Source: Erysipelotrichaceae bacterium | GTDB taxonomy: Bacteria; Bacillota_I; Bacilli_A; Erysipelotrichales; Erysipelotrichaceae | Direction: 5' to 3' | NCBI GenBank assembly: GCA_963663995.1 | Contig: OY760660.1 | Span: forward strand, 120,001 to 152,000 | DNA length: 32,000 bases | Shown: positions 1 to 32,000 of the stretch, piece after piece | Numbering within the stretch: the stretch's first letter is position 1 | Layout: the number at the start of each line of letters is the position of its first letter | Program-made: the position numbers and the translations under genes | Notes under the pieces: model-generated | Told to the model about the DNA's origin: nothing | Database searches by the model: none | The model's input: the letters and a program-made list of their open reading frames with translations, nothing else

Positions 1-93
1 GATAAAAGAAGTTATTCAAGAAATTGAGGTTTTATTTCAATGTTTGCTAGGAGTTAACTCTAAATGATATAGTTTTAAAAATGGAGAATTTCA

Positions 94-897
94 ATGAAAT
101 ATACTGATTCAAAACAAGCTCAAGTTTCTGACACGATTAAAATCTCAGAAGAGTCATTTTATAAAACCAATGGAACATCAATTTACTGGCTAGGCGGTGC
201 TGGTGAATTCATCAACTCACGTGGAACTACGATTATGTTAGATCCCGTTCTTAGAGACTTTGATATGCCACTTCTTTATGAAATGCCTATATTAACAGAA
301 GAGGTACCGGTATTAGACGCTATTTTGATTACCCATGATGATAATGATCATTATAGTGTACCCACTTGTTTAGATTTGAAGGACAAATGCAAAGCATACC
401 ATGCACCTAACTATGTGGCTGATTTAATGAAACAACATGGCTTAGATTCAATTAAACATACCATTAATGACGTTTTTAAAGTAAATGATATTTCTATCAA
501 ATTAACCACTGCTGATCATGCTTGGAAAAATGATTATCCAAAATATGGAAGACAATATGCCTTTGAAGATTATTGTGGATATTGGATTGATACTCCTGAT
601 GGAAGCATATGGGCAATTGGGGATTCAAGATTATTAGAAGAACAATTGCATATGCCTGAACCTGATGTTATTTTCTTTGATTTTTCAGATAGTAGTTGGC
701 ACATTGGTTTTGATAACGCGATCAAATTAGCGAACACCTATTCGAATTCCGCATTACTGTTATGTCATTGGGGTTGTGTTGATGCGCCTACAATGACACC
801 ATTCAATGCTGATCCACAAGATTTATTAGATAAAGTTGTTAACCCAAATAGAATTCACATTCTTGCACCAGGTGAAGAATTTATTCTAAAAAAATGA
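94..897 (+). CDS. MBL-fold metallo-hydrolase (UlaG-like family)
   Basis: 267-aa ORF with a GGAG RBS at 83-86. 'AILITHDDNDHYS' sits where MBL-fold enzymes carry the HxHxDH metal motif (variant form). Further His/Asp ligand candidates are 'TADHAW' and 'LLCHWG'. Family-level call only. Confidence 0.7.
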   Translation: MKYTDSKQAQVSDTIKISEESFYKTNGTSIYWLGGAGEFINSRGTTIMLDPVLRDFDMPLLYEMPILTEEVPVLDAILITHDDNDHYSVPTCLDLKDKCKAYHAPNYVADLMKQHGLDSIKHTINDVFKVNDISIKLTTADHAWKNDYPKYGRQYAFEDYCGYWIDTPDGSIWAIGDSRLLEEQLHMPEPDVIFFDFSDSSWHIGFDNAIKLANTYSNSALLLCHWGCVDAPTMTPFNADPQDLLDKVVNPNRIHILAPGEEFILKK

Positions 898-954
898 AAC
901 GACTTTATAAAATGCTAAATAGTCTAATCGAGTTTCCCAAGGTATAATAATTCT

Positions 955-1806
955 ATGAATATTATTTCTAAGATGAAACAACTTAAACATTTAACACCAA
1001 ATGAACAAACATTAGTAGATTTCATTTTGAAAGATATCGATTATTTTTTAAAGCTAAAGCGAAAAGATATTGCGGTTGAGGCGTTTGTTTCTGTCTCAAC
1101 CATTTATCGTTTAGTTGATAAATTAAAGTTAAATGGGATCAATGAATTTAAAATTGAGTTATTGTCTTCCTTGCAAGAATCAGGTTTTGATACTAATAAA
1201 TTGGATTATAATTTCCCAGTTGATGAATCAGATACGATTCAAGAAATTATCAGTTCTTTAAAGCAACTTGAAAGTAAAACGATTGAAGAAACAATGTTTC
1301 TTTTTGATGCTGATTCTTTGGTCGAAATTGTAAACCGCATGAATGAATCTAGTATGATTAATATTTATACTTCTTCATCGAATATTCATTTTGCTAAGAA
1401 TTTTCAATTTCAAATGAGCGAAATTGGGAAATATGTAAATGTACCTGAAGAGAATTATTTTCAAAGATTATCTGCCGCAAACAGCAATGAATCACACTTT
1501 TCAATCATAATGTCGTTTGGTGGAAGAGGTAAAACAAGTCAAGAAGTTATTGATATTTTAAGGGAGAAGAATCAAGATTTTTTACTCATTGGATCTTCTG
1601 AAAATAATTGGTCTAAACATGCAAAATATAATATTACAATTCCATCTTTAGAGGATCATTACAATAAAATTTCATCCTTTGTTACTCGGCAATCGTTGCT
1701 TTATATTTTCGATATCCTTTATACAAGTCTATTTAATCTAAATTATGACGAAAATCTTAAGTTTAAATTAGAAAACTATAAAAGAATAAATTCAAAATTG
1801 GACTAA
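955..1806 (+). CDS. MurR/RpiR-family transcriptional regulator (HTH + SIS domain)
   Basis: 283 aa. N-terminal helix-turn-helix region 'AVEAFVSVSTIYRLVDKLKLNG' is typical of the RpiR HTH_6 domain. The C-terminal about 150 aa has the layout of a SIS sugar-phosphate sensor domain. A perfect TATAAT lies at 943-948, just upstream. Confidence 0.8.
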   Translation: MNIISKMKQLKHLTPNEQTLVDFILKDIDYFLKLKRKDIAVEAFVSVSTIYRLVDKLKLNGINEFKIELLSSLQESGFDTNKLDYNFPVDESDTIQEIISSLKQLESKTIEETMFLFDADSLVEIVNRMNESSMINIYTSSSNIHFAKNFQFQMSEIGKYVNVPEENYFQRLSAANSNESHFSIIMSFGGRGKTSQEVIDILREKNQDFLLIGSSENNWSKHAKYNITIPSLEDHYNKISSFVTRQSLLYIFDILYTSLFNLNYDENLKFKLENYKRINSKLD

Positions 1807-1834
1807 AAAACTATCTTTCGATAGTTTTTTAGTC
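1801..1834. terminator. bidirectional rho-independent terminator between convergent genes
   Basis: Perfect 15-bp stem GACTAAAAAACTATC (1801-1815) / GATAGTTTTTTAGTC (1820-1834) with loop TTTC. There is an A6 run on one side and a T6 run on the other, so it reads as a terminator on both strands. Confidence 0.8.
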
Positions 1835-1841
1835 GTATAAC

Positions 1842-2675
1842 CTACAAATATCTTTCGATGACCTTGGCGATACCATCTTCATCGTTAGAGCTAGTAATTT
1901 CTTGTGCCACTTTTTTTAATTCTTCAACGGCATTTTCCATCGCAACCCCGTGGCCAGCAAACTTGATAATAGATAAGTCATTTTGACCATCACCAAATGC
2001 AATACAATCTTCTGCATTTATTCCCATAGGTGTTAATACAGCATGCAGGGCATTTCCTTTATCAATTCCATTAGCAGTGAATTCATAATAGAAAGCAGCT
2101 GTAAACATTGAACTTAATTCGTTTTCAAATGGTTTTCTTATTGCTTCAAAATTTTTAGCTAAATAGTCAGGATCACCAGCTATTAAAATTTTATTCAATT
2201 CAAAATCAGCAAATGCAGCTAAATCATTTTTTTCACACAATAAATATTTCCCACCACGTGATTCATATTCAATAATGTTTATGTCATTACCTTTATGGCT
2301 AATTTTATTGTTATAAACATTATTGACATACATTGTGTCATCCTTGGCAATCATTGGTATAACGTCGAATTTCTTTAAGTGCTCTAATACTGCTTTAACT
2401 TCTTCTACAGTCATTGCTTGATTAAATAAGAGTTCGTTAGTTTGACAATCATAGACAGCCGCTCCATTGTATGAAACAAGAAGTCCATCATGTTCGTCCA
2501 TTTTTAATTGTTTCGCAACATCTACCATACCTCTTGCAGGACGCCCAGAAGCTAAAATTAATTTAACTCCGTTATCTTGAGCTTGTAGTAATGCTTCTAG
2601 TGTGCGCGGACTAATATTCTTTTTAGATGTATATAAGGTGCCATCAATATCTAATATAATTGCTTTTAAATTCAT
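1842..2675 (-). CDS. Cof-type HAD-IIB family sugar phosphatase
   Basis: 277 aa. HAD motif I 'ILDIDGTLY', motif II 'ASGR', motif IV 'FGDGQNDLSI', and a cap region of Cof/YidA size. Confidence 0.9.
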   Translation of the reverse strand: MNLKAIILDIDGTLYTSKKNISPRTLEALLQAQDNGVKLILASGRPARGMVDVAKQLKMDEHDGLLVSYNGAAVYDCQTNELLFNQAMTVEEVKAVLEHLKKFDVIPMIAKDDTMYVNNVYNNKISHKGNDINIIEYESRGGKYLLCEKNDLAAFADFELNKILIAGDPDYLAKNFEAIRKPFENELSSMFTAAFYYEFTANGIDKGNALHAVLTPMGINAEDCIAFGDGQNDLSIIKFAGHGVAMENAVEELKKVAQEITSSNDEDGIAKVIERYL

Positions 2676-2834
2676 AAGATCTCCTTTATCTTACAAATTT
2701 TAACAATAATTTTTTCTTTTGTGCATAAACTACAAAGTTTTGAAAAAAGATTATCAAAACACATGGTAATTGACTTAAAAAGTGAAAAATATGTTTCAAT
2801 TAAATAAGCTAGAATATTTATTGAGGATTATAAA

Positions 2835-3659
2835 ATGAAAGACTTTCATGTACATACAGAATTTAGTGATGATTCTATCTATCCAATTGAAGAAGTCGTT
2901 AAAGATGCAATTATATTAGGCATAGATGAACTTTGTTTTACAGATCATATTGATTATGGCGTAAAACTTGAGTTTAATGATCCAAATGTGAAAATTTTAA
3001 ATGGCAAAAAATTTGCAAATGTAGACTATCCTAATTTCTACAAAGTTTTTGATGAACTATCAAAAAAATATCAAAATCAAATTTCACTTAGAAAAGGTTT
3101 TGAGTTTGGGATACAAAAACATACCATCAAGCAATTTCAAACATTATTTAATTCAAATGATTTTGATTTTATAATTTTGTCTATTCATCAAGTCGACAAC
3201 AAAGAATTTTGGACTTATGAATATCAAGAAGACAAAACACAAGATGAATATAATTTTGGCTATTATCATGAATTTTTGAAAGTAATCAAAACATTTAAAG
3301 ATTATTCAGTACTTGGCCATTTAGATATGATTCGACGTTATGACAAAGTAGGAAAGTATCCTTTTGAAAAAATTAAACCCATTGTGACTGAAATACTCAA
3401 ACAAGTGATAAAAGATGGAAAGGGGATTGAAGTCAATACGTCTTCATTTAGATATAATTTAGATGATTTAATGCCGTCTACAGATATTCTTAAGTTATAT
3501 AAGGAATTAGGTGGAAATATCATTACCATTGGTAGTGATTCACATAAAAAAGAACATTTGGGTTCAAATATTGAAAAAGTCATGAAGATGCTTAAAAGTT
3601 TAGGTTTTGAAACTTATTGTAGTTTCGAAAAGATGAAAGCTATTCATCATAAGTTATAG
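2835..3659 (+). CDS. PHP-domain phosphatase, HisJ (histidinol-phosphatase) family
   Basis: 274 aa. The PHP metal-binding signature is spread along the protein: 'DFHVHTEFSDDS', 'CFTDHIDY', 'ILSIHQ', 'LGHLD', 'GSDSHK'. Confidence 0.8.
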   Translation: MKDFHVHTEFSDDSIYPIEEVVKDAIILGIDELCFTDHIDYGVKLEFNDPNVKILNGKKFANVDYPNFYKVFDELSKKYQNQISLRKGFEFGIQKHTIKQFQTLFNSNDFDFIILSIHQVDNKEFWTYEYQEDKTQDEYNFGYYHEFLKVIKTFKDYSVLGHLDMIRRYDKVGKYPFEKIKPIVTEILKQVIKDGKGIEVNTSSFRYNLDDLMPSTDILKLYKELGGNIITIGSDSHKKEHLGSNIEKVMKMLKSLGFETYCSFEKMKAIHHKL

Positions 3660-3673
3660 CTAGAAGGTATTCT

Positions 3674-4855
3674 ATGAGTCAAAGTAAACGAAAGAATTTA
3701 ATTGTATTAATTATTATATATATTGCTTTCATCTCTTTAGGTTTGCCAGATGCTTTATTAGGTTCATCTTGGAATTTGATGAGAATAGATTTAGGTCAGA
3801 AACTCAGCACAATTGGTTTTATAACCGCAACAACTTATATTCTCACGCTTACATCAACATTTTTCTCGCCAAAACTATTATCGTTTTTTCAAACAAAAAT
3901 GATTGTTTTTTTCAGCATATTGTTGGCAGGTACAGCCATAATTACGATTAGTAATGTATCAAATTTTGTACTATTAGTATTATTAACGATACCACTTGGG
4001 TTTGGTGCAGGCGCAATAGATCTATCATTAAATCATTATGTATCAATACACTATAAAGCGAGTCATATGAGTTTTTTACATGGATTCTATGGAATAGGGG
4101 TTACAACAGGTCCTTTAATCATGGCAAAGGCTTTGGAATACAATACCTGGCGTATAGGCTATTTGACGGTGGGTATCATCTTATTAGTCATCGCTTTATT
4201 AGTTTTAATTACTTTTCCATTTTGGTTTAATGAAGATCAAAAACATCAAGAGGAGTATCATGGGAAAATTTCCATTAAAGAAGTTTTCTTCACTAAAGGT
4301 GTTATTCCTAGTATTTTAATTTTTATGTTTTATGTTCATATAGAATCATTTATGAGTATTTTCATTGCCAGTTATGTTCATCTTGTAAAGAATTTTAGTT
4401 TGTCACAATCCGCTTTAGCGACTATGGTTTATTTTTTAGCACTAACTATTGGGCGTTTTACAAGTGGTTTTATTTCAAATCATGTGAAGCCAACATCATT
4501 AATTAAAGTTGGTGAACTATTTATTTTATTAGGTGCAGTACTCCTAATCTTAAAGCTTAATAATCTTTATGTAATCTACTTATTTGTATTCTTAATTGGT
4601 TTTGGTTCAGGACCAATTTATCCAAATATGATGCATTTGAATTCTAAGAATTTTAATCGACAAAAAGTGAGTCGAATTATGAGTCTTCAAATGATGATTG
4701 GTTATTTAGGTTTTGGTGCACTAACACCTTTGATGGGCTTAGTTCTTGATAATATTTCAATTTCACTTTACCCATTTATTTTAGTAACAATTAGTATTAG
4801 TTTATATTTATTAACTATTTATTACCTAAGTTTGAAACTAGATGAGAAATCGTAG
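3674..4855 (+). CDS. MFS transporter
   Basis: 393 aa and almost entirely hydrophobic, with about 11-12 helix-length segments and a central hydrophilic loop ('NEDQKHQEEYHGK'). Starts 15 nt after the PHP gene, so it is probably co-transcribed. Confidence 0.8.
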   Translation: MSQSKRKNLIVLIIIYIAFISLGLPDALLGSSWNLMRIDLGQKLSTIGFITATTYILTLTSTFFSPKLLSFFQTKMIVFFSILLAGTAIITISNVSNFVLLVLLTIPLGFGAGAIDLSLNHYVSIHYKASHMSFLHGFYGIGVTTGPLIMAKALEYNTWRIGYLTVGIILLVIALLVLITFPFWFNEDQKHQEEYHGKISIKEVFFTKGVIPSILIFMFYVHIESFMSIFIASYVHLVKNFSLSQSALATMVYFLALTIGRFTSGFISNHVKPTSLIKVGELFILLGAVLLILKLNNLYVIYLFVFLIGFGSGPIYPNMMHLNSKNFNRQKVSRIMSLQMMIGYLGFGALTPLMGLVLDNISISLYPFILVTISISLYLLTIYYLSLKLDEKS

Positions 4856-4866
4856 GATAAAAAAAT

Positions 4867-5592
4867 CTATATCTCAAATTTTTCTCCACGATGATGTATC
4901 AACTTGATCTTTGGATTTTGGTCGTATCCATCTCTAGTTAACCACTGCTCATACTGCCATTTATCAGCAAAGTGCATTGGGAATATAATGCTTTCGGGAT
5001 GGATTTTTTTACTGAAGTAGTCAAGGTTTAAAGCGTAATTTTTCTCAAGTCTTGGATCAACGGGTAAAAAGGCAATATCGACAGGTATTGCTTTTAATTT
5101 ATCCATTTCCTTAAAATAGATTTCTTCAATTCCATCAATCCACTCTTGATCTTCATCTTCCCATTTCCACCAATTTAGATCTCCTGCAAAAAAGACATTG
5201 TTGTTTTTTAGACTAATATGAAAGGCAATACCTTCATCATTGGATTGAAAGGTACGTACTCTTAGCTCATCGATTTGTTTATCTACATTGGGCTCAAGGA
5301 AGTGAACATCTGATGAAGTATTTGTTTTGATATCAGATGAAAAGATATAAGTGATGTTTTTTATTGTTTCTCGCCACTTAAAGATGAGTGGATTAAAGTG
5401 ATCGTGGTGTCGATGGCTAGAAAAAACAAAGACTTTTAAATCTTTTATTTCGACGGGATTAATCACACCGTTATATATGCTACGTTTATTTGATACAGGG
5501 CTGTCATTAAAATAATCGAAAATTAGAAAGACATCTTCAATTTGAAGGGCAAAACTACTGTGATAGAGATACCATATCTTAACGGATGTCAT
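4867..5592 (-). CDS. MBL-fold metallo-hydrolase
   Basis: 241 aa. Canonical HxHxDH motif in 'VFSSHRHHDHFNP'. The start ATG overlaps the stop of the upstream VOC gene by 1 nt (TAATG). Confidence 0.7.
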   Translation of the reverse strand: MTSVKIWYLYHSSFALQIEDVFLIFDYFNDSPVSNKRSIYNGVINPVEIKDLKVFVFSSHRHHDHFNPLIFKWRETIKNITYIFSSDIKTNTSSDVHFLEPNVDKQIDELRVRTFQSNDEGIAFHISLKNNNVFFAGDLNWWKWEDEDQEWIDGIEEIYFKEMDKLKAIPVDIAFLPVDPRLEKNYALNLDYFSKKIHPESIIFPMHFADKWQYEQWLTRDGYDQNPKIKLIHHRGEKFEI

Positions 5593-5967
5593 TATTTATC
5601 CTTTTTACGAACGATTTCTAACCAGAAGCCATCAGGATCTTCAATAAAGTATAGTCCCATCTCAACATTTTCATAACAGATGACATTGTTCTTTTTGTGA
5701 AATGCATACGCTGCATCGTAATCATCAACTTCAAAACAGAGATGGATTTCATTATCACCTAGATTATAGGGTTTTTCCCAATCTCTGAACCAAGTTAGTT
5801 CAAGTTGATGTTTTGATTCACCATCACTTAAAAAGACAAGTATAAAAACTTCCATCAGCTGCTGACTTTCGTTTAACTTCAGTTAATCCAAGATTTTCTT
5901 TATAGAATGCAATGCTCTTATCTAAATCAAATGAGCTTAAGTTATTATGGGAAAAATTGAATTTCAT
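5592..5967 (-). pseudogene. glyoxalase I / VOC-family protein, disrupted by a +1 frameshift
   Basis: The N-terminal 47 codons (ATG at 5967-5965) read 'MKFNFSHNNLSSFDLDKSIAFYKENLGLTEVKRKSAADGSF...' and hit a stop. The listed 87-aa ORF continues the same fold ('ILVFLSDGESKHQLELTW...GLYFIEDPDGFWLEIV') in the next frame. The join lies in an A5 run at 5844-5848 (T5 on the coding strand). Removing one base restores '...AADGSFILVFLSDGE...'. Confidence 0.75.
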
Positions 5968-5969
5968 TT

Positions 5970-7500
5970 ATATCGTATTATCGATTTAGGTTAGTAAATC
6001 GATAAATTCCTTTCCTAGCCTAATTTATTTTTAAGGGATATCGTTAGGCCAATACGATATGCTTAAGTTGCACTGTGGATTTGTTTCATTTCAATACAGC
6101 TTTGACTGTTTAGGAGAAATTCTTACCACAGTTCTTTTTTTAATGTTGATAGAGTAGATGAACACTTAGATGTTTGATAAAGCACGAAATGACATGAAGA
6201 GAACGCTTGTGGGTTAAACAACAGTGCAGACAACACAAGGAGGTGTTTTTATGACCTACTGGATTGGCATCGATATTGCCAAACACAAACATGACTGTTT
6301 CATCATGAATCATCATGGTGAAGTCATCCGTGATTCCTTTTCGTTTTCAAACAATCGAAGTGGATTCACACAACTTTTAGAGATTCTTTTGTCTTTAGAC
6401 TCAACTCAAGAAAAAAGGATAGGGTTTGAGTCAACGAGTCATTACGCAATGAATCTCAAGTTTTTTCTTGATAAGAATGAATTGTCCTTTATGGAATTCA
6501 ATCCGCTTCTTGTCAAACGGTTCTCGAAGGCTAGCACCCTTCGAAAAACCAAAACCGATAAAGTAGATGCCAAACAAATCGCTTTCTACTTATCTACTGT
6601 GGAATACAAACCCTATCCAAACAAATCCTATCACATCAATCACCTGAAATCATTAACACGTCATCGTGATGATTTGATTAAACTAAGATCTGTTCAATTG
6701 GTTTATATGACCAATATGTTGGATCGCTTATTCCCTGAGTTTAAGCCCTTTTTCAAGCATTCACTTAAATCTAAGACTTGTTTATATCTCTTAGACAACT
6801 ACTCATCACCTTCAAAGCTTTCGCGAATGAATCTAGAGTCTTATCATAAGATGACTTTCTACTTTAAAGAGAACGTTATCTTATGCTCGTTTCTGTGAAC
6901 TTAAAGACTTAGCTAAGAATACGATAGGTGAAGAGGATCCCATCCTTGTCTTTCAATTGAATCAACACTTACTGGCTTACCACTTTTTGGATAAACAAGT
7001 AAATGAGGTTGAATCCTACATTACTGAAGAGTTTTCTCATATCCATACCATTAAGGGTATTGGTTTATTTTCAGCTGCCACTATCTTCTCAGAATTTGGT
7101 GGTGTAGAACGCTTTTCTTCACCTGATCAACTTTTGGCGTATGCTGGTCTTGAACCATCGCGCCATCAATCTGGAATCAGTGAATCAACAGGTTATATGG
7201 TCAAACATGGCTCACCTTACTTAAGACAATCATTAATGAATGTGTTGTAACACTCTACTCATCTATAACCCCATTCTCTATGACTACTATAAGAAGAAAC
7301 GGGATGAAGGTAAGCATCATCGTGTGTGGCACTTTCACATGTCGCCAAACGTTTAGTTCGGATCATCTATCATTTAGAAACTCATCATTGTGATTTTGAC
7401 TTAAATAAAATGGGCTAGCATTTTTCTAATCAATTCACTCATTTTTTCAATTTGTGCTCACTTGAGTTCTTTTCATCATCCGTTTATTCATCTTTTATTG
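5970..7500 (+). mobile_element. IS110-family insertion sequence relic (boundaries approximate)
   Basis: Contains a DEDD-type IS110 transposase reading frame (6251-7418) with an unusually long structured 5' non-coding arm, as is typical for the IS110 group. The left limit is guessed from the inverted repeats that start 3 nt from the VOC gene ATG. The right limit is guessed from the usual 1.1-1.56 kb family size. No terminal IRs are expected for this family. Confidence 0.5.
6251..7418 (+). pseudogene. IS110-family transposase (DEDD N-terminal domain + Transposase_20 C-terminal domain) with at least 3 frameshifts
   Basis: AAGGAGG RBS at 6236-6242. The N-terminus 'MTYWIGIDIAKHKHDCFIM' is the IS110 DEDD motif. 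'IKGIGLFSAATIFSEFGGVERFSSPDQLLAYAGLEPSRHQSG' is the C-terminal HhH motif. The frame changes near 6853, near 7245 and near 7325 (GTGTG). The last piece, 'VALSHVAKRLVRIIYHLETHHCDFDLNKMG', stops at 7416-7418. Confidence 0.85.
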
Positions 7501-7587
7501 TTTTTTTGTTTTCTCTCTTGATTTTTAATAGTTAATTTCTCCCTATTTTTATTTATGAATATAGCATACTGTTTATCTTGTAGATTA

Positions 7588-7635
7588 TCAAAAAAAGAAC
7601 TAAATACGTGATATTCATCCAAGTATTTAGTTCTT
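7588..7635 (-). terminator. rho-independent terminator of the FTR1 gene
   Basis: On the minus strand the stem is AAGAACTAAATAC (7635-7623) / GTATTTAGTTCTT (7607-7595), followed by a T run (A run 7589-7594 on the plus strand). It lies 12 nt after the stop codon. Confidence 0.8.
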
Positions 7636-7646
7636 CTATCTACATA

Positions 7647-8464
7647 TTAGAATTTTTTTCTTTTCCAGATTAGAAATAGACTTGTGATATACCCATACTG
7701 TAGTAGTATGAATTGAATCCATTCTGGTTTTGAATACCATCCAAATACTACAAATAATGGTAATCCAACTAAACCTTCTTTGTGATTTAAAACAGTACTA
7801 GATAAATCAAATGCTTTTATCAGTAACCAACTATCAGGGTTTAATAAATTAAGTGCTTTTAATGCAGATAAACCTTCATGAATAGCGTAACCAAATAAGA
7901 AACCCGCTTGTAGGATTAGGTATACTAGAGTCAAATTAAAGAGTGTTCTTAAGTTAACTTTTATCAGTGATTTATAGATTAGTAATGCGAGAACACTGGC
8001 TAAACCAACCCCAGCAATAATTGAGAGTAATGTATATTGTCCAGCAAAGCTAAAGATGGCAATTTCAGCACCTTCACGCGTCACCATGATAAAGGCAAGG
8101 CTAATTAATCCAATATGAGAAAAAACGTGTGTCTACTTGTTTATGAATATCCTCAACCATCGTTTTTGAGTGTTTCATCATCCAGTAAATAAAAGTCGTG
8201 ATAAGTACCAAAGCAATTAAACTAGTTCCACTTTCCCAAAGTTTTGATACTTCATCCGTTTTTTGTATGAATGACGATACATAATAAAGTGTTGCACCAA
8301 TTAGTATTGATGAAAAGACACCGGAAACAGCCCCATAAAAGAAAAACTTTTTATATTCATTCTTTTGAATATGTGAAAGATACTGCAAAATAATTGAAAC
8401 CACTAAAAAGGCTTCAAGCCCCTCCCTAAACCCCATAATAAATCCAGGGTACAAAGGATGTCAT
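7647..8464 (-). pseudogene. FTR1/EfeU-family iron permease, split by frameshifts
   Basis: Two adjacent ORFs each carry one RExxE iron-binding motif ('MGFREGLEAF' and 'MVTREGAEIA'). Their combined length of about 270 aa matches one 7-TM FTR1 protein. The junction lies in a T6 run on the coding strand, 'ACGTTTTTTCTC' (about 8120-8125). One base fewer gives '...VDTRFSHIGLISLAFIMVTREGAE'. A GGAG-preceded ATG at 8464 gives 'MTSFVP' and goes out of frame in a CCC run (8447-8449). Correcting it gives 'MTSFVPGFIMGFREGLEA', which closely resembles the E. coli EfeU N-terminus. Confidence 0.8.
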
Positions 8465-8781
8465 AAAATCTCCATTTCTCTAATTTACAAGACTAACAAA
8501 TAAATTATTCAAATATACTCGAGCCTTGTAGATACATATTCAAACCTTTATGAATGGAAATTTCAAGTAATATGATAATTAAAAAGGGTTTAGTAATAAC
8601 ATTTAAAACATTTATAAAATAAACAATTACTATAAAAACTAATTAAATATAGCTAAGATTATAAATATTCATAAATAAAAATATTGATATAACAAGTTAA
8701 ATGTATTGGTTTAAATAAGTTGAATTTAATGTATAATAAAGATAGTTATTTTAATTGATAAAAAATTAACAAAGGAGAATT

Positions 8782-9455
8782 ATGGAGAAGACAACATTTA
8801 AAGATTTAACTGTTTTATTAGTGAAAATCGTAGCGAAGATTAATGAATACGTTGAAGAACATCAACGTAGAAGTGCAGTTGCAGCTTATTTTATTGGTAA
8901 AGAAATGAACTTATCCAATAAAGAACTCAGAGATGTTGTTATTGCGACCTCAATTCATGATGTTGGTGTTCTATCTTTAGAAGAGAGAGATGTCGTCATG
9001 AGTGAAGATGATTCACAATCAGAAGCACATTGCTTATTGGGATATGAGATGTTGTCATCTTTCAAACCATTTGAAGCGATTGCTCAAATCATCCGCTATC
9101 ACCATGCACATTATTTTGAAGGTGAACACATTGAAGACTTTAATAAAGGAAGTCTATATTGTTCACTTAGCTCATCGTATAGATACACACATTGCCCCCA
9201 AACATGTATATCTTGACTCAAAAAGATCGTATATCTAATTTGATTGAAGAACATGTCGGATCTGTTTTTGATCCAGATGCTTTTGATGCTTTCATTGCTG
9301 TTTCTAATAAAGAAAAATTTTGGACAGATATTATGGACATGAGTATTGAAGGCTTATTTGATCAATTAAACTGTGAAGACAATGTAGAAATTGATTTAGA
9401 AACACTGGCTGGTTTTGTGAAAACACTAAGCAATATTGTTGATCTAAGAAACTAA
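8782..9455 (+). pseudogene. truncated and frameshifted paralog of the HD/HD-GYP protein at 16717-17973 (N-terminal HD-like half only)
   Basis: Collinear by eye with residues 1-224 of the 418-aa paralog ('HQRRSAVAAYFIGKEMNLSNKEL...SIHDVGVLSLEERD' versus 'HHRRVAVASYHIGKKLNLSNEDL...SLHDIGALSVQERD'). Three frames are needed: a shift near 9148-9149 (GG) and a shift in the C5 run at 9195-9199. It stops at 'IVDLRN*', where the paralog continues 'IVDFRSQFTASHSY...' into the HD-GYP domain. Confidence 0.8.
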
Positions 9456-9461
9456 TTATTT

Positions 9462-9488
9462 AAACAAGCATATAGTGCTTGTTTTTTT
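9462..9488 (+). terminator. rho-independent terminator
   Basis: AAACAAGCA (9462-9470) / TGCTTGTTT (9476-9484), loop TATAG, followed by TTTT. Confidence 0.75.
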
Positions 9489-9491
9489 GTT

Positions 9492-9519
9492 TTGAAGATT
9501 GAGGTGACTAAACTATAAT
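9492..9519 (+). promoter_or_regulatory. sigma-70-type promoter candidate for acyP/tex
   Basis: TTGAAG (9492-9497), a 16-nt spacer, then a perfect TATAAT (9514-9519). Only 9 nt separate the -10 element from the acyP ATG at 9529. Confidence 0.45.
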
Positions 9520-9528
9520 AAACATAGA

Positions 9529-9813
9529 ATGAGTCAAACAATACAAACAAAGAAAATTGTTCTAAGTGGATTTGTCCAAGGTGTGGGTATGCGCTATTTT
9601 ATTAGTCATACGGCTGAAAGTAATCAAATTAATGGGACAGTTCAAAATCTAAGTAATGGTGATGTTGAATGTATTGCCCAAGGGACAGTATTACATTTGA
9701 ATCAATTTATTGAAGATATTCAAAGTAGTCATCCGGGTGTAATAGATTCTTTTAATGTAAGTGAATTGTTTCAAGCTGAACCATATGATCACTTTGATGT
9801 AAAGATATATTAA
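9529..9813 (+). CDS. acyP: acylphosphatase
   Basis: 94 aa. Contains the acylphosphatase signature 'VLSGFVQGVGMRYF' (consensus V.G.VQGVGFR) and 'NLSNGDVECIAQG' (second signature). Confidence 0.85.
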   Translation: MSQTIQTKKIVLSGFVQGVGMRYFISHTAESNQINGTVQNLSNGDVECIAQGTVLHLNQFIEDIQSSHPGVIDSFNVSELFQAEPYDHFDVKIY

Positions 9814-9937
9814 ACAATCTTACAATATATAGATGAATGACATGGATAGGTGTAAATCTTATCTTTTTTTAACGTTTTCGAAGCGTAGACTCTCATGTGA
9901 AATGGTAAAATATAAGTCCACATTAGAAGAGGAATTT

Positions 9938-12079
9938 ATGGAACATTTAATTGATATTATTGCCGCTAAACTGAAAATTTCAGCGAGCCAAGTTAAAAAC
10001 ACACTTAACTTATTAGAAGAGGGAAATACCATTCCCTTTATTGCTCGATATCGTAAAGAGATAACTAAGAATCTAGATGAAGAACAAATCCGTTATATTG
10101 ATGAACAATATCGTTACCAAAAGAATTTATTAGAACGTAAAGAAGATGTTAAACGTTTAATTGAAGCACAAGGTAAATTAACAGAAGAACTCATAGCACA
10201 GATTGATGGATGTGTGACTTTAGCGCAGGTTGAAGATATCTATCGACCATACAAACAAAAGAAGAAAACAAGGGCAACTGATGCCATCGCAAAAGGACTA
10301 GAACCTTTAGCAGATTGGATATTAACTTGTCCTACCTATGGATCTGTTGAAGTAGAAGCAAAGAAATATCTAAGTGATAAAGTAGAAAGCATCGAAGAAG
10401 CACTTCAAGGAGCAAAAGATATTATTGCTGAAAAAGTCAGTGATGATGCGAAACTTAGAGATCTGATTAGAGAAATGATTTTCACAGAATCACGCTGTCT
10501 TACTAAACTTAAAAAGAATGCAGAAGATAGTGATAAAAAGTACAAAGTTTATTATGACTATAAAGAAAGAGTTTCATCGATTGCACCTCATCGAATTATG
10601 GCCATTAACCGTGGTGAAAAAGAAAAAATCTTAGATGTTTCTTTAGACTACAATAAAGAACGTTTTGCAAGATATGCATTTAATCAATTAACCCGTAAGA
10701 GAGAGTGTATTGTTAATGATTTAATTGAAGATGCGGTTAATGATGGTTTAAAGCGTTTAGTCTATCCATCCCTTGAAAGAGAATGTCGATCAAACTTAAC
10801 TGAGAATGCACAAGAAAAATCAATTGATGTTTTCTCATCAAATTTAGAACACCTACTCTTACAAACACCGATGAAAGATGCTTTGATACTCGGTTTAGAT
10901 CCGGCTTATAGAACAGGCTGTAAACTAGCTGTAATTGATCAAACAGGAAAACTACTTCACATTGATAAAATCTATCCACATCAACCTGTGAATAAAGTTG
11001 AAGAAGCGAAAAAGAAAACAATTGAGCTTCTTAAGAAATATAAAATTAATTTAATTGCGATTGGTAATGGAACAGCATCACGAGAATCTGAAATGTTTAT
11101 TGCTGATATCTTGAAAGATAATCAAGATATCAATGCTCAATATGCAATCGTATCTGAAGCTGGCGCATCAGTCTATAGTGCAGGTGATGTTGCACGCGCA
11201 GAATTTCCAGATTTACAAGTTGAAGAAAGATCAGCTGTATCCATCGCTAGACGTTTACTTGATCCATTATCAGAACTGATTAAAATTGATCCTAAATCGA
11301 TTGGGGTTGGCCAATATCAACATGATTTGGCTCCATCAAGACTTCAAGAACGTTTAGATTTTGCGATTACCAAAACAGTAAATCGAATTGGGGTTGATGT
11401 GAATACAGCTAGTCCTGATTTACTTCAACATATTTCTGGATTAAATAAAAAAGTTGCTCAATCAATTGTTGATTATAGAAACGATCATGGTTTATTTAAA
11501 TCGAGAAAAGAATTAAATAAAGTAAAAGGTTTAGGTGATAAAGCGTTTACTCAAGCAGCTGGTTTCTTACGGATTGCTAAAGCTAAGAATGAACTAGATG
11601 CCACAGCAATTCATCCTGAAAGTTACGATTTAACACTTCAACTGATGAAAGATTTAAAAATTGATTCATTAGTAACTCAAGCAAGCATAAATATTAATCA
11701 AGAAGATATTGCATCGATTGCTTCACGTTTAAATTCTGATGTTTATACAGTGAGTGATATTCTACAAATCCTATCTAATCCCTTTAGAGATTATCGTGAT
11801 TCATTTGATGGGCCACTCTTGCATAAAGATATCGTTAAGTTAGAAGACTTAAGTACAGGGATGAAACTTGAAGGAACGGTGCGTAATGTAACAGACTTTG
11901 GAGCCTTCGTTGACATTGGCTTAAAGAATGATGGACTCGTTCATATATCAAAACTTAGTAAAGAGCGTATTCAATCACCTTATGATGTTGTTTCAGTTGG
12001 GGATATTGTTAGTGTAACTGTTATAAATATTGATCTTGAACGCCATAAAGTATCACTAAGTTTAATTGAAAACGATTAA
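9938..12079 (+). CDS. tex: Tex-family transcription accessory protein (YqgF/HhH/S1 domains)
   Basis: The start was moved to the Met at 9938, which has a GAAGAGGAA RBS. The N-terminus 'MEHLIDIIAAKLKISASQVKNTLNLLEEGNTIPFIARYRKE' is the classic Tex N-terminus. The protein has a YqgF-like region 'ILGLDPAYRTGCKLAVID', an HhH region, and a C-terminal S1 domain 'GTVRNVTDFGAFVDIGLKNDGLVHISKLS'. Confidence 0.9.
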   Translation: MEHLIDIIAAKLKISASQVKNTLNLLEEGNTIPFIARYRKEITKNLDEEQIRYIDEQYRYQKNLLERKEDVKRLIEAQGKLTEELIAQIDGCVTLAQVEDIYRPYKQKKKTRATDAIAKGLEPLADWILTCPTYGSVEVEAKKYLSDKVESIEEALQGAKDIIAEKVSDDAKLRDLIREMIFTESRCLTKLKKNAEDSDKKYKVYYDYKERVSSIAPHRIMAINRGEKEKILDVSLDYNKERFARYAFNQLTRKRECIVNDLIEDAVNDGLKRLVYPSLERECRSNLTENAQEKSIDVFSSNLEHLLLQTPMKDALILGLDPAYRTGCKLAVIDQTGKLLHIDKIYPHQPVNKVEEAKKKTIELLKKYKINLIAIGNGTASRESEMFIADILKDNQDINAQYAIVSEAGASVYSAGDVARAEFPDLQVEERSAVSIARRLLDPLSELIKIDPKSIGVGQYQHDLAPSRLQERLDFAITKTVNRIGVDVNTASPDLLQHISGLNKKVAQSIVDYRNDHGLFKSRKELNKVKGLGDKAFTQAAGFLRIAKAKNELDATAIHPESYDLTLQLMKDLKIDSLVTQASININQEDIASIASRLNSDVYTVSDILQILSNPFRDYRDSFDGPLLHKDIVKLEDLSTGMKLEGTVRNVTDFGAFVDIGLKNDGLVHISKLSKERIQSPYDVVSVGDIVSVTVINIDLERHKVSLSLIEND

Positions 12080-12103
12080 ATTAAAAAGATAGAGCATATT
12101 AAA

Positions 12104-12131
12104 TGCACATATATTAAGATTCATTTATAAT
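12104..12131 (+). promoter_or_regulatory. promoter candidate for the small flavoprotein gene
   Basis: TGCACA (12104-12109), a 16-nt spacer, then a perfect TATAAT (12126-12131). A TAGGAGA RBS lies at 12166-12172. Confidence 0.35.
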
Positions 12132-12180
12132 CGAACACATGTAGTTAAAAAGATATTTAATCAAATAGGAGAAATAAAAA

Positions 12181-12783
12181 ATGTCAAAGTATGATGTCGT
12201 TATTATTGGTGGTGGTGCTTCAGGTTTATCTGCAGCAATCACTCTAGGTTCAGGTGCAGAAAAATTAGAATTTGTAGCTGATAAAAAAGTATTAGTAGTA
12301 GATGCTGGTAAATCACATTTAAAAGCTGCTCAATTATTCAATGCTGCTGGTGTTGAAAAAGGTGCTAAAGGTGTTGAACTATTAGCTGGTCTACGTGAAA
12401 GAGCTACTAGCTATCCAAATATTGAAGTTGTCGATGGAACAGTTAAAGCTGTATCTGGTAGTGCTGGTGCATTCAAAGTAAGTACTGAAGAAGTTGAATA
12501 TGATGCAGCTATCGTAGTATTTGCTACAGGTATGGCAACAATTGAAATCGACGGATTAGGAGCAAACATTGTTCCAAACAAACGTGCGACTAAACCTAAC
12601 ACTTGGATGATTGAAGGATCTGAGAGTGGAAGTATCGCTGAAGGTAAATATGTAACTGGTGTAGCTACTGGCGCATCAAGCATGTTCACTGTTGCAGCAG
12701 GTCTAGGTGCACAAACCGCAACAGACATCATTAGTTCATGGACTGACAAATATGTTGTTATCCATGATGTAAATAAAGGTTAA
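12181..12783 (+). CDS. short FAD-binding (TrxR-like FAD domain only) flavoprotein, Cys-free
   Basis: 200 aa. N-terminal dinucleotide fold 'YDVVIIGGGASGLSAAITLG', a 'VVFATG' strand, and a C-terminal 'KYVTGVATGASSMFTVAAGLGAQTATDI' FAD-closing region. There is no second Rossmann (NADPH) module and no cysteine. Own RBS and strong terminator. Codon usage is visibly biased. Confidence 0.7.
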   Translation: MSKYDVVIIGGGASGLSAAITLGSGAEKLEFVADKKVLVVDAGKSHLKAAQLFNAAGVEKGAKGVELLAGLRERATSYPNIEVVDGTVKAVSGSAGAFKVSTEEVEYDAAIVVFATGMATIEIDGLGANIVPNKRATKPNTWMIEGSESGSIAEGKYVTGVATGASSMFTVAAGLGAQTATDIISSWTDKYVVIHDVNKG

Positions 12784-12796
12784 TTCACTTATATTT

Positions 12797-12829
12797 AAAA
12801 ACATCCAGTCAATGATTGGGTGTTTTTTT
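12797..12829 (+). terminator. rho-independent terminator
   Basis: AAAAACATCCA (12797-12807) / TGGGTGTTTTT (12817-12827) with one G-U pair, loop GTCAATGAT, and a T7 run. Confidence 0.75.
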
Positions 12830-12888
12830 GTGTTTATGGTATAAATAGTGGTATGCAATCCTTTTATATTGATGAAGCACTGATTTAT

Positions 12889-13110
12889 ATGAAGCAAGGG
12901 GAAATCGTTAAAACGATTAATCAACCATATTTTTACTTTATCTTACTAGAAAGTAAAATTATAGTGACAAACGAAAACTCACGCTCTCACATTAATGTAG
13001 AAACGTTTAAAGCACTTTATGAATTTGAAAAATTTGCTTTACATAAAACTGAAAAAGAAGAAGAAATTAGTTTGGAAAAAGATAAAGAATATTATTCTTG
13101 GAAACAATAA
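12889..13110 (+). CDS. hypothetical small protein (doubtful)
   Basis: The ORF is open from 12820, but its first codons overlap the terminator stem. Internal Met codons at 12853 and 12889 lack a convincing SD. No recognisable motif. The C-terminal part is rich in Lys/Glu. Confidence 0.25.
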   Translation: MKQGEIVKTINQPYFYFILLESKIIVTNENSRSHINVETFKALYEFEKFALHKTEKEEEISLEKDKEYYSWKQ

Positions 13111-15141
13111 TTATCTTCCTCGTATAACTTCAGCTGGATCTAATAAATTAATATGATGGGTCAATGTAAAGACAAGCGTTAAAAAGACAGCCATTAATAT
13201 AAAGAAGACTTCTATGATGTGATTGATTCCAAATGAAAATAAGTTGATATTTGTATAAAAGATATGACTATCTATAAAATGCATCTTTATGGCAAAATTT
13301 AAGATATCTATCATAGATGGAACCATTACAATAACTAAAGATAAAATCATTAAACCTAAAACAATGGCTTCTATCCAGAAGATTTTTTGTATTTGGCGCA
13401 TTCCTAAACCTAGACTTCTTAAAATCCCGATCGTTTTTCTTCGATAAGCAATTGAATGAGAAATACTGTAACCCAAGAAAATGAGTGCGATATATCCCAT
13501 TAAAGGTACTAACATACCCATTAATAATGTTAATTGATAACGTGTATAAACATTGATTCGATCATCACTAGCCGGAAGAATATTGATTTTGTCGACAGTT
13601 TCTAAATCGGCAAGCAGTGATTCAACGTCTGTTTTATCACTAAAGCGGATCCCATAAGTTTGTGTTACACGCTCAATTGTTTGATTTAAGTTGAAATCAT
13701 TTGAGGTATAAATGAGTGGGATATTACTCAATATTGAGATATTTTCGCCTGACATTAAAACAACTTTTTCAACAAGAATGCCAACGATTTTAAATTGATT
13801 TAAGCCTTTAATGTTTATAATATTTTCAGCTTGAATAAAGTCATTTAAATCTTTATGATCAGGCATTATTAAATCTAATAATTGACTTGAGATAACGATT
13901 TCATCACTTGTTTGAGGAAGACGTCCGATAAGATTAGAACGAGTATTTTCCAAAATTTTAGCACTTGTAAAACTTAAAACAGCTTGATCTATCTTATTTA
14001 AATTTTCTTCATTAATATTAATCATCCAATCATGTTGGGTAATTGTGTCATGTTCAATATCAGAAATTTCTAATAACTGCTCATCCATCAGTATATGAGT
14101 TCTTGGATAAAAGGATGCATCATGTTTATTTGCAATGTTGTTCAATTCAGCACGAACAAGTAAATTGATGTGTTTGTCTTCAATTATTTTAGAGGGATCG
14201 TAGAATTGTAAAGAGCGTAAATTAAATGTTTCAGTGATTAAGATTTGATCTTGTTGACTTGCCTCAATGATTCTAGCATTCATTTCACTTGTCGCATAAA
14301 GAGATGTATAGATGGAACTAAGTATGGCAACTAAAAAGGAAACGATAATAGCACTTACAGCAATACGTACTTTATTATGGATAAGATTTCCAATTCCTAA
14401 TTTAAAGGTTAAGGATAAAGGTAGTTTTGCAGCTTTTGTGTAGGTTTGATAAAGTGAATCATCACCATAGGTTTGACCACTATCATCGATTACTTTGCCA
14501 TCAGCTAGTTCAATGATTCGATCTGCAAATTGATGCGCATATTCAGTGTCATGAGAAACAACTAAAACTAAACGATCTTTTGAGAATTTCTTCAATAAAT
14601 TAAAAATTGCGATGGATGTTTCAGAATCTAAATTACCGGTTGGCTCATCTGCACATAAAATGGCAGGATCCTTAATTAAAGCTCTGGCTATCGCAACTCT
14701 TTGTTTTTGACCACCAGAAAGTTCTGATATTTTACGATGTTCTAGACCATATAATTCGACATCACTTAAAACTTTTAAAATCATTTCTTCGGTATAAGCT
14801 TTTTTTTGTAATCTTAATGGGAGGGCAATATTTTCATAGACTGTATAGTCAGCGATTAAGTGATAAGCTTGAAAAATGAAACCGATATACTGATTACGAT
14901 AGCGCGATAAATGTTCATCATTAAATCGCTTTAATTCAATATCATCAAATAATATTTTTGAACTATTCGCATTATCTAATCCACCAATAATTGACAGTAA
15001 GGTCGTTTTTCCTGATCCACTTTTACCATGAATGAAAACTAAACCTTTTGAACCAAACTTAAGATTAACTTTATCTAATGCTTTTAATGGTTGGGCATTA
15101 CGTGATTGATAGATTTTTGAGGCATTTTTTATTTCAATCAT
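13111..15141 (-). CDS. fused ABC transporter ATP-binding / FtsX-type permease protein (MacB-like) with a large extracytoplasmic domain
   Basis: 676 aa. Walker A 'GKSGSGKTT', signature 'LSGGQKQR', Walker B 'ILCADEPTGNLD', H-loop 'VVSHD'. TM1 is 'IAVSAIIVSFLVAILSSIY', followed by about 270 aa of hydrophilic loop and then three TMs carrying the FtsX signature 'RRKTIGILRSLGLGMRQIQKIFWIEA'. Confidence 0.85.
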   Translation of the reverse strand: MIEIKNASKIYQSRNAQPLKALDKVNLKFGSKGLVFIHGKSGSGKTTLLSIIGGLDNANSSKILFDDIELKRFNDEHLSRYRNQYIGFIFQAYHLIADYTVYENIALPLRLQKKAYTEEMILKVLSDVELYGLEHRKISELSGGQKQRVAIARALIKDPAILCADEPTGNLDSETSIAIFNLLKKFSKDRLVLVVSHDTEYAHQFADRIIELADGKVIDDSGQTYGDDSLYQTYTKAAKLPLSLTFKLGIGNLIHNKVRIAVSAIIVSFLVAILSSIYTSLYATSEMNARIIEASQQDQILITETFNLRSLQFYDPSKIIEDKHINLLVRAELNNIANKHDASFYPRTHILMDEQLLEISDIEHDTITQHDWMININEENLNKIDQAVLSFTSAKILENTRSNLIGRLPQTSDEIVISSQLLDLIMPDHKDLNDFIQAENIINIKGLNQFKIVGILVEKVVLMSGENISILSNIPLIYTSNDFNLNQTIERVTQTYGIRFSDKTDVESLLADLETVDKINILPASDDRINVYTRYQLTLLMGMLVPLMGYIALIFLGYSISHSIAYRRKTIGILRSLGLGMRQIQKIFWIEAIVLGLMILSLVIVMVPSMIDILNFAIKMHFIDSHIFYTNINLFSFGINHIIEVFFILMAVFLTLVFTLTHHINLLDPAEVIRGR

Positions 15142-16470
15142 TTAATCACCCTTTAACACCGTCATAAGTGGAAACTTCTTAAAACGTATCCACAGTAAAC
15201 TTGCACTCAAAAGACTTGTCCCAATAAAAAGTGCTGCAATCACTAAAATAAGATTTTGGATGTTTATCCTAAAGATGAATTCATCTAAAAAGAAGTGATG
15301 ATTTAAGTTAACTGTGTACATAAATGATCCCAATAGTCCGATTGCTAATGAAATAAAATTTATTAAAAATGACTCCCATACAACTAAAATCCAAATATCC
15401 ATGAAACGAGCACCAATAGCTTTATAAATAGAGAACTCTTTAATTCTTTCATCTATTGAAGCAGCTTGAGTTACATAGGATACTGAAATTAAAATTAAGA
15501 TGAGAATCAAATGAACCCACTGTGTGTTTTCTAGGCTTAGATAACGTTGCAGGTTTACAGAAATACTTTCAAGTTGAATAGTTGTGAAAAGACTACTGGT
15601 AAAGACTGTTGGATTTAATATGAATTGAAGATAGGATTGTAAAAGAAACAGTAGAACAAGACTAATTGATAAAATAACTGTTGTCATTAAATTTTGACCA
15701 ATCCGATATCTAATTTGTCTTATAGCATATTTAAAAGCTGAGATGATACTTAATTTTTTATTCGTTAGAATTTGATCTTTTGATTCATAATTATAATCAT
15801 TTTTTATAATGTCTTGCATGACAACACCATCTTTTATAGTTAACAAACGATCTCCAAATTCATTTGCTTCTTCTGGATCGTGGGTCACAACAATAACTAA
15901 TTTTGTTTTAGAGATTTCCTTTAATAGAACTAAAATACTTTGTGCTGTTTTTGTATCTAAATTACCAGTTGGTTCATCGGCTAGGATGAGTTCTGGATCT
16001 TTTATGAGAGCACGTGCGATAGCTAAACGTTGTTTTTGACCACCAGAAAGTTCTGATCCTAAGTGATTTTTATGTTCTTTTAAACCAACCGTTTCAAGAA
16101 GAGAATCAATTTTATCGATATCAACTTTTAAACCTTGAAGTTCTAAAACGAAGGCTAAATTCATTTCAACTGTATAGGCATCAATGATATTGAAATCTTG
16201 GAAAACAAAACCAATGACTTGATTTCTTAATCGAGCTTTTTCAGTATCACTACTATGAGCATAATTTAAATGATTAATGTGAATCTCACCTTGGCTAGGA
16301 TTATCTAAAGTACCCAAACAATTAAGTAGAGTACTTTTACCACTTCCACTTTTCCCCAAAATAAAAACCAATCCTTTATTGGGAAAGGTTAGATTGATAT
16401 CCTTGAGCGCTTCAACTGTAACGCCACTCGCTGTATGATACGTCTTAAATAAATGTGAAACCGTTATCAT
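15142..16470 (-). CDS. fused ABC transporter ATP-binding / FtsX-type permease protein with a minimal extracytoplasmic loop
   Basis: 442 aa. Walker A 'GKSGSGKST', 'LSGGQKQR', 'LILADEPTGNLD', 'VVTHD'. Four C-terminal TMs with only about 30 aa between TM1 and TM2. FtsX signature 'RIKEFSIYKAIGARFMDIWILVVWES'. Its stop TAA directly abuts the ATG of the downstream gene (15144-15139). Confidence 0.85.
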   Translation of the reverse strand: MITVSHLFKTYHTASGVTVEALKDINLTFPNKGLVFILGKSGSGKSTLLNCLGTLDNPSQGEIHINHLNYAHSSDTEKARLRNQVIGFVFQDFNIIDAYTVEMNLAFVLELQGLKVDIDKIDSLLETVGLKEHKNHLGSELSGGQKQRLAIARALIKDPELILADEPTGNLDTKTAQSILVLLKEISKTKLVIVVTHDPEEANEFGDRLLTIKDGVVMQDIIKNDYNYESKDQILTNKKLSIISAFKYAIRQIRYRIGQNLMTTVILSISLVLLFLLQSYLQFILNPTVFTSSLFTTIQLESISVNLQRYLSLENTQWVHLILILILISVSYVTQAASIDERIKEFSIYKAIGARFMDIWILVVWESFLINFISLAIGLLGSFMYTVNLNHHFFLDEFIFRINIQNLILVIAALFIGTSLLSASLLWIRFKKFPLMTVLKGD

Positions 16471-16716
16471 ATATTTTGATTATATCATAAGAAAAAAAGT
16501 TAGATTATAACAATATCAAAACATCAACTAATTTTTATTATTCTTTTTAGTACAATATTTTAATCAAAAATCATTACTTAAATAATATATAAAAAAACGT
16601 AAATAAAACCTTATTAATAGCTATAAATTCGTTTTTGAGTCTATAAGTTTTATAAATACAGGTTTATAGTTAGTGTGTAGTAAGTTACATTTAATATCAT
16701 ACAAAGGAGACTTGTT

Positions 16717-17973
16717 ATGGAAAAGTTTACCCTTAAGGAATTAGCAGTTCCGATGATTAAAGCGATTGATAGTTTTAATTATCTTTTAAAATCGCATCAT
16801 CGTCGAGTAGCAGTCGCATCCTATCATATTGGAAAGAAGCTCAATTTATCGAACGAAGATCTATTGAATCTTGTGATTGCAGCATCCCTCCATGATATAG
16901 GAGCACTGTCAGTACAAGAAAGAGATATGTTGATTAAAGAGGATGTTGATAACCCTGAACCACACTGTGTTATGGGTTATAGTATGCTTCAAACCTTTGA
17001 TGTTTTTAAAGGGATAGCACAAATTATTAAGCATCATCATATTAAGTACGACAAATCATTATCTATGCCTGAAGGTGAAGTTCCATTTGCCTGCTATATT
17101 ATTTATTTAGCGGATAGGGTAGATGTCATGATTAGTCCTGATCAATTTATACTCAGTCAAAAAGATAAAGTTATTTCTCATATTCAAGAAAAAGTAGGCA
17201 TTTTATTTCACCCAGATGTATATGATGCATTTATCGCTGCAGCACGATCAGACATATTTTGGATTGATATGAACAATATGAGTATTGAACAACTCTTTAA
17301 AGAACTTGATTTTAATTTCGATGTTGAAATGAGTTTTGATTTAATTTTAGAGTTTGCCTTAACAATGTCTAAAATTGTTGACTTTAGATCGCAATTTACA
17401 GCATCTCATTCATATACGGTAGCTCAATTAGCCGCAACCATTGGTACTTATTTTGGTTGGAGTGATGAAGACTGCAAGAAACTAAAGATTGCTGGTTATT
17501 TCCACGATATTGGGAAAATTGGCATTGACCCTGGTATTATCGAAAAACCAGGACGATTATCAGATGAAGAATTTCAAATGATAAAATTACACCCTTATTT
17601 TACCGAAAAAATTCTACTAGAACTTCAAGATTCTGAATGGTTTAAAGATATTGTTGATTGGGCAAGTAACCATCATGAAAATATAGAAGGAACTGGCTAT
17701 CCACATGCCATTCATGGTCAAGATGTTCATACTGGTACAAAGATTTTAGCTTTCTCCGATGTCATTACAGCCTTGCTTGAAGATCGACCATATCGTATTG
17801 GCTTACCAATTGAGAAAGCCTTCAATATTATTCGTGGTGAAATTGCACCAAAGATATCAGCTGATATGTTTGAGGTCATTTATCAACATATGGCAGAAAT
17901 TGACGATATTGTTCAAGATTGTAAATTATATTCTTCTGAAGAGTATAAACGTGGTAAAGCCGTATTTCATTAA
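16717..17973 (+). CDS. tandem HD-like / HD-GYP domain protein (putative cyclic-dinucleotide phosphodiesterase)
   Basis: 418 aa with an AAAGGAGA RBS. The second domain has the full set 'YFHDIGKIGI' ... 'HHENIEGTGYP' (HHExxDGxGYP-type). The first domain keeps 'H..R...' and 'LHDIGAL', but the corresponding position reads 'HHHIKYDKS' with no GYP. Confidence 0.85.
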   Translation: MEKFTLKELAVPMIKAIDSFNYLLKSHHRRVAVASYHIGKKLNLSNEDLLNLVIAASLHDIGALSVQERDMLIKEDVDNPEPHCVMGYSMLQTFDVFKGIAQIIKHHHIKYDKSLSMPEGEVPFACYIIYLADRVDVMISPDQFILSQKDKVISHIQEKVGILFHPDVYDAFIAAARSDIFWIDMNNMSIEQLFKELDFNFDVEMSFDLILEFALTMSKIVDFRSQFTASHSYTVAQLAATIGTYFGWSDEDCKKLKIAGYFHDIGKIGIDPGIIEKPGRLSDEEFQMIKLHPYFTEKILLELQDSEWFKDIVDWASNHHENIEGTGYPHAIHGQDVHTGTKILAFSDVITALLEDRPYRIGLPIEKAFNIIRGEIAPKISADMFEVIYQHMAEIDDIVQDCKLYSSEEYKRGKAVFH

Positions 17974-17983
17974 TAAAGAGTAT

Positions 17984-18022
17984 AAAGATATAAAGTTAAT
18001 CTAAAAACTTTATATCTTTTTT
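17984..18022 (+). terminator. rho-independent terminator
   Basis: 14-bp stem AAAGATATAAAGTT (17984-17997) / AACTTTATATCTTT (18006-18019), an 8-nt loop, and a T run. Confidence 0.8.
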
Positions 18023-18075
18023 AAATTATGATAACTTTCCTTGTGATTCACCTAACATGTCGTTAAGATAGAACC

Positions 18076-19395
18076 ATGAATTCACTTAAAATACTTATAG
18101 TCATTGTAAGCATGTTAGGATTATCAGCATGTGAAACAAAAGCGACAACTGATACCAAACTATTTAATGATGATCTTAGTATTATGATTGCGAGTGACAC
18201 ACATTATTTTGACCAATCTCTTTTTGATGATGGTTTAGCTTTTCAAAAACAAGGTGAAAATACAGATGGGCGTCTTCTTCAATATAATGATGATATCAAT
18301 TTAGCTTTTGTCGATGAAGTCATCAAACGAAACCCAGATATTTTAATTTTAAGTGGTGATTTAACTCAAAATGGGGAGAAGATAAGTCACATTAATTTCG
18401 CTAAACTTCTTCAAAAGATTGAAGACGAGGCAGATACAGAAGTATTTGTAATTCCTGGAAATCACGATGTTCAAATAAAATATGCCGCATCTTATATAGG
18501 AGATAAAGCAGAAATTGTTGAGAGTATTTCAGCCTATGAATTTTCAATCATTTATCAAGCTTTTGGATATGAAAATGCTATTTCTAAAGATCCTTACTCA
18601 TTAAGCTATTTTCAAAAGATTAATAATAATCTCTATTTACTTATGGTTGATAGTAATATTTATCAAAATTCTGGTGAGTATGGTTTGCCTTATGCAAAAG
18701 GAAGTATTTCTAAAGAGACTCAAGAATGGATTAAAAACTGTTCTGACATCGCTAATGAAAATGGAGCTCGAATCTTAACTGTTATGCATCATAATCTACT
18801 GAAACATAACGCTAACTTTGATAATTACTCAATTAATGAACGTTATGAACTTTATGATCTATTCAGTGATAATAATCTTAATTTTGTCTTTAGTGGACAT
18901 ATTCATATTCAAAATATTGCACAACTAAAGATCAATGGGACATTGATTACCGATATTGCGAGTGGGTCATTAATGATGCCACCATTTCAATATGGTTTAA
19001 TGCAGTATTCAAACGATTCTGGTTTTGATTATCAAAGAGAAACTTTAGATATTAGCGCTTGGGCAAAAAAGAATGATAGCACGGATGAAATCTTGTTGGA
19101 TTATGAAACTTTCTCTTCACATTTCTTTTACCTATCAAATTTCGAGAGATCAAGTCGTCGATTAAGAAGTAAAGCTGTTTTTACAGAAGAAGAAATATCA
19201 CTCATGTCTGATTTAAAATCTCGTTTAAATAGTGCTTATTTTGCTGGAGATGTGAGTGAAGTCATCAGGGCATATAAAGACAGTGAAGCCTATCAGTTAT
19301 GGTTAAATGTTGATCCAGAACTTGATTTAGATACTTATTTACAAACAATGATTAATTCAATGGGTGAAAACCATACATCTATTCATATCGATTAA
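18076..19395 (+). CDS. lipoprotein metallophosphoesterase (calcineurin-like)
   Basis: 439 aa. Signal peptide with lipobox 'MLGLSAC'. Metallophosphoesterase motifs appear in order: 'IASDTHY' (DxH), 'LSGDLTQNG' (GDxx), 'IPGNHD' (GNHD), 'VMHHNL', 'FSGHIH' (GHxH). Confidence 0.85.
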   Translation: MNSLKILIVIVSMLGLSACETKATTDTKLFNDDLSIMIASDTHYFDQSLFDDGLAFQKQGENTDGRLLQYNDDINLAFVDEVIKRNPDILILSGDLTQNGEKISHINFAKLLQKIEDEADTEVFVIPGNHDVQIKYAASYIGDKAEIVESISAYEFSIIYQAFGYENAISKDPYSLSYFQKINNNLYLLMVDSNIYQNSGEYGLPYAKGSISKETQEWIKNCSDIANENGARILTVMHHNLLKHNANFDNYSINERYELYDLFSDNNLNFVFSGHIHIQNIAQLKINGTLITDIASGSLMMPPFQYGLMQYSNDSGFDYQRETLDISAWAKKNDSTDEILLDYETFSSHFFYLSNFERSSRRLRSKAVFTEEEISLMSDLKSRLNSAYFAGDVSEVIRAYKDSEAYQLWLNVDPELDLDTYLQTMINSMGENHTSIHID

Positions 19396-19414
19396 AAGGA
19401 ACTTGAGTTCTTTT
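19395..19414 (+). terminator. weak terminator-like hairpin
   Basis: AAAGGAAC / GTTCTTTT around loop TTGA (with one G-U pair). The T run is part of the stem. Confidence 0.35.
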
Positions 19415-19876
19415 AATTATTAGACTTGAAAAAGTAACGAAATTTATCTCCAATAATACATGGGGTTCAAATCCTAGACTAATATTACATTATTTAACAA
19501 CATATAATATAGTTCACTAATACGATTCTCACTGCATAATAATTGTATCAAAACAATTTTTCAGAATTTTTACGATTATTTCAGAAAAATCATTGATATG
19601 TCAGAGTTTTCAGTTTGTGAAAGACAAAATGAATTACATCCATTCTTTTACTTTGTTACAATTTTGAAAGGGTTTCAATTCGAAATTAAAAAAGAATTTA
19701 TCGAAAATAATTTAACTCGAATGAGAATAAAAGAAATGGATTATTACCTCAACTCTAACTACAACATATAACTAACAAAGTATATTTTTAATTTCATTTG
19801 ATTCTTGGAAAATAAAATTTGAGATGATTGATTCAATATTGACATATTTTGAAAAAGTACATTAAACATCATTAAA

Positions 19877-19896
19877 AATAGCTCTGCAGAGCTATT
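19877..19896 (-). terminator. perfect 20-bp palindrome; terminator-like on the minus strand, or an operator
   Basis: AATAGCTC TGCA GAGCTATT is the only GC-containing island in an AT-rich gap. On the minus strand it is followed by TTTAAT, giving a run of 5 T including the stem end. On the plus strand there is no T run. Confidence 0.35.
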
Positions 19897-20246
19897 GATT
19901 AAATGCAATTTCACATATTAGATCAAAATTTGAGTTTCAGGTTAAATATATTTTTAATCCAACCATTTTAATCAAAATTTTTTAGATTGGTAGAAAAACG
20001 ATTTTTTTAATTATTTTCTTAAATATTATCCATTAATTGTCTAAAGATGAAGTTTTAATGTGATAGTTAATCAAATATAATAATTTTTTTATTATTTTGG
20101 TTTAAAATAGCACAACATTTTAGGACTATATTTTAGTAATGTCTTTTAAATTCATAAATTGAGGTCTACGATTAATTGTGAATAAGATAATTTCCTAGGT
20201 TAAAGGGAAAAATAGTTAATTTTAACAATTGAAAGGATGAATTAAA

Positions 20247-22193
20247 ATGGATTCAGGAAGAAGAAACATGTATCAAAAAAGACAAATTGCACTCATAGAA
20301 TTGTTAATTATGAGCGATCAACCTATTACAGGGTCACAATTAGCAAAAAACCTAGGTGTATCTTCACGAACGATAAGAACAGATATAGATTCTATTCAAT
20401 CGATGATAAAAGATCAAAATATATCTATAAAGGCAATGAATCCCAAAGGATACTATATTCAATCTTTAGAAAAAGAATTCTTTAAAAAAATCATTGAAGA
20501 TTTCAAATCTAATCAAAAGAAAAATATTCTTCCACAAACACCCAGTGAGCGAATGACTTTTATCCTCATTGATTTACTTCTTCATGGTAAACAATCCATG
20601 CAAGTCTTATCGGATATCTTGTATGTTACTAAGACAACCATTAACACAGATGTGAATAGACTCAATGAATCTTTATCAGAAGGTTTAGCTGAAAATTTGA
20701 TTGTTAGTGATGTTGAAGGTATTCAATTAACAGGTTATGAGTTTGAGATTCGAAAAAGAGCAGCTAGTTGGATAGTTAGAAATCAAGATCGAATGAATCC
20801 ATTAATACAAAGTTTAGAAGTTTTTGAACCACAGATAGATTTTGTGAAAAAAACAGTCAGTATTTACCAAACTTTGATTTCGATTATTGAAGAACATGAA
20901 GTGTATTTAGCAGACAAAGAAGTTGTTTATTTAATGATGTTTCTTATGTTTTCTTATTTAAGAAAACAACATTACCCACTCTCTTTCAAGTTTCAATTTA
21001 ATTCATTAAAGTGGGTTAATGATGTAATCCATCAAACTGAAAAAACTTTGGGAATCACTTGGACTGAAGATGAAGTGAATACAATACGAGGCTTCTGTGA
21101 TTCATTATCACTGGTATCATCTGAAATGGTTCAACAGGACAATAAAGAAATTATTCAACTCATTAATTTGTTCTTAGAAAAAGTTGAACATGCTTATGGC
21201 ATTGATTTAAAGGAAAATGAAAGTTTAAAACACTTTCTTTATGTACATATTCGTTCATTGTTCTATCGCTTAGAATTAAATGAGTTTGAATATAATCCTT
21301 TAAAGGATGATATTAAAAAAAAATTCCCACTTGCTACAGAAATCTCTCTCTTGTTTTATAACTTAGTTAAAAACGAGAAAAGGCTCATGATGAATGATTC
21401 AGAAATTTCATATATCGCTCTACATGTCGCATCGGCCCTAGAGATTTTGATTGAACCTAGTGAGCTCATCCTGGTTTCAAATCTTGGACAAGGTCCAACA
21501 CGATTACTCGCGACTAAACTGATTCACTTCTTTACAAATAAAATTGTCTTAAAGCATACTTATTCAATTTATCAATATGAAAAGGCAATAGAAACGAATG
21601 GTTTTGATTGTGATTTAGTCGTGAGTACTAGCCCACTCAATTCTTATCAATCGATTCCAGTTATTGTTGTAAATCCATTACTCTTTAGAGATGATTTAGC
21701 TCATCTAAAAAGATACATCAACTTTTATTCAACAGAAATGAAAAACCATGATCGGTTTTCCGAATTATTCGATGAACGTTTATATTTCAAAGCTCAGGCA
21801 GAAAACAATTCATATCTCGCGATTGTACGTTTATTAGTTAGACATCTTAAAACATTTGATTATATCGAAGATGAAGATGAATATTATGAACTTATCCTGG
21901 AGAGAGAAAAAACCTTTTCAACGATTATGGATAACGGGATAGCGATACCTCATGCGGCAGAAAATAGAAGTCGTAAAACGGTCATCGCGGTGGCTGTACT
22001 TGATGAACCACTCATTCATGAAGGTAAGAAAGTTAGTTTAATCTTATTAAATGCGATTAATGAAAAAGAAGATCTTCAAAATCTTTATCAAATGATTGAA
22101 AGAGTATTATCTTTAGACAATATTCAAGATGCTTTAAATGCATTAAATCTAAAGGAATTTATTGAAATTATTAGTCAAAAGGAGGCAAAATGA
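20247..22193 (+). CDS. LicR/MtlR-type PRD-domain transcriptional activator (HTH - PRD - PRD - EIIB-like - EIIA-2)
   Basis: 648 aa (alternative start at Met8, nt 20268, behind AGGAAG). N-terminal wHTH 'ITGSQLAKNLGVSSRTIRTDIDSI'. Two PRD-like helical regions ('HFLYVHIRSLFYRL', 'ISYIALHVASAL'). An EIIB-like segment 'LILVSNLGQGPTRLLATKL'. C-terminal EIIA-2 with 'DNGIAIPHAAEN' (His569). The stop overlaps the EIIBC start (ATGA at 22190-22193). Confidence 0.8.
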   Translation: MDSGRRNMYQKRQIALIELLIMSDQPITGSQLAKNLGVSSRTIRTDIDSIQSMIKDQNISIKAMNPKGYYIQSLEKEFFKKIIEDFKSNQKKNILPQTPSERMTFILIDLLLHGKQSMQVLSDILYVTKTTINTDVNRLNESLSEGLAENLIVSDVEGIQLTGYEFEIRKRAASWIVRNQDRMNPLIQSLEVFEPQIDFVKKTVSIYQTLISIIEEHEVYLADKEVVYLMMFLMFSYLRKQHYPLSFKFQFNSLKWVNDVIHQTEKTLGITWTEDEVNTIRGFCDSLSLVSSEMVQQDNKEIIQLINLFLEKVEHAYGIDLKENESLKHFLYVHIRSLFYRLELNEFEYNPLKDDIKKKFPLATEISLLFYNLVKNEKRLMMNDSEISYIALHVASALEILIEPSELILVSNLGQGPTRLLATKLIHFFTNKIVLKHTYSIYQYEKAIETNGFDCDLVVSTSPLNSYQSIPVIVVNPLLFRDDLAHLKRYINFYSTEMKNHDRFSELFDERLYFKAQAENNSYLAIVRLLVRHLKTFDYIEDEDEYYELILEREKTFSTIMDNGIAIPHAAENRSRKTVIAVAVLDEPLIHEGKKVSLILLNAINEKEDLQNLYQMIERVLSLDNIQDALNALNLKEFIEIISQKEAK

Positions 22194-23791
22194 GAATTTT
22201 ACTTCTATGTGCAGGTGGGTTATCAACCAGCCTTCTTGTGACTCGTATGAAAAAATATGCCAAGTCAATTGGAGAAGAACCCCTTATTGAAGCTCATCCA
22301 GTTGGCAATCTAGATGAACTCATCGACCGATTCGATGTCATTCTTCTAGGACCACAAATTAGTCATAAACTTGAAAAAATTAAAGCTCAATTTGGCCAGT
22401 TGGGAAAATTTATTCGAGTTATTGATCCCGCGGATTATGGCTTGCTCCGTGGTGATGAAGTTTATATAAAAGCCAAACTAGATTATAAATCTGGGAAAGG
22501 AAAAAAGAAGACTATGAAAGATAAAATTTTACAAGTTATATCCGACGTTACAAATCATCCGTATATTTCATCCTTACAAAAAGGATTTATGTCAGTTATT
22601 GGTATTACCATTGCTGGCGGTATATTCGCTTTATTAAAAACTCCACCATTTCCTGCAACTACAACGAGTGGGTTTGGATTAGCATGGTTAGCTTGGTCAC
22701 AAGCAAACATGTCCTGGTTACAAGTAGGTTATTCCTTAACCATGGATTTCCTTGCAGTTTATGTATTAATTGGTGCGCTCTTTGCGCTAGCTAGCCATTA
22801 TAAGATGAATAGTTTAAATCCAATTGTTATGGGATTATTGTCCTTCTTAATTCTATCTGTTAATGTTTCTTCATTTGATCCAACCAATCCATATGCCGCA
22901 ATGGGGATGACGTTGAATTTCTTAGGTGGTCAAGGTATCTTTACCGCAATTATTGTTTCCATCCTAGTTGTTGAAATGTTAAGAATATTTAAAGAAAAGA
23001 GCTTCTTAGAAATTAAATTACCTGAAGCTGTTCCTCCAATGGTTTCACAACCATTCGCATCACTTTTTCAAAATTTAGTTGTCATACTTGTCTTTGTATT
23101 AATTAGAATTATATTCTCATCTGTTGGAATGATGTTTCCACAACTCGTATTCGCCTTATTTACACCAATCTTAAAAGCTGCTGATACATTCTGGGCAGTC
23201 GTACTTCTCTTTGCATTCTCTCGTGTATTATGGTTCTTTGGAATTCATGGAACTTCAGTTATCTTTGCGGTATTAATGCCTATTGTTTTGGTTAATACAA
23301 CAGAAAACTTAACAGCTTATGCAGCTGGCGCAGCTATTCCTCATGTATTTGCAGGTGGTTTCATCCTGTTCCAAATTGGTATGCTACCTGCAGCAATTGC
23401 GATGTTAATCATTGCTCGTTCAGAACGTTTAAAAGCGGTTGCTCGATTAGGTATTGTTCCTTCATTCTTTATGATCTCTGAACCAATTTTATTTGGTACA
23501 CCTTTTGTATTAAATCCAATCCTATTTATTCCACATATTGTAGCCTTTGCATACTCTGTAGGTTTAGCTTACTTTACAATGAGCATTGGAATTGTTGGAA
23601 GACCTATTTTCTCTACACCAAATTTTGCGCCAGGTTTTATTACATCTTTCTTAACAACTGGTGATTGGAAGGCAGTTATTCTCTGGATTGTCATTGTTGC
23701 TGGTTCAGTATTAATCTACTTACCATTCCTTAAAAAATATGACAATCAATTGCTCATTGAAGAAGCAAATGAAGCAATAAAAGAAGATTAG
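22190..23791 (+). CDS. PTS lactose/cellobiose-family EIIB-EIIC fusion protein
   Basis: 533 aa. The N-terminal about 100 aa is EIIB(Cel) with 'MRILLLCAGGLSTSLLV' (Cys7 phosphorylation site). A Lys-rich linker 'KSGKGKKKT' follows, then about 430 aa of polytopic EIIC. Confidence 0.85.
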   Translation: MRILLLCAGGLSTSLLVTRMKKYAKSIGEEPLIEAHPVGNLDELIDRFDVILLGPQISHKLEKIKAQFGQLGKFIRVIDPADYGLLRGDEVYIKAKLDYKSGKGKKKTMKDKILQVISDVTNHPYISSLQKGFMSVIGITIAGGIFALLKTPPFPATTTSGFGLAWLAWSQANMSWLQVGYSLTMDFLAVYVLIGALFALASHYKMNSLNPIVMGLLSFLILSVNVSSFDPTNPYAAMGMTLNFLGGQGIFTAIIVSILVVEMLRIFKEKSFLEIKLPEAVPPMVSQPFASLFQNLVVILVFVLIRIIFSSVGMMFPQLVFALFTPILKAADTFWAVVLLFAFSRVLWFFGIHGTSVIFAVLMPIVLVNTTENLTAYAAGAAIPHVFAGGFILFQIGMLPAAIAMLIIARSERLKAVARLGIVPSFFMISEPILFGTPFVLNPILFIPHIVAFAYSVGLAYFTMSIGIVGRPIFSTPNFAPGFITSFLTTGDWKAVILWIVIVAGSVLIYLPFLKKYDNQLLIEEANEAIKED

Positions 23792-23804
23792 ACTAAATTA
23801 ATTA

Positions 23805-23831
23805 AAGGATAGAGAATGATTCTCTATCCTT
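23805..23831 (+). terminator. hairpin between the EIIBC and sulfatase genes (possible partial terminator)
   Basis: 12-bp stem AAGGATAGAGAA / TTCTCTATCCTT with loop TGA. The T run (TGTTTTT) begins only 7 nt later, so termination efficiency is uncertain. Confidence 0.45.
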
Positions 23832-23903
23832 ACTTATGTTTTTAATTTTGAATATGGATTATTTATTAGTCTGTATTCAAAAGGTTAGAACCTAGGAGGC
23901 ACT

Positions 23904-25664
23904 TTGAAAGCTGTACAAGTAATGTTTGACACTTTAAGTCGTAGATTTTTATCAATTTATGGAAATGATTGGGTACAGACTCCCAATTTTGAACGTTTGG
24001 CACGGAAAGCCACCGTCCATAATCGTTTCTTTGCAGGTTCATTGCCTTGTATACCTGCACGAAGAGAACTCCATACCGGTCGTTATAACTTTTTACATCG
24101 ATCATGGGGACCTTTAGAACCTTTTGATTTTTCAGTCATTGAGACACTCAAGAAAAAAGGTGTGTATACTCATCTAATCACAGATCATTCTCATTATTTT
24201 GAAGATGGGGGAGCAACCTATCATAATCGTTTTAATACATGGGAAGCTTATAGAGGCCAAGAAGGGGATCGTTGGGTTCCAACTTTAGATCCAAGTATCA
24301 TTGATATTCCTACTCAAGCATCGACCAATAAAAAGGGTGAGTCACTCAAACATAATTATGCAAATAGAACAAGACAAACTTCAGAATTTGAAATGTCTTC
24401 TGTTAGAACAGTATTAGCTGGATGTGAGTTTATTGATCAATTTAATCAAAATGACTCATGGTTTCTACAAATTGAATGTTTTGACCCTCATGAACCTTTT
24501 TTTGTTCCACAAAAATATTTAGACTTATATGAAGATCATTATGTAGGGGACGTTTTTGATTGGCCACCTTATTCACCGATTACAACTGAAACACCTGAGC
24601 AACAAGAACATGTGATTAAACGCTATGCTGCTTTAATCACCATGTGTGATACTTATTTGGGCAAAGTTTTAGATAAATTTGATGAATATGATTTATGGAA
24701 AGATACACTCCTTATTGTTAATACAGATCATGGTTTCTTAATGGGTGAACATGAATGGTATGGTAAAAATATCCAACCGATGTATAACGAAGTGGCACAT
24801 CTACCATTTGTCATTTATGACCCTCGCACAGAAAATGATTCATTTTCAAATGATTTAAGTCGTAGTATTGATATTGCCCCAACGTTACTTGATTTTTTTA
24901 ACTTAGACATACCTAAAGTAGTCCAAGGAAAAGTAATTAATAAAGAGCATAAAGTAGAAGATGCACTTTTTGGTATGTTTGGTATGCAAGTGAATATCAC
25001 TGATGGTCATTATGTCTATATGCGAGGACCAATTCGTCCTAAAAATGAACCATTATTTGAATATACTTTAATGCCTACACGAATGCGTGGCTTTGTTGAG
25101 ATCCGTAATCTTCAAAAAACAACCCTTCAAGAAGCCTTTAACTTTACAAGTGGACTGCCTTTATTAAAGATTCCAACTGGATCTTTTATGAATCCATATC
25201 GTTATGGACATAAGTTATTCAATATTGATGAAGACTATGAGCAAATAAAACCGCTCGATGATCTAAAACTTGAGCTTCATTTTTTAAATAAACTAAAAGA
25301 TGCAATGAAGGAAAATGATGCACCTCTTGAACAATATCAACGTTTAGGATTAAACATCAGTGAAGATATGACTTTAGAACAACTTTTAGCTCAAAGAGCA
25401 CTAAGAAAAGAAGACATGAAAGTTGATATTGGTATCGAACTAACATCTAAACAAGAAGCTCAAATAAGATTAATTCGTGAAATGATGCCTGAAAAGCTCT
25501 ATGTTCAGTTTGAATTAGATTTAAAACTAGCGTTTTCTAGAACATCAGATCCTGATATTGTCATTCAAAGTTCAATCAAACAATTTACTGAGATGATGCG
25601 TTTGCCTGAAAAAGCATTACCGATGATACTCAACATGTTTGAAACAGCTGACAAAGATGATTAA
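23904..25664 (+). CDS. Cys-type sulfatase-family protein, cytoplasmic (no signal peptide)
   Basis: 586 aa from TTG (23904), 4 nt after AGGAGG (23894-23899). An in-frame stop at 23886 prevents a longer N-terminus. Sulfatase signature I 'LPCIPARRELHTGRY' matches C-x-P-x-R-x4-T-G-R (Cys49, nt 24048-24050). There is an N-terminal metal-ligand Asp in 'VMFDTL', then 'IVNTDHGFLMGEHEWYGKN' (DHG...GK). No hydrophobic leader. Confidence 0.8.
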   Translation: MKAVQVMFDTLSRRFLSIYGNDWVQTPNFERLARKATVHNRFFAGSLPCIPARRELHTGRYNFLHRSWGPLEPFDFSVIETLKKKGVYTHLITDHSHYFEDGGATYHNRFNTWEAYRGQEGDRWVPTLDPSIIDIPTQASTNKKGESLKHNYANRTRQTSEFEMSSVRTVLAGCEFIDQFNQNDSWFLQIECFDPHEPFFVPQKYLDLYEDHYVGDVFDWPPYSPITTETPEQQEHVIKRYAALITMCDTYLGKVLDKFDEYDLWKDTLLIVNTDHGFLMGEHEWYGKNIQPMYNEVAHLPFVIYDPRTENDSFSNDLSRSIDIAPTLLDFFNLDIPKVVQGKVINKEHKVEDALFGMFGMQVNITDGHYVYMRGPIRPKNEPLFEYTLMPTRMRGFVEIRNLQKTTLQEAFNFTSGLPLLKIPTGSFMNPYRYGHKLFNIDEDYEQIKPLDDLKLELHFLNKLKDAMKENDAPLEQYQRLGLNISEDMTLEQLLAQRALRKEDMKVDIGIELTSKQEAQIRLIREMMPEKLYVQFELDLKLAFSRTSDPDIVIQSSIKQFTEMMRLPEKALPMILNMFETADKDD

Positions 25665-25667
25665 ATG

Positions 25668-25712
25668 AAAAAACACCTTACTCATCAACATGTAATGTGA
25701 ATAAGGTGTTTT
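25668..25712. terminator. bidirectional terminator shared by the sulfatase gene and tyrA
   Basis: AAAAAACACCTTA (25668-25680) / TAAGGTGTTTT (25702-25712), with an A run on the left and a T run on the right. The right arm overlaps the tyrA stop codon. The loop is long at 21 nt. Confidence 0.55.
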
Positions 25713-26556
25713 ACTTATCAAACTCTTTTCTACGTTGAGATGATTGAATAAAGAGTCGTTTCATTTCTTCAGAATCATCATCAATCAAAGTTTGTTTAAA
25801 GTGATCAAGTTCAGCTTCAAATTCCTCAATCTCTTGGATGAGAAAATCTTTGTTTAATAAAAATAATTCTGACCATAAGTTCTCATTAATTTTAGCGATT
25901 CGTGTTAAGTCTCTAAATGAATCACCGGTATATTCTTTTAAATGGGTATTATCTGATGTATTCATTAAAGTTACAGCGATAACATGGGTGAGTTGAGAAA
26001 CAAAACCAATCATTTTATCGTGTTCTTTAATTGATAATTCAACAATACGTGCAAAGCCAATGAGTCGACCTAATTCTTTAGCGAATTCAATCCCTGCTTG
26101 GCTGTTTTTAGCAGTAGGAGTCACAATATAATTTGCTTTTAAGAAGATAGTTTCATCACTGTTTTGAACACCATTGACTTCTTTTCCTGCCATTGGATGG
26201 GCAGAAATGAATTCAAGATCATCTCTTAAAAACGATTGAATGACATCAACGACATTTTGTTTAACGCCACTGACATCAGTTATATAGATATTTGATTTAA
26301 AGTGTTTTTGATTTTCTTTAATCCACTCAATCATAGCCATTGGATATAAAGCAGAAATAATGATATCTGCTTCTTTTATAAGTTGAATATCATCTTTAGA
26401 ACCTTTATCAATAATTTGATGTGAAAGAGCATAATCAAGGGATTCTTGAGAGATGTCCATCGCTAAAAGTGTGAATCCATGCTTCTTAAGTGCTAGAGCA
26501 TAAGATCCACCTATTAAACCTAAACCGACAATCAGAATACTTTGATTTGTTTTCAT
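25711..26556 (-). CDS. tyrA: prephenate dehydrogenase
   Basis: 281 aa. N-terminal NAD fold 'ILIVGLGLIGGSYALAL', 'SAHPMAGKE', and 'HDKMIGFVSQLTHVIA', all typical of TyrA. No C-terminal ACT domain. Confidence 0.85.
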   Translation of the reverse strand: MKTNQSILIVGLGLIGGSYALALKKHGFTLLAMDISQESLDYALSHQIIDKGSKDDIQLIKEADIIISALYPMAMIEWIKENQKHFKSNIYITDVSGVKQNVVDVIQSFLRDDLEFISAHPMAGKEVNGVQNSDETIFLKANYIVTPTAKNSQAGIEFAKELGRLIGFARIVELSIKEHDKMIGFVSQLTHVIAVTLMNTSDNTHLKEYTGDSFRDLTRIAKINENLWSELFLLNKDFLIQEIEEFEAELDHFKQTLIDDDSEEMKRLFIQSSQRRKEFDK

Positions 26557-26557
26557 A

Positions 26558-27832
26558 TTAATTCTCTTCTTTTAGTGTAAGCGAAATATTTACTTTTTGA
26601 CAATCATCAAAGAAAGCAGGGTAGGACTTATTGACACATTCTGACCCATTAATAATAGTGGAAGAATTAGAACATGTACTTGCGATGGTTAAGGCCATCG
26701 CAATACGGTGATCTGTATGACCTGACAATTCTTGTGTACATTTTAAGTTAGATGAACCGGTGATAAACATTTCATCATCACGTGCTTCAACATTAATAGA
26801 AAATTTATTTAATTCTTCTTGCATAGAAGCAATACGATCAGATTCTTTTAATCTAAGGCGTGAGGCATTAATGATATGTGTTTTACCTTCAGCAAAAGCC
26901 GCAATCACCGTTAAGATTGGTCCTAAGTCAGGACAATTGCTTAAATCAATTTCAGTCGCACTTAGTTTGGATGTTTGAATATGATAGCCATTTTCAATTT
27001 CACGTATGTTTGCACCCATTCTTTTTAAGATATCTAAGATTTCTTTATCCCCTTGAAGTGAATCATGACGCATGCCTAGGATATCTAAGTCACCTTTGAT
27101 TGAGGCAAGTGCTGCAAAGAAAGCAAACTGTGAAAAGTCGCCTTCAACACTATACTTTCTTGCTTGATAGTTTTGATTGCCTTTTATAAATAGAGTTAAA
27201 TCATCTGTGAATTTTAATTCAACTCCAAAATCAGCTAAAGTTTGGAGAGTTAAATCAACATAGGACTTAGATTCAAAAGGAGGCTTAATTTTAATAATAG
27301 AATCTTCTTTTAGTAAAGGTAATGTGAAAAGTAAACCAGTAATAAATTGTGAACTGACATCACCATCAATATGATATTCTCCAGCGCTTATTGCACCATC
27401 AACACTTATTCTTTCAGTTGTATGAGAAAAAGGGATATTTCTTTCGCTAAAGAGTTTTTCATAAATACTTTGTGGACGATGAAGTAAACGATTACGTCCG
27501 ATAAAAGTTACTTTCTCATTAGCAAGTGAAAAAAGTGGTATCAAAAAACGCAAGGTAGATCCAGATTCAATACAATCAATTTCTTTATCTTTAAGTTTTA
27601 TTTGATTATTTACACCATCAATCGTAAGGGTTTTACCATCTCTAACAATCTTTGCGCCAATACTTTCCATCGCGGAAATGGTCGCATGCATGTCATCAGA
27701 TGTATCGATGTTATGAACGATACTACGACCGTTGGCAATACAAGCACAAATAATCGCTCGATGAGCAATACTTTTAGATGGTGGGATGATGACTGATCCA
27801 TGTGCTGTTGATGGATTGATCAATGCTTGCAT
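26558..27832 (-). CDS. aroA: 3-phosphoshikimate 1-carboxyvinyltransferase (EPSP synthase)
   Basis: 424 aa. Motifs 'PPSKSIAHRA', 'GSTLRFL', 'LRLKESDRI' and 'DHRIAMAL'. The start ATG overlaps the stop of the upstream DAHP synthase (TAATG at 27832). Confidence 0.9.
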   Translation of the reverse strand: MQALINPSTAHGSVIIPPSKSIAHRAIICACIANGRSIVHNIDTSDDMHATISAMESIGAKIVRDGKTLTIDGVNNQIKLKDKEIDCIESGSTLRFLIPLFSLANEKVTFIGRNRLLHRPQSIYEKLFSERNIPFSHTTERISVDGAISAGEYHIDGDVSSQFITGLLFTLPLLKEDSIIKIKPPFESKSYVDLTLQTLADFGVELKFTDDLTLFIKGNQNYQARKYSVEGDFSQFAFFAALASIKGDLDILGMRHDSLQGDKEILDILKRMGANIREIENGYHIQTSKLSATEIDLSNCPDLGPILTVIAAFAEGKTHIINASRLRLKESDRIASMQEELNKFSINVEARDDEMFITGSSNLKCTQELSGHTDHRIAMALTIASTCSNSSTIINGSECVNKSYPAFFDDCQKVNISLTLKEEN

Positions 27833-28848
27833 TACATATCCCGGCCAATAACTTTGGCGATTTGTTTTCCTTTAGTGATGATATCTTCAAACATTTGTGG
27901 CGTCACAGTTTGTTCACCATCTGACCATGCATTTTCAGGATCTTCGTGCACTTCAATAATTAAACCATCACAACCAGCGGCAATAGCTGCTAAAGCAATT
28001 GGTTCAACTAAATCTCTATAACCAGTCGCATGGGATGGGTCAATAATAATAGGTAAGTGAGTACGAGCTTTAATAATAGGCACAACACTTAAATCTAGAG
28101 TATTACGTGTGTATTTTTCAAAGGTACGAATACCACGCTCACATAAAATAACATTAGGGTTACCTTCAGACATAATGTACTCAGCAGACATAATCCATTC
28201 TTCAATCGTGTTTGAAAATCCACGTTTTAAAAGTATTGGTTTCTTTGTTTTACCAACCGCTTTAAGTAAATCAAAGTTTTGCATATTACGTGCACCAATT
28301 TGAATTAAATCAACATTTTCAACAAATTCATCTAATTTATCTACACTCATAAGTTCTGAAACAACTGGTAAATGTGTTTTACCTTTAGCTTCATTCATCC
28401 AATCTAAACCAATTTTTCCATTGCCTTGAAATGAGTAAGGCGATGTACGAGGTTTATAAGCACCACCACGCAACATATTACCACCCGCAGCTTTTACTTT
28501 GTCTGCAATAGAAATGGTATTATCATGAGTTTCAATTGAACATGGACCACCAATGATGACAATCTTCTCTTTACCTCCAACTTTTACACCAGCTACGTCA
28601 ACAACCGTATCTTCTGGATGAAAAAGACGGTTTGCTTTCTTATAAGGGGCTGAAATACGACGTACTTCATCGACCCAATGATGCGCTAAGATTGAATTTG
28701 GATCAATCGCCGTTGTATCACCCACTAAACCTAGAATGGTATAGTCTTTACCTTGTGATAAATGAACTTCACAGCCTTTACTTCTAATAAATTCTTCCAT
28801 CTTCTGAATCTCAGATTGTGGACATCCTTTTTTCATTGATATAATCAT
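27832..28848 (-). CDS. aroF: 3-deoxy-7-phosphoheptulonate (DAHP) synthase, type I-beta with an N-terminal ferredoxin-like regulatory domain (copy 1)
   Basis: 338 aa, the same length and layout as the Thermotoga-type enzyme. The first about 65 aa form a regulatory module. The catalytic barrel carries 'GPCSIE', 'LRGGAYKPRTSPYSFQG', 'IGARNMQNF', 'LKRG' and 'IIDPSHATG'. Confidence 0.9.
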   Translation of the reverse strand: MIISMKKGCPQSEIQKMEEFIRSKGCEVHLSQGKDYTILGLVGDTTAIDPNSILAHHWVDEVRRISAPYKKANRLFHPEDTVVDVAGVKVGGKEKIVIIGGPCSIETHDNTISIADKVKAAGGNMLRGGAYKPRTSPYSFQGNGKIGLDWMNEAKGKTHLPVVSELMSVDKLDEFVENVDLIQIGARNMQNFDLLKAVGKTKKPILLKRGFSNTIEEWIMSAEYIMSEGNPNVILCERGIRTFEKYTRNTLDLSVVPIIKARTHLPIIIDPSHATGYRDLVEPIALAAIAAGCDGLIIEVHEDPENAWSDGEQTVTPQMFEDIITKGKQIAKVIGRDM

Positions 28849-28863
28849 AATTTTTTCCTCTAT

Positions 28864-29880
28864 TTACATTTTTCTGCCAATAACTTCAGCAATTTTTCTT
28901 CCTTTTACAATAATGTCTTTAAACATTTCAGGGGTTACTGTTTGTTCACCATCAGACCATGCGTTTTCAGGATCTTCATGAACTTCAATAATTAAACCAT
29001 CACAACCAGCAGCAATCGCCGCTAAAGCAATCGGTTCAACTAATCTTCGATAACCAGTCGCATGGGATGGATCAATCACAATTGGTAAATGTGTGCGTTC
29101 TTTAATAATCGGCACAACACTCAAATCTAAAGTGTTTCGTGTGTACTTTTCAAAGGTACGTATCCCACGTTCACATAAGATTACATTTGGGTTGCCATTA
29201 GCCATAATATACTCAGCTGACATAATCCATTCTTCTATGGTGTTCGAGAAACCACGTTTTAAAAGTATTGGTTTTTGTGTTCTACCAACCGCTTTGAGTA
29301 AATCAAAGTTTTGCATATTACGAGCACCAATTTGAATTAGATCTACATTTTCAACAAACTCATCGAGTTTATCAATCGACATAAGTTCACTGACAATTGG
29401 CATTTTTGTGATCGATTTAGCTTCATTCATCCAATCTAATCCTACTTTACCATTGCCTTGGAATGAATAAGGGGATGTACGAGGTTTATAAGCGCCACCA
29501 CGTAACATATCAGCCCCTGCATCTTTAACTTCTTTCGCAATACTAATTGTATTAGCTTTAGTTTCAATGGAACAAGGACCACCCATAATGACGATCTTTT
29601 CATTTCCACCGATTTTAACACCAGCGACGTCTACCACTGTATCTTCAGGATGGAATAAACGATTGGCCTTTTTATAAGGGGCAGAAACACGTTGAACATT
29701 TTCAACATTGTGATGAGCCATAATATTGTTTGGATCAATAACAGTTGTATCACCAATTAAGCCAATAATACTTTGGTTTTCACCAAAAATAATTTGTGTG
29801 TGTAAACCTAAACCTTCACAGTACTCCGCCATTTTTTCGACTTCTATTTTTGGCGTTCCTTTTTTCATGGATATAATCAT
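28864..29880 (-). CDS. aroF: DAHP synthase, type I-beta with an N-terminal regulatory domain (copy 2)
   Basis: 338 aa and collinear with copy 1 without gaps. It has the same catalytic motifs. The same leader plus start, 'AAAAATTATGATTATATC', precedes both copies. Confidence 0.9.
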   Translation of the reverse strand: MIISMKKGTPKIEVEKMAEYCEGLGLHTQIIFGENQSIIGLIGDTTVIDPNNIMAHHNVENVQRVSAPYKKANRLFHPEDTVVDVAGVKIGGNEKIVIMGGPCSIETKANTISIAKEVKDAGADMLRGGAYKPRTSPYSFQGNGKVGLDWMNEAKSITKMPIVSELMSIDKLDEFVENVDLIQIGARNMQNFDLLKAVGRTQKPILLKRGFSNTIEEWIMSAEYIMANGNPNVILCERGIRTFEKYTRNTLDLSVVPIIKERTHLPIVIDPSHATGYRRLVEPIALAAIAAGCDGLIIEVHEDPENAWSDGEQTVTPEMFKDIIVKGRKIAEVIGRKM

Positions 29881-29886
29881 AATTTT

Positions 29887-30324
29887 TTATCTCTTTTCTA
29901 AAGTTTCAATTAAGAATTCTAAGGCTAATTTATAACCTTCAATGCCTTTACCAGCAATTGTTTTTATGCAAGCTAAACCTGCATAAGATATTTGTCTAAA
30001 TGATTCACGTTGAGAAATATCCGATAAATGAACTTCAACCGTCGGTATCGCAACCGCTTTTAAAGCATCTAAGATGCCAACGGATGTATGGGTATAAGCA
30101 GCAGGGTTAATCACAATCCCATCAAACTTTTGATAAGCTGCTTGAATACGGTCAATCAAAGCACCTTCATGGTTACTTTGATAAATCTCGACTTCGAAAT
30201 CAAAGTCTTTCGCAACGTTTTGGATATAGTTTTCTAAATCTTGATAAGTCGTGTGTCCATATATTTCTGGCTCACGAATACCTAACATATTTAAGTTAGG
30301 ACCATTAATGACTAAAAATTTCAT
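29887..30324 (-). CDS. aroQ: type II 3-dehydroquinate dehydratase
   Basis: The start was moved to the Met at 30324, behind AAGGAG. 'MKFLVINGPNLNMLGIREPEIYG' is the canonical AroQ N-terminus, with 'SNHEGALID' and 'VINPAAYTHTSVGILDA' following. The 5' end overlaps the upstream gene by 20 nt. Confidence 0.9.
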   Translation of the reverse strand: MKFLVINGPNLNMLGIREPEIYGHTTYQDLENYIQNVAKDFDFEVEIYQSNHEGALIDRIQAAYQKFDGIVINPAAYTHTSVGILDALKAVAIPTVEVHLSDISQRESFRQISYAGLACIKTIAGKGIEGYKLALEFLIETLEKR

Positions 30325-31555
30325 CAAACTTCTCCTTGATTTGACTGATGGCACTCTCAATATCATTGTTATTGGAAACGGTGATATGAGCTGCCTGTAT
30401 ATATAATGGATATCTCTTTTGATGCATTTGTCTTAAAGCATCTAAATCTTTTGAAAGCGGACGGTGTCCACGTGTTTCAAGTTGTTCAAGATCACGATCG
30501 ATAAAGAAGAGAATGCCATTTTGTTGAAGTGCTCGAACATTAGCAGGATTGAGGATTGAACCTCCACCTGTTGCGATCACTAAGTTTGTCGTTTTTGCTG
30601 TACTTAGAACCGCTTCATGCTCGAGCGATCTAAAGTAAGGTTCTCCATGTTCACTAAATAGTTCAGGAATGCTTTTTTGGGCATTGCTTTCAATCACTTC
30701 ATCGATATCTATAAATTGTTTATGATAGATTTCACTTAAGGCTTGACCAATTGTTGATTTACCAGAACTTGGCATCCCAATCAAAACAATATTTTGATAA
30801 TCTTTGAGTAAATTTTGATAGATAGGCATGATCAGATTATCATCTAAAACTTTATCTAAAAATTTATCTGCTGCAAATTTTGCTTGAGCCACTAACATGA
30901 GTAGACCATTAGCAGTTTTAATACCGTGTTTTTCAGCATCCAGTATTAAATTTGTTTTTAATGGATTATAGATCACATCCACAACTGCTTCTAAATTTTT
31001 ATAATGCGCAATATCAATCGGACAATCTTCATTATGAGGATACATTCCACTTGGTGTTGCATTAATGATGACTTCAATATCACTTTGTTTTATCGCTGTT
31101 TCATAATCAATAAATTGATCTTTTGCAGTTCTAGAAACAATATAAATTTTTTTGGATTCTAAACTTGCACATACTGCTTGGATTGTTTTAGAAGTACCAC
31201 CTGTCCCTAAAATCATGACAACTTTATTTTTTAATGAAATATCATTCATTTTGAGTGAATAGATAAAACCATAATAATCCGTATTATAGGCGATTAATTT
31301 TCCATCTCTATTAACAAGCGTATTAGCTGCTCCTATTTTTGTAACAGATTCATCACATTCATCACAATAAGGTATCACGGTTTGTTTATAAGGTATCGTC
31401 ACATTAACTGCGTCGAAACTCTTTTCAGTTAAAAAATGATCTAACTCTTCCTTTGACATTGGCAAAAGATCATAAGTGTAATAACCAAATTGTTCGTGTA
31501 TACCTTTTGAAAAACTATGGGATAGTTTCTCACCAATTAATCCATATTTTGCCAT
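30305..31555 (-). CDS. aroE-aroK: bifunctional shikimate dehydrogenase / shikimate kinase fusion
   Basis: The start is taken at the Met at 31555, behind AAGGAGG. The N-terminal about 265 aa is AroE ('YGLIGEKLSHSFSKGIHE', 'NVTIPYK', 'AYNTDYYGF', 'ILGTGGTSK'). The C-terminal about 150 aa is AroK (Walker A 'LIGMPSSGKSTIG', 'IDIDEVIE', 'IATGGGS'). Confidence 0.85.
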   Translation of the reverse strand: MAKYGLIGEKLSHSFSKGIHEQFGYYTYDLLPMSKEELDHFLTEKSFDAVNVTIPYKQTVIPYCDECDESVTKIGAANTLVNRDGKLIAYNTDYYGFIYSLKMNDISLKNKVVMILGTGGTSKTIQAVCASLESKKIYIVSRTAKDQFIDYETAIKQSDIEVIINATPSGMYPHNEDCPIDIAHYKNLEAVVDVIYNPLKTNLILDAEKHGIKTANGLLMLVAQAKFAADKFLDKVLDDNLIMPIYQNLLKDYQNIVLIGMPSSGKSTIGQALSEIYHKQFIDIDEVIESNAQKSIPELFSEHGEPYFRSLEHEAVLSTAKTTNLVIATGGGSILNPANVRALQQNGILFFIDRDLEQLETRGHRPLSKDLDALRQMHQKRYPLYIQAAHITVSNNNDIESAISQIKEKFDEIFSH

Positions 31556-31569
31556 ATGTCCTCCTTTTT

Positions 31570-32000
31570 TTATTTTTGTGTCATCCACATGTAACCATAA
31601 CGTTCGACAAATAAATCAACTAAAGCAATCGCAATCATACTATCGACAACGATACGTGCTCTGTGGATAATCGCTGGATCATGACGTCCAACAATTTGTA
31701 GTTCTTCATTTTCATGTGTTTTGATATTAACGGTGTCTTGTTTCTTATAAATGGATGCGGTTGGTTTAACCACACAACGCATAACAATAGGCATTCCATT
31801 AGATATTCCACCATTGATGCCACCCATATGATTGGTTTTTGTCTTAACGACATCGTGATCATAGTAGAAAGCATCATTTGAAGTAGAACCTTGCATATTC
31901 ACTAAATCAAAACCTGAGCCAAATTCCACACCTTTAATGGCAGGAATAGAGTAGATGAGTTGTGCTAGTTTGCTTTCGATTGAATTGAAGAATGGTTCAC
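31570..32000 (-). CDS. aroC: chorismate synthase (C-terminal part; the gene continues beyond the window)
   Basis: The frame is open to the window edge: '...EPFFNSIESKLAQLIYSIPAIKGVEFGSGFD...GGINGGISNGMPIVMRCVVKPTASI...VGRHDPAIIHRA'. These are chorismate synthase signatures. The listed 'start' at 31929 is an internal GTG. Confidence 0.9.
   Translation of the reverse strand, partial: EPFFNSIESKLAQLIYSIPAIKGVEFGSGFDLVNMQGSTSNDAFYYDHDVVKTKTNHMGGINGGISNGMPIVMRCVVKPTASIYKKQDTVNIKTHENEELQIVGRHDPAIIHRARIVVDSMIAIALVDLFVERYGYMWMTQK

Follow-up and report, generated by a model that had tools for sequence, protein, structure and literature searches.

Operons for beta-glucoside catabolism (licRBCAH of Bacillus subtilis and others of the cel/bgl kind) join a PRD activator or a BglG antiterminator to a beta-glucoside PTS and a 6-phospho-beta-glucosidase. 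In Bifidobacterium breve, the ats2 cluster, which Egan and colleagues are said to have described in 2016, reportedly handles GlcNAc-6-sulfate by means of a transporter, the intracellular sulfatase AtsA2 and the anSME AtsB2; uptake is non-PTS, so the substrate is unphosphorylated on entry. PTS and sulfatase genes occur together in an island of Streptococcus pneumoniae, which was the subject of genetic work in 2012 and encodes a ROK regulator, a Lac-family 'cellobiose' PTS, a sulfatase, a sulfatase-modifying enzyme and TauE (McAllister et al. 2012, PMC3283741; Bidossi et al. 2012, PMC3302838, SPH1922-1930). The island adds to pneumococcal fitness in mice, 4-MUS sulfatase activity was not detected, and the authors raised and left open a cooperation of PTS and sulfatase on a sulfated sugar (PMC3283741). 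In Companilactobacillus farciminis, sinigrin is handled by the beta-glucoside PTS CfPttS and the GH1 enzyme CfPbgS, with sinigrin-6-phosphate, both sulfated and 6-phosphorylated, as an experimentally supported intermediate (PMC8660893). No sulfatase takes part in that pathway: the sulfate is lost spontaneously after GH1 cleavage and isothiocyanate is formed.

In this work, we analysed a 32-kb stretch of DNA (hereafter the window) from a gut-type Erysipelotrichaceae bacterium. Three co-oriented ORFs of the plus strand fill positions 20247-25664, with the coordinates that an earlier note on this DNA had given: a PRD activator gene (20247..22193, 648 aa), a fused EIIB-EIIC gene (22190..23791, 533 aa) and a sulfatase gene with a TTG start (23904..25664, 586 aa). 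The activator stop and the EIIBC start overlap in an ATGA (GGAGGCAAAATGAGA), as had been reported.

Regulator class, transporter family and gene order are those of licRBCAH, but a sulfatase occupies the phospho-beta-glucosidase position and EIIA is gone. As in the pneumococcal island, a Lac/Cel-family PTS adjoins a sulfatase and a glycosidase is absent, a likeness of gene content. Differences lie in the regulator, a ROK/MarR repressor in the island and a PRD activator in the window; in the PTS, for which the island has two EIICs with EIIA and EIIB as genes of their own and the window a fused EIIB-EIIC with EIIA lacking; and in the accessory genes, a ComA-like gene, a radical-SAM maturase and TauE in the island, of which the window lacks the maturase and TauE. 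The sinigrin pathway offers a parallel for PTS uptake and 6-phosphorylation of a sulfated beta-(thio)glucoside, although its PTS belongs to the Glc/Bgl family and that of the window to Lac/Cel. With B. breve ats2 the locus would share import of the sulfated sugar whole and a cytoplasmic, leaderless Cys-type sulfatase (anSME-matured in ats2), a similarity of scheme. Taken as a claim of no precedent, the earlier view that a sugar both phosphorylated and sulfated is not a textbook intermediate was overstated, given sinigrin-6-phosphate (PMC8660893) and the pneumococcal island (PMC3283741, PMC3302838). The pairing of a PTS with a sulfatase is not unprecedented, and the window holds a variant form of a known kind. 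We consider it fairly probable that the trio serves to catabolise a sulfated glycoside with a beta linkage, most likely a beta-glucoside, which would be taken up and phosphorylated by the PTS and desulfated in the cytoplasm.

By its domains, the first gene encodes a transcriptional activator that contains a PRD and belongs with LicR, MtlR and ManR. Its product matched HTH_11 (1e-15) and Mga (5e-9) at the N-terminus, followed by PRD (6e-17), and ends in a domain of EIIA(Mtl/Fru) type (PTS_EIIA_2, 1e-20); the NCBIfam AcpB/EbpR/MafR model spans residues 201-492. Of the HTH-PRD-PRD-EIIB-like-EIIA2 architecture previously proposed, HTH, PRD and EIIA2 were recovered, but Pfam gave a single PRD stretch and no EIIB-like domain. 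The second gene proved to be the fused Lac/Cel-family EIIB-EIIC that had been claimed, with matches to PTS_IIB (PF02302, 2e-10), PTS_EIIC (PF02378, 1e-42) and TIGR00410 lacE (245.8 bits, cutoff 236). A Lys-rich linker connects EIIC (about aa 113-532) to the EIIB part (about aa 1-100), whose active-site Cys7 is conserved in the alignment with 2l2q; the transporter aligns to bcChbC (3qnq) at 1.7e-49, and the His of GIHG and the Glu of I-S/N-E are retained.

Synteny in other genomes, which the earlier note had raised, was found: the same trio recurs in a relative, L001, with different flanks in another chromosomal neighbourhood and with a 69%-identical sulfatase. The order activator-EIIB-EIIC-EIIA(Cel)-sulfatase is found in L082/83, L084, L085 and L171, with EIIB and EIIC as distinct genes in L082, L084, L085 and L171, and orthologues of the regulator (40-68% identity) come first in the operons of L001, L082/83, L084 and L085. 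A PTS adjoins the sulfatase in all 10 of the closest relatives looked up; among 158 aligned family members this linkage is confined to a 26-member clade, with no PTS within 6 kb of the sulfatase in the other 130. Because all these close relatives are linked and the linkage is clade-confined, it is non-random, and together with synteny it supports the central idea of the earlier note, that a PTS permease and a cytoplasmic formylglycine sulfatase work together on a sulfated glycoside that the cell has imported.

The PTSs linked to the sulfatase clade come from three superfamilies unrelated to one another (Lac/Cel, Glc/Bgl and Man), and the subclade of the window mixes Lac/Cel-type and Bgl-type PTSs. 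The bgl-type versions bring together a BglG antiterminator, a beta-glucoside EIIBCA and the sulfatase, sometimes with GH1 and often with anSME, FGE and TauE. Within the subclade of the window, L166 (BglG-EIIBCA-sulfatase-GH1), L086 (EIIBCA-sulfatase-GH1) and L088 (GH1-EIIBCA-sulfatase) are complete bgl operons plus a sulfatase, their GH1 being a 6-phospho-beta-glucosidase. In L168, the sulfatase accompanies a mannose-family PTS with LacAB adjoining, so the substrate class is not uniformly beta-glucosidic. A maturase adjoins the sulfatase in 56 of 140 family loci (anSME in 27, FGE in 29) and a TauE exporter in 10 of the 140; in a type-A relative, an anSME lies at a distance of 6 kb. Such neighbours support sulfatase chemistry with cytoplasmic release of sulfate. 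The three-gene unit belongs to a widespread class of PTS-sulfatase operons.

The genomic context does not support the ring sulfate of mucin or chondroitin fragments previously put forward, as the linked PTSs are of beta-glucoside types, sometimes with an in-operon GH1 6-phospho-beta-glucosidase. For the same reason the sulfate could equally be carried by the aglycone, and the substrate may, like glucosinolates, have it there and not on its sugar ring. By analogy with its family, the PRD activator, set by PTS phosphorylation, would turn the operon on during substrate transport. The fused EIIB-EIIC would import the compound and phosphorylate its free 6-OH, drawing phosphate from an EIIA(Cel) presumably encoded outside the window, and a maturase encoded elsewhere would convert Cys49 of the sulfatase to formylglycine. 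The leaderless sulfatase would then strip the sulfate in the cytoplasm, its substrate being the phosphorylated compound itself or a sulfated aglycone set free from it; a general 6-phospho-beta-glucosidase and glycolysis would finish the desulfated phospho-glycoside, and sulfate would exit the cell. Substrate identity and reaction order are here as we infer them.

The sulfate might instead be freed for assimilation, the sulfatase playing an AtsA-type role under sulfate starvation and not one in carbon catabolism. Leaderless sulfatases with dedicated importers do serve sulfur scavenging, as in Pseudomonas AtsA/AtsRBC, and some family members adjoin non-sugar genes (PadR, MFS_1, SCP2). We regard sulfur scavenging as unlikely, because a PRD activator (or the BglG antiterminators of relatives) senses PTS sugar flux and not sulfur status, the TauE-type exporters in 10 loci imply that the sulfur oxyanion is discarded and not kept, and GH1 phospho-beta-glucosidases share operons with the sulfatase.

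The reported absence of EIIA(Cel), glycosidase and anSME/FGE from the window was borne out: neither these nor TauE were found in the 32 kb by Pfam searches of ORFs of at least 100 aa and by six-frame tblastn. EIIA(Cel) proteins and anSMEs often work in trans, and we infer that the EIIA(Cel) and the maturase are both encoded elsewhere in the genome and act in this way. Between the EIIBC and sulfatase genes, the terminator scan detected a terminator-like hairpin on the plus strand (23805..23831; 12-bp stem, 3-nt loop; -15.6 kcal/mol, z = -4.7), with a T-rich tract starting about 7 nt past the stem. This hairpin did not figure in the earlier account. It stands where relatives have the EIIA(Cel) gene, and L001 carries a hairpin at the equivalent place, with the common core GATAGAG...CTCTATC and paired substitutions at the stem top. 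The window and L001 share the fusion of IIB and IIC and a conserved hairpin in place of IIA, and the comparison indicates that the ancestral module had EIIA(Cel) and that the window represents a derived form, with IIBC fused and IIA gone. The single transcription unit proposed earlier agrees with the ATGA overlap between activator and EIIBC, but the conserved hairpin parts the transporter from the sulfatase, so that one unit requires read-through. The sulfatase gene has no evident promoter of its own, and read-through of the hairpin probably takes place.

A decaying or rewired remnant, in which transporter and sulfatase no longer cooperate or no longer work, would fit the loss from the window and L001 of an EIIA(Cel) that more distant relatives have, the hairpin in its position and the lack of a maturase in the 32 kb. 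Such decay seems improbable to us: two genomes that have diverged to dS >1 both preserve the three ORFs intact, the catalytic residues are all kept, conservation extends to the hairpin, where changes are paired, and the missing proteins are of kinds that commonly act in trans. Moreover, the comparison with L001 revealed purifying selection on all three genes (dN/dS 0.10-0.17, with 0.10 for the regulator, 0.13 for EIIBC and 0.17 for the sulfatase), which indicates that the EIIA-less fused form is functional.

The third protein is, on sequence evidence, a leaderless S1 (formylglycine-type) sulfatase. It matched PF00884 at 2e-29 (103 bits, cutoff 25) and carries the textbook signature that had been described, C49-I-P-A-R-R-E-L-H-T-G-R (codons at 24048..24083, plus strand), together with D275-H276-G...G287-K288. 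C49 aligns, as it should for a nucleophile, with that position of 4upl, 4uph and 4upi, and 34 homologues show no variation at C49, P51, A52, R53, D9, H196, D275, H276 and K288. The protein divides into a catalytic region (about aa 1-350), a subdomain C-terminal to it (about aa 350-485) and a helical tail that varies (aa 490-586). Strand 1, which bears the metal-binding D9, begins at residue 2, as in all family members, and leaves no room for a signal peptide, in agreement with the earlier note.

The protein could also be a PMH-type phosphoester or phosphonate hydrolase, acting on the PTS phosphate or on a phosphodiester-linked sugar with sulfate uninvolved. The best solved-structure matches by sequence (E 1e-23 to 1e-15, only about 18-25% identity) fall in a mixed arylsulfatase/PMH clade with some promiscuous PMHs (SpAS1/2, AtPMH, RlPMH and BcPMH; 4upi, 4upl, 4uph, 4upk, 2vqr, 2w8s). 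Like the window protein, these are formylglycine enzymes of the cytoplasm, and their nucleophile aligns with C49; they are not known to be linked to sugar transporters. NCBIfam PehA matched at 3e-29, though far under its cutoff, and the Lys of the canonical K-x-H sulfate-binding pair is seemingly replaced by His95 (reading of D94-H95-S96-H97). The top Foldseek matches of the AF2 model (pLDDT 89.3) were all S1 sulfatases or PMHs (TM 0.55-0.70). However, structural alignments to the arylsulfatase/PMH clade, PMHs included, give only about 16-18% identity (TM about 0.55-0.63), and true carbohydrate sulfatases score as well as PMHs. The recurrent operon pairing with TauE sulfite/sulfate-type exporters implies a sulfur oxyanion product, and stripping the PTS phosphate would squander PEP already spent. 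We therefore give a phosphoesterase little credence. That an independent sulfatase gene simply lies downstream of a cellobiose-type PTS is very improbable, despite the hairpin between the two genes and the lack of a glycosidase in the unit, because the linkage holds in 10 of 10 close relatives and across three PTS superfamilies, and is limited to one sulfatase clade.

The borders of the unit are as previously described. The AT-rich gap of about 850 bp 5' of the regulator gene measures 851 bp (19396..20246, GC 23-24%), against about 145 bp in L001, and is presumably where the unit has its promoter and operator. Within it, Rfam matched no family, the ORF scan gave nothing above 57 aa and none convincing, the search for a cre box yielded no convincing site, and repeats were weak. 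On the right, where the sulfatase gene and a prephenate-dehydrogenase gene converge, a hairpin at 25670..25712 lies between them and folds on both strands (-15.2 kcal/mol, z = -4.6 on the plus strand; -19.5, z = -5.6 on the minus strand) with U tails on either, and is plausibly the bidirectional terminator that ends the unit; its loop is too long for a simple terminator scan, which misses it. Apart from the family treated here, a second, unrelated type of leaderless sulfatase is likewise PTS-linked.

In guts and soils, sulfated glycans and glycosides such as mucins, glycosaminoglycans, algal polymers and glucosinolates count among the major nutrients and signals, and their known desulfation by bacteria is mostly extracellular or periplasmic and has been studied mostly in Bacteroidota. 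Here we describe a coherent, widespread and uncharacterised operon class, found in Bacillota and a few other lineages, in which a PTS permease is wired to a predicted cytoplasmic formylglycine sulfatase, often in the company of maturases and a TauE exporter. The core interpretation of these operons, PTS-coupled cytoplasmic desulfation, has good support from comparative genomics.

In the window, the module consists of three genes in the same orientation, and what the earlier note had observed there was confirmed as described. The first (20247-22193) encodes a protein that, from its domains, is predicted to be a PRD-containing activator of the LicR/MtlR type. When the full set of LicR, MtlR and ManR domains was sought (HTH and Mga-like domains, two PRDs, EIIB(Gat)-like and EIIA(Mtl)), Pfam returned HTH_11, Mga, one PRD (residues 309-397) and PTS_EIIA_2 (residues 517-644), with neither a second PRD nor an EIIB-like domain. 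The NCBIfam model AcpB/EbpR/MafR covers residues 201-492 with a score under its cutoff. The stop codon of this gene overlaps the start of the next as ATGA, as could be seen directly, and a GGAGG lies 5 nt upstream of that start.

The second gene (22190-23791) encodes a fused EIIB(Cel)-EIIC (PF02302 and PF02378). Its EIIC belongs to the lacE/celB subfamily (TIGR00410, 245.8 bits against a curated cutoff of 236), and residues 113-532 match the solved transporter bcChbC (3qnq, 1.7e-49). The GIHG histidine and the glutamate of the I-x-E motif (I-S-E / I-N-E) are kept with respect to 3qnq; we take these residues (H250 and E334 in bcChbC) to flank the 6-OH of the sugar. In the EIIB part, Cys7 (LLLCAGGLSTS) aligns with the active-site cysteine of a solved EIIB(Cel) (2l2q).

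The third gene (23904-25664) starts with TTG, aligned with the ATG of its closest relative, and its product matches PF00884 over residues 4-333 (103.1 bits, cutoff 25). The protein opens straight into the first beta strand, which bears the metal-binding Asp9, so that neither a signal peptide nor a lipobox could fit, in agreement with the leaderless state proposed before. The signature C49-I-P-A-R-RELH-T-G-R and the D275-H276-G...G287-K288 motif are both present. C49, proposed as the nucleophile, lines up with the nucleophile in the three best solved matches (4upl, 4uph and 4upi), and all of 34 homologues, drawn from several phyla, keep it. D9, H196, D275, H276 and K288 are also invariant in this alignment, and presumably have the metal-binding and catalytic roles assigned to them by homology. 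One departure from the S1 pattern is His95, which appears to stand where the K-x-H pair has its canonical lysine. The alkaline-phosphatase-like fold with a C-terminal subdomain was recovered in the AF2 model (pLDDT 89.3). The C-terminal tail (residues 490-586, window 25371-25664), a predicted helix bundle of about 100 aa, is poorly conserved and missing from the family forms of about 490 aa.

The earlier note had held that grouping with non-sulfatase members of the superfamily, phosphonate monoester hydrolases (PMHs) among them, would speak against its proposal. By sequence the grouping is mixed, since the best solved matches join arylsulfatases (4upl, 4upi) and PMHs (4uph, 4upk), members of the arylsulfatase/PMH clade of van Loo and colleagues. 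By structure, the top 50 Foldseek matches in the PDB are exclusively S1 sulfatases or PMHs (probability 1.00), and carbohydrate sulfatases head the ranking, at TM 0.55-0.70 and identities of about 13-20%, all below 20%, with no close match. The PMHs among the sequence matches would allow the window enzyme to be a PMH-type hydrolase instead of a sulfatase, which we consider very unlikely, mainly because TauE/SafE-type anion exporters are operon partners of the family in at least 10 loci. Such a partnership fits the release of a sulfur oxyanion in the cytoplasm. An S1 formylglycine-type sulfatase, predicted to hydrolyse a sulfate ester, is thus the reading that we follow here.

The PTS genes are not incidental neighbours of this enzyme. 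As had been asked of the trio, it is syntenic elsewhere: a locus whose sulfatase is 69% identical (L001) carries it amid entirely different genes, with AnmK, ABC and PASTA genes on one side and proA and proB on the other, and the trio therefore travels as a unit. PTS genes also adjoin the sulfatase in all ten of the closest relatives with usable contigs. A scan of metagenomes with a single protein as query gave no relatives, and an alignment was used as query instead; two collection scans yielded 166 family loci, 140 of them with at least 3 kb of flanking sequence. Clustering of 158 sulfatases by pairwise identity (average linkage, giving a dendrogram and not a true phylogeny) sets a group of 26 members apart, and at least 23 of these 26 have PTS genes beside them, compared with none of the remaining 130 within 6 kb. 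The non-PTS majority occurs in Paenibacillus, Streptomyces and Chloroflexota and reaches even into the Asgard archaea, and its neighbours are ABC sugar transporters, GPH/MFS permeases, GH3 enzymes and ROK, LacI or PadR regulators. PTS coupling, judged from gene neighbourhoods, defines a clade of leaderless sulfatases that spans three PTS superfamilies, which is new here.

The members of this clade also share marker residues at positions 96, 123, 126, 147, 192 and 302. Each occurs in 80% or more of the 26 sulfatases of the PTS clade and in no more than 15% of the remaining 130; among them are S96 in D-H-S-H, R123, and C192 beside F-D-P-H. As a weak hint, S96, R123 and C192 might mark a changed substrate pocket, perhaps one that accommodates a phosphate.

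Two further observations concern the family as a whole. Thorarchaeota and Promethearchaeota MAGs carry members at about 46-49% identity (the Asgard archaeal loci L020 and L048, and also L014), and a substrate-specific hydrolase is not usually so strongly conserved between domains of life. In five loci, a small SCP2/alkyl-sulfatase-C-like protein is encoded two genes downstream of the sulfatase.

The PTS-linked operons come in several versions. Variant A, that of the window's clade, has the order PRD activator, EIIB, EIIC, EIIA(Cel) and sulfatase. Variant B has EIIC(Lac), LacI and sulfatase, followed by TauE and anSME in L058; the anSME of L012 is upstream and on the other strand. In variant C, a BglG/LicT antiterminator precedes a beta-glucoside EIIBCA (TIGR01995, 756 and 705 bits against a cutoff of 615), the sulfatase, an anSME, TauE and an FGE. 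Variant D has a Glc-family EIIBC, with or without a separate EIIA(Glc), then sulfatase and anSME, with TauE in one of two examples. In variant E, a mannose-family EIIABCD lies between two sulfatases, with anSME, TauE and LacAB nearby. Three loci, in or next to the window's own subclade, are by their gene content complete bgl operons with an inserted sulfatase: BglG, EIIBCA, sulfatase and GH1 in Anaerorhabdus (L166); EIIBCA, sulfatase and GH1 in a human gut locus (L086); and GH1, EIIBCA and sulfatase in L088. The best matches of the GH1 of L086 and L088 are 6-phospho-beta-glucosidase models, just under the curated cutoffs, and that of L166 is assigned by Pfam only. A 6-phospho-beta-glucosidase (GH1 or GH4) also occurs within 5 kb in L082 and L058.

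A Sebaldella-like locus (L168:7915-17871) carries LacA/LacB (galactose-6-P isomerase), RpiR, a sulfatase, mannose-family PTS EIIA/B/C/D, a second sulfatase, anSME and TauE, in this order. Its gene content suggests a putative sulfated galactose or hexosamine route, apart from the beta-glucoside versions. One of its two sulfatases (L168:14411-15853) is of another, unrelated leaderless S1 type with a C-V-P-S-R motif and about 19% identity to the window enzyme. This type is also wired to PTS genes in L171:6338-7822, L008:18528-19988 and L012:4729-6375, and the two types sometimes share a locus. The L168 copy scores 748 bits against the NCBIfam 'arylsulfatase' equivalog PRK13759 (cutoff 481). Because of this second PTS-wired type, PTS-coupled cytoplasmic desulfation seems to have emerged in two or more sulfatase subfamilies.

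Maturation genes are frequent in the family, with an anSME adjacent in 27 and an FGE in 29 of the 140 loci (either one in 56), identifications that a further check upheld, and we therefore regard its members as formylglycine enzymes. Genes for anSME and TauE occur among five related loci (L058, L003, L103, L170 and L168), and a type-A relative has an anSME 6 kb from its sulfatase. In the 32-kb window, Pfam searches of ORFs of at least 100 aa and six-frame tblastn found no anSME, FGE, TauE, glycosidase or cognate EIIA(Cel) (PF02255), in line with the absences reported from the sequence alone. The exact sequence of the window's sulfatase lies on one 1.95-Mb contig, and an Erysipelotrichaceae anSME used as query gave no match on the contig of this genome among the best 120 matches. 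Sulfatase maturases commonly act in trans.

Between the EIIBC stop and the sulfatase start there is a spacer of 112 nt that holds a 12-bp hairpin (23805-23831), missed in the earlier note, with a T-rich tract a few bases after it. L001, which has the same fused and EIIA-less form, carries a hairpin in the equivalent position, with the common core GATAGAG...CTCTATC and paired substitutions at the top of the stem. At this very position, between EIIC and sulfatase, four more distant relatives (L082, L084, L085 and L171) have EIIA(Cel) (PF02255), and their EIIB and EIIC are separate, overlapping genes. The window and L001 therefore share a derived architecture in which IIB and IIC were fused and IIA was deleted, with a conserved hairpin now in its place. 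The dN/dS values between the window and L001 are 0.10, 0.13 and 0.17 for the three genes (dS >1); all three genes of the derived form are thus under purifying selection, and the module is not a wreck. An RNA-binding antiterminator acting on the hairpin was discarded, since the regulator has a DNA-binding HTH and no CAT_RBD domain; BglG-type antiterminators occur only in the bgl-type relatives.

The boundaries of the module are as first described, an AT-rich gap on the left (851 bp, GC 23-24%) and a stable hairpin with U runs on both strands on the right. Rfam gave no matches over the whole window, and neither the repeats nor the small ORFs of the 851-bp gap were remarkable. A cre-box search returned 9 matches where about 3.9 were expected, none of them convincing near the promoter. 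In the middle of the gap lies a perfect palindrome, ATAGCTCTGCAGAGCTAT (window 19877-19899), with no T tail, placed about 480 nt after the metallophosphoesterase gene and about 350 nt before the regulator.

With its order of genes, the window module resembles the licRBCAH operon, with a sulfatase in the place of the glycosidase. Classical bgl, cel and lic operons include a GH1 or GH4 6-phospho-beta-glucosidase, whereas the window is without one by Pfam and tblastn. A PTS-sulfatase unit had already been sighted before. Pneumococcal genomics revealed an accessory island with a ROK regulator, a Lac-family PTS, a sulfatase, a sulfatase-modifying enzyme and TauE (PMC3302838). Deletions in this island attenuated colonisation and lung infection in mice, no 4-MUS activity was found, its substrate was unknown, and the cooperation between PTS and sulfatase was left undetermined by the authors (PMC3283741). 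Like the window, the island has Lac-family PTS genes that adjoin a sulfatase without a glycosidase; unlike it, the island has a radical-SAM maturase, TauE and a ROK regulator, whereas the window has none of these and a PRD activator instead. At least by gene organisation, the operon class takes in this virulence-associated island, described in 2012. The Mn-arylsulfatase of Enterococcus faecium (PMC12421950) and E. coli ydeNM (PMC10878103) have no bearing on PTS linkage. Also new are the variant with a PRD activator, a fused IIBC and no IIA, and the pointer to sulfated beta-glucosides.

This pointer comes from the transporter types (cellobiose-like Lac family, Bgl subfamily) and from the GH1 inside several versions of the operon, which narrow the search for the substrate and together point to a sulfated beta-glucoside. 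In the predicted pathway, the PRD activator would sense substrate flux via the PTS, and EIIBC would import the compound and phosphorylate a free 6-OH with an EIIA(Cel) supplied from elsewhere in the genome. The matured sulfatase would then take the sulfate off in the cytoplasm, and a general phospho-beta-glucosidase and glycolysis would complete the breakdown. An intermediate that is both sulfated and phosphorylated is documented, because Companilactobacillus farciminis takes up and phosphorylates sinigrin through a beta-glucoside PTS and cuts the sinigrin-6-phosphate with a GH1 (PMC8660893).

Where the sulfate sits is a separate matter. The suggestion that it lies on the ring, as in mucin or chondroitin fragments, did not gain from the genomic context, which gives host glycans no particular favour. 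A sulfate on the aglycone fits equally well and leaves the 6-OH free; candidates are glucosinolates, which are beta-thioglucosides whose aglycone bears an N-O-sulfate, and sulfated phenolic glucosides. Ring-sulfated sugars are possible substrates, especially for the mannose-family version with LacAB. GlcNAc-6-sulfate was rejected for the PTS versions, as a sulfated O6 presumably cannot be the site of PTS phosphorylation.

A bolder and rather doubtful proposal is that the PTS-linked leaderless sulfatases act on 6-phosphorylated sulfated beta-glucosides, for example glucosinolates, with clade-specific residues such as Arg123 and Ser96, beside the catalytic histidines, forming a phosphate pocket. 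Action on a phosphorylated substrate would be a new specificity among sulfatases, and this would be the first known to be specific for a sugar-phosphate. With desulfation ahead of GH1, the aglycone would end up as harmless nitriles and not as isothiocyanates. This would also supply the long-sought bacterial 'glucosinolate sulfatase' step; a review of glucosinolates in the gut lists the bacterial sulfatases behind desulfo-glucosinolate formation as unidentified (PMC6767122). Cultured carriers of the operon class are Paenibacillus massiliensis DSM 16942, Clostridium intestinale and Sebaldella termitidis.

Elsewhere in the window, the Tex protein is 77% identical to proteins of Erysipelotrichaceae MAGs. 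Tandem DAHP synthase genes (27832-29880, minus strand; 338 aa each, 81% mutual identity) lie within an aromatic amino-acid cluster with tyrA, aroA, aroQ, an aroE-aroK fusion (427 aa) and aroC. An FTR1-family iron permease (7647-8454, minus strand) is split into adjacent ORFs of 117 and 146 aa, which match the two halves, N- and C-terminal, of its Pfam model; the split probably marks a frameshifted pseudogene or an error in sequencing. An IS110-family transposase ORF (6224-6898, plus strand; 224 aa, GTG start) has the N-terminal DEDD domain only and is probably a truncated insertion sequence. In its neighbourhood, an HD-domain ORF (8782-9216) is truncated, and a pyridine-nucleotide-disulfide oxidoreductase is present as a 200-aa fragment (12181-12783).
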